Source: an uncultured delta proteobacterium | Lineage (GTDB): Bacteria; Desulfobacterota; Desulfobacteria; Desulfobacterales; SpSt-501 | DNA length: 64,000 nt | Reading direction: 5' to 3' | NCBI GenBank assembly: GCA_963791285.1 | Contig: CAWBSC010000024.1 | Span: 286,578-350,577, forward strand | In this document: piece by piece, positions 1 to 64,000 of the stretch | Layout: every line of letters begins with the position of its first letter | Numbering within the stretch: the stretch's first letter is position 1 | Notes under the pieces: model-generated | The model's database searches: none | Told to the model about the DNA's origin: nothing | Seen by the model: the letters and a program-made list of their open reading frames with translations, nothing else | Translations under genes and position numbers: made by a program

Positions 1-205
1 CGCCTGGCGTAGTGAAAGAGCGAGCGTATTAAGCTAAAAACGGACCGGGTTGTCTATGGCGATCTTGCGAAGATCCGGCCGATTTTGCGAAAAAGCGCAC
101 CCTCGGTGAGCGGCGGGCTTTAAACCCGTGGCCTAATTCGTGTGGGCGGTGTATATCGATCCGCACCGATCGGAGGCCAATCCAACAGCGGAAAGGGCTG
201 ACCCC

Positions 206-1843
206 ATGGTGGAGCAACCCAAGGCGATCATCACTCTCGACACCCACCCGCACGCAGTCCCCGTGGGGGCCACGGTCATGGAAGGCCTGGTCGGCGCGGG
301 GGTGCTGGTGCGTTCGGACTGCGGCGGCAAAGGCCGGTGCGGCAAGTGTTTAATCAAAGCGACGCCGGCCGGCGACGCCGGCTTGAGCCCCGCTGAGGAA
401 GCGGAACGCAAAGCGCTCGGAGAGGCCCGCGCCGAATCCGGCTACCGTCTGGCCTGCTGTGCGCGGGTGACGGGGGATGTTGCGCTCGACATCCCCGATG
501 AAAGCCGCGTGGCGGCGGAAGTGGTCCAGAAGGGGCTGCCGATGCTCTTCGCGGCCCTCGGCCCCGCGCCCGAACCCCGGCCTGCCGGCTGCGGGGTCGC
601 GGTCGATCTCGGCACCACCACCATCGCGGTCTACCTCTGCGACCTGGCTGAGCGCACCATCCTCGGTTCGACCTCGGCCCGCAACCCGCAGGCCATCTTC
701 GGCGACGATGTCGTCAGCCGCATCGGCGCGGTGCGGGGGGAGCCCGGCATGCTGCCGCGCCTGCAGAAGATGGCCGTGAGCGCGATCGACTGGGCCGTCA
801 AGGCTCTGTGCCGCCAGGCGCGGGTCTCCGCCAGGGAGATCACGGAGGTGGTCGCGGTCGGCAACAGCACCATGGTGCACCTGCTGCTGGGCGAGAGCCC
901 CGCCTCGATCGGCGTCTTCCCATACGCACCCCTCTTCGTCGAGGACCGCCTCCTGCGCGCCGGCGACGTCGGCCTCGCGTTCAACCCCTCCGCCCGGCTG
1001 CGCACGCTCCCGCTCATCAGCGGCTACCTCGGGGCGGACATCGTCAGCGCAGCGGTCGCGGCCGACCTGCCCTCCCGCCCGGCCGGGACACTCCTGGCGG
1101 ACGTCGGCACCAACGGGGAGATCATCCTCACCTCCGATAAGGGGCTGGCCGCGACCTCATGCGCGACCGGGCCGGCGTTCGAGGGTGCGGCCATCCGCCA
1201 CGGGATGCAGGCGACTTCGGGGGCCATCGACTCCGTGCGCTTCAGCCCGTCCACCCGGTCCCTGGAGTACACCGTCATTCGGCGCGGGGGCGGCCCCGAG
1301 CGGAGGCCGTCCGGGATCTGCGGGTCGGGCGTCATCAACGCCGTGGCCGAGCTGCTGCAGGCCGGCGTGATCACGCGCAGCGGCAGCTACGACCGCGCGT
1401 GCGGGTCGCCGTGCCTGCGGGCGGGCGAGAACAACATCTTCGAGTTCGAGATCGTCCCGCCGGCGTCGGCCGCCAACGGGCGCGCCGTCACCCTGACCCA
1501 GGCGGACGTGCGCGCGGTTCAGCTGGCCAAGGGGGCCCTGCGCGCCGGAATCGACCTGCTCTGCCGCCAAAACGACCTGGACCGGCCGCGGCGGATCCTC
1601 CTGGCAGGGGCCTTCGGCAGCTTCATCGACCGGGCGGATGCGCTGAAAATAGGGATGTTCCCCGCAATGCCCGTGGAGGCCATCGAGGTCGTGGGCAATG
1701 CCGCCGGGGCCGGGGCCGTCCAGGCGCTGCTCGACCCGGCGCGTTTCGAGCAGGCCCGGCAGCTGGCGCGGTCGACCGCGGTCCTCGACCTCGCCGGGCA
1801 CCCGGAGTTCCAGACCGCCTTCGTCGGAGCACTCGGTTTTTAG
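206..1843 (+). CDS. ASKHA-domain/2Fe-2S protein (RACo/RamA-like corrinoid reductive activator, DUF4445)
   Basis: N-terminal CGGKGRCGKC...RLAC 2Fe-2S motif, DLGTTT and DVGTNGE ASKHA motifs, GICGSG, LAGAFG; ATG at 206 preferred. Confidence 0.85.
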   Translation: MVEQPKAIITLDTHPHAVPVGATVMEGLVGAGVLVRSDCGGKGRCGKCLIKATPAGDAGLSPAEEAERKALGEARAESGYRLACCARVTGDVALDIPDESRVAAEVVQKGLPMLFAALGPAPEPRPAGCGVAVDLGTTTIAVYLCDLAERTILGSTSARNPQAIFGDDVVSRIGAVRGEPGMLPRLQKMAVSAIDWAVKALCRQARVSAREITEVVAVGNSTMVHLLLGESPASIGVFPYAPLFVEDRLLRAGDVGLAFNPSARLRTLPLISGYLGADIVSAAVAADLPSRPAGTLLADVGTNGEIILTSDKGLAATSCATGPAFEGAAIRHGMQATSGAIDSVRFSPSTRSLEYTVIRRGGGPERRPSGICGSGVINAVAELLQAGVITRSGSYDRACGSPCLRAGENNIFEFEIVPPASAANGRAVTLTQADVRAVQLAKGALRAGIDLLCRQNDLDRPRRILLAGAFGSFIDRADALKIGMFPAMPVEAIEVVGNAAGAGAVQALLDPARFEQARQLARSTAVLDLAGHPEFQTAFVGALGF

Positions 1844-1872
1844 CGCTGGTCCGTTGCGCCTCCGCCCGGGGC

Positions 1873-1920
1873 TTGACACCGTCGGGCCACGTTGTATGTG
1901 TATATTTGAACATACATTCA
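1873..1920 (+). promoter_or_regulatory. sigma70-type -35 box and SmtB/ArsR-type operator
   Basis: TTGACA at 1873-1878; TGAA-N6-TTCA inverted repeat at 1907-1920 directly upstream of the ArsR/SmtB gene. Confidence 0.55.
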
Positions 1921-1930
1921 TGGAGAGGTC

Positions 1931-2293
1931 ATGACCGACCGCACCCCTGCCGTCAGGACCGCGCGGGTTGTCCACCCCGACCGGATCGAGATCGCCCGCC
2001 GCGATGCCTTCTCGGACCAGGAGCTCGCCCGCATGGCGCAGGTTTACAAGCTGCTCGGGGACCCCAGCCGCCTGAAGATCGTCCTGGCGCTCAGGCGCCA
2101 GGAGATGTGCGTGTGCGATCTGGCGGCGCTCGGCGGGATCAGCGAGTCGGCCGTGTCGCACCAGCTGCGCCGCTTCAAGGACCTGGACCTCGTCAGGAGC
2201 CGGCGGGACGGGCAGGTCATCTATTACTCCCTGGAGGACAAGCACGTCGCGCTGCTGCTCGATATCGCCCTGCGGCATATCCGCGAGCAATGA
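1931..2293 (+). CDS. ArsR/SmtB family metalloregulator
   Basis: LGDPSRLKI...EMCVCDLA...SAVSHQLR...RRDGQVIYYSL wHTH pattern. Confidence 0.92.
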   Translation: MTDRTPAVRTARVVHPDRIEIARRDAFSDQELARMAQVYKLLGDPSRLKIVLALRRQEMCVCDLAALGGISESAVSHQLRRFKDLDLVRSRRDGQVIYYSLEDKHVALLLDIALRHIREQ

Positions 2294-2362
2294 GCGCGTA
2301 ACGAGGCCGACCACGGCGCTGCGCGTGATCGGCCAAAGCATCAAGTCAACGCATAGGCAACC

Positions 2363-3562
2363 ATGGACTTTTTGATCCAAGTCTTCACGGAATCCCGGCA
2401 TCTGCTGCTGGACTCCGCGGTCTACATCCTGTTCGGCCTGGCCGTGAGCGGGCTGCTGCGGGTCTTCCTCAATCCGAGCTCGATCGCGCACCACCTCGGT
2501 CGGGGCCGGTTCTCGTCGGTGTTCAAGGCGGCCCTGCTGGGGGTGCCCATCCCGCTCTGATCGTGCGGGGTACTGAGCGCAGCCGTGTCGCTGCGCAAGC
2601 AAGGCGCCACCCCCGGCGCCACCACCGCCTTCCTGATCTCGACACCGGAGTCGGGGGTGGACTCGATCGCCGTGACCTACGCCATGATGGACCCGGTCAT
2701 GACCGCCGCGCGCCCGGTGTCGGCCTTTATCACCGCGCTCACGGCGGGCATCGTGGAGAACCTCTTCAGCTACCGTCAGGGCGATGCGCCCGTCGTCCCC
2801 GACCTCACCTGCCCGGTGGACGGGTGCTGCGACGGGGTGAACTGCGACCCTTCGGTCCACCGCCGGCACCACGGTTTCGCAGAGAAGCTCAGGGCCGGGA
2901 TCCGGTTCGCGATGATCGACCTCTGGGGCGACATCGCGGGCTGGTTCATGGCCGGGGTCCTGCTGGCCGGGCTGATCACGGTCCTCATCCCGGACGACCT
3001 TTTTGGCCGCTACCTGGGGACGGGGCTGCCGGCCATGCTGCTGATGCTGGCCGTGGGAGTGCCGCTCTACATCTGCGCCTCGGCCTCCACCCCGATTGCG
3101 GCCGCCCTGATCCTGAAAGGCGTGAGCCCGGGGGCTGCACTCGTCTTCCTGCTCGCCGGTCCGGCCACAAACATGGCGGCCCTCACCGTGCTGCTAAAGG
3201 TGATGGGCCGGCGCGCGACCGCGGTCTACCTCGGGTCGATCGCCGTCTGCGCCGTGCTCATGGGCCTGGCGGTCGACGAGGTCTACGCCGTTCTGGGCAT
3301 TTCGGCCCAGGCCTCCGCGGGCCAGGCGGGCGAAATTTTTCCGGCCGCGGTCCAGTGGATCGCGGCGCTGATGGTCGTTGCCATATCGATCAAGCCCGTG
3401 GCGCGTTCGCTCGGGTCCTGGGTCCACCGCCGTGCGGCGGCGGACCCGCCGCCCCCGGCGCCGAAGACCAAGCCTCCGCCCCCGCCCGAGCCCTGCGCGG
3501 ACGCCTGCGCCTGCGGCTGCGCCAGGGGAACGGCCAGCAGCCGGGATGTCAAGATGGGGTGA
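2363..3562 (+). CDS. DUF318/SO_0444-type metal efflux permease, predicted selenoprotein (UGA at 2558-2560)
   Basis: ORFs 2363-2560 and 2585-3562 are in the same frame; readthrough gives GVPIPL-U-SCGVLSAAVSLRKQGA, matching the PLCSCG family motif; FLISTPESGVDS and PLYICASASTP motifs; Cys/His-rich linker. Confidence 0.85.
2577..2596 (+). promoter_or_regulatory. putative bacterial SECIS hairpin of the permease
   Basis: perfect 7-bp stem GCGCAGC/GCTGCGC with loop CGTGTC, starting 16 nt after the UGA. Confidence 0.7.
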
Positions 3563-4358
3563 GGCGGAGGCGGCCCTGGCCGCAGAAGAGGTAAACCCCG
3601 TTTCCCGGGGCCAGGCAGGCGAGAGCCATTTCGAGGCGGGTGGCCAGCTCCACGGCCAGGCGGGTGGGGCGGGAAACCGAAAAGACGACCGCTACGCCGG
3701 CGCGCGCCGACTTCTGCACCATTTCGTAGCTCACGCGCGAGGAGAGCACCGCCAGCGAGGCCTGTGCGAGGCGCCCTTCAAGCAGCGCCTTGCCCACGGC
3801 CTTGTCCAGGGCGTTGTGACGACCAATGTCCTCGGCCACGGCGAACGGCGTGCCGTTCGAGTCGCAGAGAGCGGCGGCGTGGGCGGCCCGTGTTGCCCGG
3901 CGCAGGGGCTGCTGTGCGGCCATGGCCTCCATCCCCGCGAGGATTGCCCCGATATCGATAGCGGCGCCCGGCGGCAGGGGGATCACCCGCTGGGTCAGGT
4001 CCTCCAGCAACTCCTTGCCGCAGATGCCGCAGCTCGTCTGGCTGAGATAGCTGCGGCGGTCCAGGATGTCTCCGATGGCGGCCCGCCGCGCGGGGGTCAG
4101 GGTCACGGTGACGGCGTTTGCGGTTTCCCCCTCGCAGAGGCCGATCGAGCTGCAGTCCGCGGCAGAGTCGATGATGCCTTCCCCTAAACAGAAGCCGGCC
4201 GCATGCGCGGTCTCTTCACCCGGGGTGCGCATCACGACTGCGTAGGGTTTGCCCTCCACCCGGATCGAGAGCGGCTCCTCCCCGAGGAGCTCCATGTTCC
4301 GGGTGGAGGTTAGACCGCCTTCCCAATACGTCACGGGCGCGGGGTTCGATCTGTCCAC
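3549..4358 (-). CDS. fdhD: formate dehydrogenase accessory sulfurtransferase FdhD
   Basis: EEPL, MRTPG, SCGICG, EDIGRHNALDK, SSRVSYEMVQK motifs. Confidence 0.93.
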   Translation of the reverse strand: MDRSNPAPVTYWEGGLTSTRNMELLGEEPLSIRVEGKPYAVVMRTPGEETAHAAGFCLGEGIIDSAADCSSIGLCEGETANAVTVTLTPARRAAIGDILDRRSYLSQTSCGICGKELLEDLTQRVIPLPPGAAIDIGAILAGMEAMAAQQPLRRATRAAHAAALCDSNGTPFAVAEDIGRHNALDKAVGKALLEGRLAQASLAVLSSRVSYEMVQKSARAGVAVVFSVSRPTRLAVELATRLEMALACLAPGNGVYLFCGQGRLRLTPS

Positions 4359-4554
4359 GGCAGGCCTCCTGTGCGACGGTTTCGCGTGAGTTTATGGCCG
4401 ATGCCCCCGGAATTCAAGCCGGGCCGCTTGGCGGGCGCACCGGATCCCTTCGGCGGCCGCAACCCGGTGTTTTCACTTTTTTGTTGACATTTATCCGGCA
4501 TTATTTAATATCAGCGGGTTTTTAAGACCCTATTTTGGTTCAGGAGGCAGCCCC

Positions 4555-4866
4555 ATGTACGCGGTCGTCAGCACAGGCGGAAAACAATACAAGGTTCAGC
4601 AGGGCGAAACCTTGAGAATCGAGAAGATCCCCGGCGAGGTCGGCAGCAAAGTGACCTTCGACCGGGTTCTCATGGTGGCCGACGGCGAAAACGTCCGTGT
4701 CGGGCAGCCGGTCATTGAGAAAGCGGCCGTCCTGGCCAGCATCGTCGAGCAGGACAGGGCCAAGAAAATCCTGGTGTTCAAGTACAAGCGTCGCAAGCGC
4801 TACCGCCGCAAGGCGGGCCACCGTCAGCCGTTCACCGCCATCCGGATCGACGGCATCGAGGCATAA
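4555..4866 (+). CDS. rplU: 50S ribosomal protein L21
   Basis: MYAVVSTGGKQYKV...KYKRRKRYRRKAGHRQPFT. Confidence 0.98.
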   Translation: MYAVVSTGGKQYKVQQGETLRIEKIPGEVGSKVTFDRVLMVADGENVRVGQPVIEKAAVLASIVEQDRAKKILVFKYKRRKRYRRKAGHRQPFTAIRIDGIEA

Positions 4867-4886
4867 GCAGGCCTTCGCCTGCTTAT
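4863..4886 (+). other. 10-bp hairpin overlapping the rplU stop codon
   Basis: ATAAGCAGGC-CTTC-GCCTGCTTAT. Confidence 0.6.
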
Positions 4887-4917
4887 AATTTGAGACGTTC
4901 ATCAATCCGTATATTAT

Positions 4918-5042
4918 TCGACTTCTCCTGCGGTCCCAAGTTCAAGGCGCGTGAGTTTCGTTTTGCGAGGCGTACCCCATTGTCCGCCGCAGCCAACACG
5001 AACCGAAGTGCAATACGGGAATGGGGCCTTATAAAAAGTCGA
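4918..5042. repeat. degenerate MITE-like element (family A, copy 1) between rplU and rpmA
   Basis: ends TCGACTT.../...AAGTCGA; internal blocks TTCAAGGCGCG, GAGGCGTAC, CGCCGC, GAAGTGCAA shared in the same order with 45572-45699. Confidence 0.7.
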
Positions 5043-5062
5043 TTCATGGGAGTGGAGACAAT

Positions 5063-7470
<2,408 letters not shown>

Positions 7471-7523
7471 AACCCATCCGGGTGGTTCGGTTTTCCGGCC
7501 AACACCTAAAAACCTAAAGTGAC

Positions 7524-8786
7524 ATGGCGTCAATCGACGAAACCATAAAAGAAATGGCCCAGGCCGCGCGCCGGGCGGGGCGCGTCATGGGGCGGTGTCC
7601 GTCCGCCCCGAAGGACCGGGCGCTGCTGACCCTGGCCGACCTCCTTCTCGCGCAAGCTGGCACGCTCAAGGCGGCGAATCGTGAAGACGTCGTTGCGGCC
7701 CGGCAGCGCGGGCTCTCGGCCCCCATGATCGACCGCCTGACCATCACAGACGCGACCCTGACGGCTATGGCACACGGGGTGCGCGAGGTGGCCGGGCTGG
7801 CCGACCCGGTGGGCAGCCTGGGCCCGGCCCGGGTTCGCCCGAACGGGCTCCAGATCGCGCGTATGCGCATCCCGCTCGGGGTGATCGGCATCATCTACGA
7901 GTCGCGGCCGAACGTGACGGTCGATGCCGCGGCCCTCTGTCTCAAGGCCGGCAACGCCGTGATCCTGCGCGGCGGGTCGGAGGCCCTCGCCTCCAACCGG
8001 GCGCTGGCGGAGGTGGTCGGCCGGGCGCTCGCCCAATCCGGCCTGCCGCAGGCCGCGGTGCAAGTCGTCCCGGTCGCGGACCGCGCAGCCGTGACCGCGC
8101 TGCTGCAGCAGGAGGAAGACGTCGACCTCATCATCCCCCGCGGGGGTGAGGAGCTGATCCGCTTCGTCGTGGCGCACTCGCGCATCCCCGTGCTCAAGCA
8201 CTACAAGGGGGTGTGCCACGTGTACGTGGACGAGGGCGCCGACCTCGCGATGGCCGAAGCCGTGTGCTTCAACGCCAAGGTGCAGCGGCCGGGGGTGTGC
8301 AACGCCATGGAAACCCTGCTGGTGCACCGGGCCGAGGCGGACCGGTTCCTGCCGGCCATGGGCGCGTGCTTGGCCGCGGCCGGGGTCGAGCTGCGCGGGT
8401 GCCCCGAGACGCTTCAGCGCTTGCCCGCCGCCGTGCCGGCCCGGGAGGCGGACTGGCCGGCCGAGTACCTGGACCTGATCCTGGCCGTGCGCGTCGTGGG
8501 CAGTCTGGACGAGGCGATCGAGCACATCGCCGCGCACGGCTCGAGCCACACCGAGGCCATCGTCACGCGCGACTACGGGCGAGCCCGGCGCTTCGTGCGC
8601 GAGGTGGACTCGTCGGTCGTGCTGGTGAACGCCTCCACCCGCTTCAACGACGGCGGGCAGCTGGGGCTCGGCGCCGAAATCGGCATCAGCACCTCCAAAC
8701 TGCACGCCTTCGGACCGATGGGGCTCGAGGAGCTGACGACGACCAAATTCGTGGTGTACGGCGACGGCCAGACGAGGGACCCATGA
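7524..8786 (+). CDS. proA: glutamate-5-semialdehyde dehydrogenase
   Basis: [44 protein letters not shown]. Confidence 0.97.
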
Positions 8787-8844
8787 ACGCCGCGCAGAGC
8801 GATCGATGCCTGCCGGCGGCGTGCGGCACGACCAGGCGGCAGGC

Positions 8845-9498
8845 ATGCGGGTAGGGCTCTTCGGCGGCACGTTCAACCCGGTCCACCTCGGGCACCTGCG
8901 ATCGGCCCTGGAGGTGAAGGAAGGGGTCGGCCTCGACCAGGTGATCCTGATCCCCGCCGCCGTGCCCCCGCACAAGGGCCGCGCGGAGCTGGCCGGCGCC
9001 GCCGAGCGCCTCGAGATGATCGCTGCGGCGGTCGAAGGGGTGCCGGGCCTCGCCGCTTCGGACGTGGAAACCCGGCGTGCGGGGCCGTCGTTCACGATCG
9101 ACACGGTGCGGCACTTCCGGGATCGCCTCATGCAGGCCGAGCTTTTTCTGATCGTGGGACTGGACGCCTTTCTCGAGATCGACACGTGGCGGTCTTTCCG
9201 CGATCTGCTGGAGCTCGTCCCGCTGATCGTGATCACCCGGCCTGCGGGCGGGATGCTCCCGGACGGGGAGCCCGTCGAGCGTTTCATCCGCGCGCGCATC
9301 TCGCCGGAATGTTCGGTCGACCGCGAGTCGGTTGTCTACCGGGCGCCCGGGGTCCGGGGCATCCGGATCTTCCCCGTGACCGCGCTGGACGTGTCCAGCA
9401 GCCGGATCCGCGAATTGGTGCGCGCCGGCCGATCCATCCGCTACCTGGTGCCCGAACGCGTGCAAACCTACATTCAAAATAGAGGACTCTACCGATGA
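8845..9498 (+). CDS. nadD: nicotinate-nucleotide adenylyltransferase
   Basis: GGTFNPVHLGH, PPHK, VSSSRIR. Confidence 0.95.
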   Translation: MRVGLFGGTFNPVHLGHLRSALEVKEGVGLDQVILIPAAVPPHKGRAELAGAAERLEMIAAAVEGVPGLAASDVETRRAGPSFTIDTVRHFRDRLMQAELFLIVGLDAFLEIDTWRSFRDLLELVPLIVITRPAGGMLPDGEPVERFIRARISPECSVDRESVVYRAPGVRGIRIFPVTALDVSSSRIRELVRAGRSIRYLVPERVQTYIQNRGLYR

Positions 9499-9899
9499 CG
9501 GAAGCCGCTGAGACGACTCTCGCCCCTTTCCTGGAGGCCGTGCTCGGCAAAAAGGCCATCAACGTGGCCGCGCTCGACGTGCGCGGACTCACCTCCATTG
9601 CCGACTTCTTCATCATCTGCACCGGCCGCTCCGCCCGTCAGGTGAGCGCCATCGCCGACTACGCCGAGCGGGTGTTGCGCAAGCGGAAGATCAAGCCGTT
9701 GAGTGTCGAGGGGGCGGCGGAGGGCCAGTGGGTGCTGATCGATTACGGGTACGTCATCATCCACGTGTTCTTCGAATCCGCCCGCCAGTTCTACGACCTG
9801 GACGGCCTGTGGAGCGATGCACCGCGCCTGGCGCTTCCCGGCCAGCCCCGGCCCCGGTCGGCGACCGGGCGCAAGAGTCGCCCGCCGGACGAACAGTAG
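9495..9899 (+). CDS. rsfS: ribosome silencing factor
   Basis: KKA...ADFFIICTG...WVLIDYGYVIIHVF...FYDLDGLW. Confidence 0.95.
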   Translation: MTEAAETTLAPFLEAVLGKKAINVAALDVRGLTSIADFFIICTGRSARQVSAIADYAERVLRKRKIKPLSVEGAAEGQWVLIDYGYVIIHVFFESARQFYDLDGLWSDAPRLALPGQPRPRSATGRKSRPPDEQ

Positions 9900-9905
9900 G
9901 CGCCC

Positions 9906-10436
9906 ATGACCGTAACGCTCAAACCGTTCACGACCCTGACCGACTACGTGACCGGCCGGACGGTGCCCAACATCGGCGCCGAGGAGAACCGGCAGGCGGT
10001 CGAACGCGTTCTGGTCGAGAGCAAGGGGTTTGCGAAGACGGACATCGAGGTCGGGGTGCCGATCGCCCTTCCCATTCAGGGAGCGGTTTACCGCTCCCGG
10101 CTCGACCTCGTGGTGCGGGTGGACGGGGAACCCGTGATGGTCGTCACCTGTGCCGCGGGGGCGATCGGATCATGGGAACGCCAGACGCTTGCCGCGGCGC
10201 GTCTCATCGAGCCTCTGTCGGCCCCGTGCGCGGTCGTGTCGGACGGCCGCACGGCATCCGTCCTGGACGCCTCGAGCGGACGGCGACTCGGCGACTCGTT
10301 GGAAGCCATCCCCTCCAAAAGCGACGCCCGGCGGATTTTAGAATCCGCCGGGCGTCAGCCGTTCCCGGCCGAACGACGGGAACGCGAAAGCCTGATTTTC
10401 CGCACCTACGATCTGGAGCGTGTGAACCGGGTTTAG
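9906..10436 (+). CDS. stand-alone HsdR N-terminal-like (PD-(D/E)XK-fold) protein
   Basis: EENRQ...LVESKGF...RLDLVV...VVSDG pattern; no helicase domain. Confidence 0.55.
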   Translation: MTVTLKPFTTLTDYVTGRTVPNIGAEENRQAVERVLVESKGFAKTDIEVGVPIALPIQGAVYRSRLDLVVRVDGEPVMVVTCAAGAIGSWERQTLAAARLIEPLSAPCAVVSDGRTASVLDASSGRRLGDSLEAIPSKSDARRILESAGRQPFPAERRERESLIFRTYDLERVNRV

Positions 10437-10540
10437 TGTTGTATGGTGTCTGGTGTTTGGTGTTTAGGGTTGTTTAACCGTGAACCGTTGAACATTCACT
10501 TTCCCAGTCCAAACACAAAACACTAAACACGAAACACCGA
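10431..10540. repeat. inverted pair of short heptamer arrays between convergent genes
   Basis: GTTTAGT/GGTGTCT/GGTGTTT repeats at 10431-10470 are complementary to AAACAC(A/T/G) repeats at 10511-10540. Confidence 0.65.
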
Positions 10541-10544
10541 GAGT

Positions 10545-11219
10545 TCAGCTTGCCGACACGTCCCGGTTGCAGTGCCGGCACACCTTGGCCCGCCGCTTGA
10601 TGATCTCCGCGCAGAAAGGGCACTCGCGGGTGAAGTGCCGCTCGTGGATCTTCGCGATGGCCTCGTCCACTTTCTTCTGAACGGTATCGTTCAGCCGCAT
10701 GTTGCGCAGCGGTTCGATCGCCTCGGGCTCGCCGATGTCGCCGATCATCTCGGCCGCCTTGAGCCGGACGCGGCCGGGTTCGAGCGGGTCCTGCAGCAGG
10801 GTGAGGATCCCGGGGCCGTCCTTGGTGGTGTAGTAATCGGCCAGCAGGTTGAACCCGCGCTTGACGGCCTCCTTGAGCTGTTCCTGCTCCGCCATGGACT
10901 CCTCGCCCACGATCTGACCCCGCATCCCCATGTCGCTGAAGACCGGGATGCACTCGTACACGTCGCTGCCGGGGTAGTTCATGCAGCGGTACGACGCTCG
11001 GTGGGCGTAGTTCTCCTCGATATGCTTCCAGCCGGACTGGTAAAGCTCGCAGTTGTCGTTGAAACACACGAACAGGTACGGCGTCCCCCACCCCAGCCCG
11101 TCGCCGAAGCGCATGGCGGGCTCCTCCCACAGGCTCATCTCCACCCCGCAGTGAGGGCACTTGGGTTTGGGCATGGCCATGACCTTTTCCAGAACCTCTT
11201 CTCGCGTCTCGAAACTCAT
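10545..11219 (-). CDS. zinc-ribbon/HEAT-repeat protein
   Basis: CPHC, CFNDNC, HEAT-like RLKAAEMIGDIG, C-terminal CPFC...CRHC. Confidence 0.7.
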   Translation of the reverse strand: MSFETREEVLEKVMAMPKPKCPHCGVEMSLWEEPAMRFGDGLGWGTPYLFVCFNDNCELYQSGWKHIEENYAHRASYRCMNYPGSDVYECIPVFSDMGMRGQIVGEESMAEQEQLKEAVKRGFNLLADYYTTKDGPGILTLLQDPLEPGRVRLKAAEMIGDIGEPEAIEPLRNMRLNDTVQKKVDEAIAKIHERHFTRECPFCAEIIKRRAKVCRHCNRDVSAS

Positions 11220-11351
11220 CGGACCTCCATGGGTTACTATTGAACAGGTAGGAAAATAAGGGGTTGCGCATACCTTGTCAAATCGAGGTTCCCAGCCTTC
11301 CCAGGGAATTGTCTGGACATGGGGTCACATTTTTATCTATAAAACCAATAA

Positions 11352-12629
11352 ATGAATAAGCTTCACATTTCGGGCCCATCCGGTCACCCCCACAAGCTGG
11401 CCTGCGTGCGAACCTGTGTTTGCCTGTGCCTTCTCCTCCTGCTGGCGCCTGCCGGGTGCCGACCGCTTGACGAAAGCGCGCAATCCAAGCCCATCGACCC
11501 CGGGGTCACGGCAACCGAGGTCTTGCTGGGGTCGTCCCTCGCGCTGAAGGGGCACGCGAGCTTCCTGGGGACGCAGACCCTGCGCGGGGCGATGTGCTAC
11601 CTGTCCCACGTCAACGAACGCGGGGGCGTGCACGGTCGGCGCATCCGGGTCGTTACCTACGACGACAGCTACGACCCGCCGGTGTGCCTGGCCAACACCC
11701 AGAAGCTGATCATCGACGACCAGGTGTTTGCGCTCTTCTGCTACGTCGGGACTCCGACCACGGTAAAGGTCCTGCCGCTCATCGAGGAGGCCCGTGTGCC
11801 GCTGCTGGGGATGTTCACCGGCGCTAACGCCCTGCGTGAGCCGTTCAACCCGCAGCTGATCAACGTGCGGGCCTCATACTACCAGGAGACGGGGGCGGCC
11901 GTGCGGCACCTCGTCAACGACCTCGCCTTGCGCAAGATCGCCGTGTTCTATCAGTACGACGCCTACGGGTTCGACGGTCTGACCGGGACCGAGCTTGCGT
12001 TGAAAGAATACGACCTGGCGCCGGTGGCCGGCGGGTCTTACAACCGGGGCACCCTGGACGTCCAGGAGGGGTTGAACAAGATCATGGCCTCGGGCGCGGA
12101 GGCGGTGGTGATGATCGGCACCTACGACCCCTGCGCCACCTTCATCCGCATGGCGCACGAGCGGGGCTATCGGCCGGTGTTCTACCTGGTTTCCTTCGTG
12201 GGCGCTGACGAACTCGCCCGGCGGATCGAAAGCCTGCAGGACGTAACCGTTCTCATGTCCCAGGTGGTGCCCCCGCCCGAGCGGCAGGACCCCAGCCCCC
12301 TGTTGACCGGGGAGGTCGGCTACATCACACTCCTCAAGCGCTATTTTCCCGAGGATCAGCCCAACTTCGTCGGCCTGGAGGGGTTCATCAACGCGCGGGT
12401 ACTGGTGGAGGGGCTGATGCGCGCGGGACCGGAACTCACGCGTGCGGGGTTCATCACGGCCATCGAGTCCATCCGTGACTTCTCCCTTGGAATGGACATC
12501 ACCATCTCCTTCAGCCCCACTGACCACCAGGGGCTGGACCGCGTCTACTTCACCCGGCTGGAGAACGGCCACTTCACCCTGGTGCGGGACTGGGCCGACC
12601 TTCGCGGCCGGCCGGCCCCGCCTCGTTGA
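11352..12629 (+). CDS. branched-chain amino-acid-type periplasmic binding lipoprotein
   Basis: lipobox-like PAGC; NERGGVHGRRI, DDSYDP, GTPT, RASY motifs. Confidence 0.85.
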   Translation: MNKLHISGPSGHPHKLACVRTCVCLCLLLLLAPAGCRPLDESAQSKPIDPGVTATEVLLGSSLALKGHASFLGTQTLRGAMCYLSHVNERGGVHGRRIRVVTYDDSYDPPVCLANTQKLIIDDQVFALFCYVGTPTTVKVLPLIEEARVPLLGMFTGANALREPFNPQLINVRASYYQETGAAVRHLVNDLALRKIAVFYQYDAYGFDGLTGTELALKEYDLAPVAGGSYNRGTLDVQEGLNKIMASGAEAVVMIGTYDPCATFIRMAHERGYRPVFYLVSFVGADELARRIESLQDVTVLMSQVVPPPERQDPSPLLTGEVGYITLLKRYFPEDQPNFVGLEGFINARVLVEGLMRAGPELTRAGFITAIESIRDFSLGMDITISFSPTDHQGLDRVYFTRLENGHFTLVRDWADLRGRPAPPR

Positions 12630-12637
12630 GGCGACCC

Positions 12638-14656
12638 ATGACGCGCGACACCGCCCGGGACACCGGCAGGCGATTCCGCAACGTCAGTCTCAAGAACAAG
12701 ATCTTCTTCTCGATTATCGCAGTGATCCTGATCATCAGCGCTGCAATTGCCCTGATGGCTCGCTGGATTCTCGTGGACAACCTGATCGACGAGCTCGAGC
12801 TGCGGGGGATTGCGATCGCCCGGACGATCGCCGAGCGCAGCAGCGGCTACATCCTTGATAAAAACACCCCCGAGCTGCTGAGCCTCATCTTCGACGAGGC
12901 CAAACTCAAGGAGCGCCAGCACCTGGTGTCCTACATCTTCGTGAGCGACCGCGAGGACCAGGTCCTCAGCCACACCTTGACCCGCAGGTTCCCGGAGTCC
13001 TTACGGCTGGCGAACCGCGTCCCCCCGGATGTCGCCAAGAGCGTGCGGCTGTGCTGGATCGGGGATGAACAGGCCTATGACATCGCCATCCCCGTTACGC
13101 AGGGGATCTATCGCATCGCCACGGTGCACGTCGGACTCAGCAAAGGCCACATCGACCAGCTGGTGGGCAAACTTCGCACCACCTTTTTAGGCTTCCTCTC
13201 TCTAATCGTGGTGATCATCTTCGTCATCAGCCACCGGCTGGCGAAGTACATCACCATGCCGATCGCGAAGCTCACCCGCATCTCCGACGAGCTCGGCAAG
13301 GGGAACTTCGAGGTGGAGCTTGACCTGCAGCACGGCGCCGACCGGGTTCAGCCCTTGGACTGCCCGGCCCTGGCCAACCCGGAGGTGCCCTGCCGTCACC
13401 TCGACGGGGACCCGGAGGCCGGGGACACCGCCATCGAGACGCCGCACACCCATTCGGTCTGCCGCGGTTGCCAGTTCTACCGTCGCGAAAAAGGCGACGA
13501 AGTCGGCCAGCTGGCCGATGCGTTTTACAACATGATCTGGAACATCCGTCTCTACCGCCGGCGGCTGCGCGAGTCTGAAAAAAAATACCGCTCGCTCTTC
13601 GACAGCGGTCCGGACCCCATCTTCGTCATCGAACCGCAGACCTTCGAGATTATCGACATAAACCCGCGAGCGGTGGAGGTCTACGGCTACCCGGCCAGCG
13701 AGTTGATCGGAAGGCCCTTCACCCAGCTCGCGCCCGAGCACACGCAGGAGTACTTTCAAGTCCTCCAGAATCAGGCCGAAATCGCGGGGCTCGTCACCTA
13801 TCCCAAGGCGCTGCACTACAAAAAGGGCAACATCCCTTTCTACGTGAACCTGCATGCGAGCACGATCACCTACAAGGGGCGGCCGGCGATCGTCCTGGCG
13901 TCCACCGACATCACCGAGATGGTCGAAAAAGATGCCCAGCTGATCCAGGCCAGCAAGATGAAGTCGCTCGGGGAAATGTCCGCCGGGATCGCCCACGAGC
14001 TGAACCAGCCGCTCAACGCAATCAAGATGGGCAGCGACTTCCTCGCCATGATGGTCGAGCGGCAGCGTGACATTCCACCCGACACGCTGCAGCAGGTGGT
14101 CGCCGAAATGAGCACCCAGGTCGACCGCGCGGCTGAAATCATCAACACCCTGCGCTCGTTCGGCCGCAAGGCCGAGCTGATGGCGGAGCGCGTGGATATC
14201 AACAAGCCCGCCCAGGCCGTGTTCGCGCTGGTGGGCCGCCAGTTCGAGTTGGACAACATCCGACTGGAGCTGGACCTCGGACAGGGCCTCCGCCCGATCC
14301 TGGCGCACGACAACCGCCTGCAGCAGGTGTTCTTCAACCTGGTCACCAACGCGCGCGATGCCATCGCCGAAAAACGGCAGCGCCTGCCCGAACAGCCGGC
14401 CGGGCGCATCCGCATCCGCACCTATCAGGAGGGGGACCGGGTTGAGGCCGAGGTCTCCGACGACGGCATCGGCATCGGGGATGCCTTGCGGGACAAGATC
14501 TTCGAGCCGTTTTTCAGCACTAAGGAAAGCAGCACCGACATGGGGCTCGGGCTGGCGATCACCTACGGCATCGTGAAGGATTACAGCGGGGACATCCGGC
14601 TGACGAGCTGCGAGGGAGAGGGGACGGCCTTCACCCTCAGCTTCGCGGCGGCCTGA
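12638..14656 (+). CDS. membrane sensor histidine kinase (HAMP with Cys insert, PAS, HisKA, HATPase)
   Basis: two TM segments; AHELNQPL H-box; QVFFNLVTNA, DDGIG, FEPFFSTK, GLGL. Confidence 0.92.
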   Translation: MTRDTARDTGRRFRNVSLKNKIFFSIIAVILIISAAIALMARWILVDNLIDELELRGIAIARTIAERSSGYILDKNTPELLSLIFDEAKLKERQHLVSYIFVSDREDQVLSHTLTRRFPESLRLANRVPPDVAKSVRLCWIGDEQAYDIAIPVTQGIYRIATVHVGLSKGHIDQLVGKLRTTFLGFLSLIVVIIFVISHRLAKYITMPIAKLTRISDELGKGNFEVELDLQHGADRVQPLDCPALANPEVPCRHLDGDPEAGDTAIETPHTHSVCRGCQFYRREKGDEVGQLADAFYNMIWNIRLYRRRLRESEKKYRSLFDSGPDPIFVIEPQTFEIIDINPRAVEVYGYPASELIGRPFTQLAPEHTQEYFQVLQNQAEIAGLVTYPKALHYKKGNIPFYVNLHASTITYKGRPAIVLASTDITEMVEKDAQLIQASKMKSLGEMSAGIAHELNQPLNAIKMGSDFLAMMVERQRDIPPDTLQQVVAEMSTQVDRAAEIINTLRSFGRKAELMAERVDINKPAQAVFALVGRQFELDNIRLELDLGQGLRPILAHDNRLQQVFFNLVTNARDAIAEKRQRLPEQPAGRIRIRTYQEGDRVEAEVSDDGIGIGDALRDKIFEPFFSTKESSTDMGLGLAITYGIVKDYSGDIRLTSCEGEGTAFTLSFAAA

Positions 14657-14679
14657 CCGCCCGCACGGAGAGGACGGAC

Positions 14680-15387
14680 ATGCAGAAGATCCTGGTCATC
14701 GACGACGAGAAGCCCACGCTGATGATGTTCCGCCTGACCTTGTCCGCCCAGGGGTACGACGTGTTCACCGCGGAAAACGGCCAGGAGGGGCTTGACGTCT
14801 TCAGCCGCGAAAGGCCGCCGATCGTCCTGACGGACATCAAAATGCCCGGCATGAACGGAGTCGAGGTGCTGAAGCGCATCAAGGCGATCGACCCCGCCAC
14901 CCAGGTGATTGTCGTCACGGGTCACGGGGACATGGACCTTGCCATCCAGGCGCTGAACCTGGATGCGGCGGATTTCATCAACAAGCCCGTGCAGCGAGAG
15001 CTGCTCGAACAGGCACTGGCCCGCGCGCAGGGACGCCGCCAGCAGCTGAGCGAGCCTGCCGGGGATCTCGCCGTGGAGGGGACTCCCGCCGCGGCCGTGA
15101 TCCGGATTTCCGGGATCGTCACCGCGGCGTCGGAAGAGCGGATGCAGGGTGTATTGCGCGACGCGCTGACCATGCACCGGCAGCGGGTCGTGCTGCAGTT
15201 CGCCGAGAACGCGAGCGTCAACGGGGCCGGCCTCGCCGTTCTGACCCAGCTCCTCCTCGAGCTCCGACGCCAGGGACGCGAAGTTGCGATGGGGGGGCTG
15301 TCCGAAAACCTGCGCAAAGTGTTTGAGCTCGTCGGCCTGCTCAAGCTGGTTGCGGTCACGAATTCGCCCGGGGTGACCCGCGGCTGA
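14680..15387 (+). CDS. response regulator, REC fused to a STAS-like domain
   Basis: ILVIDDE, TDIKMP, FINKP; C-terminal VNGAGLAVL...LRKVFELVGL. Confidence 0.85.
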   Translation: MQKILVIDDEKPTLMMFRLTLSAQGYDVFTAENGQEGLDVFSRERPPIVLTDIKMPGMNGVEVLKRIKAIDPATQVIVVTGHGDMDLAIQALNLDAADFINKPVQRELLEQALARAQGRRQQLSEPAGDLAVEGTPAAAVIRISGIVTAASEERMQGVLRDALTMHRQRVVLQFAENASVNGAGLAVLTQLLLELRRQGREVAMGGLSENLRKVFELVGLLKLVAVTNSPGVTRG

Positions 15388-15419
15388 CGCGCTTCGCCCC
15401 CCCGCCACGGAGGAGAACA

Positions 15420-15974
15420 ATGGCACCCCTGCAGCTCAGATGGACTGTTCTGCTGGCCCTCACGCTCGTCGTGGCGACCGGCGCACCGGCCGCAGGCGCC
15501 GGCTTGCCGAAGAAGGGCGACACCCTTCCGGCATTCGAACTCGAGGCGCCGGTCTCCGAACCGGTCCGGGCATACCTGGGGATATCCGCCCCGACGTTCA
15601 AGCTCGGTGACATCCCCTGCCGGGTGCTGCTGCTCGAGGTGATCGGCGTCTACTGCCCGCAGTGCTACCGCCAGGCGCCGCTGTTCAACACCCTGCACAG
15701 CCGGATCGAAAAGGGGAGGCTGAAGGGGCAGGTCAAGATGCTGGCGCTTGCAGCCGGAGGCAACCCGAACGAGATCCGCTACCTGACCGAGCAGGTCCAG
15801 TACACGTTTCCGATCGTGCCCGACCCGAAATTCGATCTGCACAAGCTCTTGGGTGAGCCCCGCACCCCATTCACCCTGCTCGTGGGCCCGGCCGGCAAAG
15901 TCCTGCACACCCACATGGGCGTAATCGAAGACATCGACGCGTTCCTCAAACTGATCACTGAACTTGCCCGCTGA
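15420..15974 (+). CDS. exported TlpA/redoxin-family thiol-disulfide oxidoreductase
   Basis: signal peptide, YCPQC, RTPFT cis-Pro loop. Confidence 0.8.
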   Translation: MAPLQLRWTVLLALTLVVATGAPAAGAGLPKKGDTLPAFELEAPVSEPVRAYLGISAPTFKLGDIPCRVLLLEVIGVYCPQCYRQAPLFNTLHSRIEKGRLKGQVKMLALAAGGNPNEIRYLTEQVQYTFPIVPDPKFDLHKLLGEPRTPFTLLVGPAGKVLHTHMGVIEDIDAFLKLITELAR

Positions 15975-15977
15975 CGA

Positions 15978-17720
15978 ATGGCTCAGTCGACATCCCCATT
16001 ACAGCAGGCGCTCATGGCCGCGACGCGGGCCCAGGCGGAGCTCGACCGGCGGGTCTTCCATCTGAAGGTTCTCCACGAAACCGCATGCGACCTCTCGCCG
16101 CTCACACAGCCGCTGCGGATCATGGAGCACTTTCTGCTCACCGCCATGGGCGTGGCCGGGGTCGCTCGGGCGCTGGTCCTGCTGGTCAACCTGCGCACCG
16201 GGCAGGGGTGGATTTGCCAACGGGGGCTTGCCGCGGACGAGGCGGACCGGGTCTCACACCTCCTGCCGCAGCTGGCCGAACACCACTTCCCGGAAGGCGC
16301 TCGCCCGGCCGTCGCCGAGCTGGTCTCAGCGCCGCAGACGCTCGCGAGCGGAATGTTGCCGGCGGGCACGCAGCTGCTGATCCGGCAGGTAGCGGACGAA
16401 CCCTATGCCGTTATGGCCGCGTTCGGGGCGCGTATCTCGGGCGAAGCCCTGGACGAGGGCGACCGGTCCGCCCTGCTCAACCTCACGGGGGTGCTGCTCA
16501 ACGCTCTGCGCCAGAACCTGTTTCACCGGCAGGTCCGGCACCTGCATGCCGGTCTGGCGCGGGAGACGGCCTCGCTGGAGACCGCACGCCAACTGGCCGA
16601 GCAGGCGCACACCCGCCTGGATCGCCAGGTGTTCAATCTCCGGACGATTTACGAGTTCACGGCCGGGTCGAGTCAGGTGCTTGCGTCGGGCGAGCTGCTG
16701 CAACGATTTCTCCTGACCGTGATAGGCGCCGCTGGGGTCGGTGCGGGCAGTGTCCTGCTCTGCGACCGCACCGCGCGGAGAGTCAGCCACATCGGCCGGG
16801 GCCTCACCGCCGGGCGAGCGTGGGGATACGACGATGCGGAGCGATACCTGTACCGGGGTTTTCAGGCGGCCGAGGAACGTCGTCTCGACCCCCTGTCATC
16901 CAGCTTCGTCCGGCAGCCGGGGGATGTCTTGCCTGCGAGGGAAATGGGATTCGAGGTCGCCGAGGCCCTGCTGTTTACGGTGGACGATGCCTTGATCGGC
17001 CTGCTGGCACTCGGGCCGCGCCTGAGCCCGGGCGGATCCTTCGCGACGGAGCGCGAACTCCTGCAGGGGCTCACCGCGAGCTGCATGGTTCTTCTCAAGA
17101 ACGCGCGGGCATTCGAAACCATCCAGGCGCTCAACGAGGATCTGCGCTGCGCAAACGACGACCTGCGGCGGACCATCGCGGAGCTCACCGAGGCGCAACG
17201 CCGGATTCGAATTCTGGAGGTCGCGAAGGCCCGCCTGCGGCAGGCCGTTCAGCGCGAGATCCTGCAGGCCGGCCGCCTGCGCGTGCGCGACCTGCTCCTG
17301 TTGGTCCTGTTGGCCGCGGGGCTGGCGCTCGCCTTCAACGCCTCCAACCCGAGCGGGATCCCCGTCCTGCCGGCCTTCGCGCACCACGAGCAGCCGCCGG
17401 GGGTGGACGCGGAGACGGCCCACCGGCTCCTATCGGATGGCCGGGCGGTACTGGTCGATGCCCGCCCTTCCGAGCTATTTCAAGCGGGTCACATCCCGCA
17501 GGCCATCAACGTCCCCGCTCCCCTGTTCGACGTCATCTACCCCATGCAGCTCGGCCGCGTGCTGCAACCGGAACAGGTGGTGCTGGTTTACGGTCGAACC
17601 GTCAGCCGGCGATACGACGACGAGGTCGCCCGGCGCGTGCTGGAACGCCATGATCTCGTCAACCTCATCGAGGGCGGAATCGACGCGTGGCAGGCAAAAG
17701 GCTATCCGGTGACGCCATGA
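15978..17720 (+). CDS. tandem GAF-like, coiled-coil, TM, rhodanese-like protein
   Basis: two repeats starting LDRRVFHL / LDRQVFNL; TM near aa 435-455; DARP...GHIPQAINV...GGIDAW; active-site loop VYGRT lacks Cys. Confidence 0.7.
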   Translation: MAQSTSPLQQALMAATRAQAELDRRVFHLKVLHETACDLSPLTQPLRIMEHFLLTAMGVAGVARALVLLVNLRTGQGWICQRGLAADEADRVSHLLPQLAEHHFPEGARPAVAELVSAPQTLASGMLPAGTQLLIRQVADEPYAVMAAFGARISGEALDEGDRSALLNLTGVLLNALRQNLFHRQVRHLHAGLARETASLETARQLAEQAHTRLDRQVFNLRTIYEFTAGSSQVLASGELLQRFLLTVIGAAGVGAGSVLLCDRTARRVSHIGRGLTAGRAWGYDDAERYLYRGFQAAEERRLDPLSSSFVRQPGDVLPAREMGFEVAEALLFTVDDALIGLLALGPRLSPGGSFATERELLQGLTASCMVLLKNARAFETIQALNEDLRCANDDLRRTIAELTEAQRRIRILEVAKARLRQAVQREILQAGRLRVRDLLLLVLLAAGLALAFNASNPSGIPVLPAFAHHEQPPGVDAETAHRLLSDGRAVLVDARPSELFQAGHIPQAINVPAPLFDVIYPMQLGRVLQPEQVVLVYGRTVSRRYDDEVARRVLERHDLVNLIEGGIDAWQAKGYPVTP

Positions 17721-18196
17721 CATGGTCCGGCCGATTACGAACCATCGTCGCGCACCCGGCTCTTGGGCTGGCGGTGCGTGTCTACCTCGGCGGCGTGTTC
17801 ATCTACGCCAGCATGTACAAGATCAACTACCCGGCCGAGTTCGCCGAGTCCATCGCTGCCTACCAGCTGGTGCCCTTCTGGGCCCTGAATCCCATGGCGC
17901 TCCTCATGCCCTGGCTCGAGTTGATCGGCGGCGTTCTGCTGGTGCTGGGTGTTCGCACCCGTGCGGCCGCGGTCACGATCGGCGGGATGCTGGCGGTGTT
18001 CAGCCTAACGGTCCTGATCGCTCTCGTGCGCGGCATCCCGGTCGGGTGCGGGTGTTTCAGCTCGGTGGAAGAGCCGCTCGGGTGGGACACCTTCGTGCGC
18101 GACCTGCTGTGGCTATCCCTGGCCATCCGGGTCTACGCCTATCCCTCGGCGCTGCAATTGGAGGGGCGGTTATTCAAATCCCTGCAGGAGGTGTGA
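17717..18196 (+). CDS. DoxX/MauE family membrane protein
   Basis: FIYASMYKI, PWLELIGG, CGCF. Confidence 0.85.
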   Translation: MTWSGRLRTIVAHPALGLAVRVYLGGVFIYASMYKINYPAEFAESIAAYQLVPFWALNPMALLMPWLELIGGVLLVLGVRTRAAAVTIGGMLAVFSLTVLIALVRGIPVGCGCFSSVEEPLGWDTFVRDLLWLSLAIRVYAYPSALQLEGRLFKSLQEV

Positions 18197-18198
18197 GG

Positions 18199-18510
18199 AT
18201 GAGGGCCCGGTGGGTATTGCTGTCGGTTCTGCTGGTCTGGGCGTGCGAGTCGTCCTCGCCCTGGGAGGGACGGTATGAAGGGCAGGGCACACCGCCCTCG
18301 CCCGGCGTGACGCTGACGCTGCTGCCCGGGGGCAAGGGGGGGTGGAGCGTCGAACAGGAGACCACGCCGCTGCGCTGGGAGGAGCGCAGCGGCAGCGTGT
18401 GGCTGCACCTCAAGACCGGCGGTGTGATCGCGGCCCGGCCGATTCCGGGAGAGTCAGCTCTGCTGGTGGAATTGCCCGGGGTGGGGATGGTGAAGCTCCA
18501 CAAGGGGTAA
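18199..18510 (+). CDS. hypothetical lipoprotein
   Basis: MRARWVLLSVLLVWAC lipobox; RBS GGAGG. Confidence 0.6.
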   Translation: MRARWVLLSVLLVWACESSSPWEGRYEGQGTPPSPGVTLTLLPGGKGGWSVEQETTPLRWEERSGSVWLHLKTGGVIAARPIPGESALLVELPGVGMVKLHKG

Positions 18511-18728
18511 CATCACTTCAATTTTATTAGACCAAAAGCATCCGCTAACTTTGATTCAGTGATTGACTTTGGCCGAAGGTCATTTTAATAGACGTGCATA
18601 CCTTCACGATCTAACCTCCGCATTTTTAATCTGGCAATAGCGCAAGGGTTCAACTTGGCCTTGTGGAAACGTGTCGCTTTTGGTCACTCTAGGTAATCAT
18701 TGCGATATCCAAGAAAGGAGGTAAGTCT

Positions 18729-21700
18729 ATGGATCTGACACGCAGGCAGTTCGGTAAGCTCACGGGTGCCGCCGCGGCCGGTGTGGCGTTCAGCGGGCTG
18801 GGGGCCGACCTCAAGCCGGTCGTGGCGCACGCCAAAGAGCTCAAGACCCAGGGAGCCAAGGAAACCACCACGATCTGTCCTTACTGCGCCGTCGGCTGCG
18901 GGGCCATCGTGTCCACCGGCCAGAAAGACGGCCGGATCATCAACATCGAGGGTGACCCCGACCACGTCATCAACCGCGGCGCACTTTGTCCCAAGGGGGC
19001 CTCGATCTACCAACTGGCGGTCAACAAACTGCGGCTGACCGAGCCCATGTACCGGGCGCCCTACGCCACGGAGTGGAAGACGGTGTCCTGGGACTGGGCG
19101 CTCGCCGAAATCGCCAAGAAGGTGAAAGAGACCCGCGATGCCTCGTTCGTCGAAAAGAACGACAAGGGGGTCAGGCGTCAACCGCACCGACGGCGATCGC
19201 GTCGGTCGGCAGCGCGGCCCTGGACAACGAGGAGTGCTGGATCTATCAGGCGATGCTGCGGTCCATCGGCCTGGTCTACATCGAACACCAGGCCCGTATC
19301 TGACACAGCGCCACTGTAGCGGCTCTGGCAGAGTCGTTCGGACGCGGCGCAATGACCAACCACTGGATCGACCTCAAGAACAGCGACTGCATCCTGATCA
19401 TGGGCAGCAACGCTGCCGAAAACCACCCCATTTCCTTCAAGTGGGTCACGGAGGCCAGAAACGCGGCGGCAAGGTGATCAACGTGGACCCGCGCTTCACG
19501 CGCACCTCCTCTAAGGCGGACATCTATGCGCCGTTGCGCTCCGGGACGGACATCGCCTTCCTGGGCGGGATGATCAAGTACATCCTCGACAACAATCTGT
19601 ACAACAAGGACTACGTCGTCGGGTACACCAACGCCGCCTTCCTGGTGGGCGACGAACTACGATTTCAAGGACGGGCTGTTTTCCGGCTACGACGCCCGCC
19701 AAGCGGGCCTACGACAAGAGTCAAACTGGGCGCTGCAGCGCGACGACAAGGGCGTCCCCAAGATGGACCTGCACGCTGCAGGACAGGCGCTGCGTGTTCC
19801 AGCTGCTGAAGAAGCACTACTCCCGCTACAACCTCAAACTGGTTTCCGACCATCACCGGCACTCCCGAGGAGGACCTGGTGGAGGTCTACAAAGCCTACG
19901 CCGCCACCGGCGCCACGGACAAGGCCGGCACCATCATGTACGCCATGGGCTGGACCCAGCACACGGTCGGGGTCCAGAACATCCGCACGATGTCCATCAT
20001 CCAGCTGCTGCTCGCCAACATGGGGGTGGCCGGCGGCGGAGTCAACGCGCTGCGCGGGGAGTCCAACGTGCAGGGCTCGACCGACGCCGGGCTGCTTTAC
20101 CACATCCTGCCCGGATACCTGGCGGCACCGGCCACGAACTGGCCGAAGCTGGAAGACTACCTGAAACGGCGGGCCAAGAGCGCCGACCCCTGAGCGCCAA
20201 CTGGTGGCAGAACGAGCCCAAGTACATGGTCAGCCTGCTCAAGACCTATTTCGGCGACAAGGCCGCCAAGGACAACGAGTTCGGCTATCAATGGCTCCCG
20301 AAGTGCGAGGCCGGCAAGCCTTACAGCTGGCTCGACATCTTCGAGGTCATGTACAACGGCGCCATCAAGGGGTTCTTCGCCTGGGGCAGAACCCGGCCTG
20401 CAGCGGCGCCAATTCCAACAAGACGCGCGAGGCCATGGCCAGGCTCGACTGGATGGTCAACGTCAACCTCTTCGACAACGAGACCGGCTCCTTCTGGCAC
20501 GGTCCCGGCATGAACCCCGCCAAGGTCAAGACCGAGGTCTTCATGCTGCCGGCCTGCGTCTCGGTCGAAAAGGAAGGCAGCATCACCAACAGCGGCCGCT
20601 GGATGCAGTGGCGCTACGCGGCGACCAAGCCTCTCGGTCAGAGCCGGCCGGACGGGGACATCATTTTCGCGTTAGGGAACAAAATCAGAGAACTTTACCA
20701 GAAGGAAGGCGGCGCTCTGCCGGCACCCGTCCTGAACCTGAAGTGGGACTACGCCAACTCCCACGGCGAGTTCGATCCCCACCAGGTGGCCAAGTGCATC
20801 AACGGCTATTTCCTCGAGGACGTCACCGTCGGCGACCAGGTCTTCAAGAAGGGGAGCCTGGTGCCGAGCTTTGCTTTTCTGCAGGACAACGGCACCACGA
20901 GCTCCGGGACCTGGGTTTACTGCGGCAGCTATACGGACAAGGGCAACATGGCCGCGCGCCGCAGCCAGCAGGACGCCCCCAACAACATCGGGCTCTATCC
21001 CGAGTTCGCCTGGGCCTGGCCGGTCAACCGCCGGATCATCTACAACCGGGCGTCCGTGGATCCGCAGGGCCAGCCCTACGATCAAAAAGACTGGGTGGTC
21101 AAGTGGGACGGCGGAAAGTGGGTCGGCGACGTGCCGGACGGGCCGTGGCCGCCCCTGCAGAGCATCGAGACACCGGACACCAAGAGCCGGTGGCCGTTCA
21201 TCATGACGGTCAACGGCGTCGGCAACGTGTTCGGGCCGGGCCTCAACGACGGGCCCTTTCCGGAACACTACGAGCCGCTTGAGTGTCCGGTCGAAAAAAA
21301 CTACATGAACGCCCAGCGCATGAACCCCACCGCACCGGTCTTCGGCGGCAAGGCGGACGCCTTCGCCACCTGCGACCCGCGCTACCCGTACGTAGGCACC
21401 ACCTACCGGGTGACCGAGCACTGGCAGACCGGGCTGATGACCCGGCCCCAATCCTGGCTGCTGGAGATGCAGCCCCAGATGTTTGTGGAGATGAGTGAAG
21501 AACTGGCGGGCCTTCGGCAGATCAAGAACGGCGAACGTGTGAAGGCCGTTTCGGCCCGCGGATCGGTGGAGTGCACCGCCATCGTTACCAAGCGTTTCAA
21601 GCCGTTCAAACTGGGCGACCTCATCGTCCACGAAGTCGGCTTCCCCTGGCATTTCGGCTGGCGCTGGCCGGCGACCGGCAAGGAGGAGAGCGCGAACCTG

Positions 21701-21778
21701 CTGACAGCGTCGGCGGGCGACCCCAACACTCGCATACCCGAATCCAAGGCCTTCATGGTCAATATCGTGAAGATCTGA
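18729..21778 (+). CDS. fdhA: periplasmic Mo/W formate dehydrogenase alpha subunit, selenoprotein (UGA 19301-19303); several apparent indel errors
   Basis: Tat signal TRRQF, CPYCAVGC, HQARI-U-HSATV, GRGAMTNHW, LRGESNVQG, TTYRVTEHW. Confidence 0.93.
19319..19337 (+). promoter_or_regulatory. putative SECIS hairpin of fdhA
   Basis: GCGGCTCT-GGC-AGAGTCGT stem-loop starting 15 nt after the UGA. Confidence 0.75.
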
Positions 21779-21798
21779 ACGGAAGGAGGTGATCGAAC

Positions 21799-22518
21799 AT
21801 GGCCAAAGCCTTTTTTATCGACACGACCGTGTGCACCGGCTGCCGAGGCTGCCAGGTGGCTTGCAAGCAATGGAAAGGGCTCCCGGGGGACAAGACCGTC
21901 AACCGGGGGTCGTTCCAGAACCCCGAAGATCTCTCCTTCACCACGCTCAAGCTCGTCCGTATGAACGAAGTCGAGATCGACAAGAAGCTGCAGTGGCTTT
22001 TTTTCCCGGACCAGTGCCGGCACTGCGTCGATCCGCCGTGCGTGGAAGCCGCCGGTGAGCCGACCGCAGCCTTCCAGAACAAGGCCACCGGCGCAGTGAT
22101 CTACACCAAGGTGACCAAGGACATAGACGCGGATGCCGTCGTCGATTCCTGCCCCTACAACATCCCGCGCAAGGCACCGGATGGAAGCCTTGCCAAGTGC
22201 GACATGTGCTTCGACCGGGTCTCGAACGGGAAGCTGCCCGCCTGCGTCCAGACCTGCCCCACGGGCACCATGAATTTCGGCGAGTACAAGGACATGCGGG
22301 TCTACGCTCAGGCGCGCCTGAACGAGGTCAAGCGCAAATTCCCGAAGGCGACTCTGGTCAACGCCGACACGGTGCGGGCGATCTACCTGACGGCCTTCGA
22401 GCCGACCTCTTACTGGCAGTATGCCATTGCCGAGCAGCGCGAGGTCGACATCACACGGGCCGTAGCCATGCGGCAGCTGTTCAAACCGTTCACGGACTTT
22501 TTTGCGCGGCTGGGCTGA
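21799..22518 (+). CDS. fdhB: formate dehydrogenase Fe-S beta subunit
   Basis: CTGCRGCQVAC, CRHCVDPPC, CPY, CDMC...CVQTCP. Confidence 0.92.
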   Translation: MAKAFFIDTTVCTGCRGCQVACKQWKGLPGDKTVNRGSFQNPEDLSFTTLKLVRMNEVEIDKKLQWLFFPDQCRHCVDPPCVEAAGEPTAAFQNKATGAVIYTKVTKDIDADAVVDSCPYNIPRKAPDGSLAKCDMCFDRVSNGKLPACVQTCPTGTMNFGEYKDMRVYAQARLNEVKRKFPKATLVNADTVRAIYLTAFEPTSYWQYAIAEQREVDITRAVAMRQLFKPFTDFFARLG

Positions 22519-22541
22519 AGCACGCATCATCCCTGCATTGC

Positions 22542-22573
22542 ATAGGGGGAGGACACCGTCCTCCCCCTATTTT
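22542..22573 (+). terminator. Rho-independent terminator after fdhB
   Basis: 13-bp stem ATAGGGGGAGGAC/GTCCTCCCCCTAT followed by T-run. Confidence 0.8.
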
Positions 22574-22621
22574 CTGATCGCATGAGCCGGCACGAAGGCC
22601 TCTTCGTCGACGGCGGATGAA

Positions 22622-23509
22622 ATGAGTGTCATGGTGGAACACAGCTCCGAACTCGTGCAACGGGCGGCTGCCGAAATCATTGCGGCGAAACCGGCCTATC
22701 GAGGCCTCATCGAGTTTTACGCCGCGATCTTTGGCGCGCAGGAAGACGCCCGCCCGCGGGTTCGCCTCCAACCGTTTCTCTTGTCTCCGGAGTTGGTCAG
22801 GATCAAGCGCAAAGACCAGTTCCCCCTGATTCAGGTCGAGGAGATTCGGTTCGACCTCGAGGCCAGCGAAGGTCTCTTCGGGACCCTGTGCCGGATTGCC
22901 ATTGATCGTCGCTCGCAGCTGTCCGGATCGGCGGAGATCTTGAGCCGGCACCCCACGGAGGCGGCCGCTCTCTTCCAAGGCTTCCTCGGCGGTGATGAAG
23001 CGCTGCTCAAACAGGCCGCGGCCGCCCTCGGCGTGGAAGCCGACGCCCTGAGCTTTTTTCTGTATCACAGCCTCAGGCCTTCCATCTGCCGCTGCGAGCA
23101 GGACCTCGCGGGTTTTCTGGTCGACGAACTGTCCTGGGAGAAAGGATACTGCCCCATCTGCGGCAGCCCGCCGGCCTTGGCGCGCCTGGAGGCGGACGGC
23201 CAGCGGTTTCTGTTCTGCAGCTTCTGCTGGCACCGCTGGCCCGCGCGCCGCACCGTTTGCCCCTTCTGCGGCAAAGGCGACCCCGGCCGGCTTTCCTACC
23301 TCTACAGCGACGAGGAGAAGGAATACCGCCTGGACGTTTGCGATGCATGCCGGAGATACATCAAAACCATCGACAGCCGGCACCTCGCGCGGACCTCGTA
23401 TCCCCCGCTCGAGCAGGTGGCCTCGCTGCACCTCGATCTCAAGGCCTCCGCATCCGGCTACGACCCCGCCCTGCCCGTCCGTGCGCCCGTGCCGTCCGGC
23501 CCCGCTTGA
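22622..23509 (+). CDS. fdhE: formate dehydrogenase accessory protein FdhE
   Basis: CPICGS, CSFC, CPFCG, CDAC...LHLD. Confidence 0.9.
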   Translation: MSVMVEHSSELVQRAAAEIIAAKPAYRGLIEFYAAIFGAQEDARPRVRLQPFLLSPELVRIKRKDQFPLIQVEEIRFDLEASEGLFGTLCRIAIDRRSQLSGSAEILSRHPTEAAALFQGFLGGDEALLKQAAAALGVEADALSFFLYHSLRPSICRCEQDLAGFLVDELSWEKGYCPICGSPPALARLEADGQRFLFCSFCWHRWPARRTVCPFCGKGDPGRLSYLYSDEEKEYRLDVCDACRRYIKTIDSRHLARTSYPPLEQVASLHLDLKASASGYDPALPVRAPVPSGPA

Positions 23510-23643
23510 TGCCGCGCCGCATCCTTTGTTTTGCAACAACCTTCCGGACGTTTCGCTTGACACCAAGCGGCCGAATAGACTATCGATATGCTTCATTTTT
23601 TCGGATATCGGCCACCACCTAATAACTGCGGAGAGAAGAACGA

Positions 23644-25434
23644 ATGAAGACGCCTTCGGGAAACCAGAAACTGAACCGGTGGGTTGAGGAATGCGCAGCC
23701 CTCTGTGAACCCGAGACGATCCACTGGTGCGACGGATCGGCCTCGGAATACGACCGCCTCATGGGCGAAATGGTCGCCAGCGGCATGGCGATTCCGATCA
23801 AGCAGCGGCCCAACAGCTTTCTATTCCGGTCCGACCCGAGCGACGTCGCACGCGTCGAGGACCGCACCTACATCAGCTACCCCACGCAGGCCGAGGCCGG
23901 CCCCACCAACAACTGGGTCGACCCGGGCGAGCTCAAGAAGACCATGACGCGGCCTTTACAAGGGCTGCATGCGCGGCCGCACCATGTACGTGATCCCCTT
24001 CTCCATGGGGCCCATCGGTTCGCCGATCGCCAAGATCGGCGTCGAGATCACGGACAGCCCTTACGTGGTCTGCAACATGCACATCATGACCCGCGTCGGC
24101 ACGAAGGTGCTCGAGACGCTCGGCCAGGACGGCGAGTTCATCCCCTGCCTGCACTCCATCGGCGCGCCGCTCGACCAAGGGGCAGAAGGACGCACTCTGG
24201 CCGTGCGCCCCGATCGAGCAGAAGTACATCAGCCACTTCCCGCAGGAAAACCTGATCTGGTCCTACGGGTCCGGGTACGGCGGCAACGCCCTGCTCGGCA
24301 AGAAGTGCCTCGCCCTGCGCATCGCTTCGGCGATCGCGCGGCGCGAGGGCTGGATGGCCGAGCACATGCTGATCCTGCGCCTGACCAGCCCGGAGGGGCG
24401 CCGCTTCCACATCGCCGCGGCCTTCCCGTCGGCCTGCGGCAAGACCAACCTGGCCATGGTCCAGCCGACCGTGCCGGGCTGGAAGGCCGAGTGCATCGGC
24501 GACGACATCTCCTGGATGAAGATCGGCCCGGACGGCCGCCTGTATGCCATCAACCCCGAAAGCGGGTTCTTCGGGGTCGCGCCCGGGACGTCCTACGACT
24601 CCAACCCGGCGGCCATGGACACCCTGAAGGAGAACGTGATCTTCACCAACTGCGCCCTCAAAGACGACGGCGACATCTGGTGGGAGGGCTTCGGCGGCCC
24701 GCCCCCGGCGCACGCGATCGACTGGAAGGGCAAGGATTGGACGCCCGCCGAGCAAGCGGGACGCGGCGCACCCGAACGCCCGGTTCACGGCTCCGGCGCG
24801 GCAGTGCCCCGTGATCAGCCCGGACTGGGAGAAGCGCGAAGGGGTGCCGATCGACATTTTCATCTTCGGCGGCCGGCGCGCCTCCGTGGTGCCGCTCGTG
24901 CACGAGGCCTTCGACTGGGACCACGGGGTCTTCATGGGGTCGACCGCGGCCTCCGAGACCACGGCGGCCAACATCGGCGCGGTCGGCAACCTGCGCCGCG
25001 ACCCCTTCGCCATGACGCCGTTCTGCGGCTACAACATGGGCGATTATTTCCAGCACTGGTTTGAGATGGGCGACAAACTGGGGGACAAGGCCCCGCGCAT
25101 CTTCTACGTCAACTGGTTCCGCAAGAGCCCCGAGGGCAAGTGGCTGTGGCCGGGCTACGGCGAGAACAGCCGTGTCCTCAAATGGATGTGCGACCGGGTG
25201 GACGGGAAGGCCGAGGGCCGCAAGACGCCGATCGGCATCCTGCCCAAGGACGGCGAGCTCGATCTGACCGGGCTTTCCGTCGCGGCCCAGGACCTGGCCG
25301 AGCTCATGAAGGTGGACCCGGCCGTGTGGAAGGCCGAGCTGACGGACATCGAGGCGCACTTCAAGAAGTTCGGCGACCGCCTGCCCAAGCGCCTGAACGC
25401 CCAGTTGGCGGAGCTCAAGAAGCGGTTGGGTTGA
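23644..25434 (+). CDS. pckG: GTP-dependent phosphoenolpyruvate carboxykinase (several apparent indel errors)
   Basis: [54 protein letters not shown]. Confidence 0.92.
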
Positions 25435-25480
25435 CGAGGCCAAAGGCCTCCGGGCGCCCTACTCCGTCTCGTCGATATGA

Positions 25481-25522
25481 AGAAAGCCCGCCGGCTCCGT
25501 TCAGGAGGCGGCGGGCTTTTCT
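25481..25522. terminator. bidirectional terminator between pckG and the CDF gene
   Basis: AAAGCCCGCCG...CGGCGGGCTTTT. Confidence 0.7.
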
Positions 25523-26445
25523 GTCAAACAGGATTCGCCTTCGCACCCATTGACCTCGACGGTTACGTGCTCGACCTCCGGATAGCCGGCAAGCAGGGCG
25601 CGGTAGTGCTCGGGCGGGCGGGGGGTGTGGGTGACGACCGACAGGATGACCGCGAGGCTGTTTCCCCCGACCCGCCAGACGTGGATGTCGGCGACGCGGT
25701 TGTCTGAGTCCGCTTCGATGCGCGCGGCCATCTCGGCGACCAGGCCGGGGTCGACGTCCCGGTCGAGCAGGACGCGTCCGGTGTCCCGCAGCAGCCCCCA
25801 GGACCAGCGCGTGATGATCGCCGCCCCGACCACCCCCATGAGCGGGTCCATCCACACCCAGCCGAAACCCTTTCCCGCCAGCAGCGCCACGATCGCCAGC
25901 ACCGAGGTCAGGGCGTCCGCCAGCACGTGCAGGTAGGCCGCCTTCAGGTTGTGGTCGTGGCGGTGGTGCCCCCGGTCGTGATCGTCCGATTCGTGGTCCC
26001 GCAGCAGCAGAGCGCTCACGACGTTGACGGCGAGCCCGGCCACTGCGACCGCAATCGCTTCGTTGAATTGGATCGGGCGCGGCGACAGCAGGCGCTCGGC
26101 CGACTCCACCGCCATGAGCAGGGCGACGATCGCCAGCACCACGGCGCTCGCAAAGCCACCGAGGTCCCCGACCTTCCCGGTGCCGAAGCTGAAGAGCGGG
26201 CTGTCCGCGTGTTGACGGGCGAAGCGGTAGGCCGCGGCCGCGACCCCGAGCGCGACCGCGTGGGTCCCCATGTGCCAGCCGTCCGCCAGCAGTGCCATGG
26301 ACCCGAAGATCATGCCGCCCGCGATCTCCACGATCATCATGGCGATCGTGAGCAGCATCACCCGGCGGGTTGAGCGTTCGTTGCGGTCGTCGGGCCGGTG
26401 AAAGCGGTGGTTGTGCCGCCAGCGCTCGAGCGTGTATATGTGCAT
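25501..26445 (-). CDS. dmeF: CDF family Co/Ni efflux transporter (DmeF-like)
   Basis: GSMALLADGWHMGTH, His-rich loop, HDHNLKAAYLHVLADALTS. Confidence 0.85.
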   Translation of the reverse strand: MHIYTLERWRHNHRFHRPDDRNERSTRRVMLLTIAMMIVEIAGGMIFGSMALLADGWHMGTHAVALGVAAAAYRFARQHADSPLFSFGTGKVGDLGGFASAVVLAIVALLMAVESAERLLSPRPIQFNEAIAVAVAGLAVNVVSALLLRDHESDDHDRGHHRHDHNLKAAYLHVLADALTSVLAIVALLAGKGFGWVWMDPLMGVVGAAIITRWSWGLLRDTGRVLLDRDVDPGLVAEMAARIEADSDNRVADIHVWRVGGNSLAVILSVVTHTPRPPEHYRALLAGYPEVEHVTVEVNGCEGESCLTEKPAAS

Positions 26446-26553
26446 GCCGGGGTTCCGATCGTTGAGGAGAACTCGCGTCCGCCGCGCGGGGCGCAAGCCA
26501 TTGCCCGATACTAAAGCGTCGAATCGTGCATGTAAACCGCAGAAGGAGGCAGA

Positions 26554-27072
26554 ATGGAAGGCATCGAGATTGCGGCCAAGCTGATGGAACTCTCTGCCGT
26601 GACCGCACCCAAGAGTAAGGGGGTGAGCTTCGTGCGCACCCAGATTCTGACGGGGGAGACCCTCCAGACGCTTGCCGACGCGATGGTCCGCTACGGCGAG
26701 CAGACCGGGAAGAAGGACTTCGACCGGGACGCCAAGGGGGTGGCCCGCTCCGGCGCCGTCGTCTTGATCGGCCTCAAGGGCGCCCGGGCGGTCGGGCTCG
26801 ACTGCGGCGCCTGCGGGTTCCCGGACTGCGCCAGCCTGGAGCGCGAGCCGAAGCGGCAGATGGAGTTCGAGGGCCCCGTGTGCGCTTTCCGCTTGCTGGA
26901 CATGGGCATCGCCCTCGGCTCGGCCGTCAAGACGGCGAGCATGCTCAACGTGGACAACCGCATCATGTACCGGATCGGGACCGTGGCTCGTCAGGCCGGG
27001 ATGGTGGATTGGGATTTCGTGATGGGGGTCCCCCTATCCGCAACCGGCAAGAACATCTTCTTCGACCGCTGA
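26554..27072 (+). CDS. DUF2148 ferredoxin-domain protein
   Basis: TAPKSKG, CGACGFPDC, DMGIALGSA, VDNRIMY, KNIFFDR. Confidence 0.8.
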   Translation: MEGIEIAAKLMELSAVTAPKSKGVSFVRTQILTGETLQTLADAMVRYGEQTGKKDFDRDAKGVARSGAVVLIGLKGARAVGLDCGACGFPDCASLEREPKRQMEFEGPVCAFRLLDMGIALGSAVKTASMLNVDNRIMYRIGTVARQAGMVDWDFVMGVPLSATGKNIFFDR

Positions 27073-27075
27073 GGT

Positions 27076-27099
27076 TGTTGAAGGGCAAGCCCTTCAACA
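27076..27099. terminator. hairpin between convergent genes
   Basis: TGTTGAAGGG-CAAG-CCCTTCAACA. Confidence 0.65.
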
Positions 27100-27111
27100 G
27101 TCTGGAAGGGG

Positions 27112-28212
27112 TCAGGAAGAGGAAGTTGCCGCGGGTGCAGTCGTCCCGCGCAGGCTGCGCTTGCGGTTTGGGATCGTGCGGCCCAGCAGGGCCCCGAAGT
27201 GGCCGATGACGGCGGTGTTGTTGTACCAGCAGCGGCAGGTGCGCGGCCGCCGGCGTTCCTGCTCGAAGGCCTCCGCGGCCCACACCGCTCCAAACGAGCT
27301 CCCGCGCACCGATCCAACGCACACGTGCTGCTCCAGGCAGGGGTAGACGTTCCCCCAGGGGTCGATGCGCGCCATCAGCACCCCCGCGTGGCAATCCGCC
27401 AGCGGGAACGCCTCGCCAGCCGCCATGCTGTCGGCCCAGCGGCGCATGTAGGGGTCTTTGTCCATGCGGGTGCCTTGGAGTTGGGCGCGCAGGTGCACGG
27501 CCGCCGTCGTGGACGAGGTCGTGTCCACGCCGGTGTAGTACGAGTCGCTGCAGTGGTGGACCGGCTGGAAGAGGACGTCGTCGGCCGTGTCGCGCCACTG
27601 GTCGTAGAAACGGCGGATCTGCCCGACGTTGCCATCCGAGACGGTCATGCGGACCCGCACGAGAGGCGACCCGTTCGACCGCGCATCCAGGAGTGCATGC
27701 ACGCCGCCGGTGATCTGCCGGTAGGACCCGTCCCGGCCGCGGATGGCGTCGTGGCTGTCGGCGTCGGCCCCGTCGATGCTGACCGTGACGCACGTGGCGC
27801 CGCTTGTCGCGATTTCACGCCGGAAGCGTTCGACCTGCATGCCGTTCGTGCAGAGGTTGACGGACATGCCCCGGTCCGCAAACCCCCGGATGATTTCGAA
27901 AACGTCCGGGCGCAAGAGCGGCTCGCCCCCGGCGATGCTGATCTGGTGGACGCCCATCTCCGCGAACTCGCGGGCGAGCTCCTTGTATTCGGCCAGCGTG
28001 AGCTCGTCGCGGCGCGGGTCGAGCCAGCGCTGGCACATCCGGCAGCGCAGGTTGCACTGGTAGGTGATGTCGAGCTCGGCCATGTAGGGTCCGGCCGGCA
28101 GCGGGCGCTCCTCCCCGGCCGCGATCAGGTTGCGGCGGGAATTCAAGACCGATTTAAAAAATCCGCCGGACAGCAGGATGCTTCGATAGGACCAGAAATT
28201 GTTGAACTGCAT
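27112..28212 (-). CDS. radical SAM protein with SPASM/Twitch domain
   Basis: CNLRCRMC, GGEP, TNG, SIDG; C-terminal CHAG...GNVYPC...CRC. Confidence 0.9.
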   Translation of the reverse strand: MQFNNFWSYRSILLSGGFFKSVLNSRRNLIAAGEERPLPAGPYMAELDITYQCNLRCRMCQRWLDPRRDELTLAEYKELAREFAEMGVHQISIAGGEPLLRPDVFEIIRGFADRGMSVNLCTNGMQVERFRREIATSGATCVTVSIDGADADSHDAIRGRDGSYRQITGGVHALLDARSNGSPLVRVRMTVSDGNVGQIRRFYDQWRDTADDVLFQPVHHCSDSYYTGVDTTSSTTAAVHLRAQLQGTRMDKDPYMRRWADSMAAGEAFPLADCHAGVLMARIDPWGNVYPCLEQHVCVGSVRGSSFGAVWAAEAFEQERRRPRTCRCWYNNTAVIGHFGALLGRTIPNRKRSLRGTTAPAATSSS

Positions 28213-28364
28213 GTCAAAACCCCGGCTGCGAAAGCCCGTGCACGGACCTGAAATGGACGCGAGCGGTCAGGCTCACGGTGAGCGCATAATAGGCACTTCT
28301 CCCGGAAAAACCAACCACCCGAGAATGCAGACGTAACCGTTCCCGCCCGCGGTGGGGCGCGGGT

Positions 28365-29078
28365 TCATGCGGCCGAGGCAAACGGTCGGCGCGTCAGGGC
28401 CGACCAGACCTGGCCCAGCATGGTCGTGAAATCGTACACCGGCAGGCCGACGGCTGCCTGGACCGCCGCGGCATAGGGCGGGAGGTTGGAGCACTCGAGC
28501 AGGATCGCCCGGATGCCGGTGTCGGCCGCGACCAGGGTCTCGGCGGCGCGGACCACCTCCGCCCGCACCGCCTCCGGGTCGATGCGGCCGCTGCCCTCCA
28601 GGATCGCGCTGCGGAAGTGGGGTGCCCCTTCGAGCCCGGCCAGGGCGACCCGGGCCGGGTCGCCGCCGGCCGCGCGCAGGTGGGCTTCGGTGAGGTTGCC
28701 GGCGTCGGCCGTCAGCACGCCGACCCGGCTACCGGGGCCGAGGCCGGCCTGGATGAAGGGCAGCTGCAGCAGGCTCGAGGTGAAGACCGGGACGGGCAGC
28801 TCGCGGGCGAGCGCGTCCTGGAACAGGACCATGAAGCCGCAGGTGGTCGTCAGCGCCCGGACCCCGGCCCGGACGAGCTCCCGGCCGCAGCTCACGAACG
28901 GCTGGACCAGAGCCGGATCGCGCTGCCGGATGAGCCGTTCGAGGGTCGCCCCAGGCACGGTGCGGTAGGCCACCGGGAACGGGAAGGTTTCCGGGTTGCC
29001 GACGTCCCCGGGAATTCGCCGGATGCGCGCGTCCATGACCAGGATGCCGATGACCGCTTCTTCGGTTGCGATGCCCAT
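28365..29078 (-). CDS. Asp/Glu/hydantoin racemase family protein
   Basis: PGDVGNPETF, TTCGF and LECSNLPPY two-Cys motifs. Confidence 0.8.
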   Translation of the reverse strand: MGIATEEAVIGILVMDARIRRIPGDVGNPETFPFPVAYRTVPGATLERLIRQRDPALVQPFVSCGRELVRAGVRALTTTCGFMVLFQDALARELPVPVFTSSLLQLPFIQAGLGPGSRVGVLTADAGNLTEAHLRAAGGDPARVALAGLEGAPHFRSAILEGSGRIDPEAVRAEVVRAAETLVAADTGIRAILLECSNLPPYAAAVQAAVGLPVYDFTTMLGQVWSALTRRPFASAA

Positions 29079-29272
29079 GCGCCGGACACTACCATCCCCC
29101 GCCGGCCGATGGCAACGCCCCCATGACCCTGCGGGGGACGGCCACCGGCGCGGGTTTCGTCGAGGCCCAAACGGCCGCATCTATCGCTTGACAGCGCGCG
29201 CACGCCGCTGCTATGGCCATTCGATATTTCCCCGAACCCATCCCAGGCATGGACATCAAGCGGAGGTGCAGC

Positions 29273-30259
29273 ATGAGAGCAGTCTCGAGATTTTTGGCCG
29301 TGGCGCTGGTTTCTCTGGTCTTTTTTGTCGCCGTGCCGGTTCAGGCGGGCGAGCAGATCACCCTCACCTGGACGGCCGGCGGGGCCGGTGGCGGGTGGTA
29401 CAGCATCGCCGGCGGCATCGCCACGATCATCAAGGAAGCCGACCCGGACATCGTGATCAAGGTCATCCCCGGCGGTGGGCTGCAGAACCCGGCCGTGGTC
29501 GCCAGCAAGGGCGCGGAGATCGGCTGGGGGCTGCCCTTCCTGAACGCGGCCGCTTACAAGGGCATGGAGCCTTTCGAGAAACCGCTCGAGGAGCTGCGCG
29601 CGCTGGCCGGCGGCATGAGCATGAACTATTTCCACTTCTACGTGGACGCCGAGTCCCCCTACACCACCATGGACGAGATCTTCGGACAGAAGAAAAAGAT
29701 GCGCATCGCCATCTCGCAGGCCGGCAGCTCGGACACCTGGGTTCTCGAGCGCGTGCTGGAATCCTACAAGACCACCCTCCCCGAGCTGGAGAAAGCGGGT
29801 TTCACCTTCCTGCGCGGCAACTACGCTTTCCAGGCCAACCAGTTCAAGGACCGGAACGCCGACTCGGTCTTCACCTTCCTCGCGCTGCCCGGTGCGGCGG
29901 TCACGGAGGCCTCGGTCGGCCGCAAGCTCAAGCTGATCGACTTCTCGGAGAACTCGCTCAAGTACCTGGACCAGTTCGGCATCACCAAGGGTCTGATCCC
30001 GGTCGGTACCTATGACAAGGCGGCCAACACCAAGGACGTGGTCACCGCGGCCTCGGGCAGCGTCATCACCGTGAGCAAGGACATGAGCGAGGCGCTCGCC
30101 TACCGGCTGACCAAAGCCTTCAACGACAGCTTCGAGAAGGTGCGCAAGGTCCACTCCAGCATGGAGACGTACGAGATCAAGGACGGGCCGACCGGCTGCG
30201 GCGTCCCGCTGCATCCGGGCGCCGTCAAGTATTACAAGGAAAAAGGCCTGCTGAAATGA
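29273..30259 (+). CDS. TAXI-family TRAP transporter solute-binding protein
   Basis: signal peptide, GGAGGGWY, PLHPGAVKYYKE. Confidence 0.9.
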   Translation: MRAVSRFLAVALVSLVFFVAVPVQAGEQITLTWTAGGAGGGWYSIAGGIATIIKEADPDIVIKVIPGGGLQNPAVVASKGAEIGWGLPFLNAAAYKGMEPFEKPLEELRALAGGMSMNYFHFYVDAESPYTTMDEIFGQKKKMRIAISQAGSSDTWVLERVLESYKTTLPELEKAGFTFLRGNYAFQANQFKDRNADSVFTFLALPGAAVTEASVGRKLKLIDFSENSLKYLDQFGITKGLIPVGTYDKAANTKDVVTAASGSVITVSKDMSEALAYRLTKAFNDSFEKVRKVHSSMETYEIKDGPTGCGVPLHPGAVKYYKEKGLLK

Positions 30260-30278
30260 AACGCCTGCGGCGTTTCAT
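30256..30278 (+). other. hairpin immediately after the TAXI gene
   Basis: ATGAAACGCC-TGC-GGCGTTTCAT. Confidence 0.6.
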
Positions 30279-30426
30279 CTGAGGGTGTCCATCAGAGCAA
30301 ACAAGCCTATCATCTGCAGTTGAACGGCAAGGGGCGCTTATTACTCCGGCGGGCAATCGCGATCCCGCCCTCCTGAAACGTCGCCAAGCTGAGTTCGCCA
30401 TATTCTGTTGCCGGAGAAATAAGCGC

Positions 30427-32313
30427 ATGCGGGAGCTGACCCTTCCCTGGAAGTTGCCGATCTTCGTGGTGGCGGTAATCGCCGGCTTGTTTCATTTCTA
30501 CTGCTCGGGGTTCGGCTCCCCGGAGCCGCGCACCTTCCGCGGGCTGCACCTCTCCATGCTCCTGCCCTTCGTCTTTCTGCTCTACCCGGCCTGGAAGAAT
30601 TCCCCGCGCCACCGGCCGAGCGTGGTCGACCTCCTGGCGGCGGCCATCTGCCTGGCCGGATCGCTCTACACCGTGTTCTACGCCGACCGGCTGAACCAGC
30701 GTTTTGTCGGGTTCCACGCCGTGCGGCCGGAGGAGGTGGTGCTGGGCGGTCTGCTGGCGCTGGCCGTCATCGAGGCCTGCCGGCGCTCGATATCCAAGTG
30801 GTTTGCCGTCACTGTGGCCGTGGTCCTGGTCTATCTGATGACCTGCCAGTACTGGCCGGGCCTGTTCCACTACAAAGCGTTCACCCTTGACCGCGCGGTG
30901 GAGATCCTCTACCTGCCGAACGACGAGGGCATTTTCGGATTCCTCATGGGGATATCCGCCGACATCCTGTACATCTACATCCTCTTCGCGGCCGTGCTCC
31001 TCCGGACCGGCGCGGGCGACTATCTGATCGACTTCGCCGGCTGGGCGGCCGGGTGGTCGCGCGGCGGGGCGGCCAAGATCGCGGTCATCTCGTCGGCGCT
31101 GTACGGCACGGTCTCCGGGTCCACGGTCGCGAACGTGTACGCGACCGGTTCGTTCACGATCCCACTCATGAAGCGCAGCGGCTATTCCGCAAAACAGGCT
31201 GCGGCGATCGAAACCGTGGCCGGCATCGGCGGCCAGATCATGCCGCCGATCATGGGGGCCGGCTCCTTCATCATGGCCGAGATCACCGGGGTGCCCTACG
31301 TCACCATCATCAAGGTGGCCGTGATCCCGGCCATCCTCTACTACCTCGGCGTCTTCTGCATGGTGCACTTCATCGCCCTGCAGCGCGGGATCCAGCCGAT
31401 CGACCGGGCCGACCGGCCCACCGTGCGCCGCCTGGTGCGGCACGCCTACTTCTTCCTGCCGTTTCTGACGGTCGTGGGGTTCCTGGCCTACGGCTATTCG
31501 CCCGGCAAGGCCGCCTTTCACACCATCTGGGTGACGCTCCTGCTGAGCTTCCTGGACCGCAAGACCTGGCTGACGCCCCGCAAGCTGCTGGACATCTTCT
31601 TCGGGTCGCTGGTGAACTGCGCCCTGATCGCCGCGGTGCTCGCGGGGTCCGGCATGGTCGTCGGCGTGCTGACCCGCACGGGGGTGGCGCTGTCCTTCGG
31701 GTCCATCCTGGTGTCCTTCTCGCTGAACTCGCTCCTGCTGGTGCTGATCCTGGTCTTCCTGGTGGTGAGCGTCCTCGGGACCGGGATCCCGACGACCGCC
31801 TCCTACATCATCGCGGTGACCGTGGGCGCCTATGCGCTCAGCAAGTTCAACGTGCCGCCGCTCGCGGCGCACTTCTTCGTGTTCTATTACGCCGTGCTGG
31901 CCGATATGACCCCGCCGGATGCCGTGACCGCCTTCGCGGCGGCCAACATCGCCGGAGCGGAGCCGATGGCCACCGGGGTCGAAGGTTTCCGCCTGGGCAT
32001 CGCGGGTTTCCTGGTGCCTTTCGCCTTCGTGTTCCAGCCGGCGCTCTTGCTGCACGGCACGCCGGCGCAGATCGCCCTCACTCTGGCCGTGACGGTCTTC
32101 GGGATCGTCTGCCTTTCGGCGGGCGTGATCGGCTACCTGTTTGCGTCGCTCCGGCCGCTGCAGCGCGTGCTCCTCGTCGGCGCCGCCTGTTTCCTGGTGT
32201 TCTCCGAGGAGATCTACCTGATCATCGGGCTTTCGGCCGGGCTCGGCGCTTTCGCATGGTCCTACCTGGAACGTCGCTCCGCCGGCTGTGAAACCGCCCG
32301 GCAGGCCACCTGA
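30427..32313 (+). CDS. TRAP transporter 4TM/12TM fused permease
   Basis: GGAAKIAV, SGSTVAN, GGQIMPPIMGAG, GIPTTASY, TPP. Confidence 0.92.
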   Translation: MRELTLPWKLPIFVVAVIAGLFHFYCSGFGSPEPRTFRGLHLSMLLPFVFLLYPAWKNSPRHRPSVVDLLAAAICLAGSLYTVFYADRLNQRFVGFHAVRPEEVVLGGLLALAVIEACRRSISKWFAVTVAVVLVYLMTCQYWPGLFHYKAFTLDRAVEILYLPNDEGIFGFLMGISADILYIYILFAAVLLRTGAGDYLIDFAGWAAGWSRGGAAKIAVISSALYGTVSGSTVANVYATGSFTIPLMKRSGYSAKQAAAIETVAGIGGQIMPPIMGAGSFIMAEITGVPYVTIIKVAVIPAILYYLGVFCMVHFIALQRGIQPIDRADRPTVRRLVRHAYFFLPFLTVVGFLAYGYSPGKAAFHTIWVTLLLSFLDRKTWLTPRKLLDIFFGSLVNCALIAAVLAGSGMVVGVLTRTGVALSFGSILVSFSLNSLLLVLILVFLVVSVLGTGIPTTASYIIAVTVGAYALSKFNVPPLAAHFFVFYYAVLADMTPPDAVTAFAAANIAGAEPMATGVEGFRLGIAGFLVPFAFVFQPALLLHGTPAQIALTLAVTVFGIVCLSAGVIGYLFASLRPLQRVLLVGAACFLVFSEEIYLIIGLSAGLGAFAWSYLERRSAGCETARQAT

Positions 32314-32326
32314 GGCCCGTTCCCCC

Positions 32327-33484
32327 ATGCCGTCCAGAGCTGCAGACGCGGTCGTGATCGGCGCCGGCGTGATCGGCGCCTCGATCGCCTACCACCTGAC
32401 CTGTCTCGGGATCCGGCCGCTCGTGGTCGAGGAGCACGACCCGGCCGCGGGCAGCTCCGGCGCCTGCGACGGGCTGGTGTTCCTGCAGTCCAAGAAGCCC
32501 GGCCTGCACCTGAAGCTTGCCCTCGAGAGCCGGGCCCGCTTCGATGCCCTGCGGGAGATTCTCGGTGCGGGGATCGAGTTCCGCCCCACGGGCGGGATGT
32601 GCCTGGTGGAGACCGAGGCCGAACTCGCGGCCGTGCGGCGCTTCGTGGTCGAGCAGCGGGCGACCGGTCTCGACGTGGAGCTGCTCGATGGCGACGAGGC
32701 GCGCCGGCGGGAGCCCGAGCTCTCCGAGCGGGTGATCGCGGCCACCTATTCCCCGGCCGATGCCCAGGTGAACCCCTACGGGCTCACGTTCGCCTTCCTG
32801 CGCGCGGCCCGGGCGGGCGGGGCGCAGGTGCTGACCGGCCGGCCTGCCGTCGGCATCCGGGTCGACCGCGGCCGGGTCGAGGCCGTGCAGCTCGCGGACG
32901 GGGCGATTTCCACGCCGGTCGTCATCAACGCGGCCGGTGCGCGCGCCCCCGAGGTCGGCCGCTGGGTGGGGCTCGAGATCCCGATCAGCCCGCGGCGCGG
33001 CCAGATCCTGGTCACGGCGGCGGTCCCGCCCCTGATCCGGCACTGCCTCATTTCCGCCCAGTACGTCGCGGCCAAGTTCGATCCCGAGATCGCCCGGCGG
33101 GGCATGGGGTTCTCCGTGGAGCAGACCGACAACGGCAACCTCCTGATCGGCTCGACCCGGGAGTTCGTGGGGTTCGACCGGCGCACCACGCTCGACGGCC
33201 TGCGCACGATCGCCGCGCGCATCGCCCCGGTCATCCCGGCCTTGAAACGGGTGCCGGTGATCCGGGCTTTCGGCGGGCTGAGGCCCTACACGCCGGACGG
33301 GCTGCCGATTCTCGGGCCCGTGGCCGGAGTGGAGGGGTTCCTCATGGCCGCCGGCCACGAGGGCGACGGGATCGCGCTCTCCGCGATCACGGGGGCGCTT
33401 GTCGCCGACTGGGTCGCCACCGGGCGGACGCAGTTCGCGCTGGACGCGTTTCGCCTCGAGCGGTTTCAGGCAGGTGCGGCATGA
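32327..33484 (+). CDS. FAD-dependent D-amino-acid-oxidase-family subunit (HcnC/SoxB/OoxB-like)
   Basis: IGAGVIG, RGQ, GLRPYTPDGLP, GHEGDG. Confidence 0.88.
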   Translation: MPSRAADAVVIGAGVIGASIAYHLTCLGIRPLVVEEHDPAAGSSGACDGLVFLQSKKPGLHLKLALESRARFDALREILGAGIEFRPTGGMCLVETEAELAAVRRFVVEQRATGLDVELLDGDEARRREPELSERVIAATYSPADAQVNPYGLTFAFLRAARAGGAQVLTGRPAVGIRVDRGRVEAVQLADGAISTPVVINAAGARAPEVGRWVGLEIPISPRRGQILVTAAVPPLIRHCLISAQYVAAKFDPEIARRGMGFSVEQTDNGNLLIGSTREFVGFDRRTTLDGLRTIAARIAPVIPALKRVPVIRAFGGLRPYTPDGLPILGPVAGVEGFLMAAGHEGDGIALSAITGALVADWVATGRTQFALDAFRLERFQAGAA

Positions 33485-33771
33485 GCGGGCTGAGAATCGG
33501 GACACGCCGCCGCGGGGCGCGGCTGACCGTGCGAATCAACGGACGACCGGTCACGGCCTACGCCGGGGAAACGGTTTTCGCCGTGCTGGTCGCGGAGGGC
33601 ATCCGGGCGCTCCGACGGTCCACCGAAGGCGCGCCAGGCGCCGCCCGAGGCGGTTTCTGCGGCATGGGCGTCTGCCAGGAGTGCCGCGTCACCGTGGACG
33701 GCCTTCCCGATCAGCGCGCCTGCATGCTCGCGGTGCGCGACGGCATGGAGATCGCGACCGATGCCCGATAG
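33481..33771 (+). CDS. 2Fe-2S subunit (HcnA-like)
   Basis: GETV, FCGMGVCQEC...RAC. Confidence 0.88.
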   Translation: MSGLRIGTRRRGARLTVRINGRPVTAYAGETVFAVLVAEGIRALRRSTEGAPGAARGGFCGMGVCQECRVTVDGLPDQRACMLAVRDGMEIATDAR

Positions 33772-35165
33772 CAAGGCCGACGTCGCCATCGTGGGGGGCG
33801 GGCTCGCCGGGGCTGGCGGCGGCCGACCGGCTCGCCCGCTGCGGGGCCCGCGTCGTGCTGCTCGACGACAACGCGCAGCCGGGCGGCCAGTACCTGCGCG
33901 GGGGTCGGGCGGCCGGGGGCGGGTGGGACCCGCTGAAGCGCCGCGGGCTCGACCTGATCGACCGCGCGGCGTCCATCGGAGTCGAGATCCGGCGCGGGGC
34001 GGAGGTCCTCGGGATCGAACCCGGCTTCGAGCTGCTCGCGGCCCAGGGCGGGGAACTGTCCACGGTCCGCTGCGAGCGCATCCTGCTGGCGACCGGGGCG
34101 CGGGAGCGCTTCATGCCCTTCCCCGGCTGGACGCTGCCGGGCGTCATGTCCACGGGCGCGGCGCAGATCCTGATCAAGCAGTCCGGCATCCTGCCCGCGC
34201 GGCAGACGCTCGTCGGCGGGGCCGGGCTCTTCCTGAACGCGGTCGCCGGCGACATTCTCAAAAACGGCGGCCGGGTGAGCGCCGTGGTCGACGAGGCGGC
34301 GTTTTCGACCGGCCTGCCGCGGCCGGGCCTCGTCTTCGGCGCCTGGCGCAAGTTCGCCGAGGGCGGCGCCGTCCTGGCGCGCCTCCTGGCGTCGCGGACC
34401 CCTATGCTCGCACGCACGCGCATCGTCGCGGCGCGCGGTGACGATTGCCTGCGGGAGGTCGTGACCGCCCGGGTGGACCGAAGCGGGGCGGTCGTGGCCG
34501 GCACCGAACGCATCTCTCGCAGCCGGGGCGCTCGCGGTGGGGTTCGGGTTCACCGCCAACATCGAGGCCGCGCGTCTCGCGGGCTGCGAGGTCGTTCACA
34601 ACGAGGGCTCGGCGGCTGGGTCGTGCGCGTCGATGCGGACCTGGAAACCAGTGTCGCCGGGATCTACGCCGCCGGCGAGATCACGGCGGTCGGCGGCGCC
34701 GCCAAGTCGTGGACCGAGGGGCGGCTTGCGGCCGACGCCATTCTCCGCCGCGCCGGTTTTTTGAAGCCGGGCGAGTTGCAGGCCGAAACCACCGCGCTGC
34801 GGCGCCGGCGCAACGGCCAGATGGCGTTTGCCCGCTATTTCAACTCCCGTCACACCTTCGGACCGGAGTACATGGCGCGCTGGGTTCGGGGTCTTGCGGA
34901 CGAAGTCCCGCTCTGCCGCTGCGAGTCGGTGACGCTCGGGGCCGTGCGCCGGGCGGTCGCCGAGGGCTTCGAGACGCCGGCCGGGGTCAAGAAGGCGACC
35001 CGGTGCGGCATGGGGATCTGTCAGGGGAGCACCTGCCGGACGATCCTCGCGGAGGTCCTGGCCGCCCTGATCGGCCGCTCCGTCGCGCAGGTCCCCCTGC
35101 CCTCGGTGCGCATGCCGCTCAAGCCGGTTTACCTCGGCACCCTTGCGGGTGAGGCTCCCTTCTGA
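33761..35165 (+). CDS. FAD/NAD oxidoreductase with BFD-like 2Fe-2S domain (HcnB/OoxA-like; apparent indel errors)
   Basis: VGGG, PGGQ, ATGARER..PFPGWTLPGV, CRCE...TRCGMGICQG..C. Confidence 0.85.
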
Positions 35166-36051
35166 CGTGGCCCCCGCTTCCCCCACCCGCCACCGCCGCG
35201 ACCGGCCCGTGCTCGGAGGCGTGCTGGTGCTGTGCTCGGCGCTCCTGTTCTCGGGGGTGGGCGCGATCGTGAAGGCGACTGCCTCGGAGCTGCCGATCGA
35301 GGTCATCGTCTTCTTCCGCAACGCCACCGCCTACGCCGCGCTTCTGCCATACCTGCTGCTCGTGCGGCGGGACGTCAGCCTCAAAACCGGTTGCCTGGGC
35401 CTGCATCTCGTGCGGGCGGCGGCCGGGCTCTCAGCCATGTACACCTTTTTCATCGCCGTAAAGCTGCTGCGCCTCGCGGATGCGATGCTCCTGAGCTACA
35501 CGCTGCCGATCTTCATCCCGATCATTGAGCGCATCTGGCTGCGGGAGCCGATCACCCGCCGGACTCAGGCGGCGGTCGCGCTGGGGTTCGTGGGGATACT
35601 GCTGATTCTCAAGCCGGGCTCGGGCCTGTTTCAGCCCGCGGGATTGGTCGGGCTGGCGAGCGGGATCCTGGCGGCGCTCGCGATGGTGGGCATCCGGCGC
35701 ATGGCCGTGTCGGAGCCGGTCGACCGCATTATCTTCTACTTCACCACGTTCGGCACGGCGGTGTCGGCGGTGCCGTTGGCCTGGGCCTGGGAGACCCCAC
35801 AGGGGTCGCTCCTCTGGGCGCTGGTGGCCATGGGGATCCTCGCGATCCTGGCCCAGATGTGCCTCACGCGCGGGTACAGCATGGCGCCGGCCGGGCAGGT
35901 GGGGCCCTGCAACTATGGCAACGTGGTGTTCGCGGCGCTGCTGGGTTGGCTTCTGTGGGGCGAGACCATGGACGGGTTGACCCTGGTCGGAGCGGTCCTG
36001 ACCTGCTCGGCCGGGATCATCGCGACCGTCGGCAGCGACCGCGTCGCGTAG
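35143..36051 (+). CDS. DMT/EamA family transporter
   Basis: about 10 hydrophobic segments in two EamA-like repeats; start uncertain. Confidence 0.85.
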   Translation: MRVRLPSDVAPASPTRHRRDRPVLGGVLVLCSALLFSGVGAIVKATASELPIEVIVFFRNATAYAALLPYLLLVRRDVSLKTGCLGLHLVRAAAGLSAMYTFFIAVKLLRLADAMLLSYTLPIFIPIIERIWLREPITRRTQAAVALGFVGILLILKPGSGLFQPAGLVGLASGILAALAMVGIRRMAVSEPVDRIIFYFTTFGTAVSAVPLAWAWETPQGSLLWALVAMGILAILAQMCLTRGYSMAPAGQVGPCNYGNVVFAALLGWLLWGETMDGLTLVGAVLTCSAGIIATVGSDRVA

Positions 36052-36209
36052 TGAGGCGAACCCGGCGTCGCGGGCCGTGACCCGGCCTTGCGCGGCGGTT
36101 ATGAATGCTCACCTTCCGATCGGTATGCTGCGCTCTTTGATGGAAGCGCCAGGCGCCTTGGCTGACGGCGCAATGCGTGTTTTCATCCGAAAAAAACCGA
36201 GGGGGGAAC

Positions 36210-36568
36210 ATGGAGTGTGAGAGGTGCGGAAATTCGATCGGCGCAGGCGAAAAGCGCGAGCACCTCGGCCGGGTGCTCTGCGAGGACTGTTACATGGATG
36301 CCCTTTCGCCCGCCCGCACCTGCGACCCCTGGGCGGTGCACAGCGCCAAGAGCTTCGGCCGCGACCTCGCCGGGAGATTCGAGCTCACGGATACGCAGCA
36401 GCGGATCCTCGCCTTTCTTGAAGAAACCGGCGGCGCCACGCCCGTCGAGCTGTCTAACGGTTGCAACTCTCGCCCGCGGACCTCGAGCGCGAAATAGCGG
36501 CGCTGCGGCACATGGAGAAAGTGCGCGGGGAGCTGCGCAACGGACAAAAGTACATCCGGGTCTGGTGA
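36210..36568 (+). CDS. zinc-finger plus winged-helix hypothetical protein (frameshift near 36455)
   Basis: CERC...CEDC, CDPWAVHSA; second frame LEREIAALRHMEKVRG. Confidence 0.65.
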
Positions 36569-36570
36569 CC

Positions 36571-37185
36571 ATGGCTGAATCCGCGGCGTTCGAAGCAACC
36601 TACCGGCGCTACCTGTCTCAACTTGGAGCCGAGGATTTGACGTCGGTCGCAAGCCGCCTGGGGGTGGAAGTGACCGTCGAAGCCGCGGTGATTCCGTTCT
36701 TCGGGGAGCCCCACCGGGTCGGACTGAACGGGGTAAACGCGCCGGACGGCCGCAGGCCCCACCTGTCGATCTGCGTGATCCTCTGCCGGTACGTGCTGCT
36801 GTGCCCGTCCTCGGCACCCCGGGCGAACGACTGGGTGTCGTTCAAGGATTTCCGGGATGCGGCGCCGTTGATCGCGAGCTTCGGCAACACCGTCGAGAGG
36901 GCGATCGCCCGCGCGTTCGCGGGCCGTTTGGACGAGCTGCGGCATGCTGCCGCGAGCCTCGGGGGCGGTGCCCCGCCCGGTGCGTTCCCCTACGACCTTG
37001 CCCGGCTGATCCCGGCCCTGCCGAAAGTCCCCGTGCTGTTACTCTTCAACGACGCGGACGCGGAGTTCCCGGCCGCGTGCAGCGTGCTCTTCGAGCGGCG
37101 CGCCGCCGCATACCTGGACATGGAGTGCCTGGCCATGCTGGGGATGCAGCTGGCGCGACGACTTGAGACGGAGAGCCGACCATGA
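36571..37185 (+). CDS. DUF3786 family protein
   Basis: IPFFG, WVSFKDF, LPKVP...DADAEFPA..SVLF...YLDMECL. Confidence 0.8.
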   Translation: MAESAAFEATYRRYLSQLGAEDLTSVASRLGVEVTVEAAVIPFFGEPHRVGLNGVNAPDGRRPHLSICVILCRYVLLCPSSAPRANDWVSFKDFRDAAPLIASFGNTVERAIARAFAGRLDELRHAAASLGGGAPPGAFPYDLARLIPALPKVPVLLLFNDADAEFPAACSVLFERRAAAYLDMECLAMLGMQLARRLETESRP

Positions 37186-37970
37186 GCTACGTGATCATCT
37201 GCCTGACGGCCCTCGTGGTTTCCGGGCTCACTCTGTTCTCGGGTTTCGGACTGGGGACGCTCCTCATGCCGGCCTTTGCCCTCTTCTTCCCGGTCGAGGT
37301 CGCGGTCGGCGCGACCGCCCTGGTGCACCTGGCCAACAACGTCTTCAAGGTCCTTCTGGTCGGACGAAAGGCGGACATGCGGGTCCTACTGCGGTTTGCG
37401 CTACCTGCGGCGGCCGCGGCGGTGGTAGGGGCCTTGCTCCTGACCTGGTTCGCCGACCTACCGTCGATCGCCGGTTACCAAATGGGGGGAAAGACTTTTG
37501 CGATCACACCGGTCAAGCTCGTGGTGGCGGTCCTGATCATGGGGTTCGGGGTGATCGAGCTCTTGCCACGGATGGACACGCTCGCGTTTGATGCGCGCTA
37601 CATCCCCCTTGGCGGCCTCCTGTCCGGGTTCTTCGGTGGGCTTTCGGGTCACCAGGGGGCGCTGCGGTCGGCCTTCCTGCTTCGCGCGGGACTCTCTAAG
37701 GAAGCCTTCATCGGCACCGGGGTGGTTTCCGCCGTGGTCGTGGACGTGACCCGCCTGCTGGTTTACGGCGTCACCGTCTTTTCCGGGCACCTCAGCGCGC
37801 TCGAGCACGAAGGCATGTGGGGGCTCGTGCTGGCCGGGACACTCGCCGCATTCACCGGGGCCTTCATCGGCACCCGCCTGTTGAAGAAGGTCACGCTGCG
37901 GGGCATCCAGGTCGCGGTGGGAATAATGCTGATCCTGCTGGCGGCCTCCCTGGGGGTGGGGTGGGTGTGA
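37182..37970 (+). CDS. TauE/SafE (TSUP) family exporter
   Basis: SGFGLG, GFFGGLSGHQG, multiple TM segments. Confidence 0.85.
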   Translation: MSYVIICLTALVVSGLTLFSGFGLGTLLMPAFALFFPVEVAVGATALVHLANNVFKVLLVGRKADMRVLLRFALPAAAAAVVGALLLTWFADLPSIAGYQMGGKTFAITPVKLVVAVLIMGFGVIELLPRMDTLAFDARYIPLGGLLSGFFGGLSGHQGALRSAFLLRAGLSKEAFIGTGVVSAVVVDVTRLLVYGVTVFSGHLSALEHEGMWGLVLAGTLAAFTGAFIGTRLLKKVTLRGIQVAVGIMLILLAASLGVGWV

Positions 37971-38019
37971 CTGCGCGCTTTTGGCGGCATCCCCCGCATG
38001 GGAAGACGAGGTGCTCGAC

Positions 38020-38440
38020 CGTGGTTTCGGCCGCCAGAACTCGGAATTCCGGGTCACTTCCTCTATATTCCGTATAAACGCGGGCACGAATTCCGGGGGC
38101 GGAGGAAACGTAATGGCCTCCTGATTTGGCGGTGTGGCAGGGAGCTGCTGAGCAAGTCCATGACCGCGGACACCGGGAAAGTGGCGTCATCCGTACCAGG
38201 TGCAAACCCCGACCAGTTTCTCACATGATCTTCCGACCGGAAGAGGTGGATCCGGCTTCAGGCGTCCGGCCAGTTCTCGGCCCAACGGCTCAAGGGGATG
38301 TCCACATAACCGCAAATTTCGGCCGGATCTCGGCTTTCAATCATCCCGTCCCGCACGACCAACCGCAGGGTTTCGCCACAATCGAGCCAGGGCGCATCGA
38401 TTCAAATGGCTTTCCCGGGGAAGACCTATCAGACCGCCTG
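38020..38440 (-). pseudogene. decayed MerB-like organometallic lyase gene with a Sec codon (UGA 38258-38260)
   Basis: minus frame reads [28 protein letters not shown]...[20 protein letters not shown]; C-terminus continues in shifted frames (HYVSSAP / EFVPAFIRNIEEVTRNSEFW); absent from the ORF track. Confidence 0.65.
38222..38248 (-). promoter_or_regulatory. putative SECIS hairpin of the MerB-like relic
   Basis: TCTTCC-GGTC-GGAAGA stem-loop starting 13 nt after the UGA, with an outer CAC/GTG pairing. Confidence 0.65.
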
Positions 38441-38518
38441 TGGACCACGGTATGGGGTACGCAACAGTTGCGGATGCGGATTTCGCGGGGTGCAAGGGCA
38501 GCGTCACCGAGAATAGGG

Positions 38519-38564
38519 TTGACATGCCGGCATTTCATTTTTATAATTCGCCAAAAGACGAAAT
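38519..38564 (+). promoter_or_regulatory. consensus sigma70 promoter with overlapping ArsR operator
   Basis: TTGACA(38519)-17 bp-TATAAT(38542); AATTCGC-N6-ACGAAAT imperfect inverted repeat at 38545-38564. Confidence 0.8.
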
Positions 38565-38577
38565 GAAAGGTAACCCC

Positions 38578-38990
38578 ATGGAATCCGTTCTGTCGATCGC
38601 CCGGGCACTGTCCGACGAGAACCGTGTCCGGGCCCTTCTGGCGCTCGGAGATCAGGAAGTGTGTGTGTGCCAGATCATCGAGCTTCTCAAGCTGGCGCCG
38701 TCGACGGTATCGAAGCACATGTCGATCCTCAAGCAGGCCAAGCTGGTGACGGGCAAGAAGAGGGGGCGGTGGATGTATTACAGCTTGCCCGGGAAGGCCG
38801 CTCCCCCCATCGTCCGCCAGGCGCTCGCCTGGGTGCGGCAAGGGAGTGCCGATGACGAGGGGGTCCAAAAGGACGCAACCCGGATGAAAAAAATCCTGGG
38901 CACGGACCGCGAGCTGATCTGCGAGCGGCAGCGCAGGCAGAACGAGGTCAAAGCGGCCGTGACCGGGCCGGCAATCGGTGTGGACCATGA
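38578..38990 (+). CDS. arsR: ArsR family repressor (3' end unresolved; frame runs on into arsM)
   Basis: ALSDENRVR...EVCVCQI...STVSKH...GRWMYY. Confidence 0.85.
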
Positions 38991-39023
38991 TGAAAGACAT
39001 GAGTCCCGAGACGCGAGGGCATC

Positions 39024-39858
39024 ATGGAAAAGACAGACATTCGGGACATCGTCCGCGAGAAGTATGCCAAGGTCGCGGTGGGGGCGCACAAGTCCTGCTG
39101 TGGCGGCCCTTCATCGTGCTGCGGTTCCGGGAGCACCATCCAGTCCATCGGCGAAACGATCGGCGTATTCGCGCGAGCAGATGACTGCAGTGCCGGAGGG
39201 GGCGAACCTGGGGCTCGGGTGCGGAAACCCCGTGGCGCTGGCCTCGCTTCGGCCGGGGGAGACCGTGCTCGACCTGGGGTCCGGCGCCGGCTTCGACTGC
39301 TTTCTGGCGGCTCAGGCCGTCGGAGATGCCGGCCGTGTGATCGGGGTCGACATGACACCGGAGATGCTGGGAAAGGCGCGCGAGAACGCCCGCAAGGGCG
39401 GTTACGGCAATGTCGAGTTCCGCCTGGGCGAGATCGAGCACCTGCCGGTGGCGGATGCCTCGGTGGACATCATCATCTCCAACTGCGTGATCAATCTCTC
39501 GCCCGACAAGCCGCAGGTCTTTGCCGAGGCCTACCGTGTGCTGCGGCCAGGAGGGCGGCTCACGGTGTCCGACATCGTTCTCTTGAAACCGCTGCCGCCC
39601 GGGCTGGCCAATTCCGTTGCCGCCTACGTCGGCTGCCTGGCAGGGGCGAGCCTCAAGGAAGACTACCTCGGCATGTTGCGCCGGGCGGGGTTCGCGGACG
39701 TGCAGGTGGTCGGAGAAAGCGCGTTCGACATCGGGGACATGGCGCACGACCCGATGGTCAAGGCGATCATCGAGGAGGCTCGCCTCACCCCAGATGAAAT
39801 TTCCGAGGCTGGCCGGTCGGTCGTGAGTCTCAAAGTGGTCGCTACGAAGCGCACGTGA
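39024..39858 (+). CDS. arsM: arsenite S-adenosylmethionine methyltransferase (frameshift near 39165)
   Basis: N-terminal SCCG...[37 protein letters not shown]. Confidence 0.9.
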
Positions 39859-39862
39859 GGTG

Positions 39863-40975
39863 ATGTCAATGGAGCTGAAACCCATTTCCGAATTCAAGAC
39901 GTGCTGCTCAGGTGCTTCACCCAAGAAGGTGGAGCGTGAACCGGCAGGTGCGAACAAGTTCACCTTCAACGAGATCGCCGCCTTCGTCGGGGCCCTGCTG
40001 GCATGGTGGCTGATCTACCAGGGTCTGCCGGCCTTCGCCCGGTACATCACCTACGGGGTTTTCGGGCTGTCCGAGGGGACGCACCTGGCGGCGGCGGTGG
40101 AGTTCTTCATCTACGACACCCCCAAGGTCCTGATGCTGCTCACCATCGTGGTGTTCGGCGTTGGGATCGTCAATCCATTTTTCACGCCGGAGCGCACGCG
40201 CCGCATTCTGGCGGGGAAACAGGAGTCGGTGGGGAACGTGCTGGCGGCCTTGCTGGGGGTCGCGACCCCGTTCTGCTCATGCTCGGCCATCCCGCTCTTC
40301 ATCGGCTTCGTGACGGCCGGCATCCCCCTGGGCGTCACCTTCTCCTTCTTCATCTCCGCGCCGATGGTGAACGAGGTCGCGGTGGTGCTGCTCTACGGGC
40401 TTTTGGGCTGGAAGGTGGCCGCCATCTACATGGGCACCGGGCTGCTCATCGCCATGGTCGCCGGCTGGGTCATCGGCCGGCTGAAGATGGAACGGTACAT
40501 CGAAGGCTGGGTCACCGAGATCCGGGCGGCCGAGGCCCACGTGGAATCCGGCACCCAAACCCTGCGGGACCGGGTGCGATACGGGCTGGAAGCCGTGAAA
40601 GACATCGTCGGCAAGGTGTGGAAATGGATTGTTCTGGGGATTGCCGTGGGCGCGCTCATTCACGGCTACGTGCCCGAGAATTTTCTGGCATCCATCATGG
40701 GCAAAGAAGCATGGTGGTCGGTGCCGATCGCGGTTCTCATCGGCATCCCCATGTACTCCAACGCGGCCGGGATGATCCCGATCGTCCAGGCGCTGCTGGG
40801 AAAGGGTGCGGCCCTGGGCACGGTGCTCGCTTTCATGATGAGCGTCATCGCCCTGTCCCTGCCGGAAATTCTCATCCTGCGGAAGGTGTTGAAAATCCGC
40901 CTGATCGCGACCTTTGTCGGCGTGGTCGGGTTGGGGATCCTGATCGTGGGTTACCTGTTCAACGTAATTATCTGA
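39863..40975 (+). CDS. arsP: ArsP-type (DUF318) permease
   Basis: YDTPKV, TPFCSCSAIP, ISAPMVNE, IPMYSNAAG, LSLPE. Confidence 0.85.
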   Translation: MSMELKPISEFKTCCSGASPKKVEREPAGANKFTFNEIAAFVGALLAWWLIYQGLPAFARYITYGVFGLSEGTHLAAAVEFFIYDTPKVLMLLTIVVFGVGIVNPFFTPERTRRILAGKQESVGNVLAALLGVATPFCSCSAIPLFIGFVTAGIPLGVTFSFFISAPMVNEVAVVLLYGLLGWKVAAIYMGTGLLIAMVAGWVIGRLKMERYIEGWVTEIRAAEAHVESGTQTLRDRVRYGLEAVKDIVGKVWKWIVLGIAVGALIHGYVPENFLASIMGKEAWWSVPIAVLIGIPMYSNAAGMIPIVQALLGKGAALGTVLAFMMSVIALSLPEILILRKVLKIRLIATFVGVVGLGILIVGYLFNVII

Positions 40976-40987
40976 CGGGCAGGATCG

Positions 40988-41587
40988 ATGAACCCTTACA
41001 CCATCTTCCCGGACTGTGAAATCCAGGGCGGCGGAAAGTTCGCGGACACGTTCCGGGCCATGGGGATCCACCGTTTTCTGGAGGCGTGTCGACACGTTCA
41101 CGGGCTGCCCTACGGCTACAACTCCGACCGGGACGACCCGATGAGCCTCTTCAAGGAACGGATGGGTTCGTGCACCACCAAGCACGCGACCATCGCCACC
41201 CTTGCCCGGGAGCTGAGCCTGCCGATCGCACGCGGGGTCGGGATGTACCCCATGACCGAGGCTATCGTCACGGGAGCCGGCCGGATCACGGCCGCCTACG
41301 GCTTGCCCTATGTGCCCATGATTCACTGTTATCTCGAGTACCAGGGCTTGAAGGTGGATTTGACCGAGGGCAATCGCAACGGGAAAAACCGGTCGGTCGA
41401 CGACTTCCTGTTCACCCGGCCCGTGGAGGCGGACATATCCGCCAAGGCGGAGTACCTGATCTACCGTCAGGCCCTGACCGATCTCGTCCGGTCGCGTGAC
41501 GAGCTGCGGGGCATCGACGTCAAGCAGCTCCTGCACGCCCGCGAGGAAGGCATCAAGCTTCTCAGGGGCAACATCGGGCAGGCATGA
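40988..41587 (+). CDS. hypothetical protein with a possible transglutaminase-like Cys-His-Asp triad
   Basis: LPYGYN, GSCTTKH, IHCYL...VDLT. Confidence 0.6.
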   Translation: MNPYTIFPDCEIQGGGKFADTFRAMGIHRFLEACRHVHGLPYGYNSDRDDPMSLFKERMGSCTTKHATIATLARELSLPIARGVGMYPMTEAIVTGAGRITAAYGLPYVPMIHCYLEYQGLKVDLTEGNRNGKNRSVDDFLFTRPVEADISAKAEYLIYRQALTDLVRSRDELRGIDVKQLLHAREEGIKLLRGNIGQA

Positions 41588-41610
41588 AGCGGTGGGAGGG
41601 GTGGGACGAA

Positions 41611-42041
41611 ATGCAGATCACCACGAAACCGGACGAGGCGGCGGTGAAGCGCCTGCTGGCTGAGTCGGGGCTGCCGACGGCCGACATCACCGCCGGGCAC
41701 CTGGAGCATTTCTTCGGCTGCTCCGAGAACGACGACCTCGGGGCGGTGGTCGGGCTCGAACTCTTCGGCGCCGTCGGTCTGCTGCGGTCGCTCGCGGTGG
41801 CCGCCCCGGTCGAGGCCGCGGGGTAGGCAAACGGCTGGTCGCGCACGCGGAGCGCTACGCGCACGAGCGCGGAGTGGAGGCCCTGTATCTGCTGACCACC
41901 ACGGCCGAGCTCTTCTTCCAGCGCCTCGGATACGAGCGGGTGCCGCGGGATGAGGTGCCCGAGGCCATCAAGGCCACCCGCGAGTACGCAGGGATCTGCC
42001 CCGCGAGCTCGGCCGTGATGGCCAGGCGCCTGACCGATTGA
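41611..42041 (+). CDS. arsN2: arsenic-resistance GNAT acetyltransferase, ArsN2-like (frameshift near 41805)
   Basis: LPTADI, LLRSLAV, then RGRGVGKRLV...LYLLTTTA..FF...CPASSAVM. Confidence 0.8.
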
Positions 42042-42085
42042 CGACGATGGTTTGATGCGCCCGGCGCAGCCGCCGGGCGCCGGTT

Positions 42086-43018
42086 TCAGTTCGTGATGAC
42101 CCGCGCCGCTTCCTTGGCGAGCTCCTCTTCGTCGAGCACTCCCTGGTTGCGGGAAATCTCCTTGCCGGCCTTGTCGAAGAACACCTGCGTCGGGACCGAA
42201 CGGATGCCGTAGCGCGCTCCAAGAATCGCCTCGTCGCCCACGTTGACGAACACCACGTTGAGCGTCCCGGTGTGTTTCTGCTGCAGCCCCTCCAGGACCG
42301 GCGTCATCATCTCGCTCGGCACCGACGAGGCGACCGCGAACTGCACGACGCTCGGCTTGCCCGACAGGCGGGCCTGGTCGACGGGGTTGTCCCGGGTGAG
42401 GCGGCTCTGCTGCTCGAACCACTCGCGGTTCACCCGGATCCGGGCGCGCTTCTCCAGCTGTTCGATAAAGGAGGTGAGCACCGCCTGCTGCCGTTCCTGC
42501 AGCAGCATGGCCTGGATGGTGTCTTTGACCTCCTCGAGCGGCGCCTCGCCGATCAAGGCCTTGTTGGCCTCGTAGAATTTCTGGATGTCCTCGTCCGCGA
42601 CCGTGGCCGTCTGAGCCACGTGGCTGGCCAGCCCCTGGATGACCTCCTCGTCGGACACGCCCTCGGTCGTTACGCCGACCGCCTTGGCTTCCTGGAGCAG
42701 AATGGTTCTGGCCACGCGCTGCTCGAGCAGGAAGATGAGGTTTTTCTGGAGTTGCGGGAGATACTCCTGGGGCAGTTCCTGGAGCATCGACTGCAGGTCG
42801 GCGCCGGAGATTTGCGCCTCACCGGCCTCGGCGACGAGGTCGGCCTTTATATCGGCAAGCGTGGCATTCTTGAGCATGCCCATGCTGATGCCCGGGTAGC
42901 GGTCCTCGACGGTGACGACCGCGACCTTGGCGGGTTCCTCCTTGGTGCATGCCCATGCTGATGCCAGTGCGATCAGTGCGATTGCGGCGAGCCGGATGAT
43001 GCTGTGCTGAGCTTTCAT
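42086..43018 (-). CDS. lipoprotein with a SurA/PrsA-like helical domain and a thioredoxin-like domain lacking CxxC
   Basis: AWAC lipobox; IQKFYEANK; FAVASSVPSEMMTP and RSVPTQVFFD. Confidence 0.65.
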   Translation of the reverse strand: MKAQHSIIRLAAIALIALASAWACTKEEPAKVAVVTVEDRYPGISMGMLKNATLADIKADLVAEAGEAQISGADLQSMLQELPQEYLPQLQKNLIFLLEQRVARTILLQEAKAVGVTTEGVSDEEVIQGLASHVAQTATVADEDIQKFYEANKALIGEAPLEEVKDTIQAMLLQERQQAVLTSFIEQLEKRARIRVNREWFEQQSRLTRDNPVDQARLSGKPSVVQFAVASSVPSEMMTPVLEGLQQKHTGTLNVVFVNVGDEAILGARYGIRSVPTQVFFDKAGKEISRNQGVLDEEELAKEAARVITN

Positions 43019-43463
43019 GTTTATGCGTGACCTCCCGTGTTTAAAAGGATTTAAGTTGTCTGCAGCAATAAAGATCCCCTTTTCACCGGCCTTGTTCGGG
43101 TCGGTGCCCCGATTGTTAAATCAGCTCTGCTGTCCGGATCCCTGCTTGCGGTGGTGGCTGAAGGGGGGATAGACGGAGCGCCTTGGTAACCGGGCCGAAG
43201 TGGTTTCGGATCGGAAAGGGCGAAGATGCAGCGATAATCGCTCAAATCGGCGTTTTTTTCAAGCCGAATCCATGGGCCGAGCGCCCCGGTGCCGGCGACG
43301 GGGCAATAGTTCGCCCTGAGCGGGTTTGGAGCCTCCCCGATGGGGGGTATTCAACTATATTTTTTCGCAAGTTTCACCGCATTTTCGCAAGGTAGCCATA
43401 GTATCCTCTCGTGCAGTCTGGTATCCAGAACCAAAACCGTCACCCGAAAGGAGGAAAAAAGAT

Positions 43464-43787
43464 ATGGAAAAACATGCCAGATTGGTTTTTGCCGTACTGT
43501 TTTCCTTTTTCATCGCAGCTGCTATGCCCATCGCCTCCCAGGCTCAATCCAAGGAAGACAAAGAATTCATGAAAAAGCACGCCCAGGAGATGGCGCTTTT
43601 TATGGAAAAGTGTTCCAAATGCCATGGCCTCGAGCGCGTTTTAGGAAAAAACAGATCGCCTGAAGAGTGGAACAAAACCATGAAAGTCATGGCCGGCAAG
43701 CCGCATGCCGATATCAGCGAGGCCGATTTAAAGAAAATTGAAAAATGGGTTGATTTCTACCAATCAAGCGTAACGGTTTCCCCTTAA
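43464..43787 (+). CDS. exported monoheme c-type cytochrome
   Basis: signal peptide, CSKCH, downstream Met candidates; RBS AGGAGG. Confidence 0.8.
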   Translation: MEKHARLVFAVLFSFFIAAAMPIASQAQSKEDKEFMKKHAQEMALFMEKCSKCHGLERVLGKNRSPEEWNKTMKVMAGKPHADISEADLKKIEKWVDFYQSSVTVSP

Positions 43788-44035
43788 CCGTAGGCTGACT
43801 ATTGCGATGGATAGAATCGGGGAGGTATAGCGACTGCTGAAATGCGATTCGATTGGCTACCCGGGATTGCCCGGTGTTCCCTTTGAGAATCTCGGTCGCG
43901 GTTTGACTGGCATGCAGCAGTCGCTAAGTTTGTTATAACAGGTCTCAGATCATTCTCGGATTAAATGCCGCTCTCGGTTTGCCCTCCCCCCACGCCTCAT
44001 TTTCGCCGAGTTTTTTTTTGCAATTTTCAGCGCAG

Positions 44036-45433
44036 TTATTGGCGTCCATGAGCCATCCAAAGGATTTCGGCTGGGTGGAGCACTTTGGTCGGGAGGAGCT
44101 GGTTGAACTGCAGCCGACAGCTCAGGCAGTCGGTTACGAGGATCTCCGGGTTCAACGCCTTTATTTTTTCGATCAGCCGACGGCCCAACTCGATCGAAGG
44201 CTGGTGGAAATCCCGTTTGAAGCCCATAACCCCCGCCAGTCCGCAGCAGTAGAGGTTGCCCCGGATCGCGTCCAGCTTCAGGCCTGGAATCAACCCTAAA
44301 AGTTCCATATACGGCTGTCCGAACTCCTGCTCACGTTGGTGGCACGGGGGGAAATAGACGGCGCGGGCCTGAATCGGGCCGAAGTCGGTCTTCAACTGAC
44401 CGGACGTGTGCAGGCGCCACAGATATTCGCCTAAATCGAAGGTTTTTTCGAGCAGCGCGACGCGTTTCAGGGGGTTGAGGGATGAAAAATAGCCGTGGTC
44501 TTTTAGAATATCTTTGTAGATGATTTTGTCGAAGGCGTCTATATGTCGCCCCTGCGCGTGTCCGGGCTTCGGCCTGGCCGGCACCTTGATGAACTTGGGG
44601 TCCGCACCAATCGACTCCTGGTATTCACGGGAGTAGTAGGCACCTTCGGGCAGCAGGTGTCTCAACATATAGCTGCACGTCGGGCATGAGCAGAGAATAT
44701 CAAAGCCGTCGGTTACGGCATCCGCTAACTGGTTCAGGTTGTGCCCGGCGAATTCCAGCGTGAGTTTTCGGTCGCCTTCAAGAAAGCTCGGCATCCCGCA
44801 GCACTTATGATCCGGGCAGTAGACGTGGATATCGTTGTGCCGGAGCACTTCAACAGTCGCTTTGGCCACCCCGGGGAAGAGATGCCGCGCCGTGCAGCCG
44901 GCAAAGTAGGCAACCTTTCGGCCGGTGGCCGGTGGGTCCGGCTTCTCGTGCAAGCCCTGCTCGTGCGCCCACTCCCGAAAGCTCTCCGCGGGGAATTCCG
45001 GCAGCTTGCGGTCCCGGTGAATGCCGACCGCCTCCTTGATCACCCCGCCCGCCACCTTACTGCGCAGCAGCCGATTGATGAGGCTGGGAATGACCCCGCA
45101 CAGCCTCCCGATGCGCTCCACGTCCTCAACGGTGCGCACGCCGAACTTCAACCCTTCACGTTCGACGAACTGAGTCTTGGCCCGGATGATGTCCGCACGG
45201 ATATTGGGGCATGGGCACAGCGCGCAGAAGTTGCACTTTTCCACCAGACCGCGCAGCTCTGTGGACGAAATTTTCTGCTTGGTCTCGGTCTCCTGGTCGA
45301 AGAGCCGGTAAAGTTCGGGAAAGAACAGGCACGACTCGTCCATGATGGGCCGGCAGCAGTCGCAGTCGGCGCAGTCCATCACGATCTTGCGGGCAATGCG
45401 CTCGGGGACGCTTTTGTTTTCAGGCATATCCAT
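44036..45433 (-). CDS. GlpC/HdrD-like Fe-S protein with CCG domains
   Basis: CADCDCC, CNFCALCPCP, FAGC, CCGMP, CPTC, CCGLAG, DCLSC. Confidence 0.85.
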   Translation of the reverse strand: MDMPENKSVPERIARKIVMDCADCDCCRPIMDESCLFFPELYRLFDQETETKQKISSTELRGLVEKCNFCALCPCPNIRADIIRAKTQFVEREGLKFGVRTVEDVERIGRLCGVIPSLINRLLRSKVAGGVIKEAVGIHRDRKLPEFPAESFREWAHEQGLHEKPDPPATGRKVAYFAGCTARHLFPGVAKATVEVLRHNDIHVYCPDHKCCGMPSFLEGDRKLTLEFAGHNLNQLADAVTDGFDILCSCPTCSYMLRHLLPEGAYYSREYQESIGADPKFIKVPARPKPGHAQGRHIDAFDKIIYKDILKDHGYFSSLNPLKRVALLEKTFDLGEYLWRLHTSGQLKTDFGPIQARAVYFPPCHQREQEFGQPYMELLGLIPGLKLDAIRGNLYCCGLAGVMGFKRDFHQPSIELGRRLIEKIKALNPEILVTDCLSCRLQFNQLLPTKVLHPAEILWMAHGRQ

Positions 45434-45470
45434 TTGCCGCAAGCAACTCGGTTTCTACAGATTAAAATGT

Positions 45471-45519
45471 TGTAGGAGCGGCATCCCGGCCGCGATGATC
45501 GGGGCTGGAAGCCACTCCC
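45471..45519. repeat. REP/REPIN-like element (family B, copy 1)
   Basis: TGTAGGAGCGGCAT...GCCGCGAT...GGCTGGAAGCCACTCCC. Confidence 0.75.
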
Positions 45520-45571
45520 CTCAAAAGCAAAATTGGCACTTAGAAAATCCTCAATCGCTGTTCGAAAAGTC

Positions 45572-45699
45572 TGACGGCTTCGCAGAAAGCTTCAAATTCA
45601 AGGCGCGCGAACGCCGGGTTGTGAGGCGTACACGGAGTACGCCGCGGCAATACCGGCGTGAAGTGCAACGCAGAAGTTGAGCTTTATGCGAAGCCGTCA
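45572..45699. mobile_element. MITE-like element (family A, copy 2), 128 bp with ~23-bp imperfect TIRs
   Basis: TGACGGCTTCGCAGAAAGCTTCAA ... TTGAGCTTTATGCGAAGCCGTCA; right end overlaps the acr3 stop codon. Confidence 0.75.
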
Positions 45700-46788
45700 T
45701 GGTTTGCAGGTCACGTGACACACCCCCGTCGGCCCCTGGACCGCATGGGGGAAGTAGCGGCGCTTGAACCAGAAGGCCACATTGACGAGCGCGATCAGTA
45801 CCGGCACTTCGACCAACGGGCCGATGACCGCCGCGAAGGCTTCGCCCGAGTCGATGCCGAACACGGCTACGGCCACGGCGATCGCGAGCTCGAAGTTGTT
45901 GGAGGCCGCGGTGAAGCTCAGGGTCGCGGACTGTTCGTAGGTCGCCCCCGCCTTCATGGAAAGAAAAAAGGAGACGAAGAACATGACCACAAAATAAATG
46001 CACAACGGAACGGCTATCCGCACGACATCTAACGGCAATTGGACAATGTATTCTCCTTTCAAGGAAAACATGACCAGGATGGTGAACAGCAGCGCAATCA
46101 GGGTGATGGGGCTGATTTTAGGAATGAACCTCTGTTCGTACCAATCCTTGCCCTTGGTCTTGAGCCCGATGAAGCGCGAGATCATCCCGGCAATGAACGG
46201 GATGCCAAGGTAGATGAACACACTTTCGGCAATCTGCCCGATGGAGATGTCCACCACCATCCCCTTCATGCCGAGCCATTGGGGCAGGACGGTAATGAAG
46301 ACGTAGGCGTACACCGAGAAAAAGAGCACCTGGAAGATGGAGTTGAAGGCGACCAGCCCGGCGCAGTATTCGCGGTCGCCGGCCGCCAGGTCGTTCCAGA
46401 CGATCACCATGGCAATGCAGCGGGCGAGGCCGATGAGGATGAGGCCCACCATGTACTCGTGGTGGCCCGACAGGAACAGCACGGCGAGCAGGAACATCAG
46501 GATCGGGCCGATGATCCAGTTCTGGACTAGCGACAGGGCGAGGACCTTGACGTTGCGGAACACCTGGGGCAACTGCTCGTACCTGACCTTGGCCAGCGGA
46601 GGGTACATCATCAGGATCAGGCCGACGGCGATCGGGATGTTGGTGGTGCCGACCTGGAAATAGTTGATCGCCTCGCGGATGCCGGGGAACAGGTAACCCC
46701 ACAGCACACCCACAAACATGGCGAGGAAAATCCAGAGGGTCAGGAATCGGTCCAGAAAGGACAGGCGTTTGGCAGCAGACTCACTCAT
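45697..46788 (-). CDS. acr3: ACR3 family arsenite efflux transporter
   Basis: [40 protein letters not shown]. Confidence 0.95.
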
Positions 46789-46818
46789 GCGACGATCTCC
46801 CTGGTGTGCAGTTTTCGT

Positions 46819-47205
46819 CTAAGAGGTGACTCTTCGTCTGCGCCGGCTGGATTGCCGCTCGCAGAGCACTTGACGGTCGGTTCCCATAATCTTGTTCATC
46901 CGCAGCGCGTCCTTCTGAATGCGCGGGTCTTCATTTAGGGCTCGCCGAACCCACAACAGCGCGCGGCGAACCATGGGGGCAGCGGCCCTCCCCGGTAACC
47001 GGTAATACATCCATCGCCCTTTTTTTTGACCGACCGCCAGCCCGGCTTGTTTGAGGATTAACAGATGTTTCGAAACGGTCGAAGGGGCAAGGTGCAGCAA
47101 CTCGATCAGCTGGCAGACGCAAATTTCCTGATCTCCCAACGATAGCAGCGCACGCACACGGTTTTCGTCTGAAAGAGCGCGAGTGATGGCCAAAAGGGAG
47201 TGCAC
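46819..47205 (-). CDS. arsR: ArsR family repressor
   Basis: ALSDENRVR...ICVCQL; close paralog of the gene at 38578. Confidence 0.9.
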   Translation of the reverse strand: MHSLLAITRALSDENRVRALLSLGDQEICVCQLIELLHLAPSTVSKHLLILKQAGLAVGQKKGRWMYYRLPGRAAAPMVRRALLWVRRALNEDPRIQKDALRMNKIMGTDRQVLCERQSSRRRRRVTS

Positions 47206-47217
47206 GGGTTTATCTCC

Positions 47218-47263
47218 ATTTCGTTGTAAGACGAAATATAGCAGTGAGTCGTCCGGAGCTCAA
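47218..47263 (-). promoter_or_regulatory. sigma70 promoter and ArsR operator
   Basis: minus strand TTGAGC-17-TATATT; perfect ATTTCGT-N6-ACGAAAT palindrome at 47218-47237. Confidence 0.75.
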
Positions 47264-47354
47264 GGTCTGAATCTGGAAAGTTATGGATCGTCCGATTGGG
47301 GAATCGAGCGCTGCTGCGGGGGAGTAGACCGTCAACCCGCACCGTTCGCGCGGG

Positions 47355-48704
47355 TTAGAAATAGTAGCGTACCCTGAATTCCAGGCGGGCGTCGTTGGGT
47401 TTCTCGCCAAAATCGCTGAAGCGATCGCCGACCAGAACGGTGCCCCTGAGCCGCAGCTCGAGGTTGGTTATGCCGGTGTAGAGCAGCTCCGGTGAGATTG
47501 AGAAGCTGCGGTCATCAAGGTTTAGGATCGTGGTGAGCGCCGGGGTGAAATAGAGAATGTCGTAAGGCTCTTTCTGGCTGACCCGAAAGTAGAGATAATC
47601 CCGCATGGGGTTGGACGCGCCGTAGCCGCCCTGGGTGAGATTCGCGGCTTTCTGGATCGGGCCGGCGTTGCCCGTATCCACGTAGATGTCATAGGCCCGG
47701 TCGACAAACGTGTAAAAGCTTTTGGCCTCCGATTCGCCGTACCCAGCGCCATTGTGGTAATATTCGAGGATATAGGTGGTATCGATGCTGCTCAGGTACC
47801 GAAGCCCCACCAAGGCGCTCCAGGCGTCTATCTCGGCCTCGGAGACCCTGCCGGAATCATCGACCCTTTTTTGGCGGAAATCATCGATCCAGGCCGATTC
47901 CCCGTGAATTTCCAGATTGGTTGTGATGTTGCGGGAGAAGTCGAACCCATATCGGCCGGGACGGCTGCCTTTCGTCAGGAACATGAGGTCGATGTCCGTG
48001 TCCCACAGCAGGAAATAGGCTTTGGCCGCAGCATTGACGTGCCCGGATTCGCCGAAGTCCTGGTTCAATCCGTGGTCCACCGGCAGCAGGAGCGGCGAAA
48101 AAGAAAAGGTTTTCAGAGGCCCGTCAAGGCTGCGGATGTAATCGAACCCGGCCATATAGTAGCCTTCCAAGTTGAGCGTGGGGTCGTCGGAATTCTTGGG
48201 GCGGTCAACGAAAGCGACCGGATTCCAGGCGTATCCCTTGCCCCATTTTGCAGTCATCTTCCCGGCGGCGGCTGTGAGCGACGGCGAGGGCTTAACGGAT
48301 AGGAAGGCTTCATATGGTTTGGAGTCGTCTGACCAACCGTCATAGGTGTAGTTCAGCGTGTTGTTGATCCGAGTAAACGCTTTGAAGATGTTCCATTCGA
48401 GCCCGGCGTCGAACTGCAGGGTGAAATCGTACTCTCCCTGCGGGTTGCTCACGTTGCGGTCGTAAAACCGGGTTTTGTAAAGCGCGGCGTCCCGGTCCAG
48501 GGCGAACAGGGTCGGCTTTGCTTCCAGGTAGCCGCCGAACGAATAAGGCTTTTTATCGGTTTCCGAAGTGTCGAAGGCGTAGTCGTCCGCAGCGCCGGCC
48601 GGCCTTGGCATCAACACAGCGGCGAATAGAAGCAGAACGCCCATCGCGCGCCATGCCCGCGAAGATCGCCTGTTGTTCCGATCTGTTTCAGTCGGCCGAT
48701 TCAC
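47355..48704 (-). CDS. putative outer-membrane beta-barrel protein (start uncertain)
   Basis: signal peptide, KWGKGYAWNP, aromatic-rich strands, C-terminal RYYF. Confidence 0.7.
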   Translation of the reverse strand: MNRPTETDRNNRRSSRAWRAMGVLLLFAAVLMPRPAGAADDYAFDTSETDKKPYSFGGYLEAKPTLFALDRDAALYKTRFYDRNVSNPQGEYDFTLQFDAGLEWNIFKAFTRINNTLNYTYDGWSDDSKPYEAFLSVKPSPSLTAAAGKMTAKWGKGYAWNPVAFVDRPKNSDDPTLNLEGYYMAGFDYIRSLDGPLKTFSFSPLLLPVDHGLNQDFGESGHVNAAAKAYFLLWDTDIDLMFLTKGSRPGRYGFDFSRNITTNLEIHGESAWIDDFRQKRVDDSGRVSEAEIDAWSALVGLRYLSSIDTTYILEYYHNGAGYGESEAKSFYTFVDRAYDIYVDTGNAGPIQKAANLTQGGYGASNPMRDYLYFRVSQKEPYDILYFTPALTTILNLDDRSFSISPELLYTGITNLELRLRGTVLVGDRFSDFGEKPNDARLEFRVRYYF

Positions 48705-48760
48705 ATACCCGTCCAAACGATTATCCCAAAATGGTATTGCGTTGAGGTGAGCTTTTGCTC

Positions 48761-48813
48761 TGTGGGAGCGGCATCTTGCCGCGACGCTATCGTGGCTGGA
48801 AGCCACTCCCACA
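48761..48813. repeat. REP/REPIN-like element (family B, copy 2)
   Basis: TGTGGGAGCGGCATCTTGCCGCGA...GGCTGGAAGCCACTCCCACA. Confidence 0.75.
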
Positions 48814-48905
48814 ATTGTAAACGCTACGGCTGATAGAATGGCGCAGCGCTCCATATCCTGCTTTTTATGCAAACCATAGAAAGCGGTTTCACCCAGTGAA
48901 ACCGC

Positions 48906-49634
48906 TTAGCGCAAGGACTCGATGTTGGGCATATAGGTGAGGGTGAAGACCTCGTCGGCCAATTCCGTCGCTTTGAGCTTCGCGAAGATCATGACCGACT
49001 TGTAGCCTTTGTAGAGGGGGCTGTCGGTCTCGATGACGGCCGGCCGGACGAAGCCGCCGCCGAAGTCCTGGATGTCCTTGAAGTAGAGGGTTTTGATGAG
49101 CATGCCGGCCTCGGTTTTGCACTCGATCTGCGTGGGCACGACCTTTTCGCGATCCACCCACATTTTCAACCGGTCGTAGGCCACGGTCTTGGTTTTGGCC
49201 TTGAGGTCGAGCACGTATTCCTTCTCCAGCTCCTCCACCCCTGCTACGTCATATTCGTCGCTATAATCCAGCGCCAGGATGTCGGCGTTGTTGAACACCC
49301 CGCCCACCACGGACTGCAGGCTCGTGATGCGCACGGGTTTCCCGACGTTCGGGATGTAGAGCCACATGTTGTCCCCCAGCCGCAGCGTGCTGCGGCCCTT
49401 CTCGCTCGCCGGCGAGAGAAACACCCCGGCCACCATGTCCTTTCCCTTTTTCACGGTGAACAGGACGTATTCCTTTTTGGCGCCGTTGGGCTCGATGTTG
49501 ATCAGTTTGCGGTAGAGCTCATAGGCGGCCGGCGCCAGGTTACGGTCCACCTTTTCGAGGATCTGAGCCCCATCCGCCGCGTAAGCGCTCGCAGCGCCGG
49601 CAAGCGAAATCAGTAAACATATAAGCTTGAGCAT
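48906..49634 (-). CDS. LolA-like outer membrane lipoprotein-sorting protein
   Basis: signal peptide, SPASEKG..LRLGDNMWLYIP. Confidence 0.8.
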   Translation of the reverse strand: MLKLICLLISLAGAASAYAADGAQILEKVDRNLAPAAYELYRKLINIEPNGAKKEYVLFTVKKGKDMVAGVFLSPASEKGRSTLRLGDNMWLYIPNVGKPVRITSLQSVVGGVFNNADILALDYSDEYDVAGVEELEKEYVLDLKAKTKTVAYDRLKMWVDREKVVPTQIECKTEAGMLIKTLYFKDIQDFGGGFVRPAVIETDSPLYKGYKSVMIFAKLKATELADEVFTLTYMPNIESLR

Positions 49635-49719
49635 TTGAATCTTCCTTTCCCACAGTAAACCCGACTTCTGGCATCATTGACAGATGCAAGCTGCCGAACA
49701 TCTCTTTGTTCATAATCCT

Positions 49720-50958
49720 CTATACGTGGCCTAAAGCCTGGATCGGATCCATGCGTGCGGCCTTAAAGGACGGCTGCAGGCTGGCCGCCACCGCGACGAC
49801 GATCACAATGCCCACCACGGTCAGAAGGTCTGCGGGGTTCAGCCGCACGGACAACAGCAGGCCGGTCTGCTGGCCGAAATCGAAGGTGATTTTCGAAAGG
49901 TTGAGGACGAATACGACCGCCACGCTCAGCAGGGCGCCGGCAACGGCGCCGAGGGCCCCCAGCAGAAACCCCTCGACCAGGAAGAGGGACAGAATTCGGC
50001 GCGGCGGCGTGCCCATGGCGGCGATGGTCCCGATCTCCCGCACGCGTTCGTAAACTGCCATGATCATCACGTTCATGATGCTGACCAGGACGATGGCGAC
50101 CAGCATGGCCTTGATGAAGATGGTCATCAGGTCGATCATGCGCGCGATGTTGTAGAAGGGCGAGAGCTTCTCCCAGGTATGAACCTCGAAGGCGGGCTGG
50201 CCCGCAGGGTTTTTCTCCTGCGCGAGGCGGCCTTCGATATCCTTGAACACGGACTGGAGGCGGCCGAAATCCTTCAGCCGCACGGCGATTTCGCTGATTT
50301 CCATCTCTTCCATCCGCAGCAGATCCGCGGCGTCCTCGATGTGCACGTACCCGTCGCGACCGCCGGGGCCGGTGACGCCCTCGAGGATCCCGCCGACCAC
50401 AAACTGCTTGCCGTTCACGGAACCGTCCTTGTTGGTGGCGATGATGACGACCGGGTCGCCCACCTTGACCTTCATTCCCCGGGCGAGGAGCTCGGGTACC
50501 AGGATTTTGCCTTTGAGAATGGCTTTCTCTCCGTCCAGCACCCGCGACAAGAGCAGCGGAGAGGTCCTGGTTTCCTTATCCGGTTCCACCCCGTTCAGGC
50601 GGATGTTGGTGGTCTCGGTGAAGTTGCTGAACATGCCGCCCAGTTTGATGCGCGGCGAGTAGGCTTCCACGCCGGGCGTGTCCTTGAGGATGGACTCGAT
50701 CTTGCCGTACGCGTGGAGCTTGAGGTTCATGTTCAACGGCAGGGTGTCGATGGCGGCCAGATACCCCTTGCGGTGGATCTGCATATGGCCGATGTAAGAG
50801 TCTGTGATTTGCCCGATCATCATGCTTTTGAACGAGTCGGTCACCCCGATGAACACCGCGACAAACACGACCCCGATGACGATCAACCCCAGGGTGAGGA
50901 GGGTCCGGCGCTTGTAGCGCATGAGGTTGCGCGCCGCGATTTTTAACAGGTTAGCCAT
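49720..50958 (-). CDS. LolC/E-MacB/FtsX-type ABC permease
   Basis: RNLMRYKRRT, ERVREIGTIAAMG, AARMDPIQAL. Confidence 0.9.
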   Translation of the reverse strand: MANLLKIAARNLMRYKRRTLLTLGLIVIGVVFVAVFIGVTDSFKSMMIGQITDSYIGHMQIHRKGYLAAIDTLPLNMNLKLHAYGKIESILKDTPGVEAYSPRIKLGGMFSNFTETTNIRLNGVEPDKETRTSPLLLSRVLDGEKAILKGKILVPELLARGMKVKVGDPVVIIATNKDGSVNGKQFVVGGILEGVTGPGGRDGYVHIEDAADLLRMEEMEISEIAVRLKDFGRLQSVFKDIEGRLAQEKNPAGQPAFEVHTWEKLSPFYNIARMIDLMTIFIKAMLVAIVLVSIMNVMIMAVYERVREIGTIAAMGTPPRRILSLFLVEGFLLGALGAVAGALLSVAVVFVLNLSKITFDFGQQTGLLLSVRLNPADLLTVVGIVIVVAVAASLQPSFKAARMDPIQALGHV

Positions 50959-51649
50959 GCCGCAATCCTCCCCCGTCGGTTTTTAGAGTACCGTCTTCGA
51001 GTCGGAAGACGGATTCCACCTCGCCGATGATCCGGGCATCGTGGGTCGAGAACACAAAGGTGGTCTGCAGCTTGTCACGGATCGCCTTCATCAGGCGGAT
51101 GATCGTCATCGCCGTGTCATGGTCCAGGTTGGCGGTAGGCTCGTCCGCCAGAACCAGCTCCGGCTTGGTCACAAGCGCCCGCGCGATGGCCACCCGCTGC
51201 TTCTGGCCCCCTGAAAGCTGATCCGGCTTTTTGCTTCGATGGTCGGTCATCCCAACGGCGTCCAGCAGCTCATCCACCGCTTCGCGCCGTCTCCCGGCCG
51301 GGACATTTTGAACCATGACGAGCGGGTATTCCACGTTTTCGAAAACCGTCAGCACCGGAATCAGGTTGAAGCTTTGGAAGATGAAGCCGATGTGCTTACC
51401 CCTGAAGAGTGCAGCGTCGGTGCTGTCCAGCGAGCCGACCTCCATCCCCGCTACCAGGAGCTGCCCACTCGAAGGTTTATCCAGGCATCCTACGAGGTTC
51501 AGAAGAGTGGTCTTGCCGCTGCCTGAAGGCCCTACAAAGGAAACAAAAGCCCCAGACGGTATCGAGAAGCTAAGCCCCCTCAATGCCGAGGTTATGACCT
51601 CCCCCGTCCGGTACGTCTTGCTAAGATTTTCTGCACGTATCAAGTCCAA
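50951..51649 (-). CDS. LolD-type ABC ATP-binding protein
   Basis: GPSGSGKTT, LSGGQKQR, ADEPT; TTG start after GGAGG. Confidence 0.92.
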   Translation of the reverse strand: MDLIRAENLSKTYRTGEVITSALRGLSFSIPSGAFVSFVGPSGSGKTTLLNLVGCLDKPSSGQLLVAGMEVGSLDSTDAALFRGKHIGFIFQSFNLIPVLTVFENVEYPLVMVQNVPAGRRREAVDELLDAVGMTDHRSKKPDQLSGGQKQRVAIARALVTKPELVLADEPTANLDHDTAMTIIRLMKAIRDKLQTTFVFSTHDARIIGEVESVFRLEDGTLKTDGGGLRHG

Positions 51650-51920
51650 CCGATTTTCCTCCTGGGAAATTGTAAAACACCGTTTAAGGCCCGAGTGTCT
51701 GGATATAAAGTATGCAAGAGTGCTCTTGCCGACTGCATAATAAATATCCAATCAGAAAGAGGGGAAAAGCACATTCAGAATGGACCCATTTGATAGACAG
51801 AATCAAAGCATCTGCACGGCCGCCGCGGCAGTTGCGGGGATTTGAGGGGTGCATCCCATGCAATGTACAGCTGAAATCACTCCCTGCGGGGTGCACCCAC
51901 AAATGGTCGTCATTAAGATG

Positions 51921-51936
51921 AGCAAGCGTTGTGCCA
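51921..51936 (-). promoter_or_regulatory. sigma54 (-24/-12) promoter
   Basis: minus strand TGGCAC-AACGC-TTGCT, oriented toward the ABC operon. Confidence 0.75.
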
Positions 51937-51989
51937 GAGGGACAGTTGTATCCAATTCCGACCGGCAGGTAGTTTTCGCACAAAAAGCG

Positions 51990-52502
51990 CTACCTTTGCT
52001 TTTTGGGCTCGCCGGACTCCACCGGCAGACCCGCCTGCCGCCAGACGGTCCAGCCATTGACCAGCACCCGGGAGTTCGTAAAACCGGCGTCACGCAGGAA
52101 CAGCGCCAGGTCATGGCTCAGCTCGCAGGTTTCGCCGTCGCAATACGTGACGATCCGGGTCTCCAAGTCCAGGTCCTGGGTGGCGCCGATGAAGTTGCTG
52201 TCCACCTCCTGCCAAGGCAGGCTGCGGGCGCCTTGAATCCGGCCCTTGACGAAGTTGTCGAGCGAACGGGCGTCGATGAACACCGCCGCTTGGGTAATAA
52301 AGAGCTTCTCCGCTTCTTCCAGGGGGATGTCCATGCGCTCGCCGGTGGCGGTGGTCATGCGCGCGGCTGCCGAAAAGTCGCCAACCAAGGGCAGGCGGTC
52401 CGCCCGCAGGGCGTTGACCGCCAGCGCCACAGCTGCGCTGAAAACCACCAACACCGGGACCTGCCAGGCCGCCCGTTTCCAGGATGCGTTGGATTCGAAC
52501 AT
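51990..52502 (-). CDS. membrane-anchored rhodanese-domain protein
   Basis: TM segment, IDAR, GRIQGA, YCDGETCELS, NGWTVW. Confidence 0.85.
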   Translation of the reverse strand: MFESNASWKRAAWQVPVLVVFSAAVALAVNALRADRLPLVGDFSAAARMTTATGERMDIPLEEAEKLFITQAAVFIDARSLDNFVKGRIQGARSLPWQEVDSNFIGATQDLDLETRIVTYCDGETCELSHDLALFLRDAGFTNSRVLVNGWTVWRQAGLPVESGEPKKQR

Positions 52503-52572
52503 GACCACTTTCTTTTTCCAGGTTATGCAAAGGGGGTTAGGGGGATTTTCAACTCGACTTCCTGGGAAGACG

Positions 52573-53097
52573 TCAAGCGTCGAAGTTAAACCGGCCGAGG
52601 TAATCCTCCAACCGCTGTTTGGCTTCCGGCTTGAGCGGCGGGCAGTCTGCGGCGCCCTTGATCCCTTCGGCCGCCCGCGCAGCGAAAACCATGCAGGTCG
52701 GCTCTCCGCACTCGCGGCAGTTGGTGCGAGGCAGCAGCTTTAGAATTTCGATGACCAGGGGCTTGGGCGCTCCTTCGGTGCTGGGCGTGATATCCGCCCG
52801 CTGCTCCCAGGCCTGGTTGATTTCGCGTTTCAGCCATTCCAGAATTTTGTCCGCTTCCGCCTCGTCGTTTAAGGCGTTGATCGCGATCTCGCGGCCGTGA
52901 ACGGTGATCAAACGTCCGCGTGAGCGGAAGACCACGGCCGGGGGGTTTTTCAGGTATTCGAACCCCCCCAGTACAGCATTCAGATACGGCAGCGCATCCG
53001 ACACATCCTGGTCCAGGCTGGCGATGCAGTGCAGGGATTGGAATTGCGGGTTGCATTCCGCCCGGAATATTCTTTTTGTGTAGCTCTCCAACAGCAT
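52573..53097 (-). CDS. putative Fe-S cluster-binding protein
   Basis: LPYLNA; LPRTNCRECGEPTC...CP. Confidence 0.8.
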   Translation of the reverse strand: MLLESYTKRIFRAECNPQFQSLHCIASLDQDVSDALPYLNAVLGGFEYLKNPPAVVFRSRGRLITVHGREIAINALNDEAEADKILEWLKREINQAWEQRADITPSTEGAPKPLVIEILKLLPRTNCRECGEPTCMVFAARAAEGIKGAADCPPLKPEAKQRLEDYLGRFNFDA

Positions 53098-53112
53098 GAT
53101 GGCCCCCTCTTT

Positions 53113-53320
53113 TCACTTTTCGATTTCGAGGTCCGCGCTGCCCCTGCAGCACAAAAGGAAATCATGCCGCGCCGGCTCGCTTTCGGTGGCGGTCCCGAGG
53201 CCGTAATGGTTCTCCGGCAGGGCCGCCGCCCGAGAGCTCCCCAGCACCCCAGCGAAGAGAGGGCCGAGCAAACAGCTGCCGACTCACCAGCGTGCCTTTG
53301 TGGGGCAGGCGTCTCATCAT
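53113..53320 (-). pseudogene. remnant of an exported DUF1573-like (Ig-fold) protein
   Basis: broken signal peptide followed by LPENHYGLGTATESEPARHDFLL..RGSADLEIEK*. Confidence 0.4.
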
Positions 53321-53799
53321 CGGAGCGTTCCTCCCTTTCCGTTTTCAGGCTTCAGGGCCGATTCCCATTCCTGCCGCTGCGGGCCTCGGCTCAGAAACAC
53401 CGCGTAAAACAAAAAAGCCCCCACAGCAAAAAACCCGAAATCCCGCAGCAGGTACCAACCGGCGGACATCGCGGGTGCGTCGCTGCCGGTGCTGAAGCAG
53501 CCGCAGTTGATATCCAGCCCCCGTGCCATGTTGAAAATGAAAGCGGCCAGGAACACGACGAGAAGCCCGTTGACCGCCAGCACCGCGCCGGGCAGCCAGA
53601 TGCCGGCCAGCAGGCACAGGCCCAGAAACAGCTCTAGCCACGGCAGTACAAGGGAAGTCAGGTTGACCAGCGCGTCCGGCAGGATCTGGTAGTTGTAGAC
53701 GTCCTTGGCGAAGGCCGCCGGGTGGGCGATCTTATCGATGCTGGCATAGATAAAGATGCCGGCCAAGGCAAGCCGCGCCGCCAATCTGGCCCAACGCAT
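53317..53799 (-). CDS. DoxX/MauE family membrane protein
   Basis: FIYASIDKI, PWLEL, INCGCF. Confidence 0.88.
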   Translation of the reverse strand: MRWARLAARLALAGIFIYASIDKIAHPAAFAKDVYNYQILPDALVNLTSLVLPWLELFLGLCLLAGIWLPGAVLAVNGLLVVFLAAFIFNMARGLDINCGCFSTGSDAPAMSAGWYLLRDFGFFAVGAFLFYAVFLSRGPQRQEWESALKPENGKGGTLR

Positions 53800-53834
53800 G
53801 GTTTCAGACTCCTCGTAAGGCGCTGATTCGAGTT

Positions 53835-54839
53835 TCAGACATGAGTGCCGCTCCCGCAAGACAGTTGACACAACAAGTCGCCGTCGCCGCAGGCCGCGGT
53901 CTCGAACTGCAGTACGGGATGATCGATGCCGAAGGATTCCAGGAGGTCACGCCGAATTTTTTCGGCCAGCGGTTCCGTAGCGCTGACGGCCTGATCGGGC
54001 ACCACCACATGGCAAGAAAACGCCACGCTGCTCGAGGACACGTTCCAGGCATGCAGATAATGCACGCCGCAGACTTCCGGCAACTCCTGCAGGTGGCGGC
54101 GCACCTTCTCAAGGTCGAGATGGGAGGGGGTCGAGTTCATCAGGATCAGGCCCGACTCCTTGGCGATGCCCCAGCAGTTTTTAAGAATGAAAACAACGAT
54201 CGCAAACGAGAGCGCGGGGTCCAGCCAGTACCAGGGCCGGTAGTAGAGGATGGCGCCAGTCACCAGCACGGCCACGGAGGTCAGCATGTCGCCCACCATG
54301 TGCCAGAAGGCCCCCCGGACGTTGAGACTGTGTTGGGCGTCCCGGTGCAGCAGCCAGGCGGAAAGGCCGTTGCCGAGAATGCCTACGGCCGCCAGCCCCA
54401 TCACGATGCCCCCGGAAACGGCCGCTGGGTTCCGCAGCCGTTCGGCAGCCTCGATGACGATGACGATTGCAGCGCCGATCAGCAGCGCGACGTTGATCAT
54501 GGCCGCCAATACTTCGGCGCGCCGATAGCCGAAGGTGTTGCGGACCGAGGCGCCGCGGCGTGCGATGCGGAACGCCAGGTAGGAGATCAATATGGCGGCG
54601 AAGTCGCTGAAATTGTGCGTGGCGTCCGAAATCAGCGCCATGCTGTTGGCCGTCACACCGCCGATGATCTGGGCCACGGGGATCAGCAGGTTTAACCCTA
54701 AGGTCAAAAGCAGCCGCGTACCGGTTTGGCTTTCCATGGCGGGCGCGTGATGATGGCAGCAGCTGGAGCCGTCATCGGCATGGTGGTCCTCAGCGGCTTT
54801 TGGCTCGGCTTGAAGTTGCCCGGCCGTCGCTTTTTTCAT
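53835..54839 (-). CDS. CDF family cation efflux transporter (CzcD-like)
   Basis: CCHHH N-terminus, SMALISDATHN, TFGYRRAE, NVRGAFWHMVGD. Confidence 0.9.
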   Translation of the reverse strand: MKKATAGQLQAEPKAAEDHHADDGSSCCHHHAPAMESQTGTRLLLTLGLNLLIPVAQIIGGVTANSMALISDATHNFSDFAAILISYLAFRIARRGASVRNTFGYRRAEVLAAMINVALLIGAAIVIVIEAAERLRNPAAVSGGIVMGLAAVGILGNGLSAWLLHRDAQHSLNVRGAFWHMVGDMLTSVAVLVTGAILYYRPWYWLDPALSFAIVVFILKNCWGIAKESGLILMNSTPSHLDLEKVRRHLQELPEVCGVHYLHAWNVSSSSVAFSCHVVVPDQAVSATEPLAEKIRRDLLESFGIDHPVLQFETAACGDGDLLCQLSCGSGTHV

Positions 54840-54877
54840 GGCAGACACTGCAGTTCTCCTGTGAAAATTATGGCGGA

Positions 54878-55597
54878 TTACGCCGCGGCGAAGTTCGCCC
54901 AGATCGGGTTGATAACAAAGTAAAGTCCCAGCAGGCAGATGACCACACCGGCGGCCTTGCGAAACCAGCCGCCGGCGTCCTGCCAAGCGCTGTTTTCGAC
55001 CAGGCGGCGGACGGCGGCGGTGGAGCTGCCGGCAACGGCGATCGGGAGGCAGTGGCCGATGGCGAAGAGCAGGATGAAGATGATGCCGGTTGCCACCTCC
55101 TGCTGCACCGTGATGATGGCCAGAATCGGCGCGATGAAGCCGAAGGTGCACGAGCCGGACAAGATGCCGTAACCCAGGCCGAGGGCCAGTGCGCCGGCGA
55201 GGCCCTTGAAATTCAGTCGGTAGAGCAGACTGCCGGACATGGAACACGATTCAACGCCCAGCATTCCGAGAGCCACCCAGATCAACACCCCGCCGATCAG
55301 AACTTGCCACCAGCTGCCGATGTCCCCCAGCATGCGGCCCAGCAAGGCGCAGATCACGCCGATAACGGCGATGGTGATGAAAAGCCCAATGCTGAAGGCC
55401 ACGGCATAGCCTGCCGCCTGGCGCGGCACCAAGGCTTTCTGCTGGCCGCCGACATAAGCGACGATGAGCGGAATGGAAGCCAGGTGACAGGGGCTGAAAA
55501 GCACGCTGATCATCCCCCAGGCAAAGCACCCCGCTGCCGCCAGGAGGCTGCCGGCGACCATCCACTCGTTCACGGTTAGAAAAATCGCATCCAGCAT
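54878..55597 (-). CDS. ccdA: CcdA/DsbD-TM family protein
   Basis: FSPCHL and GSCTFG Cys pair, about 6 TM segments. Confidence 0.85.
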   Translation of the reverse strand: MLDAIFLTVNEWMVAGSLLAAAGCFAWGMISVLFSPCHLASIPLIVAYVGGQQKALVPRQAAGYAVAFSIGLFITIAVIGVICALLGRMLGDIGSWWQVLIGGVLIWVALGMLGVESCSMSGSLLYRLNFKGLAGALALGLGYGILSGSCTFGFIAPILAIITVQQEVATGIIFILLFAIGHCLPIAVAGSSTAAVRRLVENSAWQDAGGWFRKAAGVVICLLGLYFVINPIWANFAAA

Positions 55598-55605
55598 GGC
55601 AGCTC

Positions 55606-56017
55606 CTATTGGACTCCCATTTTGGTGAGCTGTTCGACAATAGCCGCTTCGCTCATAAAACCGACATGCCGGGAAACCTCGCGTCCGTCGGCATCATAGA
55701 ATATCTGGGTTGGAATGGCCCGGATGCCGAACCGGGACACCTGATCGCGGTTTTTCCAGACATCGATGAAAACAATGGCTGCCTTGCCCTGGTACTTCTT
55801 TTCCATTTTTTCCATGATCGGGGCCATCATTTTGCAGGGCACGCATTCGGTGGCCCCCAGGTCGAGCATCGTGACCATCCCCTTGACCGGCACCTGGGTG
55901 AAATCCTTCGGTCGGGCAGGGCCGGCGCCTGGCCCCGCCAACAAGAACAGGAAGAGACCAGCACGAGGCCGGTGAAGAGAAGCGGCCAGATGAGAACTCT
56001 GTTTGTTGAGCCGTCAT
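55606..56017 (-). CDS. exported thioredoxin (5' region frameshifted)
   Basis: DLGATECVPCKMM, RAIPTQIF. Confidence 0.8.
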
Positions 56018-56443
56018 CCGCAGCACCCCCCTGGCGGGGGCGAATTTGCTTGCCTCGGCTGCGGTTTTTGGGCTGTTGCAGGCGGCGCGCACGACCTCTT
56101 TGACCTTGCGTACGTCGTCGTCGCTCAAGCTGAAGTTCTTGTTCTTCTCGATCCCGAGATCGGTAAGAACGATATAATTGTAGTTCGGGATATTCGCATT
56201 CTTGAGAATGGCCTTGGCGCAGCCCACAGCGCAACCGTCGATGGCTGCGATCACGGGCACGTCCTTGGCGGACTGGACGAAGCCCTTGAGTTGGCCGCCG
56301 ATGCCGGCCAGGCAGTACATTTTGCCAAGGCCTTCCTGCGTGAGCTCCACGGCCGCCCGGTTGGACAGTTGGCCTACGTTGGAGCCGCCCGAGCAGGCCA
56401 GGATCATGACCTCATTATTCGCGGCACAGCATTTGTTTTCCAT
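56014..56443 (-). CDS. DGC-domain putative zinc-binding protein (homopolymer frameshift near the GGCCG end)
   Basis: ACSGGSNVGQ, YCLAG, IDGCAVGC. Confidence 0.85.
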
Positions 56444-56589
56444 GTTCAATCTCCTTCCGTTCTATGTGAATCGTCCATCCAATTGATTAAACCCGATGCC
56501 ATATCGCCTCTCAGCGCTTCCGCAAATCCAACCAGAATAGTGATTGAAATAAAATACAGTCAGCGCCCAAGGAGAGTTGGCCGCATTTC

Positions 56590-56823
56590 TTATCCCGATA
56601 CCCACTTCTTGACGTCTTGTTTGCTCGGGACCTTGCCGACGCATTTCACATCACCGTCCACCACCACCGCCGGGGTTCCGAACACACCGTATTCGGCGAT
56701 TTTCCTGATGTCGGTGACTTTCTCGACGGTGGCGCTGACGCCGGTCTCCGCTACCGCTTCCTTGACGACTTTCTCGGTCTGCTGGCATTTGGCGCAGCCG
56801 GGGCCCAGTACTTTGATGTCCAT
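56590..56823 (-). CDS. MTH895-type small redox-active disulfide protein
   Basis: IKVLGPGCAKC...GVFGTPAVVVDG. Confidence 0.9.
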   Translation of the reverse strand: MDIKVLGPGCAKCQQTEKVVKEAVAETGVSATVEKVTDIRKIAEYGVFGTPAVVVDGDVKCVGKVPSKQDVKKWVSG

Positions 56824-56860
56824 GTTATGATCCTTTCACCATAGTTTTTGATTCTAATTC

Positions 56861-56910
56861 TGGGAGCGGCATATTGCCGCGATCATCGCGGCTGGAACGC
56901 CGCTCCCACA
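56861..56910. repeat. REP/REPIN-like element (family B, copy 3)
   Basis: TGGGAGCGGCATATTGCCGCGAT...GGCTGGAACGCCGCTCCCACA. Confidence 0.75.
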
Positions 56911-56937
56911 GAGGGAAAAAAGTGCCGAGAGTCCGGC

Positions 56938-57439
56938 TCATTTCTTCGAAGCGGCCTTAAGCAACTCCTTGAGCTGATTCTTAGACGGAATCTTCCCGGC
57001 GGCCACGACCTTGCCATCGATCACGAGCGCCGGGCTGCCCATCACCCCGTAGGCGGCAATTTCGCGGATGTCGCGCACGTGGTCCAGGTCCGCCGCAAGG
57101 CCGAGCTCCGCCAGGACGGACATCACGTCCTGCTCGAGCTTGTCGCAGCTGGAGCAGCCTTGGCCCAGCACCTTGATCTGAATCGGCCCGGAAGGGTCTT
57201 CAGGCATCGGGTTCGCCGACGAATTTTTTGTATTCCCGGAAAAAGGCGGCCTCGTAGGCCGCCCTGGCCGAGGCCACGATGTAGTTCGACTTCCCAAGGC
57301 GCTCCATCAGCGCCGCCCGGATTTCCGTCTCGGGCCGCCCGGCGAGCTCTCGAGCGACCGCCTCCAGCACCGGTTTCAATCCCATGATGCCGGTGCGGTG
57401 CCCGCCGACCGCAATCTGGGTGATGTCGTGTTCCGTCAT
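56938..57439 (-). CDS. two-domain protein with a C-terminal MTH895-type thioredoxin (frameshift near 57205)
   Basis: GIMGL...NYI...YEAAFFREY, then IKVLGQGCSSC...GSPALVIDG. Confidence 0.75.
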
Positions 57440-57488
57440 GGCCTGCTCCCACAAAAAAACGCGGCCGAAGCGGCCCCGCGCTTAAAGG

Positions 57489-57839
57489 TTACGCCTTGCG
57501 GCAGATGCGCTCGCGTGACACGCTGGAGGCCCTGGCCACCAACGCGGAGGTTTCCGGATGCTCTTCCAGCCAGGCGCGCAGGTCGCGCAGCATGCGCGCG
57601 GCATAAAAGTTGTCTCTCCCGTCCGCGAGCGAATAGTTCACCCACAGACCGTCCTTGCGGTAGTCCACGAGTCCGGCATCCTCAAGCGCCTTGAGATGCT
57701 TCGAAACAGTGGGCTGGGCAATCTCCAGCAGGGCCTGAATCTCGCAGACACACATCCCCGGCCGGTGCTGCAGGAGCTTGAGGATTTTCACCCGGTTCGG
57801 GTCCGATAGGGCCTTCATGACGCGGATAAAGATTTTCAT
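57489..57839 (-). CDS. arsR: ArsR family repressor
   Basis: KALSDPNR, MCVCEI, TVSKHL, DGLWVNY. Confidence 0.92.
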   Translation of the reverse strand: MKIFIRVMKALSDPNRVKILKLLQHRPGMCVCEIQALLEIAQPTVSKHLKALEDAGLVDYRKDGLWVNYSLADGRDNFYAARMLRDLRAWLEEHPETSALVARASSVSRERICRKA

Positions 57840-57843
57840 GAGT

Positions 57844-57872
57844 ATTATATATCGCCATATGGAAATATAATA
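57844..57872 (-). promoter_or_regulatory. AT-rich inverted repeat, probable ArsR operator
   Basis: TATTATAT...ATATAATA directly upstream of the arsR start. Confidence 0.5.
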
Positions 57873-58172
57873 AAGCGTTTTTCGGGCGAATTGCGGTTGA
57901 CGATTCGAGAAGATGCTCGATGTCTACCAAACAGTGGCATTATTGCTCCGGGCAAATTCGGATTGCATTCCGTGCCGGGCGGTGGCAAACTTATACGGTC
58001 GGCTGGACCCCGCTTGCCCACCCCCTCCGCTTGACTTAGATCATGTTCTTCGACCGGGCGACTCCCTATTCTGAAGCCGATCCATCGTCCCATGAGCCGG
58101 GGGGCGCTCGCGCCTGCCGGCGGCCGGGCTTGTCGCTTCGCGCCGCCGCGGCGCTATGAACGAGGTGTTTGC

Positions 58173-58727
58173 ATGAGCATGCAAGGCGGCCCCATGATCC
58201 GCATCCAGGACCTGGATATCCGCTTCTCCAACGAGATTCAGCAGCGAGCCAGGACGGACTTCCGCGCCTGCCTCCAGTGCCGCAGCTGCAGCGGCGGATG
58301 CCCCTTCAGTGAGCACATGGACTACATGCCCAACGGGGTCATGCGGCTCGTGCAGCTGGGCCTGAAGCGGGAGGCGCTCGCCTGCAATACGATCTGGATC
58401 TGCGTGAGCTGTCACACCTGCTCGATCCAGTGCCCGATGGCGATCGACATCCCGGGCGTCATGGACATGCTGCGGCAGATGGCGCTGGCCGAAGGGGTGG
58501 ATACCCCCGAGCCGGACGTCCTGAGCTTCCACCGGGAGGTGCTCAACTCGATCGAGCGCTACGGCCGGACGCACAAGCTCGAAATCATGTTCCGGTACAA
58601 GCTCAAGAAATTCGACCTGCTGAGTGACATCAATGTGGGGATGCGGATGCTGGCCAAGCGCAAGCTGGACCTCACCCCGTCCAAGGTCGAGCACATCGAC
58701 GAGGTCCGGAAGCTTTTCAAGAGATAG
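58173..58727 (+). CDS. hdrC: heterodisulfide reductase subunit C-like protein
   Basis: CLQCRSCSGGCP and IWICVSCHTCSIQCP. Confidence 0.88.
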   Translation: MSMQGGPMIRIQDLDIRFSNEIQQRARTDFRACLQCRSCSGGCPFSEHMDYMPNGVMRLVQLGLKREALACNTIWICVSCHTCSIQCPMAIDIPGVMDMLRQMALAEGVDTPEPDVLSFHREVLNSIERYGRTHKLEIMFRYKLKKFDLLSDINVGMRMLAKRKLDLTPSKVEHIDEVRKLFKR

Positions 58728-58729
58728 CC

Positions 58730-59596
58730 ATGGCCGCCGCCCCCACCATAGATCTGTCGTATTTCCCGGGCTGCTCGCTGGCGACGACTGCCAAGGAGAG
58801 CAACCAGTCGCTGATCGAGTGCTGCCACAAGATGGGCATCCGCCTGATCGAGGTGCCGGACTGGAACTGCTGCGGCAGCTCGTCGGCCCACAGCATCGAT
58901 CACGATCTGGCCATCGACCTGGCCAGCCGCAACCTCGCGCTCGCGCCGGCCGGCCGCCCGCTGGTGGCGGCCTGCCCGAGTTGCACCCTGCACCTGAAGC
59001 AGGCCCAGCATCGCCTGAAGACCGACGAGGGCGCGCGCCAGCGCTACGAGAAACTTTGGGGGCGGCCCTTCGACCCCGACCTCCGCGTCAGGCATTTTTT
59101 CGGGCCGCTTGCGGAAATCGGTCCGGAGCGCCTCGAAGCCCTGAACGGCCACGCCGACCTCGACCTCTCCTTCGTCCCCTATTACGGCTGCATGCTCAAC
59201 CGGCCCTACGAACTGCGCGCCACCTCGGAGCAACACGGCATCATGGAACGTATCCTGAAGGGGGTGGGCATGCGGCCGCTGCCCTGGGCCCACGGCTCGC
59301 GGTGCTGCGGTACCTTTCTAACCGTGTCCAGGCCCGACATCGTCACCCCCATGGTGTCCGCCATCATGAAGGGCGCGGCCGAAAGCGGTGCGGACTGCAT
59401 CGTCACCGCCTGCGCCATGTGCCACATGAACCTGGAGGTCCGCTGCACGGTCCGGCAGCCGATCCCCATTTTCCACTTCTCCGAAATCCTGGCGCTCGCC
59501 CATGGAACCCAGGGTCACCGGGACTGGTTCTCGCGTCACCTGATCGACCCGCGCCCTCTCCTGGTCCGCAAAGGCCTGTACCCCTCCGGCATATGA
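58730..59596 (+). CDS. hdrB: heterodisulfide reductase subunit B-like protein
   Basis: YFPGC, WNCCG, CPSC, YYGC, CCG, CAMC. Confidence 0.88.
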   Translation: MAAAPTIDLSYFPGCSLATTAKESNQSLIECCHKMGIRLIEVPDWNCCGSSSAHSIDHDLAIDLASRNLALAPAGRPLVAACPSCTLHLKQAQHRLKTDEGARQRYEKLWGRPFDPDLRVRHFFGPLAEIGPERLEALNGHADLDLSFVPYYGCMLNRPYELRATSEQHGIMERILKGVGMRPLPWAHGSRCCGTFLTVSRPDIVTPMVSAIMKGAAESGADCIVTACAMCHMNLEVRCTVRQPIPIFHFSEILALAHGTQGHRDWFSRHLIDPRPLLVRKGLYPSGI

Positions 59597-59744
59597 ACAG
59601 GTCCCGTTGCCCGCGGCCGCGACCTCTCCCGACTGCGGGCGGCGAAGTGTTTCCGGAGGAACAACCCCGCCTGCCGTTCAGGGTTTCCAACCGGCGTGAA
59701 GTCGAGTATGGTGTCGGCCTTGCATTCAACCGAAGGTCGACCCC

Positions 59745-61004
59745 TTGGCCATAAACCCCGCCGCAACGGACACACCCGATCCCAACTGGCGCAGAACCCT
59801 GCACATCATGGTGTTCTGCCAGCTGATGACGTCGATCGGGTTTTCCAGCATCTTCCCGTTCTTGTCCCTCTACGTGAAATCCCTCGGATCGGTGACCTCG
59901 CTCGGCACGGAGCTGCTGGCCGGCCTGGTGTTCTCCTGCCAGGCGCTGACCATGATGATCGCCTCGCCGGTCTGGGGCGTCGTGGCGGACCGCTGGGGAC
60001 GCAAGCCCATGGTCGAGCGGGCCATGTTCGGCGGGGCTGCGATCCTGCTGCTGATGGCCTTCGCGCGCTCGGCCGAGGAACTGGTGGTCCTGCGCGCCGT
60101 CCAGGGGCTGATCACGGGCACGATCGGCGCCGCCAATGCGCTCGTGGCCGCGGTCGTGCCGCGGGAGCGCACCGGCTACGCGATGGGGCTGCTCCAGGTG
60201 GGGATCGGGGTGGGGGTCGGCGTCGGGCCGGTCATCGGCGGGGCCGCGGCCGACATTTTCGGCTATCGGGCGGCGTTCTACGTCACGAGCGCGCTGCTGG
60301 CGGTGGCGGGACTTATCGTGCACTGGGGGGTGCGGGAGAAGTTCGAGCCGCTCGCCCGGCCCGCGGGCGGGCGCGGTTTTCTCGCCGGGTGGCGGCAGAT
60401 TTTGGCCTCCCCCGGAGTGTCGGCGACCTATTCCCTGCGCTTCCTGGACTCGCTGGCCCGCATGGCGTTCGTGCCGATCCTGCCGTTTTATGCCCTCGAG
60501 CTTGTGGCGGACGCCTCGCGCGTAAACAGCTTCACGGGTCTGGTCATCGGCTCGGCCGCGGCCGCGGCCGCCGTTTTCGGGGTCTTCATCGGCCGGGCGG
60601 GCGACCGCACCGGGCACCGCCGCATCCTCATCGCCAGTTCCCTGGCCGGCTTCTCGGTCTTCCTGCTCCAGGCCTGGGTGACCCACGCCTGGCAGTTTCT
60701 GGTGCTGCAGATCGGAGCCGGTATCGCGCACGGCGGCATCATCACCGGGGTGGGTGCGCTGCTGGCGCGCTACACGCTGCACGGTGAGGAGGGCGCGGTG
60801 TACGGGCTGGACAACTCCATCAACTCGGGCGCCCGGGCGCTGGCCCCGATGATCGGTGTCACCGTCGCCATATGGTTCGGCTACCGCGCGGTGTTTGCGT
60901 CCGTCTCGTTGCTGTACCTCGCCGCCGGGCTGGCGGCGCTGTGGGGGTTGCCGCGGACGATGGCCCCCCGCAGCGGCCATGGGGGCCGAGCGGCGGGAGG
61001 GTGA
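59745..61004 (+). CDS. MFS transporter (MdtG-like)
   Basis: WGVVADRWGRKPM motif A, about 12 TM segments. Confidence 0.88.
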   Translation: MAINPAATDTPDPNWRRTLHIMVFCQLMTSIGFSSIFPFLSLYVKSLGSVTSLGTELLAGLVFSCQALTMMIASPVWGVVADRWGRKPMVERAMFGGAAILLLMAFARSAEELVVLRAVQGLITGTIGAANALVAAVVPRERTGYAMGLLQVGIGVGVGVGPVIGGAAADIFGYRAAFYVTSALLAVAGLIVHWGVREKFEPLARPAGGRGFLAGWRQILASPGVSATYSLRFLDSLARMAFVPILPFYALELVADASRVNSFTGLVIGSAAAAAAVFGVFIGRAGDRTGHRRILIASSLAGFSVFLLQAWVTHAWQFLVLQIGAGIAHGGIITGVGALLARYTLHGEEGAVYGLDNSINSGARALAPMIGVTVAIWFGYRAVFASVSLLYLAAGLAALWGLPRTMAPRSGHGGRAAGG

Positions 61005-61018
61005 GATCCTGACGCAAA

Positions 61019-61046
61019 AAGCCGGTGCATAGCCATGCACCGGCTT
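61019..61046. terminator. bidirectional terminator
   Basis: AAGCCGGTGCAT-AGCC-ATGCACCGGCTT flanked by A/T runs. Confidence 0.75.
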
Positions 61047-61083
61047 CTTGCGATTGCAGCAGGGCCGAGGAATTACAACGGCC

Positions 61084-61191
61084 TCAGTCCTTGTCGCGGC
61101 CCAGCATCTCCTCGGATTCCATCCACATCACGTTGATGATCCCGAAGGCGCAGGCGAGCAGAACTCCTAAAATCCAGGTGAAATACCACAT
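61084..61191 (-). CDS. cydX: cytochrome bd-I small subunit CydX (35 aa, missed by the ORF track)
   Basis: MWYFTWILGVLLACAFGIINVMWME; RBS GGAGG. Confidence 0.9.
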   Translation of the reverse strand: MWYFTWILGVLLACAFGIINVMWMESEEMLGRDKD

Positions 61192-61218
61192 AGAGCCTCC
61201 CGTATCTGAATCGGTTCC

Positions 61219-61452
61219 TTATCGAAGTGGGTTGTAACCCGGCGCCTTGTACAGCGTGCCTGCGCTGTTCAGGATATCGGGCGTGTACACCTTTTCCGTC
61301 CAGTCGTCGGGGTGGACCTCTTCGATCGCCACCGAGACGGATTTTTCCGCGCATTTCGCAATGGCCACAACGTCGCGGACGATTTCATCCGCCAACCGTT
61401 TTTTCTGCTCCTCGGTTCGCCCGGGGTAAAGCTTCACGATGACGTGCGGCAT
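61219..61452 (-). CDS. 4-oxalocrotonate tautomerase family protein (PptA-like)
   Basis: catalytic Pro1; [16 protein letters not shown]...SVSVAIEEV. Confidence 0.88.
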
Positions 61453-61480
61453 GGCGCGTGCCTTTCTTCGGCCTGCGGTT

Positions 61481-62629
61481 TCAATACGCCGAATGCGTTT
61501 CCTCCCGAATGCGCTTCTCGGTCACCTTGCCCCGCAGCACGCGGTAGACCCAGCTCGTGTAGAGCAGGACGACCGGCAGGAACAGCACCACGGCGACGAA
61601 CATCAGGTTCAGCGTGCGGTGGCTCGAGACGGCGTCGTAGACGGTCAGGCTCGCGTTGGGGAAGGTGCTCGACGGCATCACGAACGGGAACATGGCAAAA
61701 CCCGCTGTCAGGATGGTGCCGGCCAGCGCTGCGCCGCTGAAGACGAAGGCCGCACCCGCGCGGCCGCCGGCCGACAGCAGCAGGGCCGATAGCCCCCCGC
61801 CGACGGCGAGCACCGGCGCGAGCCACATCCAGGAGTGCGCAGCGTAGGTGGCCATCCACGCGCCGGAGATCTTTTCTACCGTCTTGGCGAGCGGGACCAC
61901 GACGCCTCCCGGGTCGGGCATGGCCGTGATGCGGTAGCCCTGGATCCCGTAGGCCTGCCAGACCCCCGCCAGGACGAAGGCCGCGACGAAGACCATGCCG
62001 ACGATGCGCGCCGCGCGGCGGGCCCGCGCGGCCAGCTCGCCCTCGGTGCGCATCTGCAGATAGATCGCCCCGTGCATGACGAGCATCGAGAGGCTCACCA
62101 CCCCGGTCAGCAGGCCGAAGGGGTTGAGCAGCCCGAAGAAGTTGCCGCTGTAATAGGGGCGCAGCATGTCGTCGAAGGTGAACGGCACCCCCTGCAGGAG
62201 GTTCCCGAAGGCCACCCCGAAGACCAGCGCCGGCACGGCGCCGCCGACGAAGAGCCCCCAGTCCCAGGCGTTGCGCCAGCGCGCGTCCGCGACCTTGCTG
62301 CGGTACTCGAAGCCCACGGGCCGGAAGAACAGCGCGAAGAGCACGAGCAAGAGCGCCCAGTAGAAGCCCGAGAAGGCGGCCGAGTAGACCAGCGGCCAGG
62401 CGGCGAAAATCGCCCCGCCGCCGGTGATGAACCATACCTGGTTGCCCTCCCAGGTGGGCCCGATGCTGTTGATCAGGACACGGCGTTCGTCGTCCGTCCT
62501 GGCCACGAACGGCAGGAGCGCCCCCACGCCGAGGTCGAACCCGTCCATGACGGCGAACCCGATGAGCAGCACACCGACGAAGAGCCACCAGATGATCTTG
62601 AGCGTGAAGTAGTCGAAGAGTATCGGCAT
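61481..62629 (-). CDS. cydB: cytochrome bd ubiquinol oxidase subunit II
   Basis: [26 protein letters not shown]. Confidence 0.95.
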
Positions 62630-62642
62630 GGGATGTTCCTCC

Positions 62643-64000
62643 CTACACAGTCGCTTTGGAGTGTTCAAAGAAATAGCGCCCCGTGTGCAGGCTGCTCGGG
62701 CCCAGGCGCACGAACTTCACCATGAGGTAGGCGGCGGCGATCATGAACGCCGTGTAGAGCAGCACCATCGCGGCGATGCTTCCGATCACATCCCCCGTGG
62801 ACAGGGTGGACGTGGCCAGCAGCGTGGGCAGCACCTCGCCGATGCTCCAGGGCTGGCGGCCGTACTCGGCCACGATCCAGCCGAGCTCGGCCGCGATCCA
62901 GGGAGCCGGCATGCTGAAAACAATCAGTTTCAGCAGCCAGCGTTTTTGGTCGAACACCCGCCGGGCGCAGAAGTAGAAGGAGACGGCAATCAGCGCCAGC
63001 AGGTAGAACCCCAGGCCGGCCATGACGCGGAAGCTCCAGAACATGACCCCCACGTTGGGGATCGTGTCCAGCGCCGCGCGGCGGATCTGCTCGGGGGTGG
63101 CGTCGACGACCTTGGGCGTGTAGCGCATCAGGAGCAGGCCGTAGCCCAGGTGCTGCTTGAGGCCGGTGAACTCCTGGAGCAGCGCCGGGGAGCTGTCGCC
63201 GGCGCGCAGTTTCTGGAGCAGGCCGTAGGCCTTCATCCCCTTTTCGATGCGGACCTCGCTTTCCGCCACCAGCTCCTTGACCCCCTTGATGGGTTTGTCC
63301 AGGGAGCGGGTCACGATGAGGCCGCCCAGCCATGGGACCGTGATGTCCCCGCGCGTGGTCTGGGCCTCCTGGTCCGGAAAGCCGAACAGGGTGAGGGAGG
63401 CCGGCGGCGGCTCGGTTTCCCAGGCGGCCTCGATGGTGGCGAGCTTGACCTTCTGCACCTGGCCGACCTCGTAGCCGCTTTCGTCCCCCAGCACGATGAC
63501 CGAGCAGACCGAGGCCAGTCCGAACCCGACGGCCACCGCGAACGAGCGCCGCGCGAAGGCCACGTCGCGGCCCTTGAGCAGGTAGAACGCACTCACGCCC
63601 AGCACGAACATCGAGGCGGTCACGTAGCCGGCGGCGACGGTGTGCACGAACTTGACCTGGGCGACCGGGTTGAAGAAGAGGTCCGCGAAGCTCATGAGCT
63701 CCATGCGCATGGTGGCAGGGTTGAACTCGGCCCCGACCGGGTTCTGCATCCAGGCGTTGGCCACCAGGATCCAGAGCGCGGAGAGATTGGAGCCGAGCGC
63801 CACCAGGAAGGTCGACAGCAGGTGGGCCCGCTTGCTCAGGCGGTTCCACCCGAAGAAGAACAGGCCCACGAAGGTGGACTCGAGGAAGAAGGCCATGAGG
63901 CCCTCGATGGCGAGCGGTGCGCCGAAGATGTCGCCGACATAATGCGAGTAGTAGGCCCAGTTGGTGCCGAACTGGAACTCCATGGTGATGCCGGTGGTCA
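62643..64000 (-). CDS. cydA: cytochrome bd ubiquinol oxidase subunit I (5' end outside the window), long Q-loop
   Basis: EFQFGTNW, FFLESTF, WMQNP, KFVH, KLATIEA, EYGRQPW. Confidence 0.96.
   Translation of the reverse strand, partial: TTGITMEFQFGTNWAYYSHYVGDIFGAPLAIEGLMAFFLESTFVGLFFFGWNRLSKRAHLLSTFLVALGSNLSALWILVANAWMQNPVGAEFNPATMRMELMSFADLFFNPVAQVKFVHTVAAGYVTASMFVLGVSAFYLLKGRDVAFARRSFAVAVGFGLASVCSVIVLGDESGYEVGQVQKVKLATIEAAWETEPPPASLTLFGFPDQEAQTTRGDITVPWLGGLIVTRSLDKPIKGVKELVAESEVRIEKGMKAYGLLQKLRAGDSSPALLQEFTGLKQHLGYGLLLMRYTPKVVDATPEQIRRAALDTIPNVGVMFWSFRVMAGLGFYLLALIAVSFYFCARRVFDQKRWLLKLIVFSMPAPWIAAELGWIVAEYGRQPWSIGEVLPTLLATSTLSTGDVIGSIAAMVLLYTAFMIAAAYLMVKFVRLGPSSLHTGRYFFEHSKATV

Follow-up and report, generated by a model that had tools for sequence, protein, structure and literature searches.

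Shewanella oneidensis MR-1 needs its permease SO_0444 to grow when stressed by ZnSO4 or CuCl2, as was shown with complementation; the protein is a cysteine form and has a regulator of the MerR/ZntR type (PMC3219624). Both Cd and Cu induce a homologue (PMC10092412). Selenoprotein forms of the family with a U-S-C motif were named in a preprint by Haft (2022; bioRxiv 10.1101/2022.07.06.499078) and appear as "GenBank annotated" in a 2026 AEM review (PMC13188914); in the available text of both, the exemplar is WP_014809615.1 from Desulfomonile tiedjei. According to the available text of the same preprint, selenocysteine (Sec) forms have been validated in one other family of transporters, the MerT-like proteins, and members of the SaoE family are reported without Sec and always beside an SAO ABC importer. 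An earlier note on the locus described here had supposed that genome mining would probably have turned up Sec forms of the family already, and these two sources bear it out: the U-S-C form is already catalogued and our gene adds little new to it. The note knew of no functional study, and our literature search for a functional study of any Sec form of the SO_0444 family likewise found none. To our knowledge, only a few membrane transporters have selenocysteine along the path of the substrate, and bench studies exist for none of them.

Results

The locus lies in a stretch of 64,000 nucleotides (the window, meaning the whole stretch analysed). Its features are collected in Table 1.

Table 1. Coordinates of the Sec permease locus, counted from the first nucleotide of the window.
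Feature	Coordinates	Strand	Description
Candidate ArsR/SmtB-type operator	1907..1920	.	Palindrome TGAACATACATTCA between a TTGACA box and the arsR start codon, 11 nt from the latter
arsR/smtB-family metalloregulator gene	1931..2293	+	120 aa; C-V-C motif in the helix preceding the HTH
SO_0444-family permease gene (predicted efflux)	2363..3562	+	399 residues, predicted Sec at residue 66, terminal stop TGA 3560-3562
UGA probably read as selenocysteine (U66)	2558..2560	+	First position of the invariant [U/C]-S-C; column comparison over 51 loci
SECIS-like hairpin	2577..2596	+	7-bp stem 2577-2583/2590-2596, loop CGUGUC 2584-2589, 16 nt past the UGA
Cys/His-rich central loop	2810..2872	+	Separates the permease halves; 4 Cys and 3 His within residues 150-170; modelled as non-helical
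Second-half motif P-L-Y-I-C-A-S	3062..3082	+	Invariant C238 (3074-3076), at a helix break
Tail Cys cluster	3494..3520	+	C378, C382, C384, C386; C384-G-C corresponds, with Cys for Sec, to the proposed x-U-G-C site of relatives

The permease gene is read as two open reading frames (2363-2560 and 2585-3562) that share a frame and are parted only by the TGA at 2558-2560, as the earlier note had described. Translation through this codon yields a product that contains ...GVPIPL-U-SCGVL..., which includes the IPL-U-SCGV that had been expected. Its assignment to the DUF318/ArsP/SO_0444 permeases, first made from the sequence alone, is confirmed by the NCBIfam equivalog model NF033936 (395.1 bits, cut-off 300, E 2.9e-118; model positions 3-349 of 351) and by Pfam PF03773 (ArsP_1/DUF318; 151.7 bits, gathering score 32.3, E 3.1e-44), the latter match indicating superfamily membership only. 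Compared with the nearest relative, both halves are under purifying selection, with a pN/pS of 0.05 upstream of the TGA (codons 1-65) and of 0.21 downstream (codons 67-357). The nearest database proteins are 307-residue C-terminal fragments that are 95% identical to the permease. Judging from these sequence comparisons and from those below, the gene is very probably a single intact inner-membrane exporter of the SO_0444 family whose UGA is decoded as selenocysteine. Ordinary gene callers fragment this gene and many of its relatives, and such fragments should be merged as single selenoproteins.

The UGA occupies the place of the first cysteine of the invariant C-S-C motif of these metal permeases, as had been noticed earlier. 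The column of residue 66 contains TGA in 30 of 51 orthologous loci, TGC or TGT in the other 21, and no other codon, which answers the question raised in the earlier note of whether homologues have Cys or TGA there. A set of 61 related genomes yielded 29 loci, 18 of them with TGA at this column. In a sample of 400 genomes from across the phylum, TGA stands there in 12 of 84 other matching genomes, or 12 of the 22 TGA-holding matches that were fetched. Of 80 named loci listed, which do not include the Desulfomonile exemplar, 75 could be scored and 14 have TGA. The remainder have TGC or TGT. The 30 TGA-bearing loci range over 42-96% identity. If U is counted as C, columns 66 and 68 of the tripeptide U66-S67-C68 are invariant across 54 sequences. 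Contigs from three DNA runs of three studies and from one RNA-library run bridge the site and, among those listed, carry no differing letter at 2558-2560, neither TGC nor TGT. No public run contains more than 0.36 of the words sampled from the stretch, so the organism itself is not shown in any of them; the bridging contigs come from close relatives or strains, and neither their depth nor their presence in an RNA library is informative on expression.

The hairpin that had been reported 16 nt downstream of the UGA is present, with strands GCGCAGC (2577-2583) and GCUGCGC (2590-2596). It forms a stem-loop soon after the UGA with G/U in its apical loop, in keeping with the spacing and loop rules of the bSECIS literature. 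A hairpin with the same invariant loop occurs in 18 of 18 TGA-bearing loci of the related genomes, at an offset of 16-18 nt and with a stem of 5-7 bp, and in five loci the outer pair has changed from G-C to C-G (one compensatory pair). It is missing in 10 of the 11 Cys forms of this set, the only one to keep it being a locus of the same genus (L033). Folding energy gave no exceptional signal (MFE z-score of -1.21 for a 66-nt stretch), and mean MFE was alike in TGA and Cys forms (-17.3 and -16.6 kcal/mol). In a shuffle control that preserves neighbouring bases only roughly, a comparable simple hairpin arose in 12% of the shuffles for this locus. Across 30 loci the median was 13.5%, with only 4 of them at or under 5%. 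Because energies and shuffles failed to separate this site from chance, we turned to synonymous sites: among 17 Sec-bearing orthologues, the third base of fourfold-degenerate codons is invariant in 4 of 4 cases inside the hairpin (codons 74-77) and in 0 of 36 outside it (codons 1-135). The hairpin is constrained at the RNA level. More distant Sec forms have other hairpins in the same place, namely GUGCUGCC-GGC-GGCAGCAU at +9 and CCCGC-AGUU-GCGGG at +14/15.

The earlier note had expected the host to possess the Sec machinery, and this holds for selA (605.7 bits), selB (384.4 bits) and selD (359.9 bits), all over their cut-offs, selD itself having an in-frame TGA that makes it a Sec-containing gene. 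No selC was found: the best match of Rfam RF01852 in the genome (45.2 bits, cut-off 47) lies on a tRNA-Ser, Aragorn lists 44 tRNAs with neither a tRNA-Sec nor a UCA anticodon among them, and BLASTN with the tRNA-Sec of the genus found no match. The assembly (G000) is 77.7% complete, so these misses do not show absence. The nearest relative (G011, 97% complete) gave no tRNA-Sec match either, and 21 of 26 other genomes of the genus have one over the cut-off. TGA also serves as an ordinary stop in this host, terminating both arsR and the permease gene. The use of UGA by FdhA had been noted too; the codon is there (19301-19303, context EHQARI-U-HSATV), in an fdhA that is frameshifted as assembled, with at least eight frame changes. 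Such indel trouble is seen elsewhere in the window as well, arsM having one frame change.

In the second half of the permease, P234, Y236 and C238 are invariant across 54 sequences. An AF2 model (pLDDT 84, pTM 0.80) puts U66 in the gap from helix 51-60 to helix 67-79 and C238 in the one from helix 222-235 to helix 239-251, with lower confidence in the two motif blocks (mean pLDDT 79 and 73). From their conservation and their common position at modelled helix breaks, P-L-U-S-C and P-L-Y-I-C may be corresponding motifs of the two halves. The cysteines and histidines of the central loop suggest that it may bind metal. A PDB sequence search with the protein found nothing, and Foldseek of the model against the PDB returned weak rows only (E 0.01 or worse). 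With VIA-align, ranks 1-13 are all elevator-type ion transporters (ArsB, TRAP-QM, CNT and DASS class), unrelated rows reaching a Z of at most 5.7. The best match is ArsB (10tp_A; rmsd 4.7 over 282 aligned residues), with a Z of 14.0 that has to be read against the Z of about 13 that helical bundles can reach from arrangement alone. The model suggests a resemblance of the permease to ArsB-type elevator transporters.

A second TGA is present in many relatives in the flexible C-terminal tail, within an x-U-G-C motif, and is followed after 9-17 nt by a further hairpin; 19 such tail hairpins were collected. Past this UGA the tail of the genus would read ...G-C-A-E-A-P-V-G-D-R.... The window gene lacks the tail TGA, its C384 codon being replaced by TGA in the nearest relative (L024, 94% identical). 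In three loci (L039, L040, L045) a stop codon follows 2-3 codons past the tail UGA, which puts the tail hairpin across the stop or past it. The available text of the two sources that mention Sec in the SO_0444 family (bioRxiv 10.1101/2022.07.06.499078; PMC13188914) does not describe this tail site. We are evenly divided on the proposal that a large share of SO_0444 transporters, including the closest relative of the window gene though not the window gene itself, are double selenoproteins. The U-x-C of the tail would then be a counterpart to that in the membrane and could serve as a selenolate arm, taking up a soft metal on the cytoplasmic side and passing it on to the transport site, and the window lineage would recently have exchanged the tail Sec for Cys (C384) while keeping the membrane Sec.

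The regulator gene directly upstream on the same strand belongs to the ArsR/SmtB family (PF01022, E 4.7e-16; NF033788, 93.6 bits, cut-off 55), and an arsR occupies this position in 22 of 30 orthologous loci. The palindrome in front of it, which we take to be an operator after the SmtB/CzrA type, recurs as TGAA-N6-TTCA or a near variant at most orthologous loci where arsR lies upstream (23 in all), the strict pattern in 14 of 23. Gene order and candidate operator are in line with the control by ArsR that had been proposed. The neighbours of the permease are arsR and a convergent fdhD, and no ars, mer or cad genes other than arsR lie beside it; the permease is not placed in an ars operon with arsM, arsH or arsC. 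The window contains a separate arsR-arsM-arsP-like cluster (38200-40975), in which an ArsP-like paralogue (39860-40975), 25% identical to the permease and lower-scoring, adjoins arsM and reads PFCSCS, as the note had recorded for a gene at 39863.

Discussion

A mechanism may be proposed from these observations. The hairpin would recruit SelB and Sec-tRNA while the ribosome stands on the UGA, and insertion of Sec would yield the motif P-L-U-S-C. U66 and C68 would then lie where a membrane helix is interrupted, with C238 at the equivalent break of the second half, and the three residues together may form a thiolate/selenolate site that binds metal(loid) and lets a soft, thiophilic ion pass outward. 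A selenolate would be fully ionised at the pH of the cell and would be a softer and faster-exchanging ligand than a thiolate. Cu/Zn, as in the family name, is a provisional label for this ion. The permease would be co-transcribed with arsR and repressed by the ArsR/SmtB-type regulator on the palindrome until the regulator binds metal.

If the TGA were a true stop, the locus would be a pseudogene or would encode a 65-residue peptide followed by a 325-residue truncated permease starting from GTG 2585 or later. Gene callers annotate it in this way, and the database fragments, the missing tRNA-Sec of this genome and of its nearest relative, and the frameshifts of other genes of the window could be read likewise. 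We consider this highly improbable: TGA is held at a single column, that of an invariant Cys, in loci as distant as 42% identity, the 65 codons that precede it are strongly purified, the truncated product would be without the invariant motif, and the synonymous sites of the hairpin are frozen in an organism with intact selA, selB and selD. A readthrough that inserts Cys or Trp through a Sec-like or near-cognate tRNA, after loss of selC in a sub-lineage formed by G000 and G011, would fit the tRNA searches in these two genomes and the frequent tRNA-Sec of the rest of the genus, and UGA-to-Cys recoding by Sec-like tRNAs has reportedly been seen in deltaproteobacteria. This is no better placed than a true stop, because Aragorn found no UCA-anticodon tRNA of any kind, selA and a Sec-containing selD are retained, which is sensible only if Sec is made, TGA is a normal stop here, and a single tRNA gene missing from draft assemblies is weak evidence. 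An error for TGC or TGT is scarcely credible; the frame changes of fdhA and arsM do point to a faulty assembly, but these are indels and not substitutions, the same TGA is found in 29 other genomes, and the bridging contigs listed agree at the site. The pseudogene, sequencing-error and alternative-decoding readings were rejected on (i) the column-specific TGA, (ii) selection, (iii) the frozen sites of the hairpin, (iv) the retention of selA and selD and (v) the agreeing contigs.

The choice of substrate is a closer one. A Sec exporter for something other than Cu/Zn, whether a metalloid or one of the heavier soft metals (As(III), Sb(III), Cd, Hg or Pb, for instance), would suit a regulator of the ArsR/SmtB type with C-V-C rather than of the MerR/ZntR type that adjoins SO_0444, as well as the Pfam assignment to ArsP_1 and the arsenite pump ArsB as best structural match; a homologue that responds to Cd (PMC10092412) goes in the same direction. 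The Cu/Zn-efflux equivalog model NF033936 is nevertheless exceeded by 95 bits, the window has its arsR-arsM-arsP-like cluster elsewhere, with a lower-scoring permease, and the neighbourhood offers only arsR and fdhD, so that the chances appear somewhat against such a substrate. For Cu/Zn itself, the label is borrowed from a Cys-form homologue under a MerR-type regulator and can only be suggestive for the window protein.

With a Sec exporter of the SO_0444 family as the preferred reading, the three differing recoding hairpins for one codon and the apparent tail Sec site of relatives are relevant to the origin, movement and reversion of Sec sites. The family also provides natural Sec/Cys pairs at 70-94% identity, which together with a simple repressor-controlled operon make it a convenient system in which to study the contribution of selenium to metal binding, as distinct from its part in redox catalysis.

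Among described systems, the Sec members of the family (WP_014809615.1) are closest: they share the family model, the U-S-C in place of C-S-C, a sulfate-reducing or syntrophic deltaproteobacterial background and a split or truncated state in non-PGAP annotation. The genus of the window has the CGUGUC loop at +16 nt, whereas other Sec lineages have different hairpins at +9 or +14/15, and the available text of the review (PMC13188914) gives one Sec per SO_0444 protein, whereas many relatives of the window gene appear to have two. SO_0444 of MR-1, the sole family member with a phenotype, belongs to the same equivalog family, has the C-S-C and P-x-Y-x-C motifs and, like the window gene as we interpret it, has a metal-responsive repressor gene directly upstream. 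It differs in having Cys rather than Sec, a MerR/ZntR-type instead of an ArsR/SmtB-type regulator, and a gammaproteobacterial, facultatively aerobic host.

More distant systems resemble the permease in part. SaoE (CD2367 family, NF040736, from the SAO locus of Clostridioides difficile) is a sister within ArsP_1 that shares C-S-C and for which metal efflux is proposed, but the window protein scores 175.2 bits against a cut-off of 325 and is not a member, and no SAO ABC importer genes were seen beside its gene. The organoarsenical permease ArsP (TC 2.A.119) has the Pfam family and a similar motif in common with it, whereas the window permease has no ars gene but arsR at its side and passes the SO_0444 equivalog. 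ArsB has two inverted halves with broken helices meeting at the substrate site, as the model would have it for the permease, yet shares no sequence similarity with it (11% identity in the structural alignment). MerT-like transporters, finally, also exist as Sec forms and have no sequence similarity to the permease; MerT imports its substrate, whereas the SO_0444 family probably exports.

Results

The permease gene is very probably a mis-split selenoprotein gene of the SO_0444 family, whose U-S-C form was already known. ORF inspection gives a single reading frame, intact across all 400 codons and interrupted solely by the TGA of the membrane motif [U/C]-S-C (site 1, U66). Read-through yields 399 residues, with GVPIPL-U-SCGVL at 60-71, and ends at a second TGA. 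The earlier note had described a frame split at this TGA, the peptide IPL-U-SCGV and a hairpin at 16 nt, and its coordinates and wording proved correct. The read-through protein scores 395.1 bits against the NCBIfam equivalog NF033936, "SO_0444 family Cu/Zn efflux transporter" (cut-off 300), and Pfam ArsP_1 also recognises it (PF03773, E 3.1e-44); with 175 bits it stays below the cut-off of 325 of SaoE, the sister model.

Coordinates of the permease gene, its RNA elements and the other genes discussed
Feature	Position	Strand	Remarks
Palindrome TGAACATACATTCA	1907-1920		upstream of arsR
arsR/SmtB metalloregulator	1931-2293	+	120 residues, C-V-C motif; NF033788 93.6 bits (cut-off 55); directly upstream of the permease
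Permease, SO_0444 family	2363-3562	+	read-through frame
Site-1 UGA	2558-2560	+	residue 66
Perfect 7-bp hairpin	2577-2596	+	GCGCAGC 2577-2583, loop CGUGUC 2584-2589, GCUGCGC 2590-2596; 16 nt past UGA
Tail Cys codon, C384	3512-3514	+
Terminal TGA	3560-3562	+	end of the frame
fdhD, formate dehydrogenase sulfurtransferase	3549-4358	-	directly downstream, convergent with the permease
fdhA	18729-21778	+	UGA 19301-19303 (EHQARI-U-HSATV)
Separate arsenic cluster	38200-40975	+	ArsR domain, arsenite methyltransferase (NF008823, 324 bits), ArsP-like permease
ORF with arsM N-terminus	39024-39797
ArsP_1 paralog	39860-40975	+	PFCSCS; preceded by arsR and the arsenite methyltransferase gene

Among 61 related genomes an ortholog was found in 36 (E <= 1e-30), and 30 loci were retained. 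Of these, 29 extend over the motif column, with TGA in 18 (window included) and TGC/TGT in 11: the homolog alignment proposed in the earlier note thus has either TGA or Cys at site 1. From 400 further genomes drawn evenly over the phylum, 84 gave a match at E <= 1e-60; sequences were retrieved for the 22 matches containing TGA, 12 of which carry it in the site-1 column. Named public loci (n=80) divide into 14 with TGA, all labelled as deltaproteobacterial or Thermodesulfobacteriota MAGs, 61 with Cys and 5 unscorable. Columns 66 (U/C), 68 (C) and 238 (C) are invariant in an alignment of 54 sequences. Comparison with G011, the nearest relative (94% identical), gives a pN/pS of 0.05 over the 65 codons that precede the UGA and of 0.21 over codons 67-357, so that both halves of the gene are maintained as protein. 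In one relative (L047, G015:C288, 438-1657), the permease match begins at query residue 96, about 60 nt past the end of arsR, and the N-terminal 95 codons, U-S-C motif included, are seemingly absent.

The folding energy of the site-1 hairpin is unremarkable (z-score -1.21): its score is reached in 12% of shuffles of the window sequence (median 13.5% over 30 loci), and mean MFE is alike in TGA and Cys forms. Unlike energy, comparison is decisive here. The same hairpin, its loop invariant, is present in 18/18 TGA-bearing loci of the relatives set, which bears out the conservation in related genomes on which the earlier note had made its reading depend, and it is missing from 10 of the 11 Cys forms, the sole keeper being L033, of the same genus. 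Only two positions vary, an A/G opposite U and the outermost pair, G-C becoming C-G in 5 of the 18. Among fourfold-degenerate codons with an invariant amino acid (17 Sec-bearing orthologs, codons 1-135), the third base is invariant in 4/4 within the hairpin (codons 74-77) vs 0/36 outside, so that the constraint acts on RNA and not on protein. Distant Sec forms have other hairpins at site 1, GUGCUGCC-GGC-GGCAGCAU at +9 and CCCGC-AGUU-GCGGG at +14/15. At least three unrelated hairpins, with CGUGUC at +16/17, GGC at +9 and AGUU at +14/15, thus serve one Sec codon by lineage (site-1 regions of L055-L061, L063, L066, L069, L071 and L073), a diversity that points either to turnover of the SECIS or to independent changes from Cys to Sec.

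The arsR-permease pairing recurs in 22/30 orthologous loci. The palindrome upstream of arsR, which we take to be the operator of the repressor from its likeness to SmtB/CzrA-type operators, is a putative element: TGAA-N6-TTCA occurs by strict pattern in 14 of 23 loci with an upstream arsR, and close variants in most others. Convergent fdhD is found in 17/30 loci; the convergence reaches beyond the genus, and a functional link is not obvious. PFCSCS, which the earlier note had read in a second permease, is indeed present in the ArsP_1 paralog, which falls below both family cut-offs. This paralog, and not the gene at 2363-3562, is the arsenic-linked permease of the window. In the same cluster, the N-terminus and body of arsM lie in different frames, indicating a frame change.

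Discussion

UGA 2558-2560 is very probably a selenocysteine codon, and the analysis supports the earlier reading of a Sec-containing permease. The one real objection is the missing selC. The source assembly (GCA_963791285.1) has selA (605.7 bits), selB (384.4 bits) and selD (359.9 bits, with an in-frame TGA of its own), all above cut-offs, so the Sec machinery expected in the earlier note is there in these three genes and selC was not found in this 77.7%-complete assembly: the Rfam tRNA-Sec model gave at best 45.2 bits on a tRNA-Ser (cut-off 47), aragorn found none among 44 tRNAs, and BLASTN with the tRNA-Sec of the genus gave no match. The 97%-complete G011 gave no match either; tRNA-Sec is present in 21/26 other genomes of the genus. 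The supporting case of fdhA holds for its UGA and fails for an intact gene, its first 1.5 kb having at least 8 frame changes and its last 1.5 kb a single frame. The frame changes in fdhA and arsM indicate that the assembly has indel errors or decayed genes. In a check for assembly error, the UGA proved to be spanned by contigs of one RNA-library run and of three DNA runs drawn from as many studies, with no alternative letter among the contig-comparison rows listed; no run shares more than 0.36 of the sampled words, so that the bridging contigs come from close relatives and not demonstrably from the organism itself. In a wetland metagenome (run X5), contigs part ways at the site (window 2525-2560), one having a Cys codon and another TGA then AGT, so that close relatives with the Sec form and with the Cys form coexist in one sample.

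At 19 of 52 loci the C-terminal tail of relatives contains a further TGA, set within x-U-[G/T/A/E]-C: that of the nearest relative (L024, 1621-2691, minus strand), L025-L029, L031, L032, L035, L039-L041, L043-L045, L047, L053, L054 and L069. Among the 80 named public loci, 7 have an x-U-[G/E/S]-C tail. Where just 2-5 codons come after, this TGA could be a true stop, and the genus-conserved P-V-G-D-R-R peptide is inseparable from its palindromic hairpin. To be weighed with this, a hairpin lies 9-17 nt past the tail TGA, lineage-specific in sequence (loops mostly GGA, GGG or GGC) and kept in place, its score being reached by at most 5% of shuffles in 15 of the 19 loci; the Gly and Cys codons past the TGA differ at synonymous sites; and Cys occupies this position in the window, L030, L033, L034 and L056, where the frame continues to a comparable end. 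In L053 site 1 is Cys, and the tail alone has TGA. We put the chances about even that relatives with both TGAs encode double selenoproteins, a claim that leaves aside the window gene with its tail Cys. The two papers noting Sec in this family (bioRxiv 10.1101/2022.07.06.499078; PMC13188914) make no mention of a tail Sec site.

An AlphaFold2 model of 2363-3559 (m53b465a7fe09), built from the 54-sequence alignment (mean pLDDT 84, pTM 0.80; 79 at residues 61-70 and 73 at 231-240), places U66 where the chain unwinds briefly between helices 51-60 and 67-79, and the invariant C238 at the equivalent break between 222-235 and 239-251. Foldseek with this model gave no convincing match. In an exhaustive structural comparison the top 13 were all elevator-type ion transporters, led by ArsB (10tp_A, Z 14.0, rmsd 4.7, 282 residues aligned), with TRAP SiaQM (Z 10.6), YdaH (Z 9.9) and, at Z 9.8 to 7.3, CNT, Pho90, NaS1 and INDY-type transporters; no unrelated structure exceeds Z 5.7. 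In this class the substrate site lies at the junction of broken helices and hairpin tips of two inverted halves. Given this geometry and the broken-helix positions in the model, U66/C68 and C238 would form a putative metal site in the transport path. ArsP itself was assigned to the TOG superfamily (2020, PMC7176098).

The main remaining interest lies in the possible second Sec site of relatives, the three hairpins for one codon and the missing selC. Novelty is low, since U-S-C at the family level has been published and is already part of NCBI's pipeline: U-S-C is stated to stand "occasionally" in place of C-S-C, and the family is in the pipeline's selenoprotein-calling reference set (Haft 2022, bioRxiv 10.1101/2022.07.06.499078), and a 2026 review lists it as "GenBank annotated" by source, giving its motif as UxC and its "No. 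of Sec" as 1 (PMC13188914). The earlier note had supposed as much, Sec forms known from genome mining and no functional study; none of a Sec form was found in the literature searched. The sole phenotype in the family is that of SO_0444, which Shewanella requires when stressed with ZnSO4 or CuCl2, with complementation shown (PMC3219624). In Nitratiruptor, Cd and Cu induce a homolog (PMC10092412). Since the regulator of the window gene is ArsR-type with C-V-C, its substrate may be As, Cd, Hg or Pb as readily as the Cu and Zn of the Shewanella system.
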